Below, piece after piece: positions 1-64,000 of a stretch of 64,000 nt of DNA. Made by a program: the position numbers and the translations under genes. Source of the stretch: an uncultured virus (IMG/VR IMGVR_UViG_3300027887_000010) (Duplodnaviria; Heunggongvirae; Uroviricota; Caudoviricetes); the IMG/VR virus record IMGVR_UViG_3300027887_000010; one strand, given 5' to 3'. The notes beneath the pieces are model-generated. The model did no database searches. It was given only the letters and a program-made list of their open reading frames with translations, and had not been told where the DNA came from. Position 1 is the first letter of the stretch; each line of letters opens with the position of its first letter.

Positions 1-31
1 GCCGGCCATCGTGTCGGTGAGCACTCACTTC

Positions 32-73
32 CTGTATAGATAGACAGTATAAATAACCTGTACAGATAGACAG
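32..73. promoter_or_regulatory. Two LexA (SOS)-box-like operators, CTGT-N8-ACAG
   Basis: CTGTATAGATAGACAG at 32-47 and CTGTACAGATAGACAG at 58-73. A minus-strand TATACT (46-51) overlaps box 1. Confidence 0.6.
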
Positions 74-151
74 TCGGCGCAGCCTGGGAGCGGGGCCTAT
101 AAACTAGGCGACTCGGCGCAGCCTGGGAGCGGGGCCTAAAAACTAGGCAAA
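74..151. repeat. 39-bp tandem repeat, 2 copies
   Basis: tcggcgcagcctgggagcggggcctaWaaactaggc starts at 74 and at 113. Confidence 0.9.
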
Positions 152-714
152 CCAGGCGCAGGCATAGCAAGAAATAGACCAGTCACGGCGCTCACATAGT
201 AGAAGCAAAAAGCAGACCCGATATTTGCCTACTTATTAGGCAAATTGACGTTTATGTAAAAAGCATCCCCTCAGCAAAGTACCTGCCGCAGCGTGTAAGC
301 GATTTTTTTCTGCGCCTATACCAGTACATGACCAACCTGGCGATCGTGCAGCCTGCGCGATTTGTAGCAGCCTACTTATTAGGCAAACAAGTGTTTCACG
401 ACAAGCAATAAGCGGACCATGCAGCATCAAGCAAGAAGCAGACCAGATATTGGGTACTATACAGGGAGGGGGCCTGCGTAGTAGGCGCCTACATACCAGG
501 CAATGAGAAAGCAAGAAGCAGACCATGTGGGCGCCTCACAGTAGATAAAGCAACATCTAGACCAGCGAGGCGTCTGTACGGTATTGGCTATAAACAGCCT
601 ACATAATAGGCGCCCAAATAGTAGGCAATGCAGCCTGCACCGACTGCCCGTTATATAGGCGCCCACATATTAGGCACATGCGTCGCCTACATAGTAGGCG
701 CCCAATACATAGGC
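95..714. repeat. Array of 12 dyad-symmetric 15-bp motifs, consensus GCCYA-N5-TAGGC
   Basis: Copies start at 95, 134, 227, 370, 472, 487, 597, 612, 646, 661, 685 and 700. Confidence 0.85.
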
Positions 715-1163
715 ACCTGGCGCATCGCGCGGTCGCTCGATAAATAGGCAACGACGCACCGATAGTCAAAGCCTACCCCTACCTCCCCCTTGATAGTCTT
801 TAGCTATGGGGCGCGCCCACCCTAATCTCCCTATCTTGAGTCCATCCTTATAATCCCATAACTTCTATCTACTTATACTTGATGTATATTACTTCTTATA
901 GTCGATTCATGTAAATATATTAGACTGGTATGAATCTTGCTACACGGACGCGCCCATCTGGTAAGTATGCTATAGCAAAGTCTATTAACGTATAAGCACA
1001 TATACGACATCTTTGTTATACTTTCCTACTAATCCTCATATAAATTAGTAGTTGATCCTAAATTTACCCTCACATTTTATACAACAATCATGTTTCTGTA
1101 AAAATATGGAGGCTGTATTTTTCAAAGCTTTACGACTGTTAAGTTATCCTTTAAAAAAGATTA

Positions 1164-1192
1164 TTGCACACTCCTAAAAGTTACTGCATAAT
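1164..1192 (+). promoter_or_regulatory. sigma70-type promoter upstream of the structured RNA
   Basis: TTGCAC, 17-bp spacer, CATAAT; AT-rich upstream element. Confidence 0.65.
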
Positions 1193-1198
1193 GCATTC

Positions 1199-1890
1199 AA
1201 CACGAAGCCTGCACAAACACTTCCCGTAGAAGTGCGACCAGTTCTCGCTAACTCCCTAAGAGCTCTGGCATGAAATGTGGTCATTGTGCAGGACTGCCGG
1301 GTAACAGCGGCGTAAGACCATCAACATACTGTTACCGTGAACTGGAAATGGGCCTAACCCATTCGAAAAGTAAAGTTGGTGCCTAAAAGCTGGCAGAGCT
1401 CAATGTAGGTTAGAGCAAATTGGGTAGCGATGGTTAAAGCCTCAGTTGTCCAAACCAACTTTACGTTCTAAAGATATATGTACCAATAGATCTGGACCTT
1501 GGGTTGCTACCCCTCCCGGCAATTGCGGATTGGAGTTTCCTCCCCTTTTCTCCAGTCTGACCTACCAGTTTTGACCAGACTGGTGGCCAAGGTTCAGTTC
1601 TATTGGTATAAGTCTTACAGAAGGCAATATTTAAAGTCTTACAGGTCATCAGCTTCTTCAACTTTTCATAAGAAAGGAGATAAGGCTGCGGGAACAGCGG
1701 GCTGATGACCTTCCTAACGTCAAATAGAAAGCAATTATGACTTCACAATTTAAACGGATCTTGTTTCCGTTGCAAGGTCCGCGTATATTCACAAACAGCT
1801 TTTGGCCTGTTCATGTAATGTCGTCCGCTGTAAACGGTTATTCCGAGCGATTTTTTCTTGTACGTCCAGATTGGAAGAAGGTTAATCCGC
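1199..1890 (+). ncRNA. Putative large, highly structured non-coding RNA (3' end uncertain, 1710-1890)
   Basis: More than 10 complementary segment pairs of 6-21 bp, several crossing. No credible CDS. Promoter directly upstream, tRNA directly downstream. Confidence 0.65.
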
Positions 1891-1912
1891 CCTGTTAGCA
1901 TGAAGGTCGTGC
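1889..1912 (+). pseudogene. 5' remnant of a tRNA gene (acceptor strand and D-arm), Thr-like
   Basis: GCCCTGT-TA-GCAT GAAGGTC GTGC parallels the 5' end of the intact tRNA-Thr that follows. Confidence 0.55.
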
Positions 1913-1983
1913 TCTTGTAGCTTGAAGGTCGAGCAGCGGCTTTGTAATCCGCAGGTGACAGTTCGATTCTGTCCAAGAGCACC
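1911..1983 (+). tRNA. tRNA-Thr(UGU)
   Basis: Acceptor GCTCTTG/CAAGAGC, anticodon loop TT-TGT-AA, T-arm GACAG-TTCGATT-CTGTC. Confidence 0.9.
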
Positions 1984-1993
1984 GAGGAATATT

Positions 1994-2371
1994 ATGGCAA
2001 TTTGTACAGGATGCGCTAAAGAATGGGAACCTTCTCGTAATTCCAAAGGTTTATACTGTTCCGCAAAGTGCCAACAAGCTGTTAGTATTGCAGAACGGTA
2101 TGTTCGTTTCTTAAATGATGAAGAAAACGTATATAAGGGTATTCATACTCTCAAAGATGCGGTTATTCGTCGTGATGGAAATAAATGTTTTTGTTGTGGT
2201 ATTGAAGAGTGGAATGGGAAGCAGATTGTGTTTGATCTTGAACACAAAGACGGAAATCCATATAACGATAAAGGTTCTAATCTTTGTTTATTATGCCCAA
2301 ACTGCCATTCTCAGACTACAACATACAAAGGTGCTAACAAAGGATTTGGAAGAAAAGAACGCTCTGTATAA
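1994..2371 (+). CDS. HNH endonuclease with N-terminal Cys motifs
   Basis: RDGNKCFCCG...EHKDGNPYND...NL.LLCPNCH; RBS gagga before ATG 1994. Confidence 0.85.
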   Translation: MAICTGCAKEWEPSRNSKGLYCSAKCQQAVSIAERYVRFLNDEENVYKGIHTLKDAVIRRDGNKCFCCGIEEWNGKQIVFDLEHKDGNPYNDKGSNLCLLCPNCHSQTTTYKGANKGFGRKERSV

Positions 2372-2388
2372 TTCTCTCACGGGCACCA
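2371..2388 (+). pseudogene. 3' remnant of a tRNA gene (T-stem strand, acceptor strand, ACCA)
   Basis: ATT-CTCTC-ACGGGC-A-CCA at the HNH stop. Pairs with GCCCTGT (1889) with one bulge. Confidence 0.55.
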
Positions 2389-2407
2389 TTTAATAAGGGA
2401 GATTTAA

Positions 2408-2650
2408 ATGAATGATATTCAAGATCGTGTAATTGATATTTTAAGTTCCCAACTAGGTGTTTCTGTTGGAGATATTACTTTAGAAAAGAATATTACAACA
2501 GACTTAAATGCAGATAGCCTAGACATTTACGAAATTGTAATTGAGCTAGAAGAAGAATTTAAAGTTGTTATTGAAGACGATGTTATTGATACGTTAAAGA
2601 CAGTCAATGATATTGTACTTCTTGTTCAGAAGCTTTTGGGGGATAAGTGA
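2408..2650 (+). CDS. acpP: Acyl carrier protein
   Basis: 80-aa acidic protein with DL.ADSLD..EIV..LEEEF and phosphopantetheine Ser motif. Confidence 0.9.
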   Translation: MNDIQDRVIDILSSQLGVSVGDITLEKNITTDLNADSLDIYEIVIELEEEFKVVIEDDVIDTLKTVNDIVLLVQKLLGDK

Positions 2651-2877
2651 CCACTCCGGTTATTAGGTTGTGTCCTGAGCCAAACACAACAATGACACCA
2701 GCTCAAGCTTTACATTCGGTGTTGCCCGCTATTGAAGCTGGAATGCAGGATCTTCTTATTATTGGATACGATGTAGATGGTGACTTATTTATTCGTTCCA
2801 GTAAAATGACACGAGCTGAAGCATTTTTCATGGCTCACAAAGCTATGCAATGGGCAGAATCTGGGGGAATAACATGA
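2647..2877 (+). CDS. Hypothetical protein
   Basis: Overlapping stop/start coupling and RBS. Confidence 0.7.
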   Translation: MTTPVIRLCPEPNTTMTPAQALHSVLPAIEAGMQDLLIIGYDVDGDLFIRSSKMTRAEAFFMAHKAMQWAESGGIT

Positions 2878-3194
2878 AACTTACTTGGAAAGTTGATCCA
2901 CCTCCTAGTGGAAGATGGAAATCTTTTACAAAGCGTGGATGGCCTACTGCAGAATGGCCAGATGGTTCAATTGCTGCGCTAATCTATTGTGTAGATGAAT
3001 ATGTCCCTCGACTGGTGAAAAAGGGTGAACATGCCCCTTTAGTTATATGGGTATTTCAATATAATGTGCCTGGATATGAACCTAAACTTTCAAAGCGTCA
3101 TAAGCTAAAGCGTACTGTAGATACAATTCAAGAAGCAAAGGATCTTGTTAAGAAGTTCTTTGAAGAACACATAACTTGGATTCCTTTAGATTAA
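2874..3194 (+). CDS. Hypothetical protein
   Basis: ATGA overlap; RBS ggggga. Confidence 0.7.
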   Translation: MKLTWKVDPPPSGRWKSFTKRGWPTAEWPDGSIAALIYCVDEYVPRLVKKGEHAPLVIWVFQYNVPGYEPKLSKRHKLKRTVDTIQEAKDLVKKFFEEHITWIPLD

Positions 3195-3210
3195 CTTTGC
3201 GTAAGGATCA

Positions 3211-3333
3211 AGGGTGAATGCGTAGGCTGATACGCAGGTGGGCACATCTGCTATGGTTAGCAAGTGCTGCGACGGCTTTAAACCTATGAACGCGGATAAC
3301 CAAGCAAGCCGGAGATCAGCACCGGCCACCCCT
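3211..3333 (+). ncRNA. Putative tRNA-like structured RNA with a kissing-loop pseudoknot
   Basis: Closing stem GGGTG/CACCC, hairpins TGCGTA/TACGCA and GCCGG/CCGGC, complementary loop segments GCTGAT and ATCAGC. Confidence 0.6.
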
Positions 3334-3342
3334 TCAATCTCG

Positions 3343-3375
3343 GCCTGGGTGGTGAAATTGGTAGACACAAGGATT
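3343..3375 (+). pseudogene. 5' remnant of a tRNA-Leu gene
   Basis: GCCTGGG-TG-GTGAAATTGGTAGACAC-AAGGA: Leu-type D-arm, truncated at the anticodon stem. Confidence 0.8.
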
Positions 3376-3378
3376 AAC

Positions 3379-3406
3379 TTGCAAATTAGCATACAACTGT
3401 TAAAAT
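3379..3406 (+). promoter_or_regulatory. Promoter inside the tRNA-Leu/HNH insertion
   Basis: TTGCAA, 16-bp spacer, extended -10 TGt-TAAAAT. Confidence 0.55.
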
Positions 3407-3426
3407 TTTTATAAGTTAACAATTTA

Positions 3427-3509
3427 GCGGGAGTAGCCGAATGGTATAGGCATCGGACTTAAAATCCGACGACATTGTCATGTGGGTTCGAATCCCATCT
3501 CCCGCACCA
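3427..3509 (+). tRNA. tRNA-Leu(UAA)
   Basis: Acceptor GCGGGAG/CTCCCGC, anticodon arm TCGGA-CT-TAA-AA-TCCGA, long variable arm, GGTTCGAATCC, encoded CCA. Confidence 0.95.
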
Positions 3510-3516
3510 TCATTAA

Positions 3517-3975
3517 ATGAAAATATACGGGCCTTATTTAAGAAAAGATGGTAGAAAGCATGTCATCATTATTCATGATAATGGAATAAGTCAGACACGT
3601 TCTTATCCTAGATTACTTTTAGAACAAAAATTAGGTCGATCTTTAACAGATGAAGAGACTGTTGATCATATAGATGGAGACTTCACTAATGATGCTCCTG
3701 AAAATTTAAGAGCTTTGTCCAGGGTAGAAAATGCAGCGAACGGTTGGATTACTGGCAATTGTTCAGCTTTTGTAGCTACAAAAGAATTTCGTGATAAACA
3801 AAGGTTATTGCATTCTGGTTCTAAAAATGGAATGGCTAAACTTACAGATAAACAAATTTTAGATATAAGATCAAGACCTAAATATCACGGTATTATCCGC
3901 GATTTAATGTTAGAATTTAATTTATCAAGAAGAACAATTCAAAACATATTAAATCATACTTCCTATTTATTATAG
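3517..3975 (+). CDS. HNH homing endonuclease with C-terminal DNA-binding (NUMOD/HTH-like) region
   Basis: LGRSL...ETVDHIDGDFTND.PENL..L...EN; C-terminal G.KNGMAKLT..QI..IR. Confidence 0.85.
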   Translation: MKIYGPYLRKDGRKHVIIIHDNGISQTRSYPRLLLEQKLGRSLTDEETVDHIDGDFTNDAPENLRALSRVENAANGWITGNCSAFVATKEFRDKQRLLHSGSKNGMAKLTDKQILDIRSRPKYHGIIRDLMLEFNLSRRTIQNILNHTSYLL

Positions 3976-3993
3976 ATCCCGTCCCAGGCACCA
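3975..3993 (+). pseudogene. 3' remnant of the disrupted tRNA-Leu gene
   Basis: GAT-CCCGT-CCCAGGC-A-CCA. CCCAGGC pairs perfectly with GCCTGGG at 3343. Confidence 0.8.
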
Positions 3994-4021
3994 AAGTTTT
4001 AAAAATTTAAGGACATTAGTT

Positions 4022-4219
4022 ATGAACCAACGGTATTTTTCCAGAAAATTCATTCTTACATTGCTTGTCATTATTCTTGCAACACTTTTGCTATTATTTA
4101 CCTTTATTGAATCTTCTATGTGGGTCACTGTATGCCTTGCCTCACTAGCTTTCTATCAAACTGCAAACGTCAGTCAAAAATATAAGGAAACTAAAGAGGT
4201 ACTTAATGGAAATTCTTGA
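4022..4219 (+). CDS. Small two-TM membrane protein
   Basis: Two hydrophobic segments; RBS aagga. Confidence 0.65.
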   Translation: MNQRYFSRKFILTLLVIILATLLLLFTFIESSMWVTVCLASLAFYQTANVSQKYKETKEVLNGNS

Positions 4220-4382
4220 AATGATTGCAAAGTGGCGAAAAGGGTGTATATGTTCAATAGAAGGACACCCCGAAGAATGTTTATCTTGCACTATTGCTCT
4301 TATTGATGCAATTGAGAATAAAGAAAAAGCACGTCTAAATATTTCTATTGATCAAAAAGAGGAAGAACATCGTGTCTGCTAA
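4206..4382 (+). CDS. Hypothetical Cys-containing protein (58 aa, not in ORF track)
   Basis: MEILEMIAKWRKGC...; RBS gaggt; fills the gap between neighbours. Confidence 0.6.
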   Translation: MEILEMIAKWRKGCICSIEGHPEECLSCTIALIDAIENKEKARLNISIDQKEEEHRVC

Positions 4383-4656
4383 AGCAACTGGTCAGGATAC
4401 TGATTATTATGTTGTTACGATCACAGATCCAAAGCGTTTAGCACCCTATAAAGCTGAATGTGAAGATATTATTGAAGTCCTTGGAATGAATTTTGCAGAG
4501 GGTAATGCATTTAAAGCGATTTGGCGTAGTTGTGCAGCTAGGACTCTTGGGAATATAAAGCCTGGTTCTGACCAAAAAGGTGTTTACGACGCTGAAAAGG
4601 TGGAGTATTATGGGCGTCGTATGGTTGCTATCCGAAAACGTCAAGAAACATCTTAA
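4372..4656 (+). CDS. DUF3310-like protein (T7 gp1.7 nucleotide kinase-like)
   Basis: ECEDIIE..GMNFAEGNAFKAIWR...D.EK..YY pattern; GTG start after gagga. Confidence 0.6.
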   Translation: MSAKATGQDTDYYVVTITDPKRLAPYKAECEDIIEVLGMNFAEGNAFKAIWRSCAARTLGNIKPGSDQKGVYDAEKVEYYGRRMVAIRKRQETS

Positions 4657-4669
4657 TCTGGAGACTAAA

Positions 4670-5086
4670 ATGTATATCCCAAAACTTGCTTATGAAAGTT
4701 TACCTTTCACTTATATTGTGATTGGAATTGTCGGTCTTTTTTCTAGCGTAAACTTTGGGATACTTTTTGGTGTTATTTTGATCGGCATTGCATTGTACAT
4801 CCAGAGCAAAAGAAACTTCTATAGATCGATGATCAAAAATATGAAAATTACAGGGAATAAGATGAGATTATCAGTTCTTGAAGGTGATCCAAATAAAACA
4901 CAAGATGCTCATAAATACAATGTTTTTCTTGATGGTATAAAACAAACACATTGTATCATTGCAGATAGTGAAAATGGCTATGTTCTTCGTTATAAAAGAA
5001 CAGGCCTTGGTACTTTGAGCGTAGGCAGGGATGGCAAACTAAAGACAGAAGAATGCTTTGGCAATGTGGTCATTGAAAGTAAGTAA
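4670..5086 (+). CDS. Hypothetical protein with N-terminal TM segments (possible internal start at 4862)
   Basis: RBS ggag before ATG 4670; hydrophobic N-terminus. Confidence 0.6.
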   Translation: MYIPKLAYESLPFTYIVIGIVGLFSSVNFGILFGVILIGIALYIQSKRNFYRSMIKNMKITGNKMRLSVLEGDPNKTQDAHKYNVFLDGIKQTHCIIADSENGYVLRYKRTGLGTLSVGRDGKLKTEECFGNVVIESK

Positions 5087-5304
5087 TGACAATTGAATAT
5101 GCACCGATCATTAAAAAGGCACAGTTAGAGAAACACGTCGCAGAATTGCGACTCGGTGCTTCAAATCTAGCACATTCTGCTGCTTGTATTGAACGAAACG
5201 ATGAACTTGAAATTAAAATTCGTCAGGAGATTCATGCGTTACAAGATATTATCTTAGATAATGCTGCAATTATTTTTCACTGTATTGCGAAGCAAAAGGA
5301 ATAG
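5086..5304 (+). CDS. Hypothetical protein
   Basis: TAATG coupling. Confidence 0.6.
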   Translation: MTIEYAPIIKKAQLEKHVAELRLGASNLAHSAACIERNDELEIKIRQEIHALQDIILDNAAIIFHCIAKQKE

Positions 5305-5444
5305 AAGGATTATTGTACAATAATCTTCTGTGTTGTGTATAGCGAGGTTGGTAGCAGTACCTTCCTCGTTTTGTTTTGTACTACTGTAAGCGTTACCTAT
5401 AGCAAGGCGCTGGAGAATAAACTAACTTTTCTGCAATCGTCGCC

Positions 5445-5473
5445 TTGTAAAAGGGCAGTTTGTCTTTTATACT
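5445..5473 (+). promoter_or_regulatory. sigma70-type promoter for the terminase operon
   Basis: TTGTAA, 17-bp spacer, TATACT. Confidence 0.6.
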
Positions 5474-5501
5474 CTGGTCATGCTTAAATAAGGTGATCAA
5501 A

Positions 5502-6020
5502 ATGTCCGAAGGTTTTTTCTGGAAATCCAAATATGGTGATCAAGTTACTCCAGATATGACTGGACAGGAGCGTGAACTGCGTGACTTGTTTGTTCGTGAA
5601 TATTTGGTAGACTTCGATTCGAAAGCTGCTGCAATCCGTTGTGGTTTTGTTGAAAGCTATGCTGAACAATATGCTGTTCAGTTTATGGGTGAAACTTACG
5701 TTCGTAAGCGTATCACAGAATTGTCTCATTCTACGGAAGAAAAGGATGATGCTGAAAAAGAGGCTGAAACCCGCCAACGAATTCTCACATCGCTATTTAG
5801 GGAGGCTAATTACAGGGGTCCTGGTTCTAGCCACGGCGCTCGTATTGCTGCTCTTTCCAAGCTGGCCTCGTTACATGGGATGGATGTACCGACCAAAGTC
5901 GAGCAGACCATTAATCACAAGGGTGGTGTGATGACTATCCCGGCAGTTGGATCTTTAGCTGAATGGGAAGAACAAGCAATGGCTAGTCAAGAAAAGCTGG
6001 TGTCTGAGGCGGAATCTTGA
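5502..6020 (+). CDS. terS: Terminase small subunit
   Basis: FVREYLVDFD.KAAAIRCG HTH motif; directly upstream of TerL. Confidence 0.85.
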   Translation: MSEGFFWKSKYGDQVTPDMTGQERELRDLFVREYLVDFDSKAAAIRCGFVESYAEQYAVQFMGETYVRKRITELSHSTEEKDDAEKEAETRQRILTSLFREANYRGPGSSHGARIAALSKLASLHGMDVPTKVEQTINHKGGVMTIPAVGSLAEWEEQAMASQEKLVSEAES

Positions 6021-8572
6021 GGATATTACCAGATGGGACTAAAGTTGTTTGGGAGCCCCTTAAAGGTTCTCAAGCCTTATCCCTCACTTGTCCTGCTAAT
6101 ATTATTGTATTTCACGGTACTCGTGGGCCAGGGAAGGGGCTTCCTATCAATGAACCTGTCTATACACCTACCGGACAGGTTCAAATAGGTCTGTTAAAAG
6201 AAGGGGATCTTGTTTGCTGTCCGGATGGATCTACTAGCCCTATTGTAGGTGTGTATCCTCAAGGTCAACGTCAAACTTATGAGATTGAATTTTTTGATGG
6301 TTCAATTGCTAGGTGTGATGACCAACATATTTGGAATCTTCATATTGGCGGAAGGTTTCCTGCTGGTACGTATAAGAACTTTACAATGTGTGAAGTTCTT
6401 AGGATGTTTAAAACAACAGATTACAGACTTAACATTCCAACTTTAGATAAGGTTGAGATGGTTACGTGTACAAGCCTTCCAATTGAACCTTATATGATGG
6501 GTTTGTTCCTTGGTGATGGTTGTTCAGCACAACGTGGTTCTTATTGCACTGTTGATTCTGAACTTGCGGATCATGCTTTAAGTCATGGTTTTCGGGAAAC
6601 ACTTTTTGATCAACGTAACGGTCTCCGAAACTTTAGTGCAAATTGCGAATTTACAGAAGCAATGAATAAGCTTGGTTTGCAAGATGTTCGTTCGCAGACA
6701 AAATACATTCCATCTATTTATTTACATCAGCCCTATGATTTACGCCTTGCAATTTTACAAGGCGTAATGGATACAGATGGGACAATTGATAAGAAAGGTT
6801 ATATTTCATTCTGTAGCAGCAGTCTGCAACTTGCTAAAGATGTGCAATACCTTGCACGATCGCTTGGTGCTCGGGCTACGCTAACGGATAAATGGCCTAG
6901 TATCAGCGAAGTAGTTTATGATAAAGTGTATCAGGTGTATATCCAAACTGGAAATAAATTTACCCCATTTAGGTTGAAGCGTAAGGTTGATAGAATTAAA
7001 CCTTACATGCATAAACATCTGACAAACAAGATTGTTGCAATTAGGGAACTTGGGTTGCAAGAAACTGTTTGTATCAAGATTGCGCATGAAGATGGTTTGT
7101 TTATCACAAGAGATTTTGTTGTCACACATAATACGGACGCACAGTTGATGCGTTTTAGACGTAATGTTGGCCAAGGATATGGTCGATATTGGCGCGGGAT
7201 TATTTTTGACCGTGAGTACAAGAACCTTGATGACTTGGTTTCCAAGTCTATGCGGTGGTTTCCTGAATTTAAAGATGGTGCTCGCTTTATGTCAAGTAAA
7301 GCAGACTATCGTTGGGTATGGCCTACGGGGGAAGAACTTCTATTCCGGGCTATTAAGAAGGATACAGACTATTGGGGTTATCACGGTCAAGAGTTTCCGT
7401 TTATTGGCTGGAACGAATTAACAAAGTATCCTAACGATTCATTGTTTGAGTCAATGATGTCTTGTAACCGTTCTTCTTTTTTACCAAGTGAGCATCCTCA
7501 ATATATTGGTAATGATCCTGTACCTCATTATTTAAATGAACTTCCACTAGAAGTTTTTATTACCACAAATCCATACGGAGCTGGTCATAATTGGGTTAAG
7601 AAACGGTTTATATCGTGTGGTAAAGCTGGGCAGATTGTCAAAAAGGTTGTAAATGTATTCAACCCAAGGACTCAACAGCGCGAAGATGTTGTTAAAACTC
7701 AGACACACCTATTCGGGAGCTATCGTGAAAACACATATTTGTCTCCTCAGTATGTTGCAGAGTTGGAAGGAATCTCTGATCCAAATAAGCGTCGGGCTTG
7801 GTTGTTTGGTGATTGGGATATTGTTGCTGGTGGTATGTTCGATGATGTTTGGGACAAAAATGTCCATATTATTGATCCATTCGATATTCCGTCAAACTGG
7901 CGTATAGATAGATCTTATGATCATGGTGAGTCACGTCCTTTTTCTGTTGGTTGGTGGGCGGAGTCTGATGGTAGTGATGTTAAACTCTCAGATGGTAAGT
8001 GGATGAGTACCGTAAAGGGTGACTTATTCCGTATTGATGAATGGTATGGTTGGACAGGCAAAGCTAATCAAGGTTTACGTCTGTTATCTACAGTTATTGC
8101 TGAAGGAATTGTAGAACGAGAAGTTCAAAATGGAATTCATAATAGGGTTGTTCCAGGGCCTGCAGACAATAGTATTTGGGATGTAGAAAATGGTAATTCT
8201 ATTGCAGCAGATATGGCAAAGCCTGTTAAGTTAGACAGAAAACGTTATAAGGGTGTTCAGTGGCTTCGTAGTGATAAAGCAAAGGGTAGTCGCAAAGCAG
8301 GTTGGAAACAAATTCGAAATTATCTTAAGGATGCATTACCAGTAACACGTGAAGAAGACGGAAAAATTCTTAGTCTGCCTCGCGAAAAGCCTGGTATGTT
8401 TATTTTTAATAACTGTACAATGTTCATAGAATTGTTTCCAGTTGCTCCTCGGGACGAAAACGACCCCGACGATATTGATACGGAATCAGAAGACCATATT
8501 TGTGACGAAGTGCGATACAAAGCATTATCAACGGATATTGGTGCTCGCGGTGGTAGAACTAGAGGAATGTAA
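6017..8572 (+). CDS. terL: Terminase large subunit, intein-containing
   Basis: Walker A GTRGPGK/T, GQEF.FIGWNELT, TTNP.G.GH.WVK, nuclease DRSYDHG and EDHICDE.RY. Confidence 0.95.
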   Translation: MRILPDGTKVVWEPLKGSQALSLTCPANIIVFHGTRGPGKGLPINEPVYTPTGQVQIGLLKEGDLVCCPDGSTSPIVGVYPQGQRQTYEIEFFDGSIARCDDQHIWNLHIGGRFPAGTYKNFTMCEVLRMFKTTDYRLNIPTLDKVEMVTCTSLPIEPYMMGLFLGDGCSAQRGSYCTVDSELADHALSHGFRETLFDQRNGLRNFSANCEFTEAMNKLGLQDVRSQTKYIPSIYLHQPYDLRLAILQGVMDTDGTIDKKGYISFCSSSLQLAKDVQYLARSLGARATLTDKWPSISEVVYDKVYQVYIQTGNKFTPFRLKRKVDRIKPYMHKHLTNKIVAIRELGLQETVCIKIAHEDGLFITRDFVVTHNTDAQLMRFRRNVGQGYGRYWRGIIFDREYKNLDDLVSKSMRWFPEFKDGARFMSSKADYRWVWPTGEELLFRAIKKDTDYWGYHGQEFPFIGWNELTKYPNDSLFESMMSCNRSSFLPSEHPQYIGNDPVPHYLNELPLEVFITTNPYGAGHNWVKKRFISCGKAGQIVKKVVNVFNPRTQQREDVVKTQTHLFGSYRENTYLSPQYVAELEGISDPNKRRAWLFGDWDIVAGGMFDDVWDKNVHIIDPFDIPSNWRIDRSYDHGESRPFSVGWWAESDGSDVKLSDGKWMSTVKGDLFRIDEWYGWTGKANQGLRLLSTVIAEGIVEREVQNGIHNRVVPGPADNSIWDVENGNSIAADMAKPVKLDRKRYKGVQWLRSDKAKGSRKAGWKQIRNYLKDALPVTREEDGKILSLPREKPGMFIFNNCTMFIELFPVAPRDENDPDDIDTESEDHICDEVRYKALSTDIGARGGRTRGM
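6137..7132 (+). mobile_element. Class 3 intein with LAGLIDADG endonuclease in the TerL P-loop
   Basis: Starts GLPINEPVYTPTG, ends VVTHN/T. LAGLIDADG motifs MMGLFLGDG and LQGVMDTDG. WCT triplet present. Confidence 0.85.
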
Positions 8573-8574
8573 TT

Positions 8575-10083
8575 ATGTCATTAAAAAGTGTTCATCCTGA
8601 ATACACCATCTTTGCTACTGACTGGATTAGTATGCGAGACTTTCACGCTGGTGAGAAAGCTGTGAAAGAAAAGGGGGAAACTTACCTTCCCCCAACCGCA
8701 GGTATGATTATTGATGGAATGCAACCTACACAACTTGGTTGGGCAATTTATCAAGCATACAAAAATCGTTCCGTATTTCCAGATTACGTTAAGGAAGGTG
8801 TTGAAGCGTTGATGGGTTTAATTCATCAACACGATGCTAAAATTGAACTTCCTGCATCAATGCAATACCTTTTAAAAGCAGCTACGGTAAATGGTGAATC
8901 ATTACTTATGTTGCTCCGTAAGATTAACGAAGAACAATTAATTACAGGTCGTGTTGGTATTCTTGTTGATTTACCTGCAAATCCTGATCCTGCAAAACCT
9001 CAACCTTTCTTAGCCCTTTACTCCGCTGAATCTATCATTAATTGGGATGATGGGGCAAACCATCTTGGTGAATCTAAACTTAACCTTGTCGTTTTAAATG
9101 AATCAACATCTATTCGTGATGGTTTTTCATGGAAGCAACAGGAGATTTATCGCGTTCTTCAGTTGGGTACAATGGATGCTAATGAACCAAATGGTACTTA
9201 TTATCAGGGGGTCTTTAAAGATACAGACTACTCTCAAGAAGCGATGCAATTACCAATGCTTCGTGGTCGAACACTAAAAGATATTCCGTTTGTTTTTATC
9301 AATACTAAAGATTTAATCACTTCACCAGATTATCCTCCTTTGTTAGGTCTTGGTTATTCCTGCTTGACAATCTATAGGGCAGAGGCAGATTATCGTCAAA
9401 ATTTGCACATGCAAGGGCAGGATACGCTAGTAACGGTTGGTGGAATTCGTAATCCTAATTCTATGCCTGGGGAAGCTGATGCAGTACGTGTTGGCGCAGG
9501 TAGCCGCTTGGATGTTGAGATGGGAGGGGATGCCAAATTTATAGGTGTTTCCTCTATGGGTCTTTCCGAACAGCGTAACGCTATTGAAAATGACCGTAAG
9601 CGAGCAGAATTTAAAGCTGGACAGCTTGTTGGAAATCAAAGTCTTAAGAATGAATCTGGTAATGCAATGATTGCTCGGTTAGCTTCTCAGACTGCTAATT
9701 TAAATCAGATTTCAATGAGTGCTGGTGAAGGTCTTGAGAGGGCGCTTAAACATATTGCGGTATGGATGAACGAAGATCCCGAATCTGTCAAAGTCATCCC
9801 GAATAGTGAATTTACAAATTCTGCTTCTAATGCACAAGAACTTGTATATTTAATGACTGCTAGAAGTATGGGTGCTCCGCTATCTATGCAGAGTATTCAT
9901 TCTACATTACGTGAACGTAACTATACAATGATGGACTATGAAGATGAGAAAAAGCTTGTAGAAGAAGAAGGCCCCAACGGACAGAAAGCTATTGCATTAG
10001 ACGTGAAGTCTGATAAAAATCTTACTGTTAAGGATGGCGATAAAAATTCAACAACACAGGATCAATCAGCACCTGTTGTTTAA
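8575..10083 (+). CDS. Portal protein (DUF4055-like)
   Basis: HPEY...W...VK.KG..YLP N-terminus; follows TerL; 502 aa. Confidence 0.85.
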   Translation: MSLKSVHPEYTIFATDWISMRDFHAGEKAVKEKGETYLPPTAGMIIDGMQPTQLGWAIYQAYKNRSVFPDYVKEGVEALMGLIHQHDAKIELPASMQYLLKAATVNGESLLMLLRKINEEQLITGRVGILVDLPANPDPAKPQPFLALYSAESIINWDDGANHLGESKLNLVVLNESTSIRDGFSWKQQEIYRVLQLGTMDANEPNGTYYQGVFKDTDYSQEAMQLPMLRGRTLKDIPFVFINTKDLITSPDYPPLLGLGYSCLTIYRAEADYRQNLHMQGQDTLVTVGGIRNPNSMPGEADAVRVGAGSRLDVEMGGDAKFIGVSSMGLSEQRNAIENDRKRAEFKAGQLVGNQSLKNESGNAMIARLASQTANLNQISMSAGEGLERALKHIAVWMNEDPESVKVIPNSEFTNSASNAQELVYLMTARSMGAPLSMQSIHSTLRERNYTMMDYEDEKKLVEEEGPNGQKAIALDVKSDKNLTVKDGDKNSTTQDQSAPVV

Positions 10084-10142
10084 CTAATCCTAATGGGCAA
10101 TGGTGCCCACGGATGTAATCTGCATGGCAGAGGAGTATTAAA

Positions 10143-10967
10143 ATGGCACTGAAAGCAGTTTTGGACACACTTGAAGGTCTTGATGAACACGTTGCTGCAC
10201 TATATACGCAACGAGGAGACAAGTTTGAGATTGCTGTTGAAATTCCTGGTATTGAAGGAATTAAAAGCTTCACGGACTTTAATAACCTAAACAAAGCTCT
10301 ACAAAAAGAACGAGCTGACCACAGGTCTGTTAAAGATCGTTTTGCTCCACTTGGCGATCGTAAGCCTGAAGAAATCCTTTCTATTTTGGATCGTGTTCCT
10401 GAGCTTGAGCTCAAAGCTGCTGGTGCTATTGACGATACAAAACTTGAGACAATTGTCAATGGACGTATTACTGCCAAGCTGGCTCCGGTTGAACGTGAGT
10501 TGCAAACTACTCGCGATGCTGTTGTTCAACGAGATGCTATCATTGCTTCTTTTCAGCAAAAGGAAATTCAACGTAGCATTGGTGATTCCGTCCGAGCTGC
10601 TTCCTCAAAATCTCATGTTGTCGATTCCGCTATTGAGGATGTCACACTCCTTGCAGAACGTGTCTTCACAATCGATGAAACGGGCAAGGTTGTTACCAAG
10701 GAAAACGTCGGCTGCACTCCAGGTATTTCTGCAGAAGTGTGGTTAAACGAAATGCAATCCAAGCGTCCTCATTGGTGGGGTCCCTCTGGTGGTGGTGGTG
10801 CTGGTGGTGCTGGTGGCCAGCGTCAATTTACAAACAATCCTTGGACAAATGAAAATTGGAACTTAACCGAGCAAGGGAAGATTCTTATGGAGAACGCTTC
10901 TCGTGCAGATCAACTTGCTAAATCCGCCGGAACAACAGTTGGCGGAAAGCGACCAACAGGTAAATAA
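10143..10967 (+). CDS. Capsid scaffolding protein
   Basis: Coiled coil, Gly-rich linker, NPW..E.WNLTEQ tail; precedes the major capsid gene. Confidence 0.75.
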   Translation: MALKAVLDTLEGLDEHVAALYTQRGDKFEIAVEIPGIEGIKSFTDFNNLNKALQKERADHRSVKDRFAPLGDRKPEEILSILDRVPELELKAAGAIDDTKLETIVNGRITAKLAPVERELQTTRDAVVQRDAIIASFQQKEIQRSIGDSVRAASSKSHVVDSAIEDVTLLAERVFTIDETGKVVTKENVGCTPGISAEVWLNEMQSKRPHWWGPSGGGGAGGAGGQRQFTNNPWTNENWNLTEQGKILMENASRADQLAKSAGTTVGGKRPTGK

Positions 10968-11113
10968 TCTGTTGTTATCTGTTGCCATAAGCCCTATATT
11001 CGTGTTATCTTGCGGGTATAGGGCTTGTGTCCTAACTTTTGTCGAACATGCCATGGGGTGTGCTTCGAGTTAGCAATACCTTTTATTAACTTGAGCCACT
11101 TAGGAGATAAACC

Positions 11114-12145
11114 ATGGCCTCTGGAACAACTCGGATTTCGGATGTTGTCGTTCCGCAAATCTTTACCCCGTATGTTCAACAAATGACGGAAGAGAAGTCC
11201 CGTCTGATTCGTAGCGGTGCTGTCGTTCGCGATGCCGTTCTTGATCAAGACTTGGCTTCTGGTGGTCTGACCTTTAACGAGCCTTCGTTTAAAGATCTGG
11301 ACAACGATGCTGATAATGTTTCGTCTGACGATCCTGCGACTCTTGCCACACCGAATAAGATTGGTACTGCCACAGAAATTCAGGTTCGTCTTTCGCGTAA
11401 CAATTCCTGGAGCTCGATGGACCTTACCAGCGACTTAATCGGTGTTGATCCTATGACAGCCATTGGTAATCGTGTCTCTGACTATTGGGCTCGCCGTGAA
11501 CAAGCTATTTTCATTGCCACCGTTAAGGGTGTCTTTGCTGATAATGCTACCGTGACGGATGCTTACCACACTCAAAACGACATGACACATGATATCAAGG
11601 GTGTTGGTTTTACCAACGGTGTTACTAACTTCTCGGCTGAAGCGTTCATTGATGCCACGCTGACGATGGGTGACTCGATGGAAGGCTTAACAATGTGTTG
11701 CGTCCATTCGGTTGTCTATGGCCGTATGCTGAAGAATAACCTGATTGACTTCATTCAGGATAGCATTAACGGTCAAGCAATCCGTATCGCTACCTTCCTT
11801 GGTCGCGAAGTTGTTGTGGATGACTCCATGCCTGTTTCCGCTGGTGTCTTTGACACTTGGATTTTTGGTGCTGGTGCAATCCGCAATGGTCGTGGTGCTC
11901 CTAAGGTTCCGACTGAAGTTGAACGTGTTGCCGCTGCTGGCAATGGTTCTGGTCAGGAAGTCCTGTTCAACCGTACCGAACTGGTTTATGCTCCTGCGGG
12001 CTATGCCTACATTGGTACTGCTCCGAATGGTGGCCCGTCGAATGCTGCGACTGCTAATAACCTCGCTGCTGCTGCTTCCTGGCGTCGTGTGTTTGCCGAG
12101 CGTAAGCAAGTTAAGATCGCTCGCCTAGTTACACGCGAGTATTAA
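11114..12145 (+). CDS. Major capsid protein
   Basis: TRISDVVVPQIF.PYV N-terminus, strong RBS, codon bias, terminator downstream. Confidence 0.85.
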   Translation: MASGTTRISDVVVPQIFTPYVQQMTEEKSRLIRSGAVVRDAVLDQDLASGGLTFNEPSFKDLDNDADNVSSDDPATLATPNKIGTATEIQVRLSRNNSWSSMDLTSDLIGVDPMTAIGNRVSDYWARREQAIFIATVKGVFADNATVTDAYHTQNDMTHDIKGVGFTNGVTNFSAEAFIDATLTMGDSMEGLTMCCVHSVVYGRMLKNNLIDFIQDSINGQAIRIATFLGREVVVDDSMPVSAGVFDTWIFGAGAIRNGRGAPKVPTEVERVAAAGNGSGQEVLFNRTELVYAPAGYAYIGTAPNGGPSNAATANNLAAAASWRRVFAERKQVKIARLVTREY

Positions 12146-12163
12146 GACTCACTAGCTTGGATG

Positions 12164-12195
12164 GGACGTAACTCACAAGGTTACGTCCTGTTTTT
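12164..12195 (+). terminator. Rho-independent terminator
   Basis: GGACGTAAC/GTTACGTCC stem followed by TGTTTTT. Confidence 0.75.
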
Positions 12196-12219
12196 GCTCA
12201 CTAGCTAAGAGGTGATGTA

Positions 12220-12732
12220 ATGAGTAAAGGTCTTCCGCGTTCTATGGCTGCTGGTAGCGCACAAGCTTCCGCTGTTCGTAAAGACGTTCTTTCTGTCAGG
12301 AATGTTGTTGTAAACGTTGCTGATGGTGCTCCGGGCTTTGGTACAGTTGTTCTGAGCGGTCTTCCGCAAGGTAATATTCTGTATCTTGGTTGTGTTTCTT
12401 ATCTTCAGTTTGCAACGGATGATGCTGATATTACTGCAACATTCGATGGTGACTATAGCATCGGTACAACGCCGACAGCTGATAATGTCATTAGTGGTTC
12501 AGATGCTGATATTGTTCCTTCGACTGCTTTTGGTGCAGCTACCGCTAAACTTTCCCCTGTTATTCGTGGTGCCAGCACTGATGCCCTTGGTGGTATGGTG
12601 ATTGACAATACTGATGGTAGTTTGGAAATGAACCTCAACGTTATCATTGATGACACGGCAATTAGCGGTGCAGCGGCCTTTACTGTCAATGGTTCTGTTC
12701 AAATGGCCTACATCGTTCTTGGTGACGATTAA
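12220..12732 (+). CDS. Virion structural protein (capsid-associated)
   Basis: Follows the capsid gene; beta-rich composition. Confidence 0.6.
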   Translation: MSKGLPRSMAAGSAQASAVRKDVLSVRNVVVNVADGAPGFGTVVLSGLPQGNILYLGCVSYLQFATDDADITATFDGDYSIGTTPTADNVISGSDADIVPSTAFGAATAKLSPVIRGASTDALGGMVIDNTDGSLEMNLNVIIDDTAISGAAAFTVNGSVQMAYIVLGDD

Positions 12733-12743
12733 GGAGGATTGCA

Positions 12744-13331
12744 ATGAGTAAAGTAGCAGAAGCCCTTCGTAAACTAGATGTTAACAATGATAACCATTGG
12801 ACAGCAGATGGTTTGCCAAGGATTGACACGGTTCGTATGATTGCTGGTAATCAAGCACTCACTCGTGAAATGATCACAGCTGAGATGCCTGAATTTAGTC
12901 GTCAGACTGCAAGCCTTGGGGTTTCTGTTGCTGTACCTGTTGTTCCTATTACCCCTGTTGTTGAAGAATCTGATGAAAAGATTCTTGAAGTTTCAACCAC
13001 TGTACAAGAAAATATTCGTGATTTTGAAGCAGAGATTTTAGCTGCTCAACAAGAATTACACGATGCAATTGTGGTTCGTAACGAAGCCCAACGCCTTGTT
13101 GAAGAAAAGCAAAATGCAATGGATGAAGTTATCTCTGCACAAAATGCTTATGCTATCCAAACTCCTGTTGAAGTAGCTGTTCAAGGCTATCTTGCCTCGC
13201 AGAAAGAATTGCTTACTGAGCGCGGGCGTCGTTCCCAAGTCCTTCGCGAGAAGGGTGTCACACTTGCAGATATTCAAGACTTAATTCCGCAAAAAGCACC
13301 TATCGACATCGCGTTATCACGGAAGCGTTAA
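12744..13331 (+). CDS. Hypothetical head-region protein
   Basis: LD..ND.HWTADGLP N-terminal motif, coiled coil. Confidence 0.65.
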   Translation: MSKVAEALRKLDVNNDNHWTADGLPRIDTVRMIAGNQALTREMITAEMPEFSRQTASLGVSVAVPVVPITPVVEESDEKILEVSTTVQENIRDFEAEILAAQQELHDAIVVRNEAQRLVEEKQNAMDEVISAQNAYAIQTPVEVAVQGYLASQKELLTERGRRSQVLREKGVTLADIQDLIPQKAPIDIALSRKR

Positions 13332-13332
13332 A

Positions 13333-13719
13333 ATGGCACAGATTGGATCTATTGGGGAACGGTTGGATATCATCCTTCGCCAAGGATCAACTCTGGGTCC
13401 CTTTAATGTAACATTGACAGATCAGTTAGGGGTTCCTATAAATTTAACGGGAGCCACCATTGCTGGTCAAGTTCGTAAGAATGCTTTAGATACAGGGGCA
13501 CCTGTAGCTGTCTTCGATATTGTCTATACAGATAGAATTGCTGGTAAGTTTTCCTTCGGGATGACAAAAACTGTAACCACATTGATTCCAGCCGGCGAGT
13601 ATCAGAAAGACGAAGCTTCCCAATATAAATGGGATATGGAATTAACGGATAGTTTGGGCAGAGGAATTCCTCTTTATTACGGAAACTTTGAAAACTTCCG
13701 TGAGGTTACTCGTGCCTGA
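13333..13719 (+). CDS. Putative virion adaptor (BppU/Ig-like)
   Basis: I.LRQGST...PINLTGAT..GQVR...Y.WD.E pattern. Confidence 0.55.
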   Translation: MAQIGSIGERLDIILRQGSTLGPFNVTLTDQLGVPINLTGATIAGQVRKNALDTGAPVAVFDIVYTDRIAGKFSFGMTKTVTTLIPAGEYQKDEASQYKWDMELTDSLGRGIPLYYGNFENFREVTRA

Positions 13720-14140
13720 TATTCAACTTGAGATATTACCATCAGATATAATCTCAAGTGTAATTATCCCGCCTTCGCAAATTAGCAGTACAATTAGCCA
13801 AGCGAATGACGGTTTATTAGTCCTTCTGTCTCCGGGTAGTTTAACCTGCACAATCGAAACGCAAGTAATCAATTCCACATTGCTTGTTGGACAAGGTCCA
13901 GCAGGCCCCGCAGGTCCGCCTGGAGGAAGTGAAGAAGTGGCAACCTATCAAAAAGAAATTGACTTTGTTGGTAGCGATGTCATTTATAAAGGCGAGGCTG
14001 CTCCAGGATCGCTTATTAGCGCAAATGTCTGGCGTATTAAAAAAATCCAGTTTGTAGCAGAAGATATTTCTGAGAAGTGGGCCAACGGCTCTGCTGCGTT
14101 TGACAAAGTCTGGTCTGACCGGGCTACTTATTCATACTGA
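13712..14140 (+). CDS. Virion protein with short collagen-like repeat
   Basis: GQGPAGPAGPPG; C-terminal Y.GEA.PG....WRIKKI...W..RAT.SY. Confidence 0.6.
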   Translation: MPDIQLEILPSDIISSVIIPPSQISSTISQANDGLLVLLSPGSLTCTIETQVINSTLLVGQGPAGPAGPPGGSEEVATYQKEIDFVGSDVIYKGEAAPGSLISANVWRIKKIQFVAEDISEKWANGSAAFDKVWSDRATYSY

Positions 14141-14150
14141 GGTAAATTAA

Positions 14151-15875
14151 ATGGCTCTTGACGCAACCAAATGGGAAGTAACAACAGGTAAAGCGATCCG
14201 CTACATCGGCGGGGCTCACGGTACAGCTACAACGAATTATGTTACTGTTCTTGAGTTGCATCGTTGGTTGCAAGACCTAGCTGATGACGCATCATCTGTT
14301 AGTGATGACTTCATGGATATCACTCGTGATACGCCGACCGATAAGTCGTTCGATACAATTATCAGCTTAATCAACGGTTACACCCTTGATGAAGCATACG
14401 CCACTAAGGCATCAGAGTATATCTATGGTGGTTCGATTATTCAAGGCGGCGGTACGGACATCTGGGACGGTATTGCAGTTGTTGCAAACCGTGGATGCTA
14501 TACCGATGTCGTTCAGAACGGTGCTCGCGTAACTGCCGATTTCTGGAACTCTGTCCCAAATGGGGAAACGCTTCGCGGTATTAACTTTGACGCTGCAACA
14601 GGTAAAGCAGCTCAGTTTATGCTTAAGGTTAGAACAGCTGGCGCAGATATTGATGGTAAGCGCGCCTTGTTTCAAACTCGCGAATGGGGCAAGACTTACT
14701 CCGAGTTCAAGGTTCCGGGAACAGGTCGCGGAGTCAACACAGTTCCATTGCTCTATAAAACAGATGCAAATAATGCAACGGCTCAAGGTACTGTTGCTAC
14801 TTGGACGACCATTGCAAATCTAATTGCAGGACTTGCTTCTGTTGATGTTGATAATAATAGCACACCTGAGAATTATTACTCGAAGTGGGATCGTTCCACA
14901 TATACAATTAACCAGTTCTATGAGCGATTCAAGTATCTAACGGGACGGGCTAACGTTACAACGCTCTATGGCATTCCTGGAGAACTGTTCCGTGGGATTA
15001 CTCATTCCGTTACATATTCCGGCCAAGCGGGGGGCAACTTTACTCAAGGTGGTGCTAACCTTACTTGGGGATCTGGTTCTACTGCTGGCACTGGTGCCAT
15101 CCTTGCTGACAACGATAGCGGCACTAGCGGGACTCTTTATATCCAGCTTTTAACAGGAGTTGTTCCAACAGGAACAATTACTCAAGGGGGTGTGACAGCA
15201 ACAACTGGAACTGTAACAGAACAAGCTGTTTCGACACCAGCTTGCGGCGACTCAACTGGTTCATCTCTCACTGGCGCCTACGGTTTCACGCTTGAGTTTG
15301 CTGATCTCGCAAAGAATGATAAAATCACCGCCCTCGACGGTGTCACACGTCAGCCGCCAAATACCGTTACATTTACAGTTTCTGGTCTAGCTAATGGTTA
15401 TTCTGTCTTAGTTGCACCATCGACAGGATCCGCAATTGACGTTGGACAATTCACGCTTAACGGAGCCCTAAGCGGGGCGGCTGTTACAAGTGTGGTCGTA
15501 AATGAAGCAATTCCTGCAGATACTCCTGCAACTGGAACACTTCGCATTCTTCGTGCTAACGGTCAATATACAAAGCATCCTTATTCGGCTTATAATGCTG
15601 GAACAAAGACGTTTACTATCACGTCGCATAACTTTTCTACAAATAATGCGGCAAATGGGGCAAACGCATATTTAGGTTATATTGATGGTATTGCAAGCGG
15701 ACCTACTATGTCATTCTCCGGTGTGTATGCTGCCGATCGTACGTTGGCTGTTCGGGTTCGCTTTGGTGGAACCGGACCAAATTATTCGGATTCAATTAAA
15801 ACGTATCAGACATTTACAGCCGCACTGACCGATACAGGTGGTTCTGCATCCGCAGCTGTTGTGAGTGATGCGTAA
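14151..15875 (+). CDS. Putative virion structural/accessory protein
   Basis: 574 aa, Gly/Thr/Ala-rich, in the morphogenesis operon. Confidence 0.6.
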   Translation: MALDATKWEVTTGKAIRYIGGAHGTATTNYVTVLELHRWLQDLADDASSVSDDFMDITRDTPTDKSFDTIISLINGYTLDEAYATKASEYIYGGSIIQGGGTDIWDGIAVVANRGCYTDVVQNGARVTADFWNSVPNGETLRGINFDAATGKAAQFMLKVRTAGADIDGKRALFQTREWGKTYSEFKVPGTGRGVNTVPLLYKTDANNATAQGTVATWTTIANLIAGLASVDVDNNSTPENYYSKWDRSTYTINQFYERFKYLTGRANVTTLYGIPGELFRGITHSVTYSGQAGGNFTQGGANLTWGSGSTAGTGAILADNDSGTSGTLYIQLLTGVVPTGTITQGGVTATTGTVTEQAVSTPACGDSTGSSLTGAYGFTLEFADLAKNDKITALDGVTRQPPNTVTFTVSGLANGYSVLVAPSTGSAIDVGQFTLNGALSGAAVTSVVVNEAIPADTPATGTLRILRANGQYTKHPYSAYNAGTKTFTITSHNFSTNNAANGANAYLGYIDGIASGPTMSFSGVYAADRTLAVRVRFGGTGPNYSDSIKTYQTFTAALTDTGGSASAAVVSDA

Positions 15876-16042
15876 TGGTTTTACAAGAGCTGATTGGAGA
15901 GTTGCAAACACTGGCTCAAGCTTATCCAGCTTCGACGCCAGTGGTTGTTTTGCATACTCGATATAGTGAGATTCCAGCAGAAGTTTCTACTGTTAGGGTT
16001 GAAAGCTCGTCTGGAGTGCAGATCATCCTGGACGGCGTGTAA
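15875..16042 (+). CDS. Small hypothetical protein (55 aa, not in ORF track)
   Basis: TAATG coupling upstream and abuts the next ATG; MVLQELIGELQ... Confidence 0.6.
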   Translation: MVLQELIGELQTLAQAYPASTPVVVLHTRYSEIPAEVSTVRVESSSGVQIILDGV

Positions 16043-18706
16043 ATGTCTACCTTCACCCTCTCCGCCGACAGTAACTTCGCCGATGCAAGCATTGGTGGAG
16101 CAGCTACGTCTGGACGCGCAGGAGGTGATACATACAATATTCAAAACGGATTCACACTCATACAAGATACTGATACTCGCTATGGTCCTAATACTGTAAT
16201 AACTACTGGACCAGCCGGTGTTGTCACCATTAACGCTTCAACCGGCGGCATGTGGAAGCTCGACGGGAGCAATGTCTGGCTAATCCCCTACACAGGGGGC
16301 AGCGGATCGACCTCAGCGGCTGGTGGCACGGAAATGACCGTCACGCAGGGTGGCGTTACCGGAAAGATCATTGGCTTCTGGTCGGCAATTAACGCGGCTC
16401 CTGTAGCCTACACGGCAGCGGCGATCCCCGCGACGGGCTTCATCAAGGTGCGCCAGGTCTCGGGCGGGTCCTTTAGCTCGGGCGGTGGCGCCTTGTCCTT
16501 CGTGGGCGGTACTTCACTGGCGGCGACGATTAGCGGCAATCAGACGCCTGGTTGGATCGAGGTCTCGATGGACGTCTCTTCAACCATCACGATCGGTCGG
16601 ACGGGCACATTCCAGACTCGAGGCGGGTGGTTTGAGCTTGGTACGACCAACGGTTCACGCGGACAGACATTCAACTTGCCAACCTCGGGCAGCACGGCTT
16701 TCTACGTGCCAGGGGTGTGGATCGAAACAGCAGCTGGCAGCGGCACCTACGCTTATTGGGCTTGCATGACCGCAGCAGCGGGAGGCGGATGGGCGAATAC
16801 CACTCAGGGCACCGACGCCCGCTCCCAATTTGTGCAATGTACTGGCGCATTGATCCGCATCGGGTCGGACGGCACCAACAACATTGGCGACCTGCCGGCT
16901 ACCGGGCGCAAGGTCCGCATTCCGAACATCTTCCTTGTCGAGAACACAACGGCGCAGCGGGGTAACACCGCTGTACCCAACGTCGTCCAAGGTACTCGCC
17001 CCGAGTTCGCCGTGACAGGCGGCGCGGTGATGGACATGCAGGTCACCTGCTGCAACTGGTATCTGAACCTGCTGCAGGCATACTCCATCAACTTCGTGAA
17101 CGTCGCGGTCGCTGACCTTATCCTCATTCAGGAGTGCGCCTCGCCTGTGAACTGGAACGGAGGCGGCGTTGGCGTCTGCACAATCCTGACCACCGGCACC
17201 TATGCGCTGTCGATGACCTCCTGTCTGGCTGGCGGGACGATCGAGAACTGTCAGTTCATTCGCGGCGGCACAGTGGCGGGATCGGCCTATGGCAACTACG
17301 CCGTGACCTGCCTGGGGCAGACATTTAACAATTGCTACTTCGGCACGGCGATCCTGCGCTCTAACAACACCGTAGCCTACGGCTTCTATGCCACTCAGTC
17401 GAACAACCTGACATTCACCAACTGCATCAACGGCGCGGCGGGTTATCAATTGGTCACTTGCGCTAACGTCAGATTCACCGGCTCGATCATCTACGATCGC
17501 ACCGTTAGTACAACCCTGACTACCTACCCGGCCTACTGTTGGGCATTGAGCGCGAAGTGTGCCGACATCACAATCGACGGTCTGAGTACCAACGGCATAA
17601 GCAACGTTCAGCCGTACAACGCTATCCTAGCGGTTGCCAACTCCGACCGCATCAAGATCCGCAACATCGGTACTCCGGCGTCAAAGTACGCTCTTGGTGG
17701 AACTAACCCATCGCGCTACATCTTTGCCCTGCAAGGCAACAATTACGACGTGAGGCTGCAACGCATCTATACCTCGGGTGCTGCAACAGCCTCCGGCACC
17801 TACCTCAACTCCGACAAGAAGATTCTGGTTGAGCATGTGTGGGGTGATACTGGCGACAAGATTGTTGGATCGGGCACATCTGACGGACCACTCGAGGCTA
17901 TTTGGAAGGGCTGCATGGGTGAATCCGGCACGCTTCAGGCCAGCTTCACATCGGTCTATGGCTCGGAGTTCTGGGACTGCTTTACCAGCGCAACCACTGG
18001 CCGGCTCGGTCTGATTATGAACGAGCCAACGACAGCGTATGCGTCGTATGTCACGACCACCGGCACCGGCAAATTCACTTCCGCAGGCAACCTTTACCTG
18101 CCGACCAGTGGTGACTCGGCCACCTTTGAATGGCCGCATTTTGTCCTAGGCTACACCCGCTTCGCCAACTCGGCTGTGGTTCTGACGGGTGGCACAACGG
18201 TATCCGCAAGGATGAAGCTAAATTACGCGATCGACACCGGCTCGGGTTTCGGTTCATGGTCGTCCGATTACACCAACCTGACCACTCTTGGCACCGACCT
18301 CTACAACCTCGGTGTGTTGTCGGCGACCACCGGATTCAAGATTAAGATCAAGATCACCTGCACATCGACCGATCTAGCGAACAATACAATCAACACGTTT
18401 TACATCGCCCTAACGACGGATGCGACCAGCCAGACAACAACGTATCCGCTCGATACTGCGACGGTGACGATGACAGGTCTGGTTGCTGGTTCCCGCGTAA
18501 TCTTCAAAAAAAATTCAGATGGGACTGTGCTGGAGCAGAAGACAGAGTCATCCGGTTCGGCATCTATTGTCACAGATTACATTGGTGAGATTAAGATTAT
18601 TGCTCGCAAGGCAAGTGCTGCTCCGTATTACAAGGAATTTCAAACAGTTGTAACATCTGTGGCAGGAGCGACAACTACAGCTACAGCTCTACAAATACAG
18701 GATTGA
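16043..18706 (+). CDS. Large virion protein with beta-helix-like repeats (spike/depolymerase-like)
   Basis: Repeated N/C-x-F motifs (IENCQF, FNNCYF, FTNCIN); visibly GC-richer than its flanks. Confidence 0.55.
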   Translation: MSTFTLSADSNFADASIGGAATSGRAGGDTYNIQNGFTLIQDTDTRYGPNTVITTGPAGVVTINASTGGMWKLDGSNVWLIPYTGGSGSTSAAGGTEMTVTQGGVTGKIIGFWSAINAAPVAYTAAAIPATGFIKVRQVSGGSFSSGGGALSFVGGTSLAATISGNQTPGWIEVSMDVSSTITIGRTGTFQTRGGWFELGTTNGSRGQTFNLPTSGSTAFYVPGVWIETAAGSGTYAYWACMTAAAGGGWANTTQGTDARSQFVQCTGALIRIGSDGTNNIGDLPATGRKVRIPNIFLVENTTAQRGNTAVPNVVQGTRPEFAVTGGAVMDMQVTCCNWYLNLLQAYSINFVNVAVADLILIQECASPVNWNGGGVGVCTILTTGTYALSMTSCLAGGTIENCQFIRGGTVAGSAYGNYAVTCLGQTFNNCYFGTAILRSNNTVAYGFYATQSNNLTFTNCINGAAGYQLVTCANVRFTGSIIYDRTVSTTLTTYPAYCWALSAKCADITIDGLSTNGISNVQPYNAILAVANSDRIKIRNIGTPASKYALGGTNPSRYIFALQGNNYDVRLQRIYTSGAATASGTYLNSDKKILVEHVWGDTGDKIVGSGTSDGPLEAIWKGCMGESGTLQASFTSVYGSEFWDCFTSATTGRLGLIMNEPTTAYASYVTTTGTGKFTSAGNLYLPTSGDSATFEWPHFVLGYTRFANSAVVLTGGTTVSARMKLNYAIDTGSGFGSWSSDYTNLTTLGTDLYNLGVLSATTGFKIKIKITCTSTDLANNTINTFYIALTTDATSQTTTYPLDTATVTMTGLVAGSRVIFKKNSDGTVLEQKTESSGSASIVTDYIGEIKIIARKASAAPYYKEFQTVVTSVAGATTTATALQIQD

Positions 18707-18718
18707 TACAAGAGAATT

Positions 18719-19603
18719 ATGGCTATTAGCATCAATTACCTGACAAATGTGATCTATGTGCCGCAGAGTTTTCTGACGCCACTTGGAGGATTACGTTATC
18801 AGTTAGATGTCAATGCTTTTCGTAACGCTCTTAAAGATTTGGAAGACGACCCTGAAGGAATGGTGATACCGGATACACATCGGCACAGCACTGAAAGTAT
18901 ATTGTCTGGGGTAACGTATGCAAGACAAGTTGAAATTTTATCACCCTATACTGTTGAATTTGAAAACGGTATGTATCAGGTAGAATGTATTGGAGCTAAC
19001 CACAATATTCTAGATCGAAAGGTTGTTAATTCGGTATCTCTTGTTATTGGAAACTCAGCTGGTCTTATTTCTGTGAATACTGGCGGAGGTGGTGGTTCAT
19101 CCGCTGCAGATGTCTGGGCTTATCCATCAAGAACACTTACGTCTTCAACTGTTGGAATGTTCTCTACGCCTCTTGCATTTAAAGCGGATTCCAATACATC
19201 TGCTGCGGATCCTGGTACAGGCGACCTTCGTTGGAACAACAGCACACAAAACGAGGCTACCTCCCTTTATCTTAATTCTGTGACAGATAGCGGTCTTGAC
19301 CTGTCTAACTACATCAACACTATTTCTGCTGGTAGCACTTTGTTTGTACAGGAAAAAGACGATGCTGCAAAGTACCAGAAATGGCAGATTGGTACAATCA
19401 CAAATAATATCGGATGGATGACGATTCCCGTTTCACTGTTGGCATCGTCCGGCGGAAACATAGCCAACAACCAACAGATTGTTCTTGTGTTTAATAACCT
19501 TAATGTGGTCAATGTTGCTCCGACTGCTGAGGAAAATGCAAATGCAGTTGCAACACATCCCGAAACTTTAACCGTTCACAAATACATAGGACTCGCTCCA
19601 TGA
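18719..19603 (+). CDS. Putative virion protein
   Basis: Gly linker, then SAADVWAY; ends the accessory module. Confidence 0.55.
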   Translation: MAISINYLTNVIYVPQSFLTPLGGLRYQLDVNAFRNALKDLEDDPEGMVIPDTHRHSTESILSGVTYARQVEILSPYTVEFENGMYQVECIGANHNILDRKVVNSVSLVIGNSAGLISVNTGGGGGSSAADVWAYPSRTLTSSTVGMFSTPLAFKADSNTSAADPGTGDLRWNNSTQNEATSLYLNSVTDSGLDLSNYINTISAGSTLFVQEKDDAAKYQKWQIGTITNNIGWMTIPVSLLASSGGNIANNQQIVLVFNNLNVVNVAPTAEENANAVATHPETLTVHKYIGLAP

Positions 19604-20142
19604 TGATTATCACTGCAATCATTGGTTTTCTTGCCCCGTTCCTTCCGGAACTTTTAAAGTTCTTTAATAGGGGACAGGATAATGCACACGAATTAAAAGT
19701 TCTAGAGTTACAACTACAACGCGGAGCACAAGAACATCTTTGGCGGATGGAAGAGATTTCATCTACAGCGGATATCAAAGAGGGTGAATTACTTCATGCT
19801 CCTATGAACTCTTTCGGGGTACAACTTTTGGATGCTGCAAAAGGTCATGGTCTATCGGGTTGGGCTTTGTACCCCGTTTTTTATACATTTGCTCTTTTAG
19901 ATTTTCTTTCTGGAATGGTTCGTCCTGGAATTACATACGCAGCATTCGCTTTCTACATGGTAGTAAAGTGGGCACAATTTACAGTTTATCAAGATGCTGG
20001 AAGTGAATTTGAATCTGCTTTATTAAATATCTGGAATGATGAAGATAGGGCAATTCTAGTTTTAGTTTTATCTTACTGGTTTGGACAACGTTCTGCTAAG
20101 GCTGCTTTTGGTGGTTCTTCATTGACAGCATATAAAAACTAA
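19600..20142 (+). CDS. Holin-like membrane protein (3TM type)
   Basis: VRP.ITY motif, ...YWFG.R C-terminus; adjacent to the endolysin. Confidence 0.65.
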   Translation: MMIITAIIGFLAPFLPELLKFFNRGQDNAHELKVLELQLQRGAQEHLWRMEEISSTADIKEGELLHAPMNSFGVQLLDAAKGHGLSGWALYPVFYTFALLDFLSGMVRPGITYAAFAFYMVVKWAQFTVYQDAGSEFESALLNIWNDEDRAILVLVLSYWFGQRSAKAAFGGSSLTAYKN

Positions 20143-20675
20143 TGACATTAGGACCCATGACAAGTGAGTACCAACGAGCTTTGGTATTGGCGGAAGAGAT
20201 TGCAAAGCCGTTCGAATCTTGCAGACTTAGTGCCTATTGGGACTGTGCAGGTTTCCCCACAAACGGATGGGGAAATTTGCTCTCCAGAGTTACAAAACCA
20301 AAAGTCATGCAACAGTTTGGATTTAGTAGCTCAGAAGCCGATGAATGGCTCCATACGCAATGGCCAGACATAACACAAGAGAAAGCAGATAGGGATTTTA
20401 GAATCAACCTTGATAAAGCATTTACATCAGTGCGGAGACTTGTTAAAATTCCTCTTAAAGCAGGACAAATAGCTGCATTAATCGATTTTGCATTTAATCT
20501 CGGAGCTGGAAATTTACAAGCTTCGACTCTTTTGAGGTTAATAAATAGAAGTGAATTCTTAGAAGCTGCTGATCAGTTTCTCCGATGGAACAAAGCAGGA
20601 GGTGTTATTCTAAAGGGATTGACAAGAAGGTGTTATGCAAGGCGCCAAATGTTTCTAGAATGGACAACGATATGA
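20142..20675 (+). CDS. Endolysin, GH24 lysozyme
   Basis: FE.CRL.AY.D.AG.PT.GWG catalytic E/D/T; ALIDFAFNLG; RWNKAGG..LKGLTRR. Confidence 0.9.
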   Translation: MTLGPMTSEYQRALVLAEEIAKPFESCRLSAYWDCAGFPTNGWGNLLSRVTKPKVMQQFGFSSSEADEWLHTQWPDITQEKADRDFRINLDKAFTSVRRLVKIPLKAGQIAALIDFAFNLGAGNLQASTLLRLINRSEFLEAADQFLRWNKAGGVILKGLTRRCYARRQMFLEWTTI

Positions 20676-21118
20676 CTGCTGCCAAATATAGATTTCTTAC
20701 ATTAATCTTCCATTCAGATTTACATGGAATTCGAATTATCCTTGGTTTAAGTGAAGTTTTATGGGCAGTAACCCTTCTTTGGACAGGTGTTACTTTCGAC
20801 AGACCAGTCTATTATATAATGTCACATATTATGCCAGAAGAAGCTTGGGGTTTGATTTTTCTTCTTTCAGGTATAACACAATTTAGTATAGTCTATAAGC
20901 TTGACTATAACTCAAGATTTTCTACCTACTTTGCGGGTTGGAATATGGCTTTATGGATATATGTGGTTATATCCATGTATCTTAGTGTTAGCCCTATACC
21001 TGCTGCAATTAGCGGAGATACAGCAATTGCAATTGGTGCAGCTTGGATATGGATAAGATCTGGTCATACAGGACTTGGAAGACGACACGACGATAAGGAT
21101 TGTCATGGTTCAGAATGA
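20672..21118 (+). CDS. Multi-TM membrane protein of the lysis cassette
   Basis: About four hydrophobic segments; ATGA overlap with the endolysin. Confidence 0.6.
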   Translation: MTAAKYRFLTLIFHSDLHGIRIILGLSEVLWAVTLLWTGVTFDRPVYYIMSHIMPEEAWGLIFLLSGITQFSIVYKLDYNSRFSTYFAGWNMALWIYVVISMYLSVSPIPAAISGDTAIAIGAAWIWIRSGHTGLGRRHDDKDCHGSE

Positions 21119-21482
21119 AATTGCTAATTATGGCTTCGGCTTGTTTGGAGTTGCCACAATTGCTATGCTGGCTTTAAGATGGGCAATCCGAGCTTTTCAT
21201 GTCGATACATTAGCTATTAAAAGTCAACATGCAGAAATAAACGTTATTGATCGCCTTGAAAGTGAAATCATAAGATTAGAAGAAATTATCGGGGAACAAC
21301 AACAGCAATTATCTAAGATGTCCATTGCTCAAGCAAACTTCGTAAAACTATTAAATAATCAACGTGTAATTCTAATGACAGTTGAAATGGTCATTGAAAA
21401 TATGTGTAGTTGTGATACCGCAGCTAAGAAAAAGATTAGCAAGCTTATTGGAGAACTTATCTCAGTAGAAGAGGTTGCGTAA
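21105..21482 (+). CDS. N-terminal TM plus coiled-coil protein (lysis accessory?)
   Basis: Hydrophobic N-terminus and heptad repeats. Confidence 0.55.
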   Translation: MVQNEIANYGFGLFGVATIAMLALRWAIRAFHVDTLAIKSQHAEINVIDRLESEIIRLEEIIGEQQQQLSKMSIAQANFVKLLNNQRVILMTVEMVIENMCSCDTAAKKKISKLIGELISVEEVA

Positions 21483-21991
21483 TGTCATTTGTTGTAGAAG
21501 ATGGAAGTGGAAAAGTAGATGCAAATGTATATTGCGATGTTGCATTTGCAGATGCTTATTTTCTTGAAAGAAATATCCTAACTTGGACTGGCAATAATAC
21601 AATTAAGCAAGCTGTTTTAATTCAAGCAACTGATTATATTGAACTTAGGTTTAGCCATCTTTTCAAAGGTGAAAAGAAATCTTCTGAACAAGCTTTAAGC
21701 TTTCCAAGAATTAGTACAGACTTTGCTGAAATGCCTATTTGTCTCTTACGTGCATGTTGTGAATATGCACTCCGCGCAATTCCGTCAATCTTACTTCCAG
21801 ATCCAAAAATTGATCCTACTGGTAAAGGTCTAGAACGAGTTCGTAAACGTGTTGGACCAATTGAGACAGAAACTAGATATCAGTATCAAGGTGCTGGTAC
21901 AATTGCTACAATTATTCATCCTTATCCTGCTGCAGATGGCTTGTTAAAAAATCTTATCTACCCATCTGGTGGAAGAGTCATTCGTGGCTAA
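21482..21991 (+). CDS. Head-tail adaptor (DnaT-like phage family)
   Basis: FVVEDGSG..DANVY.....ADAYF..R; Q.L.FPR. Confidence 0.75.
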   Translation: MSFVVEDGSGKVDANVYCDVAFADAYFLERNILTWTGNNTIKQAVLIQATDYIELRFSHLFKGEKKSSEQALSFPRISTDFAEMPICLLRACCEYALRAIPSILLPDPKIDPTGKGLERVRKRVGPIETETRYQYQGAGTIATIIHPYPAADGLLKNLIYPSGGRVIRG

Positions 21992-22373
21992 TTATGATGA
22001 ATTTGTAACGTTAGCAAATGAGCTTCTGCTTGAGTCGGGAACTCTTGTTACCTTACAACAACTTGGATCAATATCCGAAGAACCTACAAAGCCTTGGAAA
22101 GGTTCTGAACAGACGGATATTGCTATGGAATATAAAAACGTTTCAGCAGTATTTGTTCCAATCATTGGTAAAGACTTGGGAATTGTTATTAATGATAAAG
22201 AACTATTAAAACGAACAAAACAGGTTGCAATTTGTGCTCCGATTGCAGAAGGTATTGAAGATAAAATTAACAGAGTTAAAGACCGAAATGGTGTAACGTG
22301 GAAGGTTGTTTGGGCACAATGTCTAAGACCTGCTGAACAGACAATTCTTTATTATTTCGGGATTGAAAGATGA
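21984..22373 (+). CDS. Head closure/stopper protein
   Basis: Position between adaptor and tail terminator; P.KPW motif. Confidence 0.6.
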   Translation: MANYDEFVTLANELLLESGTLVTLQQLGSISEEPTKPWKGSEQTDIAMEYKNVSAVFVPIIGKDLGIVINDKELLKRTKQVAICAPIAEGIEDKINRVKDRNGVTWKVVWAQCLRPAEQTILYYFGIER

Positions 22374-22774
22374 CTCTAGAACAAGCCCGTGATATTATTT
22401 ATAATGTCTTTTACGCAGCATGGGGTGAAATTGGTCCCGTAGTATGGGACGATATTCCCGCTACGGTGCCTAGTACCGACAAACCGTGGGCAAGGGTTGT
22501 TTTAAAGCATAACGGTGGTGGCCAAAGTAGTTTAGCTGGCGAAGTTGGTACACGTCGTTTTAATCGTTATGGTATAGTAGCAGTTAAGATTTTTGTCCCT
22601 GTTGGTGGCGGTCAAACCAAAGCGTATCAACTGGCACAAATGGTATCCAACGCCTATGAAGATGCAAGGTTGGACGTGTGGTTCCGCAACACGCGAATTC
22701 AAGAAGTTGGGGCGAGCGGAGCCTTTGAACAAATTGATGTCCTAACGGACTTTCTTTACGACGAAGTGAGGTAA
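22370..22774 (+). CDS. Tail terminator protein
   Basis: PWARV..H....Q.SL...G.V.V.IF.P.G.G pattern; precedes the tail tube gene. Confidence 0.65.
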   Translation: MTLEQARDIIYNVFYAAWGEIGPVVWDDIPATVPSTDKPWARVVLKHNGGGQSSLAGEVGTRRFNRYGIVAVKIFVPVGGGQTKAYQLAQMVSNAYEDARLDVWFRNTRIQEVGASGAFEQIDVLTDFLYDEVR

Positions 22775-22779
22775 TTCAA

Positions 22780-24309
22780 ATGGCAAACAAGATTGACAGT
22801 AACATTACGGGACTTCGCTTCGCAGAAGAAGCTTCCCTCAAGGTATTACCGGGCAGTCCAGTCTGGTATCCTTTAGAACCGAACTCCTATTCGGACTTTG
22901 GTGGACAGATTGCAACAGTTGCTCGTAATCCAATTAACTCTGGTCGCCAGCGTAAAAAGGGTGTCACAACCGATTTAGATGCATCTGGTGGTTTTAACCA
23001 AGACCTTACCCTAACAAATTCTACTCGTTTGTTGCAAGCATTTATGTTTGCGGACATCCGTGAAAAGAAAAAAACCAACGGAATGAATGCTGTTGCAGAT
23101 ACAATTTCATCTGTTACTAGCGGAACAAAGACTTTTGCTCTTTCTGCTGGCGGTGTTGGTTTTAAAGCCGGAAACCTTGTTAAAGCAACAGGTTTTTCAA
23201 CAGCAGCTAATAATGGTGTCTTTACTGTAGCCTCGGATGCAACTGCAAACGCTCTGGTTGTAACTGAATCTGTTGTGACAGAAGCTGCCCCTCCTGCAAC
23301 AGCAGCTCTGGCAGTTGTTGGGCATCAGTTTGCTTCTGCAGATGCTTCCATTGTGATGAACGGAAACCTTCCGCGATTTACTGTTGTTGCGCCCGATTTG
23401 ACCACATTTGGTTTTATTGTTGGTGAGTGGATCTACATTGGTGGTGATGCAGTTGGTACGACGTTTGCTGGTACAACTAAAGGCTTCGCTCGTATTTCTG
23501 CAATCTCTGCTAAGTACCTTGAATTTGATAAGGTTACTTGGACTACTCCTGCGGCTGATACTGGTACAGGTAAGACAATTCGCATCTTCTACGGTGACAT
23601 TCTCAAGAACGAAAATAATCCGTCCTTGATTAAGCGTCGCACACTTCAGATTGAACGTACTCTTGGCAACGATGGTATTGGTACTCAGTCTGAATATTTA
23701 GTTGGTGCAGTCGCCAACGAAATGACCTTGAATATTGCCCAAGCTGACAAGGTTACGATGGATGTTACATTTGTTGCAGTCGATAACGAGCAACGTACAG
23801 GCACAACCGGCGTCAAATCTGGAACACGCCCCACGTTGGTTGATTCTGCAGCATTTAATACATCCTCGGACTTTTCACGTATTAAACTGTCTTTGGTTTC
23901 AGCAACCGACCCAATTCCAACTCCGTTGTTTGCGTTTGCAACAGAAATGAATTTATCTGTTAATAACAACGTGACTCCTGATAAGGCAATTGGTGTCCTT
24001 GGTGCTTTTGATACAACGACAGGTACGTTTGAAGTAGGTGGTTCCCTGACAGCATACTTCGCGGATGTTACTGCTGTGCAAGCTGTTCGGAATAACAGCG
24101 ACATTACACTTGACATTATCATGGTGAAGCGTAACGCAGCTCTGCTCTGGGACATCCCACTCCTTTCGCTGGGCGATGGTCGTTTAGCTGTTGAACAAGA
24201 CCAATCGATTACACTTCCTCTGGAAACGATGGCTGCAGAATCTTCGTTCGGACATACATTGCTCTTCCAAAGCTTTGCATACTTGCCGGACGCTGCTGGC
24301 GGGGTATAA
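22780..24309 (+). CDS. Major tail tube protein
   Basis: KIDSNITGLRFAEE, RNPI..GRQRKKGVTTDLDASG; terminator downstream. Confidence 0.85.
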   Translation: MANKIDSNITGLRFAEEASLKVLPGSPVWYPLEPNSYSDFGGQIATVARNPINSGRQRKKGVTTDLDASGGFNQDLTLTNSTRLLQAFMFADIREKKKTNGMNAVADTISSVTSGTKTFALSAGGVGFKAGNLVKATGFSTAANNGVFTVASDATANALVVTESVVTEAAPPATAALAVVGHQFASADASIVMNGNLPRFTVVAPDLTTFGFIVGEWIYIGGDAVGTTFAGTTKGFARISAISAKYLEFDKVTWTTPAADTGTGKTIRIFYGDILKNENNPSLIKRRTLQIERTLGNDGIGTQSEYLVGAVANEMTLNIAQADKVTMDVTFVAVDNEQRTGTTGVKSGTRPTLVDSAAFNTSSDFSRIKLSLVSATDPIPTPLFAFATEMNLSVNNNVTPDKAIGVLGAFDTTTGTFEVGGSLTAYFADVTAVQAVRNNSDITLDIIMVKRNAALLWDIPLLSLGDGRLAVEQDQSITLPLETMAAESSFGHTLLFQSFAYLPDAAGGV

Positions 24310-24325
24310 ACTTATCCTGCTTCAC

Positions 24326-24354
24326 AAAAGGGAGCTTTGGCTCCCTTTTCTTTT
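24326..24354 (+). terminator. Rho-independent terminator
   Basis: AAAAGGGAGC-TTTG-GCTCCCTTTT then CTTTT. Confidence 0.75.
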
Positions 24355-24375
24355 AACTCAACCCGAGGTATTAAA

Positions 24376-24798
24376 ATGTCTTCATTATACGCACAATTCA
24401 AAACTGATAAATCTGTTGAGAAAGATGGTGTCATTCTTGAATACGGATTTAACTCCAAAAAGAAGCCAATTGAAATTCGTATTGCTCGTGCTGGTGGGGC
24501 GAACGTACAATACAGCAAACTTCTTGAAGCTAAGATTAAACCCTATCGTCGTCAGATTCAAAATGATACACTTGACAATGAAGTTGCAGACAAGCTCACC
24601 AAAGAAGTTTATGCTCAGGCAGTTGTTCTTGGTTGGTCCGGTGTTGAAGACGAAAACAATGTTGACATGGAATTCAGCGTTGCTAATTGTGTCAAGTTGT
24701 TTACAGACTTGCCCGACCTATGGCGTGACATTCAGGAGCAAGCTACAAAAGCTGCTTTGTTCCGTGTAGAAGTTTTAGAGGCTGACGCAAAAAACTAA
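24376..24798 (+). CDS. Tail assembly chaperone (gpG-like)
   Basis: IARAGGAN motif; ends at the slippery site A AAA AAC. Confidence 0.8.
   Translation: MSSLYAQFKTDKSVEKDGVILEYGFNSKKKPIEIRIARAGGANVQYSKLLEAKIKPYRRQIQNDTLDNEVADKLTKEVYAQAVVLGWSGVEDENNVDMEFSVANCVKLFTDLPDLWRDIQEQATKAALFRVEVLEADAKN
24789..24795 (+). other. -1 programmed ribosomal frameshift site
   Basis: A AAA AAC before the stop; the -1 frame is open into 24807-25151. Confidence 0.75.
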
Positions 24799-24806
24799 TA
24801 GAGGTC

Positions 24807-25151
24807 TTGCTCTATGCTCTTGAACAGGGCCCTACTGAAAAGTCTATTATCCAACAATGCTTTCAACAAAAGCTTCCCTTACCGGATAAGATAAGAAACG
24901 CACCAGAACTGTTCTTGGGCTTAGAGCTCTTCTACTTGAGCTTTATGGATTTATCCTCTTGTAGGGGGCAAGGCTACGGAACTGAAGGGCCAATAGGATG
25001 GTTGCAGATTAGCGACTATTGTTATATCCATGGTATAATCGGGGAACAACGCGACGATCTAATTTATCACATTCAGCGTATGGACGAAGCGTATCTTCTG
25101 TTTAAAACTAAAAAGCTTAAACAACAGACGCAGACTTCTACAAAGAAATAA
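24807..25151 (+). CDS. Tail assembly chaperone extension (gpT-like)
   Basis: Lies in the -1 frame of the upstream chaperone; no strong start of its own. Confidence 0.7.
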   Translation: MLYALEQGPTEKSIIQQCFQQKLPLPDKIRNAPELFLGLELFYLSFMDLSSCRGQGYGTEGPIGWLQISDYCYIHGIIGEQRDDLIYHIQRMDEAYLLFKTKKLKQQTQTSTKK

Positions 25152-25163
25152 CAGGAGCTTAAA

Positions 25164-25613
25164 ATGGCTAACCTTGGAAGCTTCGCTAAAAATATGCGAA
25201 AAGCTTCCAAAGCTGTTTTGACGAATGCCGACGAATTAGTTAAAGATGTCGCTAAAGGTATCCTAGCCACTGTGGTTAGTGATACACCTGTAGATAAAGG
25301 ACAAGCCCGGTCTAACTGGCAAGTTAATCTTAATGCGCCAGCGACCGGAACTCGTCTTGCTTATGTTCCAGGCAAAAAAGGTTCTACTGGGCTAGAAAAT
25401 ATAATTGCATCTACCGAAATTGGTAGTAGTAAAATTGATACCTATTCTGGTAATCAAGAAATTCACATTACAAATAACCTAGATTATATTGGCGATTTGA
25501 ACAGTGGTTCTTCTCGCCAAGCTCCGCCTGGCTATGTTCAGGATGCAGTTTTAGAAGCATTGGGTAAAGTCCAAAAAGCAGGCTTCTCCATCTTACATAA
25601 TATTGAGGTTTAG
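25164..25613 (+). CDS. HK97 gp10-like tail completion protein
   Basis: TPVD.G.ARSNW, NN..YI..LN.G.S.QAP.G.V. Confidence 0.75.
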   Translation: MANLGSFAKNMRKASKAVLTNADELVKDVAKGILATVVSDTPVDKGQARSNWQVNLNAPATGTRLAYVPGKKGSTGLENIIASTEIGSSKIDTYSGNQEIHITNNLDYIGDLNSGSSRQAPPGYVQDAVLEALGKVQKAGFSILHNIEV

Positions 25614-25614
25614 C

Positions 25615-28600
25615 ATGTCTGAAAGTATCGACATCAAAATTAGAGAAGACGGCTCACGTGTTGTTTCTCGTAGTCTAGATGGTATTGCTGTTAAAGCAGA
25701 AGTAGTTGAAAAATCCGTCAAGTCTATGAATAAGACTTTGGACGATAGTGCTAAGTCTGGAACTTCCCTCGATAGACTTAAAGGAATGCTTAATGATATT
25801 GATTCTTTCAATAGCACAATGGTTGATCGTTTTGGAAAGAATTTAACACAATACCGTACTACTCTAATGAAGCACTTTGATATGGTTTCTAACCAAGCAA
25901 AAGCTTCAGCTGCTAACATTAAAAAACAAATGGAAGTTTTAACCACTACACCTGAAGGGATTGGTGATCTTAATGAATTTTACCGCCAACAAGGTGAGGC
26001 ACATATTGCAGCTATTGTAAAAGAAATGGCTGCTGTAGAAGCAATTGAAAATGCATCTAATGAGAAACGACTTGCTTCCGCATTAAAAAATATTACAACT
26101 CGTGAAAAGTTCGAACAATCTTATACAACTTTTTGGGCAAAAGAACTTGCATCACGAGATGTTTTAGAGCAAAAGAGCATTGTTGAATCTGTTCGGAATT
26201 TAAAAGTAGCGGAAGAAGCTGAACGAAAATCAAGTGATGATAGATTAAAAACAGCATTAACCACAATTAAAGCTAGGCAATCTGCAGAAGAAGCTTATAC
26301 AACTTTTTGGATTCTTGAATTAAAGAAACGAGATGCTGCACAGGCTGCAAGTAATCTTAAGTCAGCACAACAACGTTCTAACATGCAAACTATGAATGTG
26401 GAACGTTTGGATAGGCGTCTTATTGCACCAGATCCAGGTACTTCTGATTTGGCTAAATATTATGCTGCTCAAGATACGAGTAAAAACCTTGGTCAAAAAA
26501 CTGGAAATCAATTAGCAGAAATGCAAGCCATGCAGCGGCAAATGGCTATGATGTCATTAATGCTCCCAATGGTTGAGCGTGAAATTGCACTAGGTAAAGA
26601 AGTAGAATTAACAGATAAAAGACAAATTGAAAACAAGAGGCTTCTTACTAAAGGAAACCAAGACTTAGCAGAAAGTTCAAGCAAAGCTGCTCATAATCAA
26701 CATATTTGGAATGCTGCTGGTAAAGAAGGTCATGCGGTTGCACGAGGTTTATCAGGTTCCCTTGGAACACTGTGGTTAACGTATGGCTCTTTAGCTCCTT
26801 TGTTAGCTGGTGCTGCAATTGGTTCTGCTTTTGTAGGTGTTGCAAAAGCTGGTTCTGAAATGGCCTATCAACTTGCATTTGTTAAGGCGCTTGGTGGTGA
26901 AAGCGCAGAAGCAATTCAAAGACTAAATGATCAAGCTGTTAAACTTAGTAAAGAAGGTGCATACGCTCCGAAAGAAATTGCAAGCGGTTATCGTATCTTA
27001 GCTCAAGCTGGTCTAGATGCAGCAGAATCCTTAAAGGTTATGCCAGATGTTCTAAACTTAGCAACTACAGGTGAGCTTAGTATGGAGCAAGCCGGTATTG
27101 CTGTTGTTGGAACATTAAATGCATTTAAATTAGGCGTTGAAGATTCAAGTCATGTTAGTGATTTGTTTGCTAAAGCGGCTGCTGTATCGCAAGCTAGTGT
27201 TGAGGATTTGACACAGTCTATGCGATACGCTTCAACTGTTGGTACTCAATATAAGCAAAACGTAGATGAAACAATGGCAGCATTGGCGTTACTTGCTAAA
27301 GTTAACATCACTGGAACATCTGCTGGTACAGCATATCGTAATATGTTGAAAGAACTTTTTACTCCAGCTGAAGCCGTTAGAAAGGAAATGGATAAGCTTG
27401 GAATAAGTATGCAAAAGACTGTTGAACAAGCAGACGGATCCAAAGTTCAAAAGGTTAAAAGCTTTGTTGAAATTATCAATGAGCTTCGTAAGAAGATGGA
27501 TAAGTTGGATGAACCATCACAGATGTCATTAAAAGGTTTCCTTGGAGGTGAGCGTGGATCCAAAGAAATGGTTGCAATGCTTGAACTCACTGAAAAAGAA
27601 TGGACAGATTTTTACGAAAGAATTAGTATTAAATCTGAAGGGTTTGCTAAAAAAGTTGCAGATGATATTAATAAGACTGCTAAAAATGAATGGAAGCAAG
27701 CCCTTAATGCGTTAGAAGCTGAATTAACTCAGACGTTCAAAGCAATGGAACCTGAGTTTATTGCGTTTGCTCAACAACTTAAAACTATCTTCCAAAGTGA
27801 AGAATTTAAGAGTACAATCAGATCTATTGCGGAGACAGTCTTATCTGTTGGAAAAGTATTTTTGGATCTTGCACCAATACTCTACGACCTTGCTAAAGCT
27901 TGGTTGGTACTCAAGGCTGCCCAGCTTGGTGCTGCGGCAGCTAGTGGGTTGGCCGCAGTCGCTACGAGCGCACAAGCTTTGGCCGCTGGTATGCTTGCTG
28001 CAAGCGGAGCAATGGGTCCAGTTGCTCGTGGTGTAACAATGCTGACACCTTTACTTGCTGCGATGGGTGGCCCTTTAACAATCATCTTGGGATTGTTGGC
28101 CGCAGGAGCGGCTGCATGGTTCCTGTGGGGTAAAGAAGCAGAAACTGCCTCTGGTAAAGCAATCAAATCAGCAGAAGCAAGATTAAAGCAACTTAAAGAA
28201 AATGCTAAATTTGGTGAAGGTGAATTAGGCGATGCTCGTAAAGAACTAGAGGTTCGTGAAACTAGGCTACAACACATGATTGCTGCCCGTCAAGGTGGTG
28301 ATAATCTACAAGAAGCTCGTAAAGCATTGGAACTTCAACAACAAATTGTAGATACTTTAGAACAACGTGAGTATGCTGCAATCAACGCAATTAAAGCGGA
28401 AACTCCAAAACCAGTGACGCCTCCTCGTGTTGGTACTGAAACATGGACACCGCCTCCAAAGACTACAGGTGGTGCAGGTCCTTCTGGTCGTCTTAATAAA
28501 GACGATGATGCACTTGCTAAACTTAAAGCACGTCTTGAAGTTTCTAAACAGGAATACGAACAAATTCAACTATACGGGCAAGCTAGATTTGAATTAAACG

Positions 28601-29808
28601 AAGGTCAAAAGAAAGCTCTTGAAATTCAAGAAAAGATGGTTGCTCTTGAAAAAATGAGCACATCCGAATTATTAGAAAAAGGAATTAAGGGACGTGCTGC
28701 TCAACTTCAATCATTTAAAGAGCAACTTGTTATTGCAACAGAACTTGGGGAACAGTTAAAGAAAAATGCCCTTGCTCGTGTAGATACTTCGTTGCAAGAA
28801 GAAGCTAGACTTGTTAGCTTACTTCCAGAAAAGCGAGAGGAAGAGAATAAGTTTCTTGTGTTTAGAAATCAGCTTTTAAAAGAAGGGATCCCTCTTGAAC
28901 AGATTGATTTAGATAAGTTACGTGAAAAAGTTGCAGCTCAAGCTGAATTAAATAGGCTCATGGCTATTCGTGATAATGTGGTCAGTAATTCTGCTGGAGA
29001 GACTTTAAAAAATACTAATCGAGATATTGCAGGTATTCAAGAGGCTGGTAACATTCCTGGAATTACAGAAGCAGATAAAAATGCGGCAACAATGGCTAAG
29101 ATGTCAGCTCTTGGTTTGGATATGAGTCAAACTGCGGAGTTTGTCAGTGCTCAAGAACAGCAGTTTGCAATATTAAATTCTCAGGTAGATGCTTATTATC
29201 AAGCTCGTTTAATTGGGGAAGAAACTTTCCGCATGGCAAAGGCTCAGATTCAATTAAAGTATGAGCAAATTGAACTTGATCAAGCAAGTACATTCTTTAG
29301 AGGTTTAGCTGGTTTAGCCAATTCAGGAAACCGTAAGTTAGCTGCTGTTGGTAAAGCTGCGGCAATTACAGAAGCAACAATTCAAGGTTATGTTCAAGTA
29401 TCAAAAGCTTTAGCTTCATCACCACCTCCGATGAATTATGCCCTCGCGGCAGCGGCGGCTGTTTCTGCTGCAATGCAAGTTTCTAAAATTATGAGTGTGA
29501 ATACAGCCTTTGCAACGGGTGGATCGTTTATGGTTGGTGGTAGTGGTGGTGTAGATAGTCAGAACGTTGCATTCAGAGCTTCACCTGGCGAAAAAGTTAC
29601 AGTTTCTACTCCAACTCAAGTTCGTAAGGGTGATGAACTTAACGAAGGAAAATCCAAGCAAGCTGGAAATGCAATTAATCAAAAAATTATCAATGTTATT
29701 GATCCTGCTATGTTAAGTGATTATTTATCGTCACCAGAAGGCGAACAGGTTCTTGTGAATACCATTCGTAGAAATTCATCAAGCATTGGAAGCGCAATAT
29801 ATGGCTAA
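25615..29808 (+). CDS. Tail tape measure protein
   Basis: About 1400 aa, helical, with TP901-type core and C-terminal FATGG motif. Confidence 0.9.
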   Translation: MSESIDIKIREDGSRVVSRSLDGIAVKAEVVEKSVKSMNKTLDDSAKSGTSLDRLKGMLNDIDSFNSTMVDRFGKNLTQYRTTLMKHFDMVSNQAKASAANIKKQMEVLTTTPEGIGDLNEFYRQQGEAHIAAIVKEMAAVEAIENASNEKRLASALKNITTREKFEQSYTTFWAKELASRDVLEQKSIVESVRNLKVAEEAERKSSDDRLKTALTTIKARQSAEEAYTTFWILELKKRDAAQAASNLKSAQQRSNMQTMNVERLDRRLIAPDPGTSDLAKYYAAQDTSKNLGQKTGNQLAEMQAMQRQMAMMSLMLPMVEREIALGKEVELTDKRQIENKRLLTKGNQDLAESSSKAAHNQHIWNAAGKEGHAVARGLSGSLGTLWLTYGSLAPLLAGAAIGSAFVGVAKAGSEMAYQLAFVKALGGESAEAIQRLNDQAVKLSKEGAYAPKEIASGYRILAQAGLDAAESLKVMPDVLNLATTGELSMEQAGIAVVGTLNAFKLGVEDSSHVSDLFAKAAAVSQASVEDLTQSMRYASTVGTQYKQNVDETMAALALLAKVNITGTSAGTAYRNMLKELFTPAEAVRKEMDKLGISMQKTVEQADGSKVQKVKSFVEIINELRKKMDKLDEPSQMSLKGFLGGERGSKEMVAMLELTEKEWTDFYERISIKSEGFAKKVADDINKTAKNEWKQALNALEAELTQTFKAMEPEFIAFAQQLKTIFQSEEFKSTIRSIAETVLSVGKVFLDLAPILYDLAKAWLVLKAAQLGAAAASGLAAVATSAQALAAGMLAASGAMGPVARGVTMLTPLLAAMGGPLTIILGLLAAGAAAWFLWGKEAETASGKAIKSAEARLKQLKENAKFGEGELGDARKELEVRETRLQHMIAARQGGDNLQEARKALELQQQIVDTLEQREYAAINAIKAETPKPVTPPRVGTETWTPPPKTTGGAGPSGRLNKDDDALAKLKARLEVSKQEYEQIQLYGQARFELNEGQKKALEIQEKMVALEKMSTSELLEKGIKGRAAQLQSFKEQLVIATELGEQLKKNALARVDTSLQEEARLVSLLPEKREEENKFLVFRNQLLKEGIPLEQIDLDKLREKVAAQAELNRLMAIRDNVVSNSAGETLKNTNRDIAGIQEAGNIPGITEADKNAATMAKMSALGLDMSQTAEFVSAQEQQFAILNSQVDAYYQARLIGEETFRMAKAQIQLKYEQIELDQASTFFRGLAGLANSGNRKLAAVGKAAAITEATIQGYVQVSKALASSPPPMNYALAAAAAVSAAMQVSKIMSVNTAFATGGSFMVGGSGGVDSQNVAFRASPGEKVTVSTPTQVRKGDELNEGKSKQAGNAINQKIINVIDPAMLSDYLSSPEGEQVLVNTIRRNSSSIGSAIYG

Positions 29809-30955
29809 GATAACCACAGTTCTTTTTGGTGATTTAGCTTTATTAGAATTTCAGCCAGAGGCACCAGCTAACGAAGTTTTAGAATTCTTAACGGATATTC
29901 TGGACTCCCGGAACGGTACTGAACAAAGACTTCAACTTCGTTCAATGCCACGTCAAATTGTTAATTATACGTATCCTCTTCAAATTTGGAACATTGCTTG
30001 TTCCTTTAATACATCTTATGGGGCAATTGGAAAAAAGTGGGCTATTCCAATATGGTCCGAAGCTCAATACGTTGGGACAATAAATTCTTCTGCTCCAAGC
30101 ATTACTTGTAACACAACCTTATACGACTTACGGGCCAACTCCTTAGCTTTCTTATACGCCGGGCCAAATTCGTGGCAAATTGTTGAAATTGGAACAATTT
30201 CAGGAACTTCCATCAATGTCACGAATTCATTGGATTATATGGCGAATTGTTATCTTCTTCCTGTAAGGCTTGGTTGGGTTGAGGGTCAAATAAATAGTTC
30301 TACAAATGGTTTCAATAAAAAGACAACTGTTGCGTTTGAGATTGAAGATCCTTTGGCCAGCACTCCCTCTGCCCCAACACAATATCTTGGAAACGATATT
30401 TATTACACCCCTCCGTTATTAAGTAATGATAATCTATCAAGATCAATTCAGATCCAAATGGAAAAAATGGACGGGGAACTTGGAATTATAAGGCGCCAGT
30501 TCCCTTGGCTAAATGCAAAATACGGTTCTGGATATAATACAATTACAATAAATCGTACAGAATACATAACTTACAGGAATTTTCTTTATAGGAGAGCTGG
30601 AAAGTTTAGACAGTTCTGGATGCCCACATTTGAACAAAATTTAAGACTTGTAAGTACAGGAACAATTACAACTACAATTCTTATAGAAGGTGACGATTTT
30701 AACAGTTATACCTTTAGACCAAATATTGCAATTTTGGCAAATGGAGTATGGTATCCTCGCATTATTTCTAACCCAACAGTCCAAGCTTTAAATCGCTTAC
30801 AATTAACTTTGAATACAGCACTAAACATTCCCGCCTCCCAAGTAACAACAATTTGTTATCTTGGTTTAAATAGGCTTAATACCGATAGAATAGAAATGCA
30901 ATGGTCACAGGGAATTATGGAATCCCAAATTAATATTCTGGAATTAGCCCCGTGA
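29801..30955 (+). CDS. Tail tip / distal tail protein
   Basis: E.LE.LTDIL.S..GTEQR..LR..PR; F....G....FWMPT. Confidence 0.65.
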   Translation: MAKITTVLFGDLALLEFQPEAPANEVLEFLTDILDSRNGTEQRLQLRSMPRQIVNYTYPLQIWNIACSFNTSYGAIGKKWAIPIWSEAQYVGTINSSAPSITCNTTLYDLRANSLAFLYAGPNSWQIVEIGTISGTSINVTNSLDYMANCYLLPVRLGWVEGQINSSTNGFNKKTTVAFEIEDPLASTPSAPTQYLGNDIYYTPPLLSNDNLSRSIQIQMEKMDGELGIIRRQFPWLNAKYGSGYNTITINRTEYITYRNFLYRRAGKFRQFWMPTFEQNLRLVSTGTITTTILIEGDDFNSYTFRPNIAILANGVWYPRIISNPTVQALNRLQLTLNTALNIPASQVTTICYLGLNRLNTDRIEMQWSQGIMESQINILELAP

Positions 30956-31737
30956 GTCAGCCTAAAGAACTTTATAGGTTTGTCGAAGGTGCTACTGTCT
31001 GGACACTCACCAGCGGGGATGCTTCGGTTACTTATAATTCGGAAACCTACACTCCCGAAGCTATTTCAAGGACTGAAGCGGAATCAAAAGGGGAATTGGC
31101 TAAGTCCAACATTCAGGTTAAATTAGATATAGATAACGTAATGGCAAGACGATGGCTTACAGAAGTTATTGACGCTGTTGTCTCTTTAACTCTATTTTCG
31201 AGTGATAGTGGTACAACAATTTCAATTTGGAAAGGCAGATTAAGTTCTGTAAAACCAGATACAAATACAATAAGTCTCGTTTTTGAAAGTATTTTTACAT
31301 CCTTAAGAAGACCGGGCTTACGGTTAAAATTTCAGAGAAACTGTCCACATTCGCACTATGGAAGAGGTTGCGGACTTAATAAAGAATCTTGGGATATATC
31401 CGGAACGGTTAGTGCTGTAACGGAAATTACTGTGGTCATGCCCGTCGCGGCTGGTTATGCAGATGGACATTTTACAGCGGGCATGATCGAAGCTCCGGAT
31501 GGAAGCTTACGTTTTATAACAAGCCACGTTGGTTCAACTTTAACGATGATTCGTAAAGTTCAATCCATATTAGATCAATTTGCCCTTGTTGGGCCTGGTG
31601 TAATGTCTCTTAGAATTTTTCCAGGTTGTGATAGAACACCTTCAACTTGTTTGACAAAGTTCAATAATTTGGCAAATAACGGGGCTTGTCCGTTTATACC
31701 ATTAAAGAATCCTTTCGGTGGTACATCGATTGTATAG
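30952..31737 (+). CDS. Tail tip protein (DUF2163/BR0599-like, Cys cluster)
   Basis: C....YG.GC and PGCD.T..TC..KF.N..N.G..PFIP..NPF. Confidence 0.8.
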   Translation: MSQPKELYRFVEGATVWTLTSGDASVTYNSETYTPEAISRTEAESKGELAKSNIQVKLDIDNVMARRWLTEVIDAVVSLTLFSSDSGTTISIWKGRLSSVKPDTNTISLVFESIFTSLRRPGLRLKFQRNCPHSHYGRGCGLNKESWDISGTVSAVTEITVVMPVAAGYADGHFTAGMIEAPDGSLRFITSHVGSTLTMIRKVQSILDQFALVGPGVMSLRIFPGCDRTPSTCLTKFNNLANNGACPFIPLKNPFGGTSIV

Positions 31738-31745
31738 AGGTTAAT

Positions 31746-31973
31746 ATGTGGTGGTATATCATAGTCTTTATTGTTGCGTTAGTAATTTCTTACGCAATGA
31801 TGCCAAAGTCGGAACCTCAAAACTCAAAACCTGGAAACGTTGATTCGCCTACAGCCGAAGAAGGTGGGGATGTACCTGTTTTATTTGGAACAAGAACTAT
31901 ACAACGTCAGAATATTGTATGGTATGGGGATGTCTCGACTAAAGCTATTAAGAAAAAGGGCGGTAAGAAATGA
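31746..31973 (+). CDS. Small tail assembly protein
   Basis: TM N-terminus, PTAEEG..VPVLFGT, WYGD. Confidence 0.7.
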   Translation: MWWYIIVFIVALVISYAMMPKSEPQNSKPGNVDSPTAEEGGDVPVLFGTRTIQRQNIVWYGDVSTKAIKKKGGKK

Positions 31974-32167
31974 CCGATATAGTTAAAGTTCGGATGCTCC
32001 ATGTGAGAAAAGTTCATATGTGTAGTAGTGGAAGTCGCGACTTTTTTAAGAAACATAATTTAGATTGGCAAAAATTCTTGGATGAAGGTTTAGATTCTGA
32101 TATAATTGAAGCAACGGGTGATCCAATGGCTTTATCCGTTGTGGAGGTAGCTAGAAATGGGCAGTAG
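31970..32167 (+). CDS. Small tail-associated protein
   Basis: C..G.R.FF..H.LDW..F..G motif. Confidence 0.7.
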   Translation: MTDIVKVRMLHVRKVHMCSSGSRDFFKKHNLDWQKFLDEGLDSDIIEATGDPMALSVVEVARNGQ

Positions 32168-35102
32168 TTCTAAAAAAGTAACAGTCGGTTATAAGTATTA
32201 TGTCGGTATGCACATGATACTTTGCCAAGGCCCTATTGATAAACTTTTTCAGATTAAAGTTGCAGATAAGGTAGCTTGGACTGGAGATTTTTCAGGGGGC
32301 GCTCTTGCATTATATAATCTGGAACTTTTTGGAGGGGAAAGTCGAGAAGGTGGTGTTGCTGGCCAGGTTGACTTTGAACCAGGCGGACCATCCCAAGGGC
32401 AAAATAGCTATCTTGTATCTAAATTAGGACCCCTTGTTCCAAATTTTAGAGGAATGGCTGGTATTGTTCTGCGTAAGATGTATATGGGGCTTAACCCATA
32501 TTTAAAGACGTGGAGTTTTAAAGTAAAAAGAATTCATACAAGGCAAAATGGAATTGCCCAATGGTATGATGCTAAGGCTGGAATTGGTTCTACTAAAACT
32601 AGAGTTCCTGCAATTTCACCGGATCCTTGGTATGTTCAACCAACAACGGATTGGTTTATCATTGGGGCGGGGATCGAGACTAGCGGGGGTTATACACAAT
32701 ATCAAGGATGGTTTACTGGTTATATAGATAGTCTTCGTGTTACTAGAAACGTTGGTAGATATACGGGCACGGAATTTACAGTACCTTCTACACAATTTGA
32801 AAATTCTGCCCTTGATCCATATTGGGACGATGTTGTAACCCTCCTTCTTTTCGAAGGTGCAAATAACGATACTTTCACAACGTGTGAAAAAGGTCATACC
32901 ACTACAATGTATAGTGGGGCTAAAATTTCAACAGAACAGTCTAAATTTGGAAATTCCAGTGGAAAGTTTGATAGAACATTAGCATCTTGGGTCAAAACTG
33001 TTGTTGGTTCTGGAAATGTTGATTTGGGGTCTGAGTTTACAATTGAAGCTTGGATATATGAGACAAGTCGTACATCAAGTGGATATGGAAATTCTATTTT
33101 TTCTTACGGACCGACTTCTACACCAAATAACGATACAACTGTAGTCATTGGAGGAGGTCTTGGTTTTATAATGAGGGGTCCTAGTATTCCTCCAGTCCCA
33201 GACTATGACGCTTATTCTAATATTGAAACTGTTCCCCTTAATAAATGGGTTCATGTCGCTGTTGTAAGAAAGTACGGGCAGATTTGGTTATACATAGATG
33301 GTAAATTAGCAACAGGCACTGTCATTGAATCAGATATGAATCCTGCCCATATTATTCGGGAATGTTTAACAGATCCCTATTGGGGTATGGGTTATCAAGA
33401 CGCGGATATAGATGACACAAGTTTTACATTAGCAGCTGATACATTGTATTCAGAAGGTATGGGGATGTCTCTTCTTTGGGAGTCTCAAACCTCCATAGAA
33501 GATTTTATTAAATCCATTACAAAACATATTGATGCTGCTGTATATGTGGATATAAGCACTGGTAAATTTGTCTTAAAATTGATAAGGGATGATTACTCTA
33601 TTGGTAGTCTAATAACCCTCAATGAGAGCAATATTGATAAAATTTCAGATTTTTCACGTCCACAATTTGGGGAACTTACAAATTCAATAACGGTAACTTA
33701 TTGGGACATGCTCACCGAAAAAGATGCGACAATAACAATTGCCGATTCCGCATTGGTACAGATGCAGAATTGTACAATTAATGCATCAATCCAATATCCC
33801 GGATTTACAAATGTAACAATAGCTTCTAAGGTCGCCCAACGAGATTTAAAAACTTTATCTACACCGCTAATTACCTGTACGATCTACACCAATAAAGATG
33901 CAGCAAGTCTTAATATCGGTAAGACATTTAAATTAACATGGCCAGATTATGACCTTACAGACGTAGTAATGAGAGTGACAGGAATTGGATTTGGGGATGG
34001 TAAATCTAATCGAATAAGACTTCAATGTGTTCAAGATGTTTTTTCTACCCCATCTACAGCATTCATTCCATATAGCCCCCCTGCTTGGGTGGATCCTGTA
34101 CAACCCCCTACACCATGTCCATTTATTGATGTATTTGAAGCGCCATATCTAGAACTTGTCCAACTCCTAGGGCAATCTACAATAGACTCTAATATTACAA
34201 CAGAACCAAATATTGGATATATTGGTGTTGGTGCTATTAGACCAGGCAATTCGGTAAATTCCAGACTCTTTACAGATAACGGATCCGGATATTTGGAAAG
34301 AGTAACTTTAGATTATAGCCCAGGAGCTCGACTTAACGGAGCAATTATACAAACAGATACAACTTTTCCAATTGACGGGGGAGTTGACCTAGATACTGTT
34401 ACACTAGGCACATGGGCAGAAATTGACAATGAGATTGTCTGCGTTACAGCTTTAAACGACACTTCTATCACTGTAAAACGAGGTTGTTTAGACACATTAC
34501 CTGCCCTTCACGCGGATAATACCTATATTGTATTCTGGGACGAATACGGAGAAGGTGACCAAATAGAATATGTAACATCCGACACAGTTAATATCAAAGT
34601 CTGCCCTGTTACAGGGGATGGTATATTATCTTTATCGGAGGTCACACCAAAAACTGTGGTCATGGGAGCAAGAGCTGTAAGACCATATCCTCCTGCAAAT
34701 ATTAAAATTGCCGGTTCCTATTATCCAGCATCCCTTATTGATTCCCCTATCTCTATGACATGGAATCATAGGGATAGAAAGCAACAAACCGCTGGAATTA
34801 TTGGATTTACAGAAGCTAGTATTGGACCGGAAGCTGGTGTGACCTATTCTATCCGATTATATAACCACATTACAAGCGCATTACTTCACTCTGTAGATAA
34901 TTTAACTGGAACTTCCTATTCAAGTTTTCCTAGTTTCACAGGGGATTATACTTTAAGACTTGAAATGTGGTCCATTAGATCTACATACCAATGTTTTCAG
35001 AAATATGTACATACGTTTAGTTATTTGAATACGACTTATCTCTTAACGGAGAGTTCCGATAACTACATTACCGAATCCGGTGACTTTATTACAATGGAGT
35101 AG
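32157..35102 (+). CDS. Central tail hub/fibre (gpJ-like) with inserted LamG-like domain
   Basis: VGYKYY.GMH, LFGGE.REGG, DMNPAHIIRECLT..WGMG, RA.RPYPP. Confidence 0.85.
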   Translation: MGSSSKKVTVGYKYYVGMHMILCQGPIDKLFQIKVADKVAWTGDFSGGALALYNLELFGGESREGGVAGQVDFEPGGPSQGQNSYLVSKLGPLVPNFRGMAGIVLRKMYMGLNPYLKTWSFKVKRIHTRQNGIAQWYDAKAGIGSTKTRVPAISPDPWYVQPTTDWFIIGAGIETSGGYTQYQGWFTGYIDSLRVTRNVGRYTGTEFTVPSTQFENSALDPYWDDVVTLLLFEGANNDTFTTCEKGHTTTMYSGAKISTEQSKFGNSSGKFDRTLASWVKTVVGSGNVDLGSEFTIEAWIYETSRTSSGYGNSIFSYGPTSTPNNDTTVVIGGGLGFIMRGPSIPPVPDYDAYSNIETVPLNKWVHVAVVRKYGQIWLYIDGKLATGTVIESDMNPAHIIRECLTDPYWGMGYQDADIDDTSFTLAADTLYSEGMGMSLLWESQTSIEDFIKSITKHIDAAVYVDISTGKFVLKLIRDDYSIGSLITLNESNIDKISDFSRPQFGELTNSITVTYWDMLTEKDATITIADSALVQMQNCTINASIQYPGFTNVTIASKVAQRDLKTLSTPLITCTIYTNKDAASLNIGKTFKLTWPDYDLTDVVMRVTGIGFGDGKSNRIRLQCVQDVFSTPSTAFIPYSPPAWVDPVQPPTPCPFIDVFEAPYLELVQLLGQSTIDSNITTEPNIGYIGVGAIRPGNSVNSRLFTDNGSGYLERVTLDYSPGARLNGAIIQTDTTFPIDGGVDLDTVTLGTWAEIDNEIVCVTALNDTSITVKRGCLDTLPALHADNTYIVFWDEYGEGDQIEYVTSDTVNIKVCPVTGDGILSLSEVTPKTVVMGARAVRPYPPANIKIAGSYYPASLIDSPISMTWNHRDRKQQTAGIIGFTEASIGPEAGVTYSIRLYNHITSALLHSVDNLTGTSYSSFPSFTGDYTLRLEMWSIRSTYQCFQKYVHTFSYLNTTYLLTESSDNYITESGDFITME

Positions 35103-35106
35103 TCAA

Positions 35107-35550
35107 ATGGCTAATAAAAGAGTATCAGAATTAACATCGGCCGCTGCAATGACAGGTGACGAAGTTCTGCCGGTTGTTCAAAGTGCGTTGAGTTACAAGG
35201 CAACGGTCAAGGAAATTGTTAAATATGGATATCAGTCTATTTTAACAGATTCTGCATCAACTAAGACTTTAGCTTTAACCGACAGAGGTCAGTGGATAAG
35301 ATTTACAAATGCAACATCTGCGGCATTAACAGTTCCATTAAATTCTGTTGTAGCTTTTGGAATTGGGGAAGTTCTTAACTTTATCCAAGCTAATACAGGA
35401 CAAGTTACAATTACAGGTTCTGGTGGTGTCACTATTAATAAACCTTCTGGTTATAATGCAAAAACTCGAGCGCAAGGGGCCCCGTTTGCTCTAATTAAAA
35501 TTGCTACAGATTCTTGGGATCTTGTTGGCGATTTGGAGGCTACAGTATAA
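35107..35550 (+). CDS. Tail fibre-associated protein
   Basis: K..SEL.......G.E..P.VQ N-terminus; W.L.GDL C-terminus. Confidence 0.6.
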   Translation: MANKRVSELTSAAAMTGDEVLPVVQSALSYKATVKEIVKYGYQSILTDSASTKTLALTDRGQWIRFTNATSAALTVPLNSVVAFGIGEVLNFIQANTGQVTITGSGGVTINKPSGYNAKTRAQGAPFALIKIATDSWDLVGDLEATV

Positions 35551-38500
35551 TGCACCCCCGTCTATCTATTGTTGCTGCGTCAATTAGAAAAATTATTTCT
35601 GCGATAATTTGGGATCCGATTGATCAATTTTGGGATCGTACCGTTCTTAATATGCGGATGGAATCTGCTGATCCTTATTGGGATAAAAAAGTTCTCGGCG
35701 TTCATTTTAATGGCGCCAATGCATCTACTACATTTACGGATGTAAAAGGCAAAACTATATCCGTTTTTGGCAATACTCAAATCAGCACAGCTCAATTTTT
35801 AGGTATTCCTGGAAAATCTTCGTCTGCATACTTTGATGGAACAGACGACTATTTGCGTATTCCCTATAGCTCTGATTTCTCCCCAGGAACGGGAGATTAC
35901 TCTTGTTTTGTATGGATCCGTCCTGCAAATATTAGTTCTTTACGTGCAATCGTTGGTCCATATTCAAACCCATCAGCTATTCACGGTTGGCTTTTATATC
36001 AAGGGACTACAGGAGAAATTGTGCTAGCTCTTAGGGATATTTCAGGGGCAGCTGTCTTAGTTACTTCAGCAAGTAATACGCTTAAATTAAACCTATGGCA
36101 ACACGTTGGATGGACAAAAGTTGGAAACGATTATAAAGTATTTCACAATGGAGTTATCGTTGCATCAACAACCAATTCTATAAGCTTGTATGTGAACCCT
36201 TCGTATGGATTTATAATCGGTCGTTGGGACGATTCTGGAACTACCGGTCGTGATTTTAGTGGTTACATGACTGAATTGGAGTTGTATAAAGGCGTTGCGA
36301 TCCATACCTCTAATTTCAATCCCCCAACAGCTGAGTTCTCTGAACCATCTTTAGTAGATGATAAAGGAAAAACGATTACAGCTTATGGAGGTATTTCACT
36401 CCAAGGTTCAACGAAGAAATACGGTACTGGTGCAGTTTATCTTGATGGTGCCGATGACTACTTCACTATTCCAAACAGTACAGACCTTACGCTAACTACA
36501 GGTGATTTTACAATAGAATGCTGGATTTACGTCTCGTCTTTTGTATTAAAAACGATTCTTACAAAAGATGGCGTTGCATCAGTTTCGTATTCACAATACT
36601 CAATAACTCTGGATGCTTCAGGCATTATTGCTGCTTACGTTGGATCCGGAACATCCACAAATGCTGGACAATATGTTACAGCCGCTTCTGCCATAAGCAT
36701 TAACACATGGACACATATCGCGTTTACAAAGTCAGATACATCATTAAGGCTTTTTATAAATGGAGTTTTATCTACAACTGTTACACAAACAATCACAATG
36801 GGAACTAGCAGTGGCGTTTTGTCAATTGGTAGAGAACCGTCTAATGCAGCGTATTTTCAAGGGTACATCGACGATCTTCGCATCACAAAAGGTTTTGCTC
36901 GTTACACATCAAACTTTACACCTATATATATTGGATCAGGGGGCTCTCCTGGCGATCCATACTACAATTACACGTTACTTCTACTTAAGATGGACGGTGC
37001 AAATAACAGCACTACATTTACGGATAATAGCTACTCTCCGAAGACTGTTACAGCCTTTGGAAACGCTAAAATATCCACAACTAAGTCTGTTTCCAGTGAC
37101 GCCTCTGGGTATTTTGATGGTACTGGTGATTACGTTTCTTTTACCGCAGGTTCTGAGTTTGATTTTGGAACTGGAGATTTTACAATTGAATGCTGGGCCA
37201 ATCCGTCTTCTAGCGTAGAGCAATATTTTATATCGAAATACGTATCTTGGACAGCAGATCTTGATTTTGTACTTCGTATAAGTGCAACTGGTTATGCTTC
37301 ATTTATAGCAGGTGATAACGCTGCATTATCTGTCACAAGCAATTCAATTTTACCGCTAAATACATGGACACACATCGCTGTCGTAAGAGCTTCAAATGTT
37401 ACTAAGATGTTTATTAATGGTGTGCAGCAAAGTTCGACACATTCAGGCTCCGTTAATATTCCAAATGATGCAACTACAGTATATATTGGAGCTTTTAATT
37501 CTGGTAATAATTTCTATAATGGGTATATTGACGATTTTCGTGTCACTAAAGCCGTAGCTAGATATACTGCCAACTTTACACCTCCAGGCGCCATCCCATC
37601 TACAGTTCACCTTGACGCAGATCCATGGTGGCTTAATACTGTTTTGGCGCTTCGTTTTGACGGTGCTCAAGGTAGTACAGTATTCACCGACTTAAAAGGT
37701 AAGACTGTTACAAGCTATGGTAATACGCTTATCTCAACAGTTAAATCTAAATTTGGGCAAGCAGCATATTTCGATGGAACTGGAGATTATTTAACGGTTC
37801 CTAATAATTCAGATTTTGATTTTGGTTCAGGGAATTTTACAATAGAGGGCTGGATAAATACCTCTAATACAAACTCCAACATTATTGGTAAAAGGCCTAA
37901 TGTTAGTTGGGGACCTTTCTCCATTATTGTAAATGCCGGAAAGCTAAATGCTAGATATTGTGTAACAGCAGGTTCATGGGCAATTGATATATCTAGTACA
38001 GACTCGATCGATACCGGCGCCTGGGTACACTTTGCTGTTGTCAGAAACGGAAGTTCTTTTCTATTATTTGTCAATGGTACATTACAAGCTGCTACTGGAA
38101 CAAACGCATCCCCATTGATGACAGTAACAGATCCTGTTTATATTGGAGCAAATAGCGACGAAAGTGGGGCTTTAACAGGTTACATAGACGATATTCGTGT
38201 AACAAAAGGTATTGCAAGATGGACAACTACGTTCACTCCTCCAACAAAACCGATACCAACAAATGTCATTGGCCCTGATCACGATCCAAATTGGGATTAC
38301 AAAGTTCTAGGTTTGCATATGAATGGTGCTGATAATTCAACGACATTTACAGATTGCAAAAATCGCACAGTTACAGTTGTCGGTGATACCAAAATTAAAA
38401 CGGATCAATTTGCTCCGTTGACTGGTAACACTTCTTCCGCTTACTTTGATGGAACAGGGGATACATTATCTATTGCTAATAGCGCAGACTTTAACTTTAG

Positions 38501-38969
38501 TACAACTCCAGATTTTACAGTTTCGTTTTGGATATATATTCCAACAACACCTTCTTCTTCACAATACATCCTAAATAAAGACGGTAAATACGGAAGTTAT
38601 TATCCACAATGGCGAATTAGTATTGATGCTAATAGAATTCTAACTCTTGAACTTGGGAGCGGAGCGGGTGGCGCAACTTTAGATCAAGTTTATAACTCAA
38701 ATTGGCCTGTTGCTACTAATGTATGGACTCACATTGAGTTCGGACGCACTGGCACAACTTTACAGTTATTCCAGAATGGTCTTCGTATTTCAACACTAAC
38801 TCAGACAGCTACAATGGGAAATAGTTCCGAGCCGCTTACTATAGGCTTCCAACCAAATTCACCGAGTGGGTACTTTAACGGTTATATCGACGATTTGGAG
38901 ATTTATAAGGGTGTGGCTGTTCATACATCTAACTTTACTCCTCCAACAACTCCATTTATTGATGGATAA
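35550..38969 (+). CDS. Tail fibre / receptor-binding protein with five LamG (concanavalin A-like) domains
   Basis: Five repeats of YFDG..DY...FTIE.W...W.H.A...GYIDD.R.TKG..RYT.NF.P. Confidence 0.85.
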   Translation: MHPRLSIVAASIRKIISAIIWDPIDQFWDRTVLNMRMESADPYWDKKVLGVHFNGANASTTFTDVKGKTISVFGNTQISTAQFLGIPGKSSSAYFDGTDDYLRIPYSSDFSPGTGDYSCFVWIRPANISSLRAIVGPYSNPSAIHGWLLYQGTTGEIVLALRDISGAAVLVTSASNTLKLNLWQHVGWTKVGNDYKVFHNGVIVASTTNSISLYVNPSYGFIIGRWDDSGTTGRDFSGYMTELELYKGVAIHTSNFNPPTAEFSEPSLVDDKGKTITAYGGISLQGSTKKYGTGAVYLDGADDYFTIPNSTDLTLTTGDFTIECWIYVSSFVLKTILTKDGVASVSYSQYSITLDASGIIAAYVGSGTSTNAGQYVTAASAISINTWTHIAFTKSDTSLRLFINGVLSTTVTQTITMGTSSGVLSIGREPSNAAYFQGYIDDLRITKGFARYTSNFTPIYIGSGGSPGDPYYNYTLLLLKMDGANNSTTFTDNSYSPKTVTAFGNAKISTTKSVSSDASGYFDGTGDYVSFTAGSEFDFGTGDFTIECWANPSSSVEQYFISKYVSWTADLDFVLRISATGYASFIAGDNAALSVTSNSILPLNTWTHIAVVRASNVTKMFINGVQQSSTHSGSVNIPNDATTVYIGAFNSGNNFYNGYIDDFRVTKAVARYTANFTPPGAIPSTVHLDADPWWLNTVLALRFDGAQGSTVFTDLKGKTVTSYGNTLISTVKSKFGQAAYFDGTGDYLTVPNNSDFDFGSGNFTIEGWINTSNTNSNIIGKRPNVSWGPFSIIVNAGKLNARYCVTAGSWAIDISSTDSIDTGAWVHFAVVRNGSSFLLFVNGTLQAATGTNASPLMTVTDPVYIGANSDESGALTGYIDDIRVTKGIARWTTTFTPPTKPIPTNVIGPDHDPNWDYKVLGLHMNGADNSTTFTDCKNRTVTVVGDTKIKTDQFAPLTGNTSSAYFDGTGDTLSIANSADFNFSTTPDFTVSFWIYIPTTPSSSQYILNKDGKYGSYYPQWRISIDANRILTLELGSGAGGATLDQVYNSNWPVATNVWTHIEFGRTGTTLQLFQNGLRISTLTQTATMGNSSEPLTIGFQPNSPSGYFNGYIDDLEIYKGVAVHTSNFTPPTTPFIDG

Positions 38970-38972
38970 CAA

Positions 38973-39395
38973 ATGAAAGCTTGTATTCTTTGTGGAGCCC
39001 TTGGACATGATTCCAACGATTGTCCTTGGGAGGAGGCTTTTGAAAAAAAGCATCATTTGGCTATTTTAATCGCAATAAGTGTTATTGCATCTATTATTAG
39101 TATCCTAATTGCAATTTGGACAGTTATGTTATTACATAACGTCCAAATGACACTAATACAACAGGGATGGGCTACACTATGGATATTTACTTCATTATCT
39201 GTTGGATCCTCTTTTGCTACTCTTATTTATAGACAAAAGTTTTGGCGTCGTTGGCTTGCAATGTGGAAATACCGTAAAATAGATTCAACTTTGTGTGTTT
39301 GTGGATCAACCATAAATAACGGTGGAACTACTTGTAATTTTGGAGAATGTGTTTCTTTAAAGCAGCAAGCAATAAAGCGGGAAATTGGTGCTTAA
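38973..39395 (+). CDS. Membrane protein with N-terminal CCHC zinc knuckle
   Basis: CILCGALGHDSNDC followed by two TM segments. Confidence 0.55.
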   Translation: MKACILCGALGHDSNDCPWEEAFEKKHHLAILIAISVIASIISILIAIWTVMLLHNVQMTLIQQGWATLWIFTSLSVGSSFATLIYRQKFWRRWLAMWKYRKIDSTLCVCGSTINNGGTTCNFGECVSLKQQAIKREIGA

Positions 39396-39479
39396 ACAAT
39401 ACGGCAAATGCACAGATTCTCAAGTAACTTGTTATTTGTGTGGTTGTAACACTTAAATAATATCACGTTAAAAGATTAT

Positions 39480-41714
39480 TTATAAGTATCCAACTTGCTG
39501 TAACATTTCATCAGCTTCTTTAATATACCAGTCATAATTAATATCTGTCATTAATTGATTTGGTAAATCCATACAGGGTTTAGCTCCCTCACTTCTTGGT
39601 ACTTTATTTCCAGAACCAGCATAAACAATCTCTCCGGAAATATCGTTTGCATAATACCATCTAATTGCTTTACCAAGATATTCACTAGGCTGATATTTAG
39701 TCATAATGAGTTTAGCAGATTCATATGCTGAGTCTAAAGTAACAGCAGTATGATCACTTGCACCTTCAATAATCCACCAACCTTCTGAAAATTCATAAAA
39801 ATTAGCCATTTTTACTAAATCTTCTTTTGTAGAATGATTTGGTAACGGAAAAGCATCATATACTTTTACAGCACCTCCCTTAACATTTCTCACTGTCATA
39901 AACTTAGTTATATCTGTACATTCTCTAATTGTTTTTTCAATTGGAATTCCTTTGGAAAGAAATAACACAACAGCTTCTGCACAGATTTGATTTTGTGGAT
40001 TCTTTTGAAGGTTTTTCTTTCCCTTTTCAGGAATAACAAAAACACCTTTTGTCTTAATATCACCATCCTCTTTAACTGCAATGTAATTATTTACATCTCG
40101 TGAAGCTAGTAATCGATATTTAACAGATTCAGTTTCAAAATTAGTTTCAATTTCCCATTGTTTAACAATAGATTTTCTAGTTTCAAGTAAATGTTTTGGA
40201 CATTTTGTTACAATACCATCTGTGTTTGCACTGACCACAGTAATGCCCGAAAGTTCCATCCGCTCAATAAGCATAAGTAAAGAAAGCTGTCCTGTTACTG
40301 TAACTTGAATAAGAAGATCCGGTGCATACAAAACAGAATATTTACTCCCCAATTTACCGAATGATCCATTAATAGTAATCTTTAAAGAATCCTGAGCTGT
40401 AGCAACAACTTTAAGTTCGGTTTCATATCCTGCTTTTAATAAAGTGTCGTTTGTTTCTTTTACAAGTGTTTTTAATTGCTTTGCTCTTGTTTTTGCAGAT
40501 AATCGACGATCCACAATATTACGATAAACACGAAGAAAATTTTGACCTAAATGTTCTGGAAATAAGCCTTGATTCAAAATAATAAACGGATAATATGATA
40601 CAACATCGCTATCTTCTAATATTTCATTTTCATTAGCAATATGACATACACTTTTTTCTGAACTGTGCAGACCACCAATCCCCATCCGATATACACCATC
40701 TGCTATTTTAATTTCTAAATCTGCAAGTTCTCTTGGCATACCAACAGAACCAGTTTCATCTACAATAAAAATAGCGTTTCTTACAAGATCTAAAGTCCAT
40801 TGCATTATAAGACTATAAAACTTCATAAAATATGGAACATTATAACGATACCATGTTCCAATAGGAATTTCAGGTCTTTGTGGGCGAACACCATTATTCA
40901 ACGAAGTAATTTCTGAAGCAATAACAGCTTCTGCAATTTGTGCGTCAGATTTACTACGTAAATCAAGATTGTAATCCTCTGATAAAGTCTCCCGCAATTT
41001 AACTTGTTCATCTAAAGCTTGATACAAACCTGCAGTATTTGCCAAGTCATTTAAGCAATACCATCTTGTGATTGCAATTTGATTAGCATTTAAAACAAGT
41101 TCGGAATTAAACGGAAGATCTTGCATACGCTGGCAACCAATGCGACCTCCGTAAATTTTAAGGCTACCTTGAAGCGGAGCAACTTCAATTAAATCAATGT
41201 GGTTAGGGTGAAGCTTTTTAACCTTATGTTGCTTCAAAAGAAAAGCAGGTTGTATTTGATTAATAATAATATCATTGGTCGCTTGCTTAAGTTGTTCTGT
41301 TGTTTTACCAGCTAAAGCTAATGCTGTGATTGGTAGGTCATAGGAAAGACTATTAAATCCAATAGTAAGAATATTATCAATAACCCACCTAAGTCTTTCA
41401 GTATCAAGCGTTTCATCTTTTTGGAATTCAGCAAACCAAACTTTTTTGCTGTTAATAGATGCAAATGCAGCAAGATAATAGTTCCAATAACACTCTACGT
41501 CAAAAACAAAACGTTCTTGCCGTAACATGCATTCATACAAATCGTTATCTGATAAAAGCTGTACGTTAAAGTTTAATGCTTCTTCTAGATTAGGAAGATA
41601 GCTATCAGTTTCCCATGTTCGTTCAGGTGGTTGACGTTTTTCTTTTTCTTTTTTAGGTGGTTTTGGTGGAGGTCTATCGTCCCAGAACAAACCACAAATA
41701 TCAGCTCTTGACAT
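39480..41714 (-). CDS. DNA polymerase, family B
   Basis: Exo FDVE and GFNS..YD; polymerase DVVSYYP, KITINGSFG, SANTDG. Confidence 0.9.
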   Translation of the reverse strand: MSRADICGLFWDDRPPPKPPKKEKEKRQPPERTWETDSYLPNLEEALNFNVQLLSDNDLYECMLRQERFVFDVECYWNYYLAAFASINSKKVWFAEFQKDETLDTERLRWVIDNILTIGFNSLSYDLPITALALAGKTTEQLKQATNDIIINQIQPAFLLKQHKVKKLHPNHIDLIEVAPLQGSLKIYGGRIGCQRMQDLPFNSELVLNANQIAITRWYCLNDLANTAGLYQALDEQVKLRETLSEDYNLDLRSKSDAQIAEAVIASEITSLNNGVRPQRPEIPIGTWYRYNVPYFMKFYSLIMQWTLDLVRNAIFIVDETGSVGMPRELADLEIKIADGVYRMGIGGLHSSEKSVCHIANENEILEDSDVVSYYPFIILNQGLFPEHLGQNFLRVYRNIVDRRLSAKTRAKQLKTLVKETNDTLLKAGYETELKVVATAQDSLKITINGSFGKLGSKYSVLYAPDLLIQVTVTGQLSLLMLIERMELSGITVVSANTDGIVTKCPKHLLETRKSIVKQWEIETNFETESVKYRLLASRDVNNYIAVKEDGDIKTKGVFVIPEKGKKNLQKNPQNQICAEAVVLFLSKGIPIEKTIRECTDITKFMTVRNVKGGAVKVYDAFPLPNHSTKEDLVKMANFYEFSEGWWIIEGASDHTAVTLDSAYESAKLIMTKYQPSEYLGKAIRWYYANDISGEIVYAGSGNKVPRSEGAKPCMDLPNQLMTDINYDWYIKEADEMLQQVGYL

Positions 41715-42082
41715 TACTTTACCTCAAATATATCAATACCAGCAACCCGAGCCTGTTTAATCATATTAGCTGTTCCAGTTCCACCAGGAAATGCAACAAT
41801 AAGATCTGGAGTTGCATACTTAATCATCCATGTGTTCCGAATAGTTCCCGCAGTTGTTTCGTAATAATCCCAATTAGCTCGCATTTCAATCATCGGGCAA
41901 CCTTGAAAAAATGCCCAGACCATTGCTAATTTATCTGCCCCATTAGCTCCGCCTTGAATAATACAAAAATCTTTATTAAACCAAGGAAGAAGTTTATTCA
42001 TTACTTCAATAAATTTATTGTTGTCATTATATTTTCTTCCACCGCAAATTAAAATTCTACTCTTTTTAAGTTTATTGTTCAT
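41714..42082 (-). CDS. YspA/DUF2493 SLOG-family protein
   Basis: ICGGR.Y, GGA.GAD, AG.IRN..M, AFPGG.GT..M. Confidence 0.8.
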   Translation of the reverse strand: MNNKLKKSRILICGGRKYNDNNKFIEVMNKLLPWFNKDFCIIQGGANGADKLAMVWAFFQGCPMIEMRANWDYYETTAGTIRNTWMIKYATPDLIVAFPGGTGTANMIKQARVAGIDIFEVK

Positions 42083-42301
42083 AGCATGACAACTCCATTA
42101 TACGTCTCCAATAAACTCTAGCTTCCATATCTAGAAGAATACAAGAAGAAATTTGCCACATTGGTTCATTCATTTCCAAATAAGCAAGATAAAGACACTC
42201 CAAGTATTATCTAGTTCATCTTTATTAAGCGTTGGAGCAGCTTCATGAAATTCTTTACCTAACTGTTTAAATTCGTCAAATGACAACACCAGCATTGTCA
42301 T
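42072..42301 (-). pseudogene. Small gene with apparent frameshift near 42205
   Basis: MTMLVLSFDEF...DELD continues in another frame as YLECLYLAYLEMNEP...; together the two parts fill the intergenic gap. Confidence 0.4.
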
Positions 42302-43254
42302 TACATTCTCATTCCAATAATAGCACCTCTAAGTCTTTCACCTATAAACGGACAAGGTCTTGGGTACATATCCCATGCAATTGTTTTGACCACATCTTTT
42401 AGTAGCATTAGCATTTCAATATTGTATATACCTGTAAAGTTATGATTTTCTAGAATGTAATCAGCTCCTTCATGTTCGTCGTTTGAAGTTGCAATTATGT
42501 TATCGCGGAAGAAGATATGACCTTGTTTATCTACAAATGATTTTAGTTTTTCAAGACCATTAAACATATCTACATTAATTGGAACTTGTATAGATTCTGC
42601 GTTCAGAACTTTAGAAAGGTCTGGCCATTCTGTACTGAATAATTGTGTTCGAACCCAACAATCATCACCATAATGAAAAGTTATACTATTATTGTCCATC
42701 TGTGCATATAAAGGGGCTTCTCCAATACGAAGCATTTCTTTAATGCAAGCCTTTGGAACGTTACATTCTTTTGGAAAGGTAGCACCAATCCAATATTCAA
42801 CCAGTGTGACATTGTTTGTTGCAAATGCAGATTGATCTTTAAGAAGGACACCGTTTGCCCAAGGTCTAGAAGCGTCACTGCCTATAAATGGATAAATCGT
42901 TTCAAATGCTTTTAAGAGTTGTTCACCATCAAAGTTAATAATTTCGCCTTCTGGTGTAACATGCGGCGTTTCTTCTTGAACACAATCAATAAGAGCTTTA
43001 AACGAACCAGATTTAACAGAAAGTCTTCCTGTTGGCGTTAGTGTAAGTGTGATAGTTTCATCGCAGTTTGCAATAGCTTTGACAAGTGGTTCTGCTTTTG
43101 GTGAGCAATCTAAATCAAATGCAATTGGGCTACAAAGTGCCAGCATACCGTTATAACTTCGAACCGTCTTATTTTCAATCCGGAAATGTGTAAGTGCAGG
43201 AATGAAATCCTTTTTACTTACAGCTCCTTGAACGAACTTAAGTTCTTTAAGCAT
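42301..43254 (-). CDS. Sliding clamp (DNA polymerase beta subunit-like)
   Basis: DASRPWANGV, ATNN..L, WPDL..V; beside the polymerase. Confidence 0.7.
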   Translation of the reverse strand: MLKELKFVQGAVSKKDFIPALTHFRIENKTVRSYNGMLALCSPIAFDLDCSPKAEPLVKAIANCDETITLTLTPTGRLSVKSGSFKALIDCVQEETPHVTPEGEIINFDGEQLLKAFETIYPFIGSDASRPWANGVLLKDQSAFATNNVTLVEYWIGATFPKECNVPKACIKEMLRIGEAPLYAQMDNNSITFHYGDDCWVRTQLFSTEWPDLSKVLNAESIQVPINVDMFNGLEKLKSFVDKQGHIFFRDNIIATSNDEHEGADYILENHNFTGIYNIEMLMLLKDVVKTIAWDMYPRPCPFIGERLRGAIIGMRM

Positions 43255-43264
43255 TGCATTCCCT

Positions 43265-43876
43265 TTAAAAATGAATTCCTGTTGTAGAAGAACTTGTATG
43301 TGAGTAATATGTCGGACTTGTTCTAGGATCTACTCGGTATTCATAGTCTTTTAAAATTTCTAGGATTTTATTTCCAACAATTAACATTGCCTGAAGACGG
43401 TCAGCTTGACCTTTTAAACCATCCGCCTGGCTATTAAACGCATTAGATAAAATGTTTTCGGAGTTATTTTTAACACTTGTTCTTTTTGCAGCTTCCCGAA
43501 AAACATCTTCTGAGTTTTTAAGTCTTAATATTGTATCGTTGTACCTGGACTGTTGGCCGCGAACCAACTGTTCTATAGTCTGAACAATATTCGTATGTCT
43601 TACATCTGCATTTTGCATGACCTGTAACGCAATTGAAATAAGTCCTTCTATAACGTCCCCTTCTACATTTCTCATGTTAGTCTGGCCAGTTTCATCGTAA
43701 TGCTGTCGCTTAAGCGCATCCGATAAAACATCATAGGCTTTACTAATAGCTTGAAACATTTCTGTATCTCCACCCTTATCTGGATGGTTTTCTTGTGCTT
43801 TTTTACGATATGCCCTTTTAATATCAATATCGTCTGCATCTTCTTCGACACCGAGGATTTCATATAGTGTTGTCAT
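43265..43876 (-). CDS. J-domain (DnaJ-like) protein
   Basis: LYEILGV...IKRAYRK.A..HPDKGG...F..I..AY.VL.D..R..YD. Confidence 0.9.
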   Translation of the reverse strand: MTTLYEILGVEEDADDIDIKRAYRKKAQENHPDKGGDTEMFQAISKAYDVLSDALKRQHYDETGQTNMRNVEGDVIEGLISIALQVMQNADVRHTNIVQTIEQLVRGQQSRYNDTILRLKNSEDVFREAAKRTSVKNNSENILSNAFNSQADGLKGQADRLQAMLIVGNKILEILKDYEYRVDPRTSPTYYSHTSSSTTGIHF

Positions 43877-44796
43877 TAAAATAGTTCCTGTGCCATTATA
43901 AATCTATTTTTTTCTTTACCAGCATTTACCATAGCATTAATTATACCGTATGACCACAAGTTATATGCTGCCCTTGACTCATAAACTGTAGATAGGCGTT
44001 CTAGTGTAAATCCTTGATCTTCTAACATTTTAAGCACATGATCTTTTTCAGGGTCGCTTAATGTTGTGACATGTCGTCCAAAGTCATGCCTACTTGGTGA
44101 TTTAGTTGAAACGGAAAGTGGTCCGTAATCTGGCGAAACTATTGAACCAAAAGCAGCAGACTGAATCCACGAAGATGAGTCGCAACTGTACCAAGGATAG
44201 CGTTCCATGATTGTTACAGAAGTAATACCAAAAGCGTGAACTTTGATTTTAGCATTACCAGAACCGTCAACAAGATTCTTTTCCCAAATACGATCTAGCC
44301 ATTTAATTAAGCTATCTGTAGATTTGCCAACCATACCACCAATAGTGATATAATCATAACGCTCTGTGTACCAATCCAAATATCTAGAATCTTCGCCAAA
44401 GTGGAAGCATGGTAGCGGCTTCGCTCCGTAAGCTTCCATTACTAATTGATTTCTCCAAGTCTGTAGGGGATCTCCGATACCGTCAAGAACGGATGCCATA
44501 ACCACACCATCTTCGATTCGCAAAATATCCATATTGCGTTTTATGTATTCGCAATATTCTTCTATTGGAATTGTGACACCCAACGTATGAGCGGAGAAGG
44601 CTCCTGAGTCAAGAAATACCTTTGCACCATCTGCTCGCATTTGCTCAACGATCTTATTAGAATTAATATAGTGGTACGATTCAAGAATATGTGGTAAGTT
44701 CTGGACAATGTTTTGTTCATGTTCGTTTAGTTTTATATAACGGTTCTGCCCGGGCTTGTAGGCGTTCGTGTATACAGCAGCAAGAAATAAATTCAT
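43876..44796 (-). CDS. dpdA: DpdA, DNA 7-deazaguanine transglycosylase (TGT fold)
   Basis: FLDSGAFS, LD.IGD, P.FH, VHAFG, SCDSSSW; clustered with que genes. Confidence 0.8.
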   Translation of the reverse strand: MNLFLAAVYTNAYKPGQNRYIKLNEHEQNIVQNLPHILESYHYINSNKIVEQMRADGAKVFLDSGAFSAHTLGVTIPIEEYCEYIKRNMDILRIEDGVVMASVLDGIGDPLQTWRNQLVMEAYGAKPLPCFHFGEDSRYLDWYTERYDYITIGGMVGKSTDSLIKWLDRIWEKNLVDGSGNAKIKVHAFGITSVTIMERYPWYSCDSSSWIQSAAFGSIVSPDYGPLSVSTKSPSRHDFGRHVTTLSDPEKDHVLKMLEDQGFTLERLSTVYESRAAYNLWSYGIINAMVNAGKEKNRFIMAQELF

Positions 44797-45326
44797 GGAA
44801 GACTAACTCTTTTTAATTCCGAATACCTGTCCATAAATAGTTTATAAGCTTGATCTGGAAGTAGTGGAAAAATAGTCAGTTCTGCAGGCACTATATCTTT
44901 TAAAATTGTCCATTCATACCCATCAGGATTAAATAAATCCCGTCGTTCTGTAGCAAGCATCACTAGGTCTGCATATTTTACAGAAGGATGTATTGGCCAC
45001 TCAATAGCTAATTTTTCAAAAATATCTGTTTCAACACGTTTTTCAACTTCTTGATAATCAGGTAATAAAGCTTTCAACGGTTTTGTTATATCACCAATAT
45101 ATGCTTCCGCAGCATCGTGAAATAATGCCTGCATTGCAAATTCTTCTGAAACAATTTGACTACAAATAACAGAATGTTGTGCAACTGAATAAAACTTTTC
45201 AATTTGTCCATTAAAGCGACAAAGATTTGACAAACCTCTTGCAATTGTGTCAATAGATATTAGATTAGGTTTTACATCTACAAAGTTAAAGTAAGATCCA
45301 TTTACTGTGCATATAGTAGGATTCAT
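44793..45326 (-). CDS. HD-domain 5'-deoxynucleotidase (YfbR-like)
   Basis: LS..CRF.G, YSVAQHS, LFHDAAEAY.GD..P.K, AD...LATE.RD. Confidence 0.85.
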   Translation of the reverse strand: MNPTICTVNGSYFNFVDVKPNLISIDTIARGLSNLCRFNGQIEKFYSVAQHSVICSQIVSEEFAMQALFHDAAEAYIGDITKPLKALLPDYQEVEKRVETDIFEKLAIEWPIHPSVKYADLVMLATERRDLFNPDGYEWTILKDIVPAELTIFPLLPDQAYKLFMDRYSELKRVSLP

Positions 45327-45327
45327 T

Positions 45328-45825
45328 TTACACATCCTGTGATAGGTACGCAATAATTACATCACGGGCTTCTTCCCATGAATAACACACAATAAAACCA
45401 TATCCCTGTGATTGAACAAATTCACCAAATTCCTTTTGTTCATCTGATACACCACCACGAGAACCTACTCGCTTAGGCTTTTCCGTAGGTTTCTTCATTT
45501 CAATATACAAACCACAGCATAGCCCGCGACGAACAGGTAAAGAAACATCACTAACACCAGGACGGACACCTTCCGCTTTAAGCTTTGCACCTCTGATTTG
45601 TTGCGATCTAACATCGTTACCTCGACTACCTCCATTTGGAATGTGGTGTATCCATTTAAGTTCGGGAATAGCAGGGGGTTTATTTGGTTCAATTGACACA
45701 TTTTCACCATCACACCATAATTTCGCTAAAGCAAAACCGTGAATATGTGCAACAGATGCCCATGCAAATAATGCTATTTGATGAGCAGATTCGCTACCGC
45801 TGCGAGCAAGTTGTGCAGGGGTCAT
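45328..45825 (-). CDS. VRR-NUC domain nuclease
   Basis: HIPNGG.R, GV.PGV.D, LYIEMK, S..Q..F. Confidence 0.85.
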   Translation of the reverse strand: MTPAQLARSGSESAHQIALFAWASVAHIHGFALAKLWCDGENVSIEPNKPPAIPELKWIHHIPNGGSRGNDVRSQQIRGAKLKAEGVRPGVSDVSLPVRRGLCCGLYIEMKKPTEKPKRVGSRGGVSDEQKEFGEFVQSQGYGFIVCYSWEEARDVIIAYLSQDV

Positions 45826-45951
45826 TTAATGGTACTCCTTACTATTAATAGCTTCGTTTTACTATGTGCCGAGCTAGGCATTACACCAGTTAATACAGGG
45901 AGCCGCAACTCCCTGTACTTAGTGCCAAACCACTTAAAAGATTATTGTAGT

Positions 45952-46854
45952 TTAATCTTTTACTTGGTTCAGAAACTCAGAACGTGCATCACTATCGTTG
46001 CGAATAACTCCTCGCAAAGCTGTGGTCACAGTATGATGCCCTTGCTGACAAACTCCTCGCGATTCCATACAAAGGTGGCGAGCTTTAATGATAACACCAA
46101 CACCCTTTGGATTGAGATGTTCATGTAATGCATCTGCAATCTGCACCGTAAGTCGTTCTTGAACCTGTAGTCTCCGAGCAAACATATCTGCTAGACGCGA
46201 TAGCTTACTCAAACCAACAATTTTTCCATTTGGAATGTATGCAATTGAGCATGTCCCAATAATAGCTGCTAGATGGTGTTCACAGTGCGAATAAATTGGA
46301 ATGTCCTTAACAAGAACCATCTCGTCATAAGTTTCACCACCATCTTCAAAAACTTTAAGAATGTGTCTAGGATCTTTTCCGTAACCGCTGCACCAATGTG
46401 ACCAAGCTTTAATTACACGATGCGGAGTATCTAACAAACCACCTCTTTCTGGATTTTCTCCAATATATTGCAAAAGTCTTGTAACAATATCTGTAGCAGA
46501 GTTATCTTCACTATCCCGACATACTTCCCAAGGAAATACAATCCATTCGTTTGCATATTCACCATTAAGTTTATCAATGAGTGCAAAAAAAAGTTTACCA
46601 GGATTATCATCACAATATTGACGCATCGTATTACCGGAATCAATAATATCGTCAATGAAAAAATCTGCGTCTTCTGGATTATCCACAATAATAAAAGGAC
46701 AATAGGTTTCATCCCTGATAGAATATGCAGCAGCAATACCGCCTCGTGGAATTGGATAACACTTTTTACCAAAGAGATCAGCAGACAAAATTGCCTCTCT
46801 TACACTTTGTGAAAGAATTTGAATATCCGTATGAGTAAGGTGAGTTTTATTCAT
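45952..46854 (-). CDS. folE: Fusion of purine phosphoribosyltransferase (Gpt-like) and GTP cyclohydrolase I
   Basis: N-terminal IPRGG, IDDIIDSGNT, WIVFPWE; C-terminal SHCEHH, GLSKL, LQVQER, HLCMESRG. Confidence 0.9.
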   Translation of the reverse strand: MNKTHLTHTDIQILSQSVREAILSADLFGKKCYPIPRGGIAAAYSIRDETYCPFIIVDNPEDADFFIDDIIDSGNTMRQYCDDNPGKLFFALIDKLNGEYANEWIVFPWEVCRDSEDNSATDIVTRLLQYIGENPERGGLLDTPHRVIKAWSHWCSGYGKDPRHILKVFEDGGETYDEMVLVKDIPIYSHCEHHLAAIIGTCSIAYIPNGKIVGLSKLSRLADMFARRLQVQERLTVQIADALHEHLNPKGVGVIIKARHLCMESRGVCQQGHHTVTTALRGVIRNDSDARSEFLNQVKD

Positions 46855-46855
46855 T

Positions 46856-47341
46856 TTATAGACCAATCGAATAAGTTGCAGAACATTTCATAGTTTCGTC
46901 AACACGACAACTAACAAGTTTTACACCAGTTCCCGTTAGTTGATTTGGTCCAATAACATCTACAAGGTATTGAGCCATATTCTCGGCAGTAGGGTTAAAT
47001 GGTGTCCAAACAATAGATTCACGAAGAATGTTAAATTCATCTAGACGATCACTATCCTGCCCTTCTTCTGTACAAGCATAATAGAGCATTTGGAGCACAG
47101 GGTCACGTTCCCAAGCAAGAAATTTGTGATCCCAATTATTTTCAATCCACATGCAAAGACGTTCTTTAATCACAGAGAAGTCAATAACCCGACCAATGTC
47201 ATCTAAAGGCAATAACTCGCTTTTTGCAATACACACAAAGTGAATTCTATAATTGTGTCCATGGAGATGACGGCACTTAGACTCATGCCCGGTTACACGA
47301 TGACCACAAGATATATCGTGGTAGCGTTCAGCTGTGTGCAT
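46856..47341 (-). CDS. queD: 6-carboxytetrahydropterin synthase
   Basis: GHR, CRHLHGHNY, IDF, WDH, PTAENMA. Confidence 0.9.
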   Translation of the reverse strand: MHTAERYHDISCGHRVTGHESKCRHLHGHNYRIHFVCIAKSELLPLDDIGRVIDFSVIKERLCMWIENNWDHKFLAWERDPVLQMLYYACTEEGQDSDRLDEFNILRESIVWTPFNPTAENMAQYLVDVIGPNQLTGTGVKLVSCRVDETMKCSATYSIGL

Positions 47342-48116
47342 TATTTTCTCCAAGACGATGACTATCATAATTGCTAGTTTCGGGCAATTCCATTAGGTTT
47401 TCCATCCATGCACGAATAACAAGCGGATCAGGAAGTCCTGCTTCTTTAAATCCTTGCGCCCGGAGAACGTTAGCATGGTTCATATCCGTCGGAGGGTATT
47501 TACCATCATAACTTGTGTGACTATATGAAAGAGCTTCCCATGCGCCTGGAGTGTTATAGGCTAATTTTACAGTCTGCGCTTTAGAATAATTCATAAGCGG
47601 GGCTAAAATTTGATATTGGTTTCCATACTCGTTTGTTCCAAGAGCTTCGTTTGCAGCATCTTCGAATTTTCGACGAAACGCTTCAGTTGTATCGGGATAG
47701 TTTGCATTATCTTCTTGACAAATACCAGTCACGATAAAATTGCTACCAATTTCCACAGCACGATTCATTGCGATTGTGAGAAATAGGAAGTTACGCATTG
47801 GAACAAAAGTAAGCTCAACACGATCACCAATTACTTCAGCCATCTGCTCTGCATTTTCGTACTTTTCCAAAGGAGAGTCCGATGTAAGAGGACTTATTGA
47901 GTGAAGACAATCTGGAACCTTAATTACTTCCCACGAAGCAATGAGTTTCTTTTGCATTGCATCCATTGCAATTTTACGGGCAGCTTCAATTTCAAGAGAA
48001 TGTCTTTGACCGTAATCAAAAGTTATAGCACGAACTTCATCAAAAAGTTGAATTGCCCAAAATAATGCAGTTGTAGAATCTTGACCGCCTGAAAAAACAA
48101 CTAGAGCTTTTTTCAT
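47328..48116 (-). CDS. queC: 7-cyano-7-deazaguanine synthase, lacking the C-terminal Zn cysteines
   Basis: SGGQDS, FDYGQRH, FVP.RN, YPD. Confidence 0.9.
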   Translation of the reverse strand: MKKALVVFSGGQDSTTALFWAIQLFDEVRAITFDYGQRHSLEIEAARKIAMDAMQKKLIASWEVIKVPDCLHSISPLTSDSPLEKYENAEQMAEVIGDRVELTFVPMRNFLFLTIAMNRAVEIGSNFIVTGICQEDNANYPDTTEAFRRKFEDAANEALGTNEYGNQYQILAPLMNYSKAQTVKLAYNTPGAWEALSYSHTSYDGKYPPTDMNHANVLRAQGFKEAGLPDPLVIRAWMENLMELPETSNYDSHRLGENNAHS

Positions 48117-48118
48117 TT

Positions 48119-48829
48119 CTATTCCATTCCTAAAATTTTGTGAATTTGCAATTGTAAAACATAACCATTCTTCATACATGAACGAATAGCAGCTTTTGTG
48201 TTTTCTTGATTGTACATTTCGTCCTTTACATCTGCAGGTTGCAGATAAATTGTCTTTGTCGAACTAGCTTCGGTCGGACGTGCAACTCGAGGACTTGCTC
48301 CATGACCAAGAACATGGTTTGGCAATCCATCATGGTGGATTGAGTCTGCATTGACTACATATTTAAAGCAACAAGCAGCTTCATCTAATAGTTTATTGAT
48401 TTTACCTGATTTCGGACTACAAACAATATAAGCACCTTTTCGGAGCCATGTATTTTGTGACCAAACTACATCAGATGAAGGAGGGAGTGTGCCATTAGTC
48501 TCAATTTGTACAATAAAATTAAGGAGCAGAAGTCTATTAACTAAGTTTCCAATCTTCTGCCTGAAAGGTTCTCCTCCTGTAATCACAATAAGATTAGTTA
48601 CACCAAATCCAACAACAATTTCTGCAATTTGCTGAGGTGTAAGTAAATCCCGTTCGGATGTGTAATCCGTATCACATTGGGGACAGTCAAGATTGCAACC
48701 CGCAAGCCTAATAAAAACAGCAGGAGTTCCGCTAAAAGGTCCTTCACCTTGAATTGTATGAAAGATGCTATGTACTTCTAGCATTCCATCACTTCGATTA
48801 GATGCTTTTTCAATCGGTTGGGTATTCAC
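48119..48829 (-). CDS. queE: 7-carboxy-7-deazaguanine synthase (radical SAM)
   Basis: F.TIQGEG, CNLDCPQCDT, ITGGEP, IETNGT, SPK, Q.HK. Start may be 48856. Confidence 0.9.
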   Translation of the reverse strand: MNTQPIEKASNRSDGMLEVHSIFHTIQGEGPFSGTPAVFIRLAGCNLDCPQCDTDYTSERDLLTPQQIAEIVVGFGVTNLIVITGGEPFRQKIGNLVNRLLLLNFIVQIETNGTLPPSSDVVWSQNTWLRKGAYIVCSPKSGKINKLLDEAACCFKYVVNADSIHHDGLPNHVLGHGASPRVARPTEASSTKTIYLQPADVKDEMYNQENTKAAIRSCMKNGYVLQLQIHKILGME

Positions 48830-48860
48830 GTTTCGATTACCTATAAGGTGTGTCACACAT

Positions 48861-48890
48861 TAAAAAAGGGCCAGCTTGTGGCTGACCCTT
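48861..48890 (-). terminator. Rho-independent terminator
   Basis: Minus strand AAGGGTCAGC-CACAA-GCTGGCCCTT followed by a T tract. Confidence 0.7.
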
Positions 48891-48909
48891 AATTATACTG
48901 CAAGATGTA

Positions 48910-49449
48910 TTATTCCGCAGCAGGAGTGGGAGCAGGAGCAGCTTCAGCAGCCACCGGAAGCGAAATACGACCAGTGATTCCGTGGAAGGCGCGCCAACGT
49001 GCATATTGCGTCCGAATGGTAGAATCGTTCAAGCCCTGAGTTTGACCTTCCTTCAACAGGTTTGCAATCGGAGTCGGCTGACCAAGTACAGCTGAAATAG
49101 CATCAGCGAGGCCCCAGACCTTACCAGTTTCTGTTTCAGGCTTCGGCCGACGGACACCATTTTGTTCAGGCATCTTGTTGGCTTCTTTAGCAGCAACCTT
49201 TTCAGCCTTAGCAGCTTCTTTTGCAGCTTTATCAGCAAACTTCTTGGCTTCGCGTTCCGCAGCTTCAGCTTCTTTTTTGATCTTGCGATCAGCAGCTTCA
49301 GCTTCTTTCTTTGCTTTAGCTTCCGCAGCCTTTTGGGCTTTAGCAGCCTCCTTAGCAGCCTTTTCAGCTTCCTTGGCAACAGCAGCAGCGGAGGCTTGTT
49401 CAGCAGCGGCTTGTTCCGCAGCAATTTGTTCTTGAGTCTTTTCAGTCAT
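48910..49449 (-). CDS. Ala/Lys/Glu-rich protein with putative C-terminal DNA-binding domain
   Basis: AAKEAAK repeats; RPK....GKVW..AD domain; strong RBS and its own promoter. Confidence 0.75.
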   Translation of the reverse strand: MTEKTQEQIAAEQAAAEQASAAAVAKEAEKAAKEAAKAQKAAEAKAKKEAEAADRKIKKEAEAAEREAKKFADKAAKEAAKAEKVAAKEANKMPEQNGVRRPKPETETGKVWGLADAISAVLGQPTPIANLLKEGQTQGLNDSTIRTQYARWRAFHGITGRISLPVAAEAAPAPTPAAE

Positions 49450-49496
49450 GGTATTTCTCCTAAATTTCGGGTTGAGTTATTTGTTACAGCAAGCAC

Positions 49497-49525
49497 ATAA
49501 TACTAAAAAACTTCCGATATGGCAA
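49497..49525 (-). promoter_or_regulatory. sigma70-type promoter
   Basis: Minus strand TTGCCA, 17-bp spacer, TATTAT. Confidence 0.6.
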
Positions 49526-49553
49526 ATAATCTTTTAGATAGTAAACTACTAAT

Positions 49554-50291
49554 TTATCTTGCACTTTTCCATTTGCCAAATTGCACAGAAGTAGTAGAAC
49601 TATTGATACCTTCTTTAGTACAACGCTCAATGACAGCTTTACGCAACTGTTTATCATCTTTTATTGTTACAAATAATTCATCTGCAATATCCCAGACTTT
49701 GCCTGTAGTAGATCCTTCTTTTGGTCGTGAAGAAGGTCCTGTAAATGGATCACGTGGTGTCCTTTGTGGCTTCGTTAAATTCTTCCCTTGCGATTCAAAT
49801 ATTGTAATATCTGCTTCAGTTGGTATTGGATCGTCATCGTTGAGATCGTCTAGTATGCTAGGTTTCTTTGGAAAAAATGCCGGAGGTGGTTCTGGATAAT
49901 TTCGCGGCGTACTTACAGGATGATCCAAAACTGTAGGTGAAACAAAAGATGTAAACTGACCTTTGATGTACTTATATGTTTTTTTATCATTTGGACCAAC
50001 TGTTGCTGCAAATTTTGCCAATTCCTCTGGAATTACATCTGTAACAGGAACATAGGCTGCAATATATCCAAGTAATATTTTTGCAAGCTCATTTGGATAT
50101 TTATCGTCACCGATTGTATTTTTATACAATAATTTCAGTTCAAGATCTGTAAGCTTATACAGACACATATCTAAACTAGATATGTTACACCGTTCTTTAG
50201 GCGCTTCTAAATATACCAAATTAGATATTACATTAATCGATGGATGTTTATGCATTACACGCATATCTTTCATATTTAGACTTATATACAT
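49554..50291 (-). CDS. Hypothetical protein sharing a C-terminal domain with 48910-49449
   Basis: RPK...TGKVW.IAD...G.N.ST...Q...W. Confidence 0.7.
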   Translation of the reverse strand: MYISLNMKDMRVMHKHPSINVISNLVYLEAPKERCNISSLDMCLYKLTDLELKLLYKNTIGDDKYPNELAKILLGYIAAYVPVTDVIPEELAKFAATVGPNDKKTYKYIKGQFTSFVSPTVLDHPVSTPRNYPEPPPAFFPKKPSILDDLNDDDPIPTEADITIFESQGKNLTKPQRTPRDPFTGPSSRPKEGSTTGKVWDIADELFVTIKDDKQLRKAVIERCTKEGINSSTTSVQFGKWKSAR

Positions 50292-50298
50292 TTCAACC

Positions 50299-52050
50299 TC
50301 AGAATGGAATATCGTCTTCTAAATCACTATAATCTGGAATTTGTCTTGGACTTTGTATAAATGTAGATATACTTACCATAGGTCCTAAACCTTCTACCGA
50401 TGATTCTATTGTACCAAAGGCACTATTATCATAGCAATACGCTAGTATTTCTGGATATTTTTTGTTTACCCAAACCCGAAGATGTGTTGCTTGTAAAATT
50501 GTATTAACCGATTCAATTGCTTGTTCTGTTGTTACAGGCAATGGAACTGTTTTGTCTACAAGACGATCCCTCCACCATTGTCGTGCCTTACGTGCAGCAA
50601 ATCCTTCATGTTCTAAACAAACATAATCTGTGAAACACTTTAATCCACAATAATACTGCACCTTCATTGCCGGTGGTTTGTCATGCTTTGTATGGACACT
50701 TACTGTAATTGTATCAACTTTATATACTTCGACAATGGGGGCATCCCCCTTGATAAGTTCTTCTGTACTTGCTACTTGTTTTAGTTTTGTTATGATTGGA
50801 AATTGGTGGCCGCATCCTTGTATAGTTGGAAATGGTTCTCCTCCACAATAACGGGCACTTGCATGGTTATATGTGCCACAACATTCACATAGCTTGATTG
50901 GAGCTTCTCCAGTCTTACTACCTTTCTTTTTCGGTATTACAGGGTCGTTGATGGGACCAAGCCGTCTTGTGTTGTCAGCAAAATCTAGGACTAAGCAGTT
51001 TTCTTTTTTGTAGTCTGCACATTCAAAAGGACGTGTTCCTCTACCTAACATTTGAACCCAAAGAACAGGCGATTGCGTAGGTCTAAGCATTAGAATAAGA
51101 TCAAGTGCAGGCATATCAAAACCTGTGGTCAAGACATTGTTGTTTGTGAGAGCTCGTACCTGACCAGTCTTAAATTTATAAAGAGCATCTTTTCGTTCTT
51201 CGTTTGATAACTTACTATGGATAGGTAAGCTACTTACTCCACAAGCATTCAACATATCACTTACATGGATTGCATGTTCTACACCTGAACAAAAAACAAG
51301 CCAGTGTTTTCTATCATATCCAGACTCCATTGCTTCTTTAATTGCAGAATAACTCACTTCACTTTTATCTACAGCATTTTGAAGTTCTACTTGTATGAAG
51401 TCTCCAGCTCTTGTATGGACTCCATCTATATCTAGCATTGTTGCTGTTTTCTTTGGAACAACGGGAGAAAGATATCCTTCTGCAATAAGTCTATTGAATG
51501 CACTAATGCCTGTAATATCAAAGCATGTATCTGTAAAAATACCATCCTCTGTAAGAAGACCTTGACCAAGACGCCACGGTGTTGCTGTAAGACCAATAAC
51601 CTTTAAATGTGGATTAACAGTCTTTAAAGCATTGATAAGTGAGCGGTATAGTGTTTCTTCATTTGGACTTACTAAGTGTGCTTCATCAATAATAATAAGA
51701 TTAACAAGACCAAATTCAACCCATCTTTTGGCCATTGATGCAATACCACCAAAGATGATCTTATTAACAGTATCCCTTCGCTTAAGGCCTGCACTATAAA
51801 TTCCAGCAGGTGCATTAGGCCATACTGCTAATAACTTGGAATAGTTTTGTTCAATGAGTTCTTTAACGTGAGTTATGCAAAGAATCTTTTGGTTCGGGTA
51901 CTGTTTAAAAACACTTTCTAGAAACATCGCAATTACAATGGATTTCCCTGTACCTGTTGGCATCGCAATCAAAGGGTTGCCGTAGTTCGTTGCAAAATAA
52001 TTATAAACGCTACGAACTGCCTCCTCTTGATAACTACGAGCTTGTATCAT
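50299..52050 (-). CDS. Superfamily 2 DNA helicase (RadD/YejH-like, Zn finger)
   Basis: PTGTGKS, DEAH, TATP, LTTGFD, QMLGRG.R. Confidence 0.9.
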   Translation of the reverse strand: MIQARSYQEEAVRSVYNYFATNYGNPLIAMPTGTGKSIVIAMFLESVFKQYPNQKILCITHVKELIEQNYSKLLAVWPNAPAGIYSAGLKRRDTVNKIIFGGIASMAKRWVEFGLVNLIIIDEAHLVSPNEETLYRSLINALKTVNPHLKVIGLTATPWRLGQGLLTEDGIFTDTCFDITGISAFNRLIAEGYLSPVVPKKTATMLDIDGVHTRAGDFIQVELQNAVDKSEVSYSAIKEAMESGYDRKHWLVFCSGVEHAIHVSDMLNACGVSSLPIHSKLSNEERKDALYKFKTGQVRALTNNNVLTTGFDMPALDLILMLRPTQSPVLWVQMLGRGTRPFECADYKKENCLVLDFADNTRRLGPINDPVIPKKKGSKTGEAPIKLCECCGTYNHASARYCGGEPFPTIQGCGHQFPIITKLKQVASTEELIKGDAPIVEVYKVDTITVSVHTKHDKPPAMKVQYYCGLKCFTDYVCLEHEGFAARKARQWWRDRLVDKTVPLPVTTEQAIESVNTILQATHLRVWVNKKYPEILAYCYDNSAFGTIESSVEGLGPMVSISTFIQSPRQIPDYSDLEDDIPF

Positions 52051-52955
52051 TAAAACTCTTTCTTTCTTTCGTAATGAGAACAACCAGTAAGCATTAGTTC
52101 TTTTGGAATAACGCCCGGGCATACTTCATTTGAACAATGCCATTCAGCTTTTGAAATAGGTTTGCTATATTCACAAGTTCTACAGTTTATAGCAGGTGCT
52201 TCGCCCATTTGGCATACACCCTTATTATTACACATACGGCACTTCCAAAAGCCAATACTTGAGCCAATTTTAGGTGGAGGACTTTGCATCCAAATAATAC
52301 GTTCCCCTCTATCTAAAAATTCATCACATATAGCAGAGTCATAAGCAATAAGTTCTAGGTGCAAATCGTCATTATCTTTATTAACAGCCCCATAGATAGC
52401 ACAACCAAGACCCATCTTGCCCATGTAAGTGTTCATTTGGACATAATGTTCAGGTTTTGCTTCTTTAACTCCAACCTCTTTTAACTTTGTAAATGACTTA
52501 TTGTTGTGTGTTTTAAACTCAGCAAGTGCAGCAGTTCCCTCACTTAAATCAGGAATACCTATAACAATACCATCTCCAGATCCCCCAAAGTGACCTTCTG
52601 CATGAGTAATTCGATATTGCTTACCATTTTCGTCTTGCTGATAAACTTCACAACCAATCATTAGAAATAAAGCAATGAAACGTGCTTCTTCTAGATGACC
52701 CCTATTAAATAAACGAAGCATACGACCTTCAAACTTAGGCTTGACTGCCCATCTCCAACCATACCAGATTTCACGAGCACATTCCCGACCAACCATTGAT
52801 GCACCCAAGTGACTCCGAAACGTTTGTTCCTCTGGATTGTAAGCATCACCAATGTGGTTAATGACTTTACCTAAACATTCGCGAAACTTAGCACCTTGAT
52901 CTTTCTCAAGAGCTTCGTTGATTGCTTTTAGTGTCTTTGTTGCTAAGTAAATCAT
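52050..52955 (-). CDS. Cas4-like PD-(D/E)XK exonuclease
   Basis: GAS..G..C.R..W, G..DG, EFKT, Q...YM, C..C.....C. Confidence 0.8.
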   Translation of the reverse strand: MIYLATKTLKAINEALEKDQGAKFRECLGKVINHIGDAYNPEEQTFRSHLGASMVGRECAREIWYGWRWAVKPKFEGRMLRLFNRGHLEEARFIALFLMIGCEVYQQDENGKQYRITHAEGHFGGSGDGIVIGIPDLSEGTAALAEFKTHNNKSFTKLKEVGVKEAKPEHYVQMNTYMGKMGLGCAIYGAVNKDNDDLHLELIAYDSAICDEFLDRGERIIWMQSPPPKIGSSIGFWKCRMCNNKGVCQMGEAPAINCRTCEYSKPISKAEWHCSNEVCPGVIPKELMLTGCSHYERKKEF

Positions 52956-53485
52956 TTTTTTACTCCGCTAACCACAGTGTCGTTATTGTAGTGGCCACGA
53001 CTTCTATAAGAAGCATGGGCTGGAACTTCTTCGTGTTGCCAAAACATAATTTGACCGATAAAATCATATCGATTAAGTTCAACTGTATGGAAACGACTCA
53101 CATTATGAATTTCTAATGTAAGCGATGAACCATAAAATCCTGGATCAATATGTACAGCAAGTAGATGTCCTAGTGCAGAACGTGCAGATGTAGATTTTAA
53201 ATGAAACGTTGCGCTAAGATCATCAGGCATGTTGAACATTTCTTCAGTATGTGCAAGAATAAATTCACCTGGAGCTAGATCAAAACCATTATCAGTAATA
53301 TCCAACGATTCCATTTTCATAGCATCGCGATTATGTAGAACAATTTTGTGATCACCAGGCTTTTCAACCATCACAAGACGACCAAGCCTTACGTCAATAG
53401 AAGAACCTTGTACTTGATCAAAACTTTTGAGATTGTATAAAACACCATTCTCATATAATTTCATGAGCTGATTATAACTAAGCAT
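52952..53485 (-). CDS. dcd: dCTP deaminase
   Basis: SIDVRLG, L.PGEF.LA.T.E, KST.AR, IDPGF.G..TLE, Y..G.Y. Confidence 0.85.
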   Translation of the reverse strand: MLSYNQLMKLYENGVLYNLKSFDQVQGSSIDVRLGRLVMVEKPGDHKIVLHNRDAMKMESLDITDNGFDLAPGEFILAHTEEMFNMPDDLSATFHLKSTSARSALGHLLAVHIDPGFYGSSLTLEIHNVSRFHTVELNRYDFIGQIMFWQHEEVPAHASYRSRGHYNNDTVVSGVKK

Positions 53486-53500
53486 ACATGCTCCCGATTT

Positions 53501-53530
53501 AAAAAAAAAGGATGCCCGAGGACATCCTTT
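53501..53530 (-). terminator. Rho-independent terminator
   Basis: Minus strand GGATG/CATCC stem followed by a T9 tract. Confidence 0.7.
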
Positions 53531-53546
53531 TCCCATAGCTTTCCAG

Positions 53547-54338
53547 TTAAGACTGCGGAGGTTGAACCATCCACGGAGGAGTAGCACCTTGAGCAGCCGG
53601 AACAGCAGGATTAGCCACAGGTTGTTGTGGCGCCTGTTGAACTGGTTGTGCAGCCGGATTCCAAGCAGGAGGAGCCGGTGGAGCATATTGGGGCGCTTGA
53701 GCTTGTTGAATAGGAGGTGCCGCCATCTGTTGCGCTGGCGCCGAAGCTTGTTGCGGTGCTTGCCAAGGTTGCGGTGCTTGCGGCTGCTGCCAAGCTTGCT
53801 GCGGTGCTTGCTGCGGTGCTTGCGGAGCATACATGGGAGGAGCAACGGGCTGAGTCGGAACAGAAAAAGCTGGAGGTGCTGCAAATCCACCAGCAGCAGG
53901 CGGGAATCCACCAACATTAGCCAACGCAACTTTTTCGTTGATGTTTTTGAAAGCTGTAATTTCGTTATTAGCTTCATATTCACCGTCCGCCTTGCGAAGC
54001 TTAAGTTTCACCTTTAGCGGAAGGTTATGAAGTTGAGCACTATCTGCAACTTGCAAAACGCCAACAGCATGACAAATTGCCGACAATTGCTTGTATGCAA
54101 TTTCCTGAGCTGTAGCATTTTGGTTACGCAGATTCAGACGCGCATACACCTTTTTACCAGCGTGATCAGGTGGAGCAATAACGTTGAACTTTGTTTCCAG
54201 ATAAGCACCAGTACCGTCTTTTGTAGGCTTCATTTCTGAAGCTTCCATCATTACATCGTACCAACCGGCAGGCAATGCATCTTGGGATCCCGTATCAGGG
54301 GCGATGTTTGTTGCGTCAAAATTAAGAATTGCGGACAT
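53547..54338 (-). CDS. DUF669-like ssDNA-binding protein with Pro/Gln/Ala tail
   Basis: LPAGWY, LNL.N.N..A..IA..QL..IC.AVG; PPW C-terminus. Confidence 0.75.
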   Translation of the reverse strand: MSAILNFDATNIAPDTGSQDALPAGWYDVMMEASEMKPTKDGTGAYLETKFNVIAPPDHAGKKVYARLNLRNQNATAQEIAYKQLSAICHAVGVLQVADSAQLHNLPLKVKLKLRKADGEYEANNEITAFKNINEKVALANVGGFPPAAGGFAAPPAFSVPTQPVAPPMYAPQAPQQAPQQAWQQPQAPQPWQAPQQASAPAQQMAAPPIQQAQAPQYAPPAPPAWNPAAQPVQQAPQQPVANPAVPAAQGATPPWMVQPPQS

Positions 54339-54385
54339 GCATTTCTCCTAGCTAGGAAGACTGCGACCTTTAAATGAGGGGTCAC

Positions 54386-55216
54386 TTACCTCTTAAAAAC
54401 ATCAACACCGGACGAATTATAGATTGCATTCGCCATATGATTCCAACCATCTTGCTGCGGTATTGGTATTTCGCCAATTATACCATAGCGGTTTCCTGCT
54501 ACATACGAAGGAGTTCTAGATAGACCAAGGACACGTCCTTTATTGGAGGACACCCCTTTTGAAACTTTGTCTTCCCCTTTAGAGATATACATTGGTTCAT
54601 AAAGGAAACCTAGAAGATCAACCCATTGTGTTAGCATCTCCCTTTTTCCGTATGTCTTATTATTTTTGGGCGAATGTAACAAAATATCCCAAGAATCGTA
54701 TTCCCCAGATTGCGGATCAACTAACTTTGCAGAGAAAGCGTGACATGTCAATACAATGTTAATATTTCCATGTACAGCCAATTGATCGCATTGTTTTAGA
54801 AAAATGTCGAATAATTCATTGGCATAAGTGTATGCCTTGCCATATCCCCCCAAAGCACTTTCCATTGTAACAGCTTTTGCATTACCCTTTCCATAAGAAG
54901 CATCACGAGAAAGAGTTTTGTCGTGGATCATTCGTTCAAGAGCTGTAGCACTATCGTAAATAATAGTTTTGTATCCAAATTTTGCATGTTGAGCAGACGT
55001 AAAAATTTCGGATTGCAACGCCTGTAATTCATCCCAACTTTGAATCATTGGTGTTTTAGCTCCAGTGACACTTTCATAACCAACTTCCAAAGGAACGAGT
55101 AACGCTCCGGGCGCTCCACATGCAAGAGTTGTCTTGCCCATTTTTTCTTGAGCGCATAATGCAATACGGATTCCTTGAGGTTTGCGTCCGACATGCACTT
55201 GATCGAGGTAACTCAT
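54386..55216 (-). CDS. AAA ATPase (Sak4-like)
   Basis: EKMGKTTLA, YDS.T.LE, GGYGKAY. Confidence 0.8.
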   Translation of the reverse strand: MSYLDQVHVGRKPQGIRIALCAQEKMGKTTLACGAPGALLVPLEVGYESVTGAKTPMIQSWDELQALQSEIFTSAQHAKFGYKTIIYDSATALERMIHDKTLSRDASYGKGNAKAVTMESALGGYGKAYTYANELFDIFLKQCDQLAVHGNINIVLTCHAFSAKLVDPQSGEYDSWDILLHSPKNNKTYGKREMLTQWVDLLGFLYEPMYISKGEDKVSKGVSSNKGRVLGLSRTPSYVAGNRYGIIGEIPIPQQDGWNHMANAIYNSSGVDVFKR

Positions 55217-55300
55217 AACTAACCTTTCATATTAAAACCTCACTTACAATTAAGACTCGGTAGAGGTCTCTTTACCGTAGAGCTATTATAACACAATACG

Positions 55301-56245
55301 TTAAAGATCGCTTTCGATTCTAAACGTCTGGAATGTAGGAAAGCGTGGTTTATCTTTGATGCCTTTTGGGAAAAATTTGTATTTAATCACTTTACCAATA
55401 ATTTCTCCTTGATTATTAAAATATCGCTTACGATTATTGTGATCCATGTTACCTGGCGAAACTTTAATTTCTTGACCTTCTTCAATTAACAAACGTCCGC
55501 TATGAGCATCTTTGACATCCTGAAGTGCTTTACAAATAAGAGAACCAACCATTCCATCAGGAATTTTGTTTTCTTTATGTGAGCTACGGAACGTTTTACC
55601 AAGTTCATTAATTTGAGCTTCATTAAGGTTTGTTTCACCTTCTTCAACTGACATCACCAAAGCTTCCGATTCTACAAATCGTTTAATGCGAAGTAAGCCC
55701 ATTTCACGAACAGTAGAACGTCCTTGTTTATGTAATCCATCTAGTTTTCGAATACAAGTACCCTCATAACCCATCTCAAGCCACTTATCGTCTTGCTCCA
55801 GCAATTCTTCAAGCGAATTACAGATAACCATTGGAATAAGACGGAGGTGTTGCCAAGCTAGATTATTAGTGTGGTAAAGCTCTCTAATTTTTTCAATAAG
55901 ACAGTTATAACGATCTTGATACCCTAATGAAATTGTTTGAGGCGTAATATAATCAAATAGCCACCAAAGAGTATAAGGCTCACCTTCAATAGTCCCAAGA
56001 GCACTTGAAGTAAGACGACATAAATCTGGATGCGTTTCTGAATTAGCAGCAAGTTCCCCATCTAAACCAATAAGACTAGAATGGCTATAAAATGATGTGG
56101 TGTATTTATTCTTATGCGTTTTAAGACTACGACCAGTCAATTTCCCTAACATATTCAAACCACGAACACCGTCAATTTTTGGTTGTGCTCCGAGTGGAAA
56201 TGCAAGTTTATCTTCAACATAATCCTCTGCAAGCATTGGACGCAT
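55301..56245 (-). CDS. ATP-dependent DNA ligase
   Basis: PKIDGVR, LDGEL, FD, GYEG, PRFP.F..FR. Confidence 0.9.
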   Translation of the reverse strand: MRPMLAEDYVEDKLAFPLGAQPKIDGVRGLNMLGKLTGRSLKTHKNKYTTSFYSHSSLIGLDGELAANSETHPDLCRLTSSALGTIEGEPYTLWWLFDYITPQTISLGYQDRYNCLIEKIRELYHTNNLAWQHLRLIPMVICNSLEELLEQDDKWLEMGYEGTCIRKLDGLHKQGRSTVREMGLLRIKRFVESEALVMSVEEGETNLNEAQINELGKTFRSSHKENKIPDGMVGSLICKALQDVKDAHSGRLLIEEGQEIKVSPGNMDHNNRKRYFNNQGEIIGKVIKYKFFPKGIKDKPRFPTFQTFRIESDL

Positions 56246-56246
56246 A

Positions 56247-56771
56247 TTAAATACCCTTCCATTCGTTCATTGTTTTAGACCCTTTAGATAAATTACAATA
56301 CGGACACAAAAGCTGAACGTTACTATCTATATTTTCACTGCCGCGTGACAATGGATAAATATGATCAATATGCGCGTCTGATTCAAGATTTTTGTTGCAT
56401 CCGTTACAAATACCATTTTGTAAATCAAAAAGTTTTTTCCAAATATCTTTTGATAAAGAACCATAGCTATATTTTCGGCGCTCATGCGCTTTAATTTTTT
56501 GATATGTAAGTTTAAGCTTCCATTTTTCAGGTGTATGGTTTTCTTTCAAATGCCTAGAATTAAAATCATTTAAGTCTCTTGACTTTTTATCTCTTGCTTT
56601 TGCTTCTTTCGGATTACGAAATCGCCACAGTTCTTCTTTTAACGCATGACATTGCAAGCAACCTCTATTACTTACAAGTCGTTCGGATATATGACCTTGC
56701 CAGCAAGCTTTTCCAGTAAAGTATCTAGCAAGACCTTTCAGTATTGCATCTTTTCTGGAAATTAAATTCAA
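56247..56771 (-). CDS. HNH endonuclease
   Basis: C..C....HIDHI.PLSRG..N..N.QLLC..CN..K; N-terminal YFTGK.C..GH. Confidence 0.85.
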   Translation of the reverse strand: MNLISRKDAILKGLARYFTGKACWQGHISERLVSNRGCLQCHALKEELWRFRNPKEAKARDKKSRDLNDFNSRHLKENHTPEKWKLKLTYQKIKAHERRKYSYGSLSKDIWKKLFDLQNGICNGCNKNLESDAHIDHIYPLSRGSENIDSNVQLLCPYCNLSKGSKTMNEWKGI

Positions 56772-57031
56772 AATGAAATCTCCAATTTAGTTCCACACTT
56801 GGGGCAATTAGAAATGACCACATTATCCTCATTACCATCACGGTGGCAAGGACACATGCAATTATTGTCGCCGATGTAATCTACGCCACTTTTATTACCG
56901 CGGAACCGATTAAACAACATTAGCAGAGAACCTGAAAGGTTTGGAAACTCATTAGAAATATGGTTAATGAGTTCTTCGTTACTAAGGTTAAGTGCAGGGA
57001 TTGGAAATGATTCAACTGGAATAAGTGGCAT
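56768..57031 (-). CDS. Hypothetical protein with C-terminal Cys cluster
   Basis: CMCPCH...CPKCG. Confidence 0.6.
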   Translation of the reverse strand: MPLIPVESFPIPALNLSNEELINHISNEFPNLSGSLLMLFNRFRGNKSGVDYIGDNNCMCPCHRDGNEDNVVISNCPKCGTKLEISF

Positions 57032-57032
57032 T

Positions 57033-57905
57033 TTATACCGCCATTTCTGCTTTAATTGGAAGGTGCGAAACGTAATTATCCAAAGATATGTCTTCCGGTT
57101 TGCAAAAAATTAATCTTTTCATTGGGTCGCTAGAACGGTAGAAAAATTCTTCTTCAATACGAAGTTGACAAAGCGGAAGCGTTCTACGCTTCAACTGCTC
57201 TAATACTTGCTCAACATGATTCTGATAAATATGAACGTCAGCTAGAAACATAATAAGCTTTCCAGCCCTCTTACCAGTTGCAGCCGCAATAAGTTCTAGC
57301 AGCAAAGCGTACGACGCAATGTTGAACGGAATACCCAAGAACATATCGCAACTTCTTTGATACATACAGAGAGATACTTCGTTAGCATCTACATCTACAA
57401 GTAGCTGAAATGTCATGTGGCAAGGAGGTAGAGCCATGAAGGAAAGTTCGCCTGGGTTCCAAGCTGTAACAATAATTCGGCGACTCTCGGGATTATGATC
57501 TATCGTACTAATAGCATTAGCTAGTTGATCAATAGGGTAGCTATAACCCATTTCACCAAATGGTCGCCATTTACGCCACTGTACCCCGTAAATTCGTCCT
57601 AGATCATCTTCACCTTTACGTGCAATATTATGAACCCATGCTTTATTTTCATTTGCATTCTGATCCCAGATAGAACATCCTAGATCACGAAATTGTGAAG
57701 CGTTATCATAACCTCTAATAAATCCAAGAAGTTCTGCTTTAACTGCATTAAATGCAAGCTTCTTAGTTGTCACTGCTGGAAAACCTTCTTTAAGGTCAAA
57801 TTCAAGCATAGCTCCAGTTAAACGCTTTGTTGGAATACCTGTCCTATTCTGTTGCCAGGTTCCCTCATTTAAAACTCGTTCAAGAAGGTTAAGATACTGT
57901 TTCAT
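57033..57905 (-). CDS. thyA: Thymidylate synthase
   Basis: RTG, LG.IYG.QWR, SRR, MALPPCH, QRSCD..LG.PFN, HIY.NH. Confidence 0.95.
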   Translation of the reverse strand: MKQYLNLLERVLNEGTWQQNRTGIPTKRLTGAMLEFDLKEGFPAVTTKKLAFNAVKAELLGFIRGYDNASQFRDLGCSIWDQNANENKAWVHNIARKGEDDLGRIYGVQWRKWRPFGEMGYSYPIDQLANAISTIDHNPESRRIIVTAWNPGELSFMALPPCHMTFQLLVDVDANEVSLCMYQRSCDMFLGIPFNIASYALLLELIAAATGKRAGKLIMFLADVHIYQNHVEQVLEQLKRRTLPLCQLRIEEEFFYRSSDPMKRLIFCKPEDISLDNYVSHLPIKAEMAV

Positions 57906-57909
57906 ATTA

Positions 57910-58377
57910 TTAAACCTCAGGAACAGGCGTTTGATCTTTTTTAGCAGAAGCAGGAAGAACAATTTCCAGAGCAGGTGATCCATCTTTGATAATCAAGCAC
58001 TCATCGAAAATTTTAACTTGTTCTTCGCTTAGAAGGCGATATGCTTTTAGGATAAGTTCAGGTTTCCAGCGAATAAGTTGCTGAGGATGAATGCCGTTGG
58101 CAGTCAAACGACTCATATGTGTATTTGGATCTTCCATGACATTAGCTTGCAACGAAGCTTCGTCGATATCGCGATTAATAACCCGCTTGGCTTTAATAAC
58201 CCATCCCCCATCAAGAGGAAGTGTATTTGTACCTTCTACAGGATTTTTAAACAACCCCTTAAAGATTTTTCCACGCAAAAGAATTTCAGCAGCTTTAATG
58301 CGACGAAGTTGATCTTGTAGCCCATACCACTCTTCAAGATCTTTTTGCGTAACAGTATTTTCAGGGATAGCTGTCAT
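57910..58377 (-). CDS. Hypothetical protein
   Basis: RBS ggag; coupled to dut. Confidence 0.7.
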   Translation of the reverse strand: MTAIPENTVTQKDLEEWYGLQDQLRRIKAAEILLRGKIFKGLFKNPVEGTNTLPLDGGWVIKAKRVINRDIDEASLQANVMEDPNTHMSRLTANGIHPQQLIRWKPELILKAYRLLSEEQVKIFDECLIIKDGSPALEIVLPASAKKDQTPVPEV

Positions 58378-58378
58378 T

Positions 58379-58864
58379 TCAATTCTCCATTTTTCCAAAA
58401 AATCTACGGTCTGTACTTCCAAAACCATTAGCCCCACGGCTAGTTTCACTTAGTTCAATGCTTTGGTCAAGTATTAGTTGAATTGATAATTTTGGAGCTG
58501 GTACAAGCAAGCCTTGTACAATTGCATCACCTTCTGAAACTGAAAAATGACCGCAAGAATCCGCAGTTAGTTTTACTTTGATTTCACCACGATAGTCAGA
58601 ATCAATGACACCGACACAATTTGCTAGCCTAGTATCATATTTAAAACCATGACCACTTCTGCTAAATAGTAACAATACCCAATCTTCAGGAACTTCTGGA
58701 ATTAATCCTGTTCTAAAAATGTGACTTTGTTTTGTAAGACCAATCGATCCGTGTTCGATTGCAAAAATATCAAAACAACCAGACCCATTTGTAGCATATC
58801 TTGGTGAATTTAGCTTTTTAGGATCTACGTCTGCACAAGCTTTAAAGCGAAGTATTTTGTTCAT
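58379..58864 (-). CDS. dut: dUTPase (trimeric)
   Basis: G.G.FD, SRSG, GVIDSDYRGEI, RG..GFGST. Confidence 0.9.
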   Translation of the reverse strand: MNKILRFKACADVDPKKLNSPRYATNGSGCFDIFAIEHGSIGLTKQSHIFRTGLIPEVPEDWVLLLFSRSGHGFKYDTRLANCVGVIDSDYRGEIKVKLTADSCGHFSVSEGDAIVQGLLVPAPKLSIQLILDQSIELSETSRGANGFGSTDRRFFGKMEN

Positions 58865-58891
58865 CTTGTACTATCCTTATTTGTATGAAGT

Positions 58892-58919
58892 ATTGTACTG
58901 TAACTGTAAAAAATTGCAA
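58892..58919 (-). promoter_or_regulatory. sigma70-type promoter for dut-thyA
   Basis: Minus strand TTGCAA, 16-bp spacer, TACAAT. Confidence 0.5.
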
Positions 58920-58921
58920 GT

Positions 58922-61243
58922 CTATTGCAAGACTGAAATGTTAATCACCTGATAACATTTTCCATGAAATGCATATTTTGTCAAAAGCTTATCTTTTGGA
59001 ACTTCTACTAAATATCCACCATCAACTAAGCTCTTCAATGTATGGTCGATTGCCATGCTAGATCCAAACCTGTGGTTAGAAAATGCAGGATGCTTACCTA
59101 ATTTGACAGTAAATACTTTTCTTGGAACAATTGCATCAACTGTCATAATTCTGGATACATTGAACATAGGCGCAAAACCGTTTGTCAATACTTCTTTGCA
59201 GATAGATAATACTTTCTTTTCTCTACTATTGTCATCAATACCAATATCACCTTCTATTATTTTTTTACTCATCATTTTAATGTCACGATGAATAATATCA
59301 ATTGCCCAAGTTACATGGTGTGTTTGTATAACTGGATGTAAAAAATTATCAGCTACTGCCAATAGAGCAGAAATTCTTGTGACCTTTAACGCAGCTCGGT
59401 TCCACATCTGACGAAAACCTTCGTCTTCTGTAGAATTAATATTTCTATCACATTCCAAATCAAAGTTATAAAGAATTTGCCCAGCTTCTTGAGAACGAGC
59501 AACTTCTTGCCTTGCATTTCTATGCAACAAAGTAAGAGCATGATGTGCTAGTTGTGCTAATCCATCTGCAAGAGCTTGATCGGGTTCTTTTAGTGCATTG
59601 TAATTATGAGGAGGTCTATCCCCTTTATATTCGACAATTGTAAAACGTGATAAGAACCCATCTTCCATCATGGATTCTGTTAGTGATTCATATAATGTAT
59701 TTGGAGTTGTTTCTCCAATCATACTATATGATACACCAGAAACTGATTGTATATTTTGCTCTTTATTAGAATAGGTAATACCTCCAACAATAGAAGCTGG
59801 ACCGGATTTTTGATAAAGGTTAGTCATCACTGTCCGCAATTGCTGCATCGGACCTTCGTTTCTATCTTCTTTAGCCAACCGACGAAGCTTTCGACCCCAT
59901 TCACCGGCAACATTAACAAAGCAAGGATTGTTTGCAACAGCTTTGGTCAGAGCAGGTCCAGATGCAAAATCAGTAAAATCTACAAAGTTCATTGCTTGTG
60001 GTATTCTAGAACGCAACGACTCCATAAGACTGGCAATACCACTATGCATTGCTTCTTTTCCAATTGCAGACCTAGCAACAAGAATAATATATAAGTTCAG
60101 ACCAGATCCAGGAATACTAAAAGGCTTACCACATATTCCGGATAACAAACCTATTGCAGCAACAATCGCAACTTCTTTTACAGGTCGCGGAGCTGATTTA
60201 TATATGTAGCTTGCAATCTGTCCTGCAAAGCCTGGAGGCCATGCAATACCATTACCCTCTACTTGTGGTAAAGGGGCCATTGTTGCAACTTTCACAGACG
60301 TCGGTTGTTCAATTACTTCTTTTGACTCAGCTTGCATTTGTCTTACAAGCTCTTGCCCAAGATTTTGCGAACTTTCTAATTCAAGGTCTTCCCTAGCTTG
60401 TCTAGAACGAATTCGACTGAGTGTATAGTTCAAATATCGATCATTTTTAACCGCTTTGTCACGCTGCCCCAATGCAGATTTTCTAAACAAGCGACGACAT
60501 TGTTCGTTAGATTTGCTGTAAAAGCAAAACATAGACATTAGTGACAAATCTGCTTCTGATTGGGATGGATATCCCAAATCTTGCCACCTACCTTCTACTA
60601 GCGGTATAAACTTATCATTATTAGCAGCAGTAGAAGCCCTCTCCCATACAGTTTCGTCTGATTCAGTTTCTTCTGTTTCTACAAGTAACTCGGTATTATT
60701 GGATTCATGAGCAGACATTTCTGCAACAAGAATTTCCAAAAGCTTTTGGTTCTCTCTAATTTCTTTATTTATAACAACGTCACCAGTACATATGATAAAA
60801 CGTTGCTTTGAATAAACTTCTACACCATCCCGACGATAACCTTTTCCAATGTTGCCACGAACCCAAATATGAAGTCCCTTGCCGGAACGAGAGCGTTCAG
60901 TATAGCTGTCAAAAGCTTGGACAATTGCCCAAAACCTGTTAAATTGTTCTTGACTCGTCCATTTAGTTGGATCTTGTTCGTTATCCTTGTCTTTAACGTC
61001 TAGATCTATGCAGGTATAAGAATCGTTTTCAGCCAATACATAACCAATCCCTCCATTAACTTGTTGAGCAACTTCTAATGCAGTTTCAAAATCTAACCAT
61101 TGTTTTGGATTAGTTACATCTGCATTAAAAAGGCCGTTTTGACCTACCGAATAAGGCGCCTTATCGGGCCCGGCAATGCACCATTGCGTGACCCATTTAA
61201 GTTCTTCAGGTAGGTTCTCAAGGAAACCTACCTTATCTAACAT
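58922..61243 (-). CDS. Primase-polymerase with C-terminal helicase-like (DUF3987-like) domain
   Basis: CIDLD, E.S.SG.GLH.W, E.Y...RF...TG, S.SEAD; C-terminal DGFLSRF. Confidence 0.8.
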   Translation of the reverse strand: MLDKVGFLENLPEELKWVTQWCIAGPDKAPYSVGQNGLFNADVTNPKQWLDFETALEVAQQVNGGIGYVLAENDSYTCIDLDVKDKDNEQDPTKWTSQEQFNRFWAIVQAFDSYTERSRSGKGLHIWVRGNIGKGYRRDGVEVYSKQRFIICTGDVVINKEIRENQKLLEILVAEMSAHESNNTELLVETEETESDETVWERASTAANNDKFIPLVEGRWQDLGYPSQSEADLSLMSMFCFYSKSNEQCRRLFRKSALGQRDKAVKNDRYLNYTLSRIRSRQAREDLELESSQNLGQELVRQMQAESKEVIEQPTSVKVATMAPLPQVEGNGIAWPPGFAGQIASYIYKSAPRPVKEVAIVAAIGLLSGICGKPFSIPGSGLNLYIILVARSAIGKEAMHSGIASLMESLRSRIPQAMNFVDFTDFASGPALTKAVANNPCFVNVAGEWGRKLRRLAKEDRNEGPMQQLRTVMTNLYQKSGPASIVGGITYSNKEQNIQSVSGVSYSMIGETTPNTLYESLTESMMEDGFLSRFTIVEYKGDRPPHNYNALKEPDQALADGLAQLAHHALTLLHRNARQEVARSQEAGQILYNFDLECDRNINSTEDEGFRQMWNRAALKVTRISALLAVADNFLHPVIQTHHVTWAIDIIHRDIKMMSKKIIEGDIGIDDNSREKKVLSICKEVLTNGFAPMFNVSRIMTVDAIVPRKVFTVKLGKHPAFSNHRFGSSMAIDHTLKSLVDGGYLVEVPKDKLLTKYAFHGKCYQVINISVLQ

Positions 61244-61472
61244 GCGTAATAGCTCTCTTTACTTGAAGAATTGTTTTCCAAGCTTCGACGTATGGTAAAA
61301 CTTTATCACGTTCAAATACTGTCATCTGACCGCCATTGATTTTAATTGGATTCGGTAAAAGACCACGACTTACCGCATTGCATAGAGCAGCTCTTGTAAT
61401 ATCAAGTTCTTTCACAATTTCTGTACTTGTGACATACTCTCTATCAAATTTTTCTTGTGCTGAATTATCCAT
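61233..61472 (-). CDS. AlpA/Xis-like DNA-binding protein
   Basis: EI...L.ITRA.L......G.LP.PI; RBS gaggt. Confidence 0.6.
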   Translation of the reverse strand: MDNSAQEKFDREYVTSTEIVKELDITRAALCNAVSRGLLPNPIKINGGQMTVFERDKVLPYVEAWKTILQVKRAITHVR

Positions 61473-61534
61473 ATTTACCTCGTACCTGTAAGCAATGCAG
61501 TATATATTTATCCGGTAAGTTATCGCAACAACTG

Positions 61535-61846
61535 TTAAGCTTCGTTTAAATTGAATCTCCAAAGATTTACAAGACGTCCAGTTCTGTTATCTTTAAAAGA
61601 AGATATAATATCCCAACCGGATTTTATTAAAATTTTAGTTTGACCTATATTATCCGATTGAACTGTACAAAGCGCCATTGTAAAGTGCATCAACTTAAGT
61701 TGCTGGCATTGATGTTCTTTTAATTTATAACCACGACCTTGACTTCTACAATCGGGCAATACGGTAAAGTCGCTGCAAATTGCAATATTAGGCTGTGAAG
61801 GCATTGGCGTTATTGTATAAAAACCGTCTGTAGTTGATATTCGCAT
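61535..61846 (-). CDS. GNAT-like acetyltransferase
   Basis: V.P..R.QG.G acetyl-CoA motif; TV..DN....IL.K.GW. Confidence 0.6.
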   Translation of the reverse strand: MRISTTDGFYTITPMPSQPNIAICSDFTVLPDCRSQGRGYKLKEHQCQQLKLMHFTMALCTVQSDNIGQTKILIKSGWDIISSFKDNRTGRLVNLWRFNLNEA

Positions 61847-61918
61847 TGTTATCCTAACGTATGTCCCGGATTCATGTGGTTATGAAAACAATTCATACAA
61901 TGATTCGTTTTAGCATTT

Positions 61919-62128
61919 TTAGATTCCTTCAATGATATTTTGAGCAGCAAGAAGACTTGCTATAGAATGGCTGTTATTATCGCAAATGTAGGCATTTCTT
62001 AATTTTTCAAACCTAACAGCAGCTTCACCTTTAAGTGTATAATTCGGACCACGATTCATTTTAATTTGAACAATTCCGGATTTAGAATTTGTCCTTATTT
62101 CAGCAATTTTTAATTTGCTCATAATCAT
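61919..62128 (-). CDS. Hypothetical protein
   Basis: Overlap with the upstream ORF. Confidence 0.55.
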   Translation of the reverse strand: MIMSKLKIAEIRTNSKSGIVQIKMNRGPNYTLKGEAAVRFEKLRNAYICDNNSHSIASLLAAQNIIEGI

Positions 62129-62418
62129 GTCTCAATTCCATTGATAAAACCACGGGCCTTCTTACCATTAAAGACAACTGCCCAATGTTCCCAATCCTTC
62201 TTATCGTCAGTGCTAATCCAGTAATCCATATACATCCCCGCCTCCCCAATGTTGGCTGAAATTGTACAGGATAAATAGACACCTTTTCCGGTAAAAAGGT
62301 TCTTGATCGCTGCCCAAAGGATGCTGAGGCGACGATGAATGCGCCACTTGGGGGCTACAGTGGCAAAGTCCTTCTTGACTCCTTTTGTAATTCTAATCTC
62401 ATCCATATACCCATTCAT
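62125..62418 (-). CDS. Small protein with LamG-like fragments
   Basis: NGYMDEIRITKGV; WEHWAVVFNG...FING. Confidence 0.6.
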   Translation of the reverse strand: MNGYMDEIRITKGVKKDFATVAPKWRIHRRLSILWAAIKNLFTGKGVYLSCTISANIGEAGMYMDYWISTDDKKDWEHWAVVFNGKKARGFINGIET

Positions 62419-62421
62419 TGC

Positions 62422-62968
62422 TCATCCTTTCACTAGATCGGCGCGGGTGTAGTGCGCCTCGGTTAGTTTGTCATCAACATACACCTTGCTGAAGCAAAAT
62501 AGCACTTCATCAATGTACTCGTCCCCATAAGTTCTAAGGGTCTTGCCTTGACGGCACAGAGCTACACTGTGCCACTCACCATCTGCTGGGCTAAGTTCTC
62601 CAATGTTGTAGCTAAACTGTGCATCCTTTGCTACATACTCAGCAACAGGAACAATAAACTCAATAGTCCAGTCTTTATTGCCGAGTGTTGTTTCATCAGG
62701 TGTAGGGATTGGAATCGCTTCACCTTCTCCTGTAAATATAGGTTTGTCTCTTTTCCGTATTTCATCAGCGCAATCGTAACATTGCCCCCCCCCCAATGTT
62801 TCCAAGAGTATCGTCAGCCATTGAGATACATAAAAGAGCGCAAGCTTCTCGTTCCTGGTTAATTACCTCTTTTGTAAATGCAGATAGTTCTACCCATCTT
62901 CCGCATTCATCTATAGCGCATCCAATACCTGTTTTAAAGGCAAGAGTTTCAATTTCTTTTGGTGTCAT
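62422..62968 (-). pseudogene. Gene interrupted at a G10 tract (EREACA motif plus LamG-like fragment)
   Basis: G9 would fuse 62765-62968 and 62422-62805 into one ORF reading EREACA..C...C.DCADEIRKR. Confidence 0.6.
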
Positions 62969-63273
62969 TTTAATACCTCTTCAATAATCCTGATGTTGTC
63001 GCAGCAAGCACTACGGATAAAGAAATAGTTGCTTCCACCAAGAGGTGCGCCTGCTGCATAGATAAGGTCATTAACACTTTTCCAATCCGCAAGGCTCTTC
63101 TTTAGCAAGTCATCTTTATCCATAACTTGCTTCTCAAGGTCTTTAACATAACTCTTCTCCCTACGAGCCAACTCGGTCACAGTGTCCCCATATTGATGAA
63201 CCCCTTCATGACCAGCATCCAGGATGCAGCCAGACGGACCTGCAAAGCCCCTACTCCCGCAGATCGGCTTCAT
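62965..63273 (-). CDS. Hypothetical early protein
   Basis: C.S....C.L..GH.G.H motif; ATGA overlaps. Confidence 0.6.
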   Translation of the reverse strand: MKPICGSRGFAGPSGCILDAGHEGVHQYGDTVTELARREKSYVKDLEKQVMDKDDLLKKSLADWKSVNDLIYAAGAPLGGSNYFFIRSACCDNIRIIEEVLK

Positions 63274-63752
63274 ATTTTCAACTCCTTCGCTTTGTAGAGC
63301 GGAACTAGCGACGGTGCGATCTTGTGAGTTGCAACTTGAAACCCTTGTTTGCTAAATGCCGTGAAGTATTCTTGACTTATCCAAGCAACAGGCTCCGCAT
63401 CACAGAGAATGAAGTCTTTTAAGTCGGAGATGGAGGCGAGTTCTGCCTGTATGTTGGCCTTATCATCAGGGTGAAGGTTATCATCTTTGAGTTGAGCCTC
63501 AAACCACTGGCGCATCATAACGACCTGCTTCTCGCGCCTGGCGAGTTGTTGTTTGGCCTGTGCTTCATAGGCAATCTGATGTGCATTAAGTGCGGCGAGT
63601 TGCTGCTCAAGTTCTGAAATGCGTTTTGCTGCAACAGACTCAGCAATATTCAGCATCGTATGATTAGACATTGCAAACTCAGAAGACAATTTTGCGGCAC
63701 CGTGTTCAACAATCGCACGATTGAGTTCGCGCTTTTTCTTTGCCGCGCTCAT
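63270..63752 (-). CDS. Hypothetical early protein
   Basis: ELEQQLAA coiled coil, EPVAW...PLY motifs. Confidence 0.6.
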   Translation of the reverse strand: MSAAKKKRELNRAIVEHGAAKLSSEFAMSNHTMLNIAESVAAKRISELEQQLAALNAHQIAYEAQAKQQLARREKQVVMMRQWFEAQLKDDNLHPDDKANIQAELASISDLKDFILCDAEPVAWISQEYFTAFSKQGFQVATHKIAPSLVPLYKAKELKI

Positions 63753-63754
63753 TT

Positions 63755-63979
63755 CTACATGTCCTTGTCGATTGCTGCTTGATGCGCCGCCCAATTTGCT
63801 ACCTGCTCTGGGGTCATCTCGTCGGGGCAATATTCCAGCATCAAGGCATCAATCTTGGCCTGATTGGCTGCGAGTTGCTGCTCCAGTTCTATGATCAAAT
63901 CTATCGCCGTGTCCAAAATCGGAGTCCCGAACGGGCAATTTAGAACAAGCTGGTTGAATACTTGTTGTCTGGTAGTCAT
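63755..63979 (-). CDS. Hypothetical early protein
   Basis: ELEQQLAA, LMLEYCPDEMT.EQ; RBS gagga. Confidence 0.6.
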   Translation of the reverse strand: MTTRQQVFNQLVLNCPFGTPILDTAIDLIIELEQQLAANQAKIDALMLEYCPDEMTPEQVANWAAHQAAIDKDM

Positions 63980-64000
63980 GTCTTCCTCGCTTTGTAGAGT

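Follow-up and report, generated by a model that had tools for sequence, protein, structure and literature searches.

A candidate new class of large structured RNA at the head of the tRNA genes of an uncultured tailed phage

The window analysed here is a whole stretch of 64,000 nucleotides from an uncultured tailed phage. Positions 1199-1712 of its plus strand very likely encode a multi-domain structured non-coding RNA which, judged from sequence comparison, would represent a new class among the ornate RNAs of phages; it would be transcribed together with tRNAs and act in trans. It is one more example of the large ornate RNAs that phages are known to carry beside tRNAs, yet a member of neither GOLLD nor ROOL. 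Compensatory or wobble changes preserve nine or more predicted helices (S1, S2, X, He, Hg, Sd, Sc, SL and SZ) in about five lineages. A first-pass annotation of the window had proposed a large structured non-coding RNA beside phage tRNAs, and this is borne out by the folding (z -6.85), by homologues with compensatory changes and by the tRNAs downstream. It had allowed for a GOLLD/ROOL-like RNA or a new class; the new class stands, and membership of GOLLD or ROOL falls, with no Rfam 15 match in the window or in nine relatives.

GOLLD and ROOL are the main current examples of giant phage RNAs beside tRNA genes; their cages were solved only recently. If the present reading is true, an unrelated RNA with the same genomic habit occurs in another phage lineage, one whose cultured relatives grow on Proteobacteria, and the pairing of a folded RNA with tRNAs would be a recurrent phage strategy and not a quirk of two families. 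The RNA also offers experimental handles: a compact 514 nt with clear domain boundaries, a near-invariant 70-nt core, a loop that resembles a ribosome-binding site, and a tRNA 4 nt downstream in relatives.

Genomic setting, transcription and extent

The window is from a siphophage and carries terminase, portal and other phage genes. The features surrounding the RNA are listed below.

1164-1192, plus strand: promoter P1, TTGCAC, 17 nt, CATAAT (consensus scan)
1199-1712, plus strand: structured non-coding RNA proper, ~514 nt (folding, relatives, no Rfam match, no conserved ORF)
1713-1910, plus strand: spacer with tRNA debris, outside the RNA family (folding z, and blastn against the tRNA regions of L004, L011 and L032)
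1755-1781, plus strand: remnant of a tRNA-Pro acceptor stem (blastn against the relatives' tRNA regions)
1801-1824, plus strand: degenerate 5' fragment of tRNA-Thr, corresponding to the first 22-24 nt of the relatives' tRNA-Thr
1889-1910, plus strand: exact copy of the tRNA-Thr 5' fragment (blastn; direct repeat D6)
1911-1983, plus strand: tRNA-Thr (UGU), the first intact gene past the RNA (ARAGORN; Rfam tRNA model, 58.6 bits)
3427-3509: tRNA-Leu (Rfam and ARAGORN)
5460-6017: small terminase gene
6017-8569: large terminase gene
8575-10080: gene for a DUF4055 protein, probably the portal, by position as in phages Iggy and HD01

The large terminase has 61-69% identity to those of Acinetobacter phage HD01 and of Pseudomonas phages Iggy, PBPA162 and Pa-V, and the same range covers some ~60 kb phages of Salmonella, Aeromonas and E. 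coli. The hosts of the nearest cultured relatives are accordingly Acinetobacter, Pseudomonas, Salmonella, Aeromonas and E. coli. An IMG/VR contig is identical to the window start, and the nearest genome record, G001, is without the RNA region. The RNA locus lies ~4.3 kb upstream of the small-terminase gene and adjoins ~1 kb of ORF-poor DNA rich in 15-nt palindromes. In this neighbourhood, the region 1-780 holds many GCCUAnnUAnUAGGC-type palindromes and is probably a protein-binding DNA region. Genes for tRNAs were found downstream of the RNA in the window and in six relatives (L011, L004, L012, L032, L027 and L031), and in L004 and L032 the 5' end of a tRNA-Pro comes 4 nt past the stem of the 3' hairpin SZ.

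A sigma70-like promoter had been placed at 1164-1192 by the first-pass annotation, and it is present there. Read as TGCACA-16-CATAAT, P1 agrees with the sigma70-type consensus at 9/12 positions; in the form TTGCnn-N17-yAyAAT it recurs at a similar distance, 130-148 nt before the conserved core, in 10 of the 11 loci, L012 being without it. From the position of P1, transcription is inferred to start near 1199. Between 1199 and 1911, the consensus scan predicted no terminator-like site. Rightward transcription from P1 would produce the RNA as the head of an RNA-tRNA precursor, a cut by RNase P at the 5' end of the first tRNA would probably release it, and the freed RNA would act in trans as a stable folded RNA. 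The plus strand is assigned because promoter, tRNAs and the G-U cells in the supported helices all agree; 15 such G-U cells fit the plus strand only. Twenty-three sequencing runs are listed as containing the stretch, none of them on record as RNA. Two wastewater runs labelled RNA-Seq, rated probably DNA, gave high summed depth as contigs at 1202-1403 only; contigs cannot show transcripts, so this depth is taken as no transcript claim.

Minimum free energy (MFE) folding of 1199-1712 gave -191.7 kcal/mol, which was equalled by 0/100 shuffles. For the longer stretch 1199-1890 the MFE was -234.5 kcal/mol (z -5.75; equalled by 0/20 shuffles), and the minus strand of that stretch folded more weakly (z -3.84). 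Perfect stems of at least 8 bp number 7, against 1.93 +/- 1.37 in 200 dinucleotide shuffles, one of which reached 7, and relative L032 also folds above its shuffles (z -3.35; 0/20 as good). The GC content, described earlier as richer than the flanks, is indeed 0.42-0.505 in the stretch, compared with 0.29 upstream and 0.34-0.375 downstream. By itself, 1713-1890 folds at shuffle level (z -0.48; equalled by 68/200 shuffles), and its counterpart in relatives consists of tRNA fragments only. The contrast in z between 1199-1712 and 1713-1890, together with the tRNA remnants in the tail, indicates that the RNA proper ends at the hairpin closing at 1710. The previously proposed 3' limit of 1890, with stems to about 1870, is thus drawn back to near 1712, and 1713-1890 looks like decayed tRNA material and not part of the RNA family.

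Relatives, domains and compensatory change

Eleven loci of the RNA family are known, the window itself and 10 further metagenomic phage contigs. They fall into about five lineages: the window; group A (L011, L027, L031); group B (L004, L029, L032/L034, L033); L012; and L005, in which RNA homology is limited to the 5' part. A related large terminase is present in 20 loci, and the RNA region was found in 4 of the 19 non-identical ones (L011, L004, L012 and L005). A 19-base degenerate pattern of the core identified 8 metagenome loci, of which 6 were true (L027, L029 and L031-L034) and 2 due to chance, and three other scans of viral contigs with conserved islands returned the same five known contigs. 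Applied to GTDB contigs of 185,579 bacterial and archaeal species, the core pattern gave one match, a chance one in a coding-like stretch. When the RNAs of the window, L011 and L032 were compared by blastn with 50,697 phage records, only a tRNA-Thr match was obtained, and a core HMM run over all loci, including Iggy 1-8000, HD01 and distant terminase relatives, found none past the 11. Covariance model R1 recovered one copy in the window (91 bits; next match E 0.92), and it gave a convincing match in 0/5 of the other records scanned, whole Iggy, whole HD01 and three partial virus records (best E 0.24, 12 bits). A junction-motif search returned 31 loci with 1 true; the other 30 were coding-like or unrelated by eye, and two that looked similar were a coding region.

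The family is modular, and the window version is the smallest, ~514 nt versus ~700-1000 nt in relatives with extra modules; core and SZ loop lie 360 nt apart in the window, as against 545-591 nt for group B and 772 nt for L011. Since modules differ between lineages, global MAFFT alignments were unusable past the core, and helices were assessed in smaller alignments bounded by stem ends. Compensatory support is drawn from 11 loci in about five lineages, with few independent events per column. The features of the 5' domain are as follows.

1206-1216/1284-1295, plus strand: helix S1, A1293 bulged, enclosing a variable loop
1252-1262, plus strand: small hairpin Hp, CUC-CCUAA-GAG (by eye on the alignment; uncounted by the tool)
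1260-1265, plus strand: 6-nt palindrome GAGCUC in the S1 loop, formed by the GAG of Hp and the following CUC (by eye)
1271-1276, plus strand: -10-like hexamer TGAAAT, directly before GUGGUCAU (by eye on the alignment)
1274-1347, plus strand: near-invariant 5' core, ~70 nt (alignment of relatives)
1278-1284 with 1314-1320, plus strand: possible pseudoknot PK1, UGGUCAU with AAGACCA in the S2 loop
1296-1299 with 1308-1311, plus strand: helix X, GCCG with CGGC
1300-1307 with 1329-1336, plus strand: helix S2, GGUAACAG with CUGUUACC, with a 21-nt invariant loop

Across this domain (10 distinct sequences from the 11 loci), 96.8% of 281 cells are paired, against 31-48% when slid; 8 pairs are changed on both sides, and the covariation score was reached by 0/500 shuffles. 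In S1, with 10 column pairs on 10 distinct sequences, 96.7% of cells are paired and two-sided change occurs in 6/10. Read by eye, the lineage versions of S1 are CCUGCACAA, CCCUGCAU, CCUGUGUUCG, CUUGCC and CUUGG, with the complement present for each. The S1 loop of the window also contains a hairpin of its own (1218-23/1229-34). By eye, Hp has a CUC/GAG stem in the window and group A, and group B pairs AUC with GAU around a UUCG loop. The S1-loop palindrome, also by eye, has three spellings: GAGCUC in the window, L011 and L027, AGAUCU in L031, and GGAUCC in L004, L029, L032, L033 and L034. At the place of the window's TGAAAT, relatives carry TATAAT (L011), TAGAAT (L004 type), TAATAAT (L032 and L012) or CATTAT (L005), again by eye. 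The hexamer at 1271-1276 was not among the sites listed by the promoter consensus scan of the window; it may serve as an internal promoter or as a site of sigma-dependent pausing.

Over 69-76 nt, the core is 86-88% identical to that of relatives in which the flanking sequence can no longer be aligned, and its alignment contains 46 invariant columns. In the segment from GGUCAU to the 3' strand of S1, loci differ in length by 1-2 nt, a variation incompatible with coding. PK1 is paired in 91.4% of cells; it is broken in L005, has one A-A mismatch in the window, and is without covariation because both strands are invariant. An alternative partner, GACCA at 1236-1240, was seen by eye in the window and group B only. 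The 4 pairs of helix X are 100% paired, and the window alone has G-C where nine others have C-G, a double change in an otherwise invariant stretch. The 8 pairs of S2 are likewise 100% paired; L005 carries one compensatory change there, from G-C to C-G, and L031 one G-U. The 5' strand of S2 lies within X with no linker on either side, so that X and S2 compete and cannot both form fully: the MFE fold of 1199-1712 takes X over S2, and RNAalifold on the unanchored 5' alignment recovered S2 alone. With almost no covariation in the invariant core and PK1, their fold is a possible one, by prediction only. Past the core, the following features were delineated.

1348-1362, plus strand: hairpin Hb, AUGGG-CCUAA-CCCAU (by eye; uncounted by the tool)
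1367-1467, plus strand: mid domain, closed by Sc (1367-1380/1454-1467)
1380-1383/1392-1395, plus strand: helix He, inside the mid domain
1398-1402/1411-1416, plus strand: helix Hg, inside the mid domain
1420-1423/1450-1453, plus strand: helix Sd, UUGG/CCAA versus UCGG/CCGA in L011
1436-1442, plus strand: conserved loop AAAGCCU, inside the mid domain
1483-1606, plus strand: SL domain, with a 16-bp closing stem (1483-1498/1591-1606) and a window extension (1481-1502/1587-1608)
1644-1710, plus strand: 3' hairpin SZ (1645-1653/1701-1709 plus G1644-C1710)
1659-1679, plus strand: invariant SZ-loop sequence CAACUUUUCAUAAGAAAGGAG, with AAGGAG at 1674-1679

Hb reads UAGGG/CCCUA in L004 and AGCAG/CUGCU in L011, L027 and L031, by eye. 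Six loci have Sc at the same position, in 4 sequences unrelated to one another; the strands are fully complementary over 5-14 positions, apart from one mismatch in the window's 14. He and Hg together are 96.3% paired, against at most 50% when slid, and each has two-sided change in one column (CG/GC/UA and CG/UA). One compensatory pair each was counted for X, S2, He and Hg. The SL domain keeps a size of 122-125 nt in 5 distinct sequences; the 16 pairs of its stem are 91.3% paired, against at most 44% when slid, and 6 pairs show two-sided change. Its interior in the window is without the junction motifs UAUGAUUCUG and CAUAUACUA, common to the other four sequences. The 9 pairs of SZ are 100% paired on 4 distinct sequences, with two-sided change in 4/9. 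The loop has 21 invariant columns among 22 consecutive ones and presents the invariant CAACUUUUCAnAAGAAAGGAG(G), including a perfect Shine-Dalgarno-like motif. SZ is absent from L027, L029 and L031, and the architecture is therefore not uniform.

These helices allow the earlier picture of many crossing pairings to be revised. All 11 pairings listed in the first-pass annotation are complementary as described, over 6-22 positions, by Watson-Crick or G-U pairs save one mismatch in the 22-nt stem. Five of them recur in relatives (1208-16/1284-92, 1300-07/1329-36, 1370-80/1454-64, 1481-1502/1587-1608 and 1644-53/1701-10), and two are specific to the window (the S1-loop hairpin noted above and 1527-35/1550-58). 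Three crossing helices (1238-44/1339-45, 1295-1301/1515-21 and 1422-30/1504-12) are without an equivalent of at least 6-7 nt in most of 8 relatives, the best reaching 5-6 nt in L027 and L031. The pairing 1260-67/1394-1401 is ambiguous, as it competes with Hg and the palindrome and is kept in group B only in a shifted register, by eye. The prediction fits a string of successive domains, with a single plausible pseudoknot, better than a heavily pseudoknotted RNA. The search for homologues and covariation that had been suggested has thus yielded 11 loci and compensatory changes in many helices.

Possible function and rival explanations

Two surfaces of the RNA are invariant, the 5' core and the SZ loop with AAGGAG(G), which points to a partner that is constant from host to host; most likely they are contact sites for conserved host machinery. 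The AAGGAG(G) of the SZ loop, with an A/U-rich tract before it, is a perfect complement of the 3' end of 16S rRNA, and the loop resembles a strong ribosome-binding site that no gene follows. The partner may, tentatively, be the small ribosomal subunit, and the RNA would then serve translation or the supply of tRNAs, the niche suggested for GOLLD and ROOL as well. Such a role is favoured, though with rather low probability, on account of the Shine-Dalgarno-like SZ loop and of the ribosome binding and linker tRNAs reported for GOLLD in PMC12286853. A fuller scheme would make the RNA a third independent class of phage ornate RNA, covalently fused to tRNA, self-associating via its palindromic loop and docking on the 30S subunit via AAGGAG(G); as an RNA-only assembly, it would capture ribosomes or concentrate phage tRNAs there early in infection, with X/S2 of the core as a switch or recognition module. 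This scheme is speculative and rather improbable as a whole. Three other ideas were rejected. If the core folded like an HDV ribozyme, a P3 hairpin would have to fit between S2 and PK1, where the sequence is too short; for a role as a sponge of CsrA or Hfq, only a single GGA/ARN-like motif is conserved; and Shine-Dalgarno/anti-Shine-Dalgarno pairing inside the RNA has no conserved partner.

The main rival, an unlikely one, is a cis-acting leader of the tRNA transcript, perhaps with early genes, in which the core modifies RNA polymerase in a put-like manner (antitermination or pausing) or directs folding and processing, and the remainder is a stabilising spacer with no free functional RNA. The core begins ~75 nt past the inferred start with the -10-like hexamer just before it (by eye), the RNA and the tRNA have no terminator between them, and the competing X and S2 suggest co-transcriptional switching. 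In the excerpts of PMC9378689, ~70-nt putRNAs similarly lie past early promoters, and putL has a -10-like pause element. However, the putRNA described there consists of two stem-loops in a V, whereas the core of the window shows a single hairpin plus a possible pseudoknot, and the Rfam comparison gave no match to a put-like family. In addition, ~440 nt past the core are kept by compensatory change, with one domain at a constant 122-125 nt, far beyond the needs of a leader. A structured RNA acting in trans is preferred over a leader.

The next possibility considered is that the RNA belongs to GOLLD, ROOL or another family in Rfam but has diverged too far for the covariance models to detect it. 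The Rfam comparison suggested by the first-pass annotation (GOLLD, ROOL, introns, RNase P, tmRNA) was run with Rfam 15 (4227 models), a library that we take to include the GOLLD and ROOL models. At gathering score, the whole window gave two tRNAs only. At E<=10 with permissive filters, 0/4227 families were found on 1000-2100, with chance microRNA and snoRNA matches only, of at most 21 bits. On nine homologous loci (55,263 bases), which have more modules than the window, E<=1 gave tRNAs and three chance matches. The RNA thus has no match to GOLLD, ROOL, group I/II introns, RNase P RNA, tmRNA or 6S RNA, and ARAGORN found no tmRNA in the window. Like GOLLD and ROOL (PMC12286853), the RNA is phage-borne, modular, 0.5-1 kb long and located beside tRNAs, but the conserved part is 5' here and 3' in GOLLD. 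Such membership is judged very improbable.

To the same very small degree, conservation could lie at the DNA level, with the core and palindromes as protein sites (packaging, replication or operator) near a genome end and the helices incidental. The position relative to the small-terminase gene and the palindrome-rich DNA, the 6-nt palindromes in the S1 loop, and several contigs that end 150-500 nt upstream of the core would fit. Compensation between strands 70-110 nt apart and G-U pairs, which are A-C on the other strand, are nevertheless RNA signatures, and a conserved promoter is aimed into the element. The least probable reading, with next to no weight, is that one or more small proteins are encoded: ORFs of 34-68 aa occur on both strands and a strong Shine-Dalgarno-like AAGGAG lies at 1674-1679, but ATG, GTG or TTG is absent 5-10 nt after this motif in the window, L004, L032 and L011, and no ORF is conserved in frame between lineages, with 1-2 nt indels in the most conserved part. 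The earlier view that the stretch has no credible coding sequence holds, as 1199-1890 has no ORF above 68 aa on the plus strand or 79 aa on the minus strand and no conserved protein-coding signal. Stop-free frames of the window RNA stretch reach 83 aa, and peptide matches between loci are at most 45 aa, in several frames and on both strands over the same conserved DNA, with the frame changing between loci.

Comparison with known systems

The full-text literature searched contained no described class of such an RNA and returned only GOLLD and ROOL papers. Among phage RNAs, the stable RNAs of the T4 and T5 tRNA clusters are non-tRNA species co-transcribed with phage tRNAs and released by tRNA-processing enzymes. 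These are simple, at 80-140 nt, and differ from the multi-domain window RNA of 0.5-1 kb.

The HK022 putL and putR elements resemble the 5' core in being a ~70-nt conserved element past an early promoter with a -10-like sequence, inside putL in the excerpted account of PMC9378689 and as a hexamer before the core here. That account gives put RNA two stem-loops only, in a V shape, whereas the window has one hairpin (S2) with competing X and PK1, followed by the ~440 nt of conserved structure. Acting in cis, put RNA renders RNA polymerase resistant to pausing and termination.

ROOL, found in phages and prophages and often near tRNA islands, is ~0.6 kb with many helices and is not known to have a protein partner or a function (PMC12286853); the window RNA is likewise phage-borne, directly before tRNAs and 0.5-1 kb. 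It differs in having no covariance-model match, and its sequences and helices are unrelated to those of ROOL. ROOL forms an RNA-only multimeric cage. The known hosts of ROOL are Firmicutes and rumen bacteria, whereas the nearest cultured relatives of the window phage infect Acinetobacter, Pseudomonas, Salmonella, Aeromonas and E. coli. The homo-oligomeric cages of GOLLD and ROOL are held by kissing loops and A-minor contacts, for which the only hint in the window RNA is the S1-loop palindrome with its three spellings (by eye).

GOLLD, also a phage and prophage RNA often near tRNA islands, has no model match here either; it is usually >800 nt and forms a 14-mer cage. It is like the window RNA in lying near tRNA arrays and in being large and modular, with one conserved and one variable half, according to the excerpts of PMC12286853. 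The halves are reversed: in those excerpts, GOLLD has its universally conserved region 3' and its less conserved region 5', whereas the near-invariant core of the window RNA is 5', with middle and 3' parts varying in modules. In GOLLD, tRNAs sometimes occur in the linker and ribosomes bound the RNA in pull-downs (PMC12286853, in excerpt); the counterparts here are the tRNA 4 nt off in relatives and the invariant, exposed Shine-Dalgarno-like loop.

tRNA remnants and long tRNA genes 3' of the RNA

Between the structured non-coding RNA (window 1199-1712, +) and the first intact tRNA gene after it, tRNA-Thr (UGU) at 1911-1983, the window carries the following tRNA debris:

1755-1781: remnant of a tRNA-Pro acceptor stem
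1801-1824: partial copy of the relatives' tRNA-Thr, 5' end
1889-1910: second partial copy of that 5' end

The last of these is the same as the sequence of L004, a related phage contig, across 24 nt, and it immediately adjoins a different tRNA-Thr. The debris, together with this L004-identical copy abutting a different tRNA-Thr, suggests that the tRNA gene here has been replaced repeatedly, perhaps together with the endonuclease-like ORF downstream of it.

Each tRNA gene of the window is followed by a small ORF:

1994-2368: after tRNA-Thr, 125 aa, Cys-rich
3517-3972: after tRNA-Leu (3427-3509), HNH_3 match (E 5.6e-08)

The Cys-rich ORF found no match in Pfam. Both ORFs may be free-standing homing endonucleases. 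An acyl carrier protein is also encoded by the phage, in the early operon (2408-2647; PP-binding, E 2.2e-11), and by eye an ORF resembling such a protein was seen 3' of tRNA-Thr in L004 and L032.

Two phages of group A carry long tRNA genes, scoring 48-50 bits with the Rfam tRNA model, immediately 3' of the RNA:

L027 1253-1363 (-): long tRNA gene
L031 2759-2876 (+): long tRNA gene

Undetected by ARAGORN, these genes measure 111-118 nt and contain an insert of ~40 nt in the region of the anticodon arm.

A direct repeat in the RNA and palindromes upstream of it

Immediately 5' of the 3' hairpin of the RNA, SZ (1644-1710, +), lies a direct repeat, AAGTCTTACAG, whose copies at 1610-1620 and 1634-1644 are 24 nt apart. 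In sequencing run X10, one of a near relative's contigs is missing exactly 24 nt at position 1610.

Upstream of the RNA promoter, a 15-nt palindrome, GCCyAnnnnnnTAGGC, occurs in 9 copies (74-715) within ~800 nt of GC-rich DNA (0.46-0.555) with few ORFs. Similar palindromes stand 480-1300 nt 5' of the RNA in L012, L005, L027 and L031, and none were found upstream of the RNA in the group B loci. A phage DNA-binding protein with a role in origin function, packaging or regulation probably binds these palindromes.

Neighbouring genes

The first conserved gene leftward of the non-coding region, at 2472-3164 (-) in the related contig L002, lies ~1.6-2.3 kb upstream of the RNA on the opposite strand. 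Its 230-aa product, with no match in Pfam, shares 66% identity with its counterpart in L027 and 33% with that in L029.

The large terminase of the window (6017-8569) comprises 851 aa, compared with ~520-530 aa in relatives, and tblastn coverage reached only 60-66%, split in two pieces. The additional part is probably an intein, given its matches to LAGLIDADG_3 and Hom_end.

Follow-up and report, generated by a model that had tools for sequence, protein, structure and literature searches.

Putative free-standing homing endonucleases that bring a substitute for the gene they disrupt: two phage tRNA genes, each overwritten by a complete spare tRNA and an HNH gene

Homing endonucleases are thought to persist in essential genes by means of self-splicing introns or inteins, or by occupying sites between genes. 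In the tRNA gene cluster of phages T4 and T6, the free-standing GIY-YIG homing endonuclease SegB cuts the tRNA genes of relatives that lack segB, at a recognition site that includes a T-loop motif, and is passed on along with the tRNA genes around it, according to the sections consulted of the report on this system (PMC2330249). In T6, the tRNA-Tyr gene and segB behave as a unit of ~0.7 kb (718 bp) (PMC13096335). The endonucleases of the tRNA regions of T5-like phages, i.e., F-TflI and F-TflII together with F-TflIV, belong to the HNH type (Akulenko et al. 2004, cited in PMC2330249 and PMC10644984). In fungal mitochondria, mobile ORFs (mORFs) form gene hybrids, which have been described in the atp6 gene of Allomyces and in the atp6, atp9, cox2, and nad3 genes of Glomus (PMC3630166).

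Here, a related but distinct arrangement is described from an uncultured virus of the Caudoviricetes (IMG/VR IMGVR_UViG_3300027887_000010), in a stretch of 64,000 nucleotides that is referred to below as the window. At positions 3343-3993, the remains of a tRNA-Leu(UAA) gene, a 5' stub of 30 nt and a 3' stub of 19 nt, lie on either side of ~600 nt, which hold a divergent, complete tRNA-Leu(UAA) and an HNH endonuclease gene, and a second instance of the same layout, with tRNA-Thr(UGU) and a different HNH, is found at 1889-2388. An earlier note on this DNA had claimed that an HNH gene and a complete divergent tRNA lie inside a destroyed resident tRNA gene, twice over, and this claim is borne out at both sites. 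Based on sequence comparisons, we consider it likely that these are homing endonucleases of the free-standing kind which supply a substitute for the gene that they disrupt, with cleavage, resistance of the spare gene, and biased inheritance all being features that are only predicted, and that each unit probably consists of a free-standing HNH gene and a complete tRNA of the isotype and anticodon of the invaded gene. The features of the Leu locus are as follows.

3199..3342, no strand assigned: G+C-rich spacer of 144 nt, directly upstream of the Leu stub
3343..3377, plus strand: resident tRNA-Leu(UAA), 5' stub with the 5' strand of the acceptor, the D arm, and the beginning of the anticodon stem
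3379..3406, plus strand: promoter-like site, TTGCAA-16 nt-TAAAAT with TG before the second hexamer, 9/12 positions of the consensus
3427..3509, plus strand: cassette tRNA-Leu(UAA), intact; the variable arm is long and the CCA is encoded (ARAGORN; Rfam tRNA, 66.9 bits)
3517..3975, plus strand: HNH endonuclease ORF of the Leu cassette, 152 aa (Pfam HNH_3, E 5.6e-8)
3975..3993, plus strand: resident tRNA-Leu, 3' stub with the last part of the T loop, the 3' strands of the T stem and the acceptor, and ACCA

All the elements that the earlier note had listed for this locus were found in their places by ARAGORN, Rfam, Pfam, and allele alignments. The 5' stub is firm up to position 3372, and 3373-3377 may be a decayed remainder that reaches the anticodon. 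Its 30 nt (3343-3372) are 100% identical to nt 1-30 of the intact tRNA-Leu(UAA) of the viral locus L035, and 29 of these (3343-3371) are 100% identical to the intact tRNA-Leu(UAA) found in the records G002/L038. The first 26 nt coincide with the start of a tRNA-Leu called by ARAGORN in 191 of the 214 matches listed from metagenome and genome contigs; these 26-nt matches are mostly bacterial tRNA-Leu genes, and the same scans of metagenomes and genomes yielded no second copy of the layout among the matches listed. At the other end, 17 of 20 columns are identical between the 3' stub and the corresponding end of the G002 tRNA-Leu. The acceptor strand of this stub, taken with the ACCA (11 nt), is found a single time in the 64-kb window, where 0.02 occurrences would be expected, and the stub is unique there (0.01-0.02 expected). 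The acceptor strand is a perfect complement of the first 7 nt of the 5' stub, which confirms the 7-bp acceptor pairing claimed for the two stubs. Between them, ~35-36 nt of the resident tRNA-Leu are gone, including the anticodon-stem 3' strand, the variable arm, and the T-stem 5' strand.

The cassette tRNA-Leu is a separate gene, 54 nt away from the 5' stub, and is identical to the resident-type allele of G002 in 56 of 86 columns (65.1%). The HNH ORF has no visible Shine-Dalgarno sequence and ends in a TAG stop codon (3973-3975), the last base of which is the first base of the 3' stub. The promoter that had been reported in the insert is a weak consensus match, as the site agrees with only 9/12 positions, and the region contains six such matches against 8.5 expected, i.e., there is no enrichment. 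By eye, a better promoter-like match stands ahead of the tRNA-Leu and HNH genes of another viral locus, L003.

Rescue of the damaged gene by splicing is excluded by the lack of any match to a group I ribozyme (Rfam Intron_gpI) or to another intron (window 1-6000, E <= 1), by the ~35 nt that are missing, and by the ARAGORN searches, which, with introns of up to 1200 nt allowed, returned the intact cassette tRNAs only and no tRNA spanning the stubs. A group I intron around the Leu HNH was rejected, as there is no ribozyme match and the exons cannot complete a tRNA. A tmRNA-like RNA was likewise rejected, as ARAGORN finds none, and so was a hybrid gene of the fungal type, as each spare tRNA is a full gene that is distinct from the stubs. 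Another reading is that the inserts arrived by integrase-type insertion, or that the stubs belong to a functional split, permuted, or spliced tRNA. While tRNA genes are well known as sites of integration, and integrated elements are flanked by partial copies of them, an integration event would leave a duplicated 3' part and an intact gene rather than two stubs with ~35 nt missing, and the HNH genes are the only ORFs of the inserts assigned to a family, with no recombinase among them. An att site of an integrase was rejected on the same grounds, as the two stubs on either side of each insert, one 5' and one 3', form no repeat. As for a split or spliced tRNA, the stubs lack the anticodon-stem 3' strand, the variable arm, and the T-stem 5' strand, so that no tRNA could be rebuilt from them. 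Given this, both forms of this reading are very improbable.

The Thr locus repeats the layout with other components, which are given below.

1889..1912, plus strand: resident tRNA-Thr(UGU), 5' stub with the 5' strand of the acceptor and the D arm
1911..1983, plus strand: cassette tRNA-Thr(UGU), intact (ARAGORN; Rfam tRNA, 58.6 bits)
1994..2371, plus strand: HNH endonuclease ORF of the Thr cassette, 125 aa (PHROG HNH endonuclease families, best E 3.1e-21)
2371..2388, plus strand: resident tRNA-Thr, 3' stub with the last part of the T loop, the 3' strands of the T stem and the acceptor, and ACCA

The 5' stub (24 nt) matches the intact tRNA-Thr(UGU) of G002 at nt 1-24 with 100% identity. The cassette tRNA follows directly and is complete from its own position 1, with a GC overlap of 2 nt at the junction, where the last two nucleotides of the stub are the first two of the cassette tRNA. 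This spare gene is identical to the resident-type allele of G002 in 53 of 75 columns (70.7%). The HNH ORF, which has no Pfam match at E <= 0.01, is preceded by GAGGA 5 nt upstream of its ATG, and the 3' stub starts on the last base of its stop codon. This stub agrees with the 3' end of the G002 tRNA-Thr in 14 of 19 columns, with an acceptor strand one base short. The break falls in the D arm, and ~31 nt of the middle of the resident tRNA-Thr have been replaced.

Empty alleles, the existence of which the earlier note had treated as decisive for its reading, are present at both sites in G002, a 60-kb record rated 100% complete, in which the resident-type tRNA-Thr and tRNA-Leu are both intact and at matching positions. 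Their neighbours there are homologues of the ACP gene of the window (78%) and of the ORF at 2647-2877 (70%); G002 also has a counterpart of the ORF at 2874-3191, judged by eye from the similar start of the translated ORF, and shares with the window the ribosome-binding site and start region downstream of tRNA-Thr. The shared genes are only 70-78% identical, the gene order is partly different, and the flanking genes of the two genomes differ beyond the far side of both tRNAs. The Leu site is also empty in a closer relative, a contig of 13,979 nt from run X8 that is ~94% identical to the window. This contig spans positions 1100-3065 with the Thr cassette in place, after which 3198 joins straight to 3343-3372, followed by 79 letters unlike the window, 30 of which, the portion inspected, read as the anticodon arm and the variable arm of an uninterrupted tRNA-Leu(UAA). 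The Thr and Leu sites are therefore filled or empty independently among relatives. The lineage of this phage once had an ordinary tRNA-Thr(UGU) and an ordinary tRNA-Leu(UAA) at the two sites, and the middle of each resident gene was replaced by a spare tRNA and an HNH gene, which left dead stubs on either side.

The 144-nt spacer upstream of the Leu stub is missing from both relatives with an empty Leu site, given that the X8 contig skips it exactly and that the upstream ORF of G002 abuts the tRNA, and it may be part of the converted tract. It has no match among the loci compared, and its predicted structure is nothing unusual (z 0.05).

A search of GenBank phage DNA with positions 2400-5400 returned no relative of the locus; the matches were confined to a conserved downstream gene and to tRNA-Leu similarity. 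The upstream neighbour protein, compared with viral contigs, matched the same phage only, and exact-word scans with both spare tRNAs and with the 5' stub of a related locus, L045, returned their own contigs only. The nearest record, G001, is a fragment of 41.9 kb without the Thr/Leu region. In run X10, among the pieces listed, three pieces of the cassette differ at 5 of 515 positions and three pieces of flanking genes at 42 of 536, a contrast that comes from six short contigs of 2-4x depth and could have two strains as its source. It is possible to see in it the footprint of recent spread, with which it is compatible, if weakly. Parts of the stretch have no cover in X10 and in other runs.

The Leu HNH combines an I-HmuI-like nuclease domain (residues 1 to ~79) with a helix-turn-helix-like C-terminal domain, and its best structural match is I-HmuI, while a comparison with PDB sequences gave no match at E <= 1. 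Relatives with 54-69% identity over residues 1 to ~75 occur in 15 viral-contig loci, which include several near-duplicates and amount to ~10 distinct contexts. A tRNA-Leu(UAA) called by ARAGORN lies within ~450 nt in 11 of these 15 loci, the HNH sits inside an intron-split tRNA in three (two called as tRNA-Leu(UAA) by ARAGORN, the UAA of L012 being our own reading), and in the last it overlaps a tRNA-Leu(CAA). Full-length relatives (n=13) have 54-84% identity, and in the cultured Salmonella phage SSE121 a relative of the Leu HNH overlaps tRNA-Leu(UAA).

In three loci (L016, L012, and L014), the Leu-type HNH is carried by a group I intron, with Intron_gpI scores of 58.3 (above the gathering threshold), 42.2 (E 4e-8), and 25.8 bits (E 0.003), respectively. 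The insertion site lies between anticodon bases 1 and 2 in L014 and L016, according to ARAGORN, and is placed differently in L012; the Leu stub of the window ends no more than 5 nt from the site of the former two. The residence of this family in group I introns at the tRNA-Leu(UAA) anticodon points to the tRNA gene as the probable target of the Leu-type nucleases. It also invites the reading that the locus is a decayed intron, in which the resident tRNA-Leu had a group I intron with this HNH at its anticodon, deletion then removed the ribozyme together with a portion of the 3' exon, and another tRNA-Leu came in independently as compensation. The shared nuclease family and the position of the stub end would fit such a history, but there is no ribozyme match, a T-loop stub follows directly after the ORF, and, in its C-terminal half, the protein bears no relation to the forms carried by introns. 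Moreover, the Thr cassette, with the same overall layout, breaks in the D arm and has no intron-borne relative among the contexts seen, and in X10 the spare tRNA region is conserved as well as the HNH gene. As this history would need two or three rare separate events per site, at two sites, we regard it as unlikely.

The C-terminal domain of the Leu HNH differs from those of all the tRNA-Leu-linked relatives with a visible context, and the target of the nuclease may thus differ from theirs. The closest free-standing relative, that of L003, is 69% identical in the nuclease domain, and its neighbouring tRNA, compared by eye, is unlike the spare tRNA-Leu of the window beyond general tRNA features, which indicates that tRNA and HNH form no old fixed unit. 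Rather, the spare tRNA-Leu may be the adjacent tRNA of the donor, carried along by ordinary co-conversion.

The Thr-type HNH was found in nine other contexts, three of which (L045, Tequintavirus HdH2, and Synechococcus phage DSL-LC03) abut tRNA-Thr(UGU), four lie in tRNA clusters beside other isotypes, and two have no called tRNA. In HdH2, gp177 is 32% identical to the Thr-type HNH of the window and ends exactly on the first base of tRNA-Thr(UGU). L045 represents a partial instance of the layout, in which a tRNA-like 5' stub is followed by tRNA-Thr(UGU) and by an HNH that is 42% identical. Compared with real tRNA 5' ends, this stub scores 11, against a maximum of 9 in 200 shuffles; the Rfam tRNA model, applied to isolated stubs, matched neither the L045 stub nor the verified Leu stub of the window. 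Both nuclease families adjoin the same tRNA isotype in other phages.

These associations bear on a further reading, in which each locus is a recombination scar formed without homing, by illegitimate or microhomology-mediated repair of breaks in the tRNA region with other phage DNA. The breaks may then have come from any nuclease, or from segmental amplification and collapse of the kind seen with SegB in T6, and the nucleases would be passengers in a layout that does not propagate itself. The 718-bp unit of T6 is indeed amplified by way of microhomology that the 5' end of the tRNA shares with the 3' end of segB, in the portion of the account that deals with it (PMC13096335), the left Thr junction has an overlap of 2 nt only, and the different genes beyond both tRNAs in the window and in G002 resemble mosaic boundaries. 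On the other hand, such scars would have to produce the four-part layout two times in a span of 2.1 kb, involving two HNH families that are unrelated to each other and that both go with the isotype to which they are linked elsewhere, and the Leu site is polymorphic between relatives that are ~94% identical. This makes a scar without homing an improbable source of the two loci.

In the preferred reading, i.e., homing with replacement of the broken gene, the two ORFs, both assigned to nucleases of a homing-endonuclease family (HNH), would act as follows. The HNH nuclease would cut the uninterrupted tRNA gene of a co-infecting relative, at which the isotype linkage of both families and the intron-borne relatives at the tRNA-Leu anticodon hint indirectly, and the break would be widened and repaired from the genome that bears the cassette, with the stubs and the neighbouring DNA as homology, so that the nuclease gene and the spare tRNA are copied in. 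The spare tRNAs would maintain the decoding of UUA and ACA at little cost to the phage, and may thereby do the job performed by the self-splicing intron in other members of the nuclease family. The first-ever insertion would have had to be an illegitimate join. Given that the spare tRNAs keep the resident anticodon loop and a canonical T loop, any resistance of theirs to cleavage is not evident from the sequence.

Taken together, the interpretation of the earlier note is partly supported, and its structural reading holds. It had also suggested an undescribed class of mobile element; a literature search found no paper that describes the stub-tRNA-nuclease-stub layout for tRNA genes, but the term is too strong, as the layout extends precedents from SegB and the fungal mORFs, that is, intronless homing with co-conversion of tRNAs (PMC2330249) and mobile ORFs of fungal mitochondria that supply a new gene end (PMC3630166), as far as the portions consulted of these two reports go. 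What the loci would add is a third solution for RNA genes, in which the gene is overwritten and a complete substitute is brought along, seen at two places of a short phage region, with relatives that show the filled and the empty state. The link of the nuclease to its intron-borne relatives in the same tRNA gene allows the movement of endonucleases between introns and free-standing sites over evolution to be tested directly. It is conceivable, with the balance tipped slightly towards doubt, that "break and replace" is a widespread and unnamed lifestyle of homing endonucleases, in which an RNA gene intolerant of insertions is invaded and a whole working copy of it takes the place of a ribozyme, and, with the same reserve, that one nuclease lineage switches between an intron-borne form, a form parked upstream of a tRNA, and a cassette with a spare. 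These elements may also account for some of the "tRNA fragments" and duplicated tRNAs in the annotation of phage genomes. Phage tRNAs can counter the tRNA-cutting defences of the host, and, if "break and replace" is true, such elements could therefore drive a rapid turnover of tRNA alleles among phages.

The loci would also be a natural counterpart to the engineered cleave-and-rescue drives. ClvR, an engineered gene drive that acts in diploid animals, likewise links a nuclease that destroys a needed gene to a working copy of that gene, although it spreads by killing non-carriers and not by copying into a break, and the resistance of its rescue copy is designed in, whereas that of the spare tRNAs is only proposed here. 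SegB resembles the window in being a free-standing nuclease gene among phage tRNA genes, but it is GIY-YIG and not HNH and sits between intact tRNA genes, and the consulted parts of the SegB reports describe neither a broken resident tRNA with stubs nor a dedicated spare of the same isotype. The HNH genes of the T5-like phages, as far as the cited sources describe them, and gp177 of HdH2 share with the window an HNH within a siphophage tRNA region; gp177, however, lies upstream of an intact tRNA, with no stubs and no second copy at the locus viewed. The I-HmuI-type, intron-borne forms of L012, L014, and L016 have a homologous nuclease domain (54-63% over residues 1 to ~75) and occupy the same tRNA gene, with the left junction of the window near the intron site. 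They differ in that the window has neither a ribozyme nor restorable exons and in the C-terminal DNA-binding domain, and harm would be avoided in the window, if at all, through a spare gene rather than by splicing. Finally, the fungal mORFs, in the sections consulted of their description, also place an endonuclease gene within a gene, bring a foreign replacement, strand the native piece downstream, and have close relatives with uninvaded alleles, but they concern protein genes of organelles, in which the native 5' part and the replacement form one in-frame fusion (PMC3630166), whereas in the window the invaded gene is an RNA gene of a phage, the replacement is complete and separate, and both the 5' and the 3' stubs are left behind.

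Two resident tRNA genes of this phage are each overwritten mid-gene by a nuclease gene together with a complete tRNA of the same anticodon, and the resulting Thr (1889-2388) and Leu (3343-3993) units, both located directly upstream of the terminase genes, share one four-part plan.

Components of the Thr and Leu units in the window
1889-1912: Thr 5' piece of tRNA, 24 nt
1911-1983: complete tRNA-Thr(UGU), beginning within the last two bases of the Thr 5' piece
1994-2371: HNH ORF of the Thr unit, 125 aa
2371-2388: Thr 3' piece of tRNA, 18 nt
3343-3372: Leu 5' piece, 30 nt, an exact match to the beginning of real tRNA-Leu genes
Between the Leu 5' piece and the spare tRNA: spacer of 54 nt, holding a promoter-like match
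3427-3509: complete tRNA-Leu(UAA)
3517-3975: HNH_3 ORF of the Leu unit, 152 aa
3975-3993: Leu 3' piece, 19 nt, comprising the T-loop end, the T-stem 3' strand, the acceptor strand and ACCA

The Leu 3' piece overlaps the final base of the HNH stop codon, and its acceptor strand complements the initial 7 nt of the Leu 5' piece; it occurs a single time in the window, and chance would not predict such a match. The cassette described in the earlier note, i.e., an intact, divergent tRNA-Leu(UAA) and an HNH ORF inside a broken tRNA-Leu gene, is present with all its elements at 3343-3993, and the second instance claimed within 2 kb is borne out by the Thr unit, which repeats the plan. That note had also considered the splicing of the insert from the RNA; a split or spliced tRNA is ruled out by the anatomy, as is an integrase site.

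The phage is uncultured and tailed, and its portal protein has 55% identity to the portal proteins of Pseudomonas siphophages, JG054 and PaMx25 among them. The large terminase gene (6017-8572, plus strand; 851 aa) contains an inserted LAGLIDADG homing-endonuclease/intein-like segment, with Pfam LAGLIDADG_3 and Hom_end matches at about residues 241-312, between the terminase N-terminal matches, and this is a third selfish nuclease within 7 kb.

The pieces can be compared with uninterrupted genes in relatives. In a viral-contig scan with the opening 26 nt of the Leu piece, three other phage contigs were found to have these bases at the start of an intact tRNA-Leu(UAA); one of them, the related phage G002, is a 60-kb record rated complete. 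Its ACP gene and its version of ORF 2647-2877 have 78% and 70% identity to those of the window, and its homologue of ORF 2874-3191 was recognized by eye from the resemblance of the translated ORF starts. The 24-nt Thr piece recurs in G002 at 100% identity as the start of an intact tRNA-Thr(UGU), the 3' end of which aligns with the Thr 3' piece of the window, and the ribosome-binding and start region downstream is common to both phages. The intact tRNA-Leu(UAA) comes directly after the homologue of ORF 2874-3191, and its 3' end is identical to the Leu 3' piece in 17 of the 20 columns aligned. The gene order between tRNA-Thr and tRNA-Leu is not the same in G002 and the window. Given that both intact genes occupy corresponding places, both of the empty (uninterrupted) alleles presupposed by the earlier note therefore exist. 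About 36 nt of resident tRNA-Leu sequence and about 31 nt of tRNA-Thr are absent from the window, and the identity of the spare tRNAs to the resident-type alleles of G002 is only 65% for Leu and 71% for Thr.

Contigs from four public sequencing runs (X5, X6, X8 and X10) were also compared with window positions 1100-4600. The window form is carried by X5 and X6, where one 814-nt contig matches 3113-3926 without any difference. A 13,979-nt contig from X8, about 94% identical to the window, spans 1100-3065, including the entire Thr unit, and jumps from 3198 straight to 3343-3372. The next 79 letters differ from the window sequence, and their first 30 read as the anticodon and variable arms of a tRNA-Leu(UAA) that has no interruption. 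The empty Leu allele is thus also found in a close relative whose Thr site is filled. The two units stand side by side in the window, three allele combinations occur among the relatives, and the Thr and Leu sites vary independently. Immediately ahead of the Leu stub, the window has a G+C-rich spacer of 144 nt (3199-3342) that is missing in both the X8 contig and G002, so that the difference at the Leu site includes this spacer. Its G+C content is far above that of its surroundings, its structure is not unusual, and it has no match among the loci compared.

In X10, three cassette pieces have 5 differences from the window in 515 positions, versus 42 in 536 for three flanking-gene pieces, all six being short pieces of low depth, possibly from more than one strain, with ten further pieces outside the comparison. 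This contrast is the pattern expected from a recent cassette transfer between diverged genomes, and is a possible footprint of spread.

Elsewhere in the window, long stretches without convincing ORFs are found at 1-800 and 1190-1888, neither of which has an Rfam family match. By eye, the former has many short repeated motifs and a direct repeat near 66-150; the latter is conserved in the X8 relative at about 94% identity. Positions 1-1000 have a G+C content of 49% and positions 1001-2000 one of 43%, versus roughly 35-38% in the next 3 kb.

The Leu-type nuclease was found at 15 viral-contig loci, several of them near-duplicates, which share only the first ~75 residues with the window protein (54-69% identity); their C-terminus is zinc-finger-like, whereas that of the window Leu HNH is helix-turn-helix-like. 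Full-length relatives with the two-domain build of the window (13 in number, 54-84% identity) occur in metagenomes. ARAGORN places a tRNA-Leu(UAA) within ~450 nt at 11 of the 15 loci, directly upstream in three, as in the window, and downstream in eight; in L007, the sole one of these eight to be read at single-base level, the 5' end of the tRNA contains the HNH stop codon. One further locus overlaps a tRNA-Leu(CAA) in a 23-tRNA cluster, and a relative in the cultured Salmonella phage SSE121 overlaps a tRNA-Leu(UAA). At the three loci listed here, a tRNA gene is interrupted by 626-690 nt of inserted sequence that contains the ORF.

Intron-bearing tRNA loci, each with a group I intron and HNH ORF
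L012, 2937-3701: Rfam group I score 42.2 bits (E 4e-8)
L014, 2930-3637: 25.8 bits
L016, 2940-3693: 58.3 bits, above gathering

ARAGORN calls a tRNA-Leu(UAA) in L014 and L016, split by the insertion after the first anticodon base; for L012 it calls Phe with the boundary placed differently, and the 5' exon of L012 shares 93% identity with the tRNA-Leu(UAA) of L013. The Leu-type family is also, then, intron-borne at the anticodon of tRNA-Leu(UAA), which directly links the window locus to intron-borne forms. No publication reporting group I introns in tRNA genes of phages came up in the literature search.

Several other tRNA features were seen at these and related loci. In L004, L007-L011, L013 and L017, the HNH gene is closely followed by UAA-anticodon tRNAs that, unlike normal bacterial tRNA-Leu, have only 74-76 nt and a short variable region. 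L014 has a second group I match at 4530-4751 (47.8 bits). In L005, a ~143-nt tRNA-like element follows the HNH gene (3406-3549), with a long internal insertion, matching acceptor strands and a T arm, all by eye, and a tRNA called by ARAGORN upstream (2623-2695) has an anticodon of four bases. Ten bacterial or metagenomic tRNA-Leu(UAA) genes (L056, L079, L099, L145, L203, L204, L207, L208, L237, L239; Dechloromonas, Azonexus, Ottowia and others among the record titles) have the same 5' part and, by eye, group I intron-like sequence after the first anticodon base. In L222 (minus strand, 326-146), a 5' tRNA-Leu(UAA) fragment extends through the anticodon loop, with a complete, different tRNA-Leu(UAA) 57 nt beyond it and no nuclease gene seen in the 626 nt.

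The Leu left junction lies at most 5 nt from the insertion site of the intron-borne cousins, which a decayed intron would account for, but such an origin leaves unexplained the absence of a ribozyme, the differing C-terminal domain, the T-loop junction and the parallel Thr unit. The right junctions of both units fall at the same T-loop position, immediately after the stop codon. On its left side, the Thr unit joins within the D arm, where 2 nt overlap.

Relatives of the Thr HNH abut a tRNA-Thr(UGU) in three contexts, namely L045 (42% identity), the T5-like phage HdH2 (32%) and the Synechococcus phage DSL-LC03 (43%); four others neighbour different isotypes within tRNA clusters, and two have no visible tRNA. 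L045 has a tRNA-like 5' stub ahead of its tRNA-Thr and no 3' stub at the locus; compared with the 5' ends of real tRNAs, the 5' stub scores 11, and 200 shuffles reach at most 9. In L049, a tmRNA gene (2717-3120; Rfam 72.2 bits, gathering 47) sits downstream of a Thr-type homologue on a viral contig.

The nuclease families accompany the same tRNA isotypes across distant phages. A pure recombination scar would be compatible with microhomology and with the SegB-driven tRNA-Tyr and segB unit of T6 (PMC13096335), but would not explain this repeated, isotype-matched layout. Under the homing mechanism, the most likely one, the HNH enzymes would cut the uninterrupted tRNA-Leu and tRNA-Thr genes, and the break would be resected and then repaired from the filled allele, with decoding preserved by the spare tRNA; the first insertion would necessarily be illegitimate. 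Next to the closest free-standing relative (L003) lies a tRNA that is, by eye, unrelated to the spare tRNA-Leu beyond general tRNA features; this counts against a fixed "cassette", and the spare tRNA may simply be the donor's neighbouring tRNA.

A full-text literature search, with most subscription journals outside its coverage, found no paper on a broken tRNA gene that holds both a nuclease gene and a complete spare tRNA. Among the closest known systems are SegB, the recognition site of which has the T loop as its core (PMC2330249), and the HNH enzymes of the T5 tRNA region, cited in PMC2330249 and PMC10644984. Others are the I-HmuI-type intron endonucleases and the fungal mitochondrial mobile ORFs, which bring a replacement gene end and leave the native one stranded (PMC3630166).
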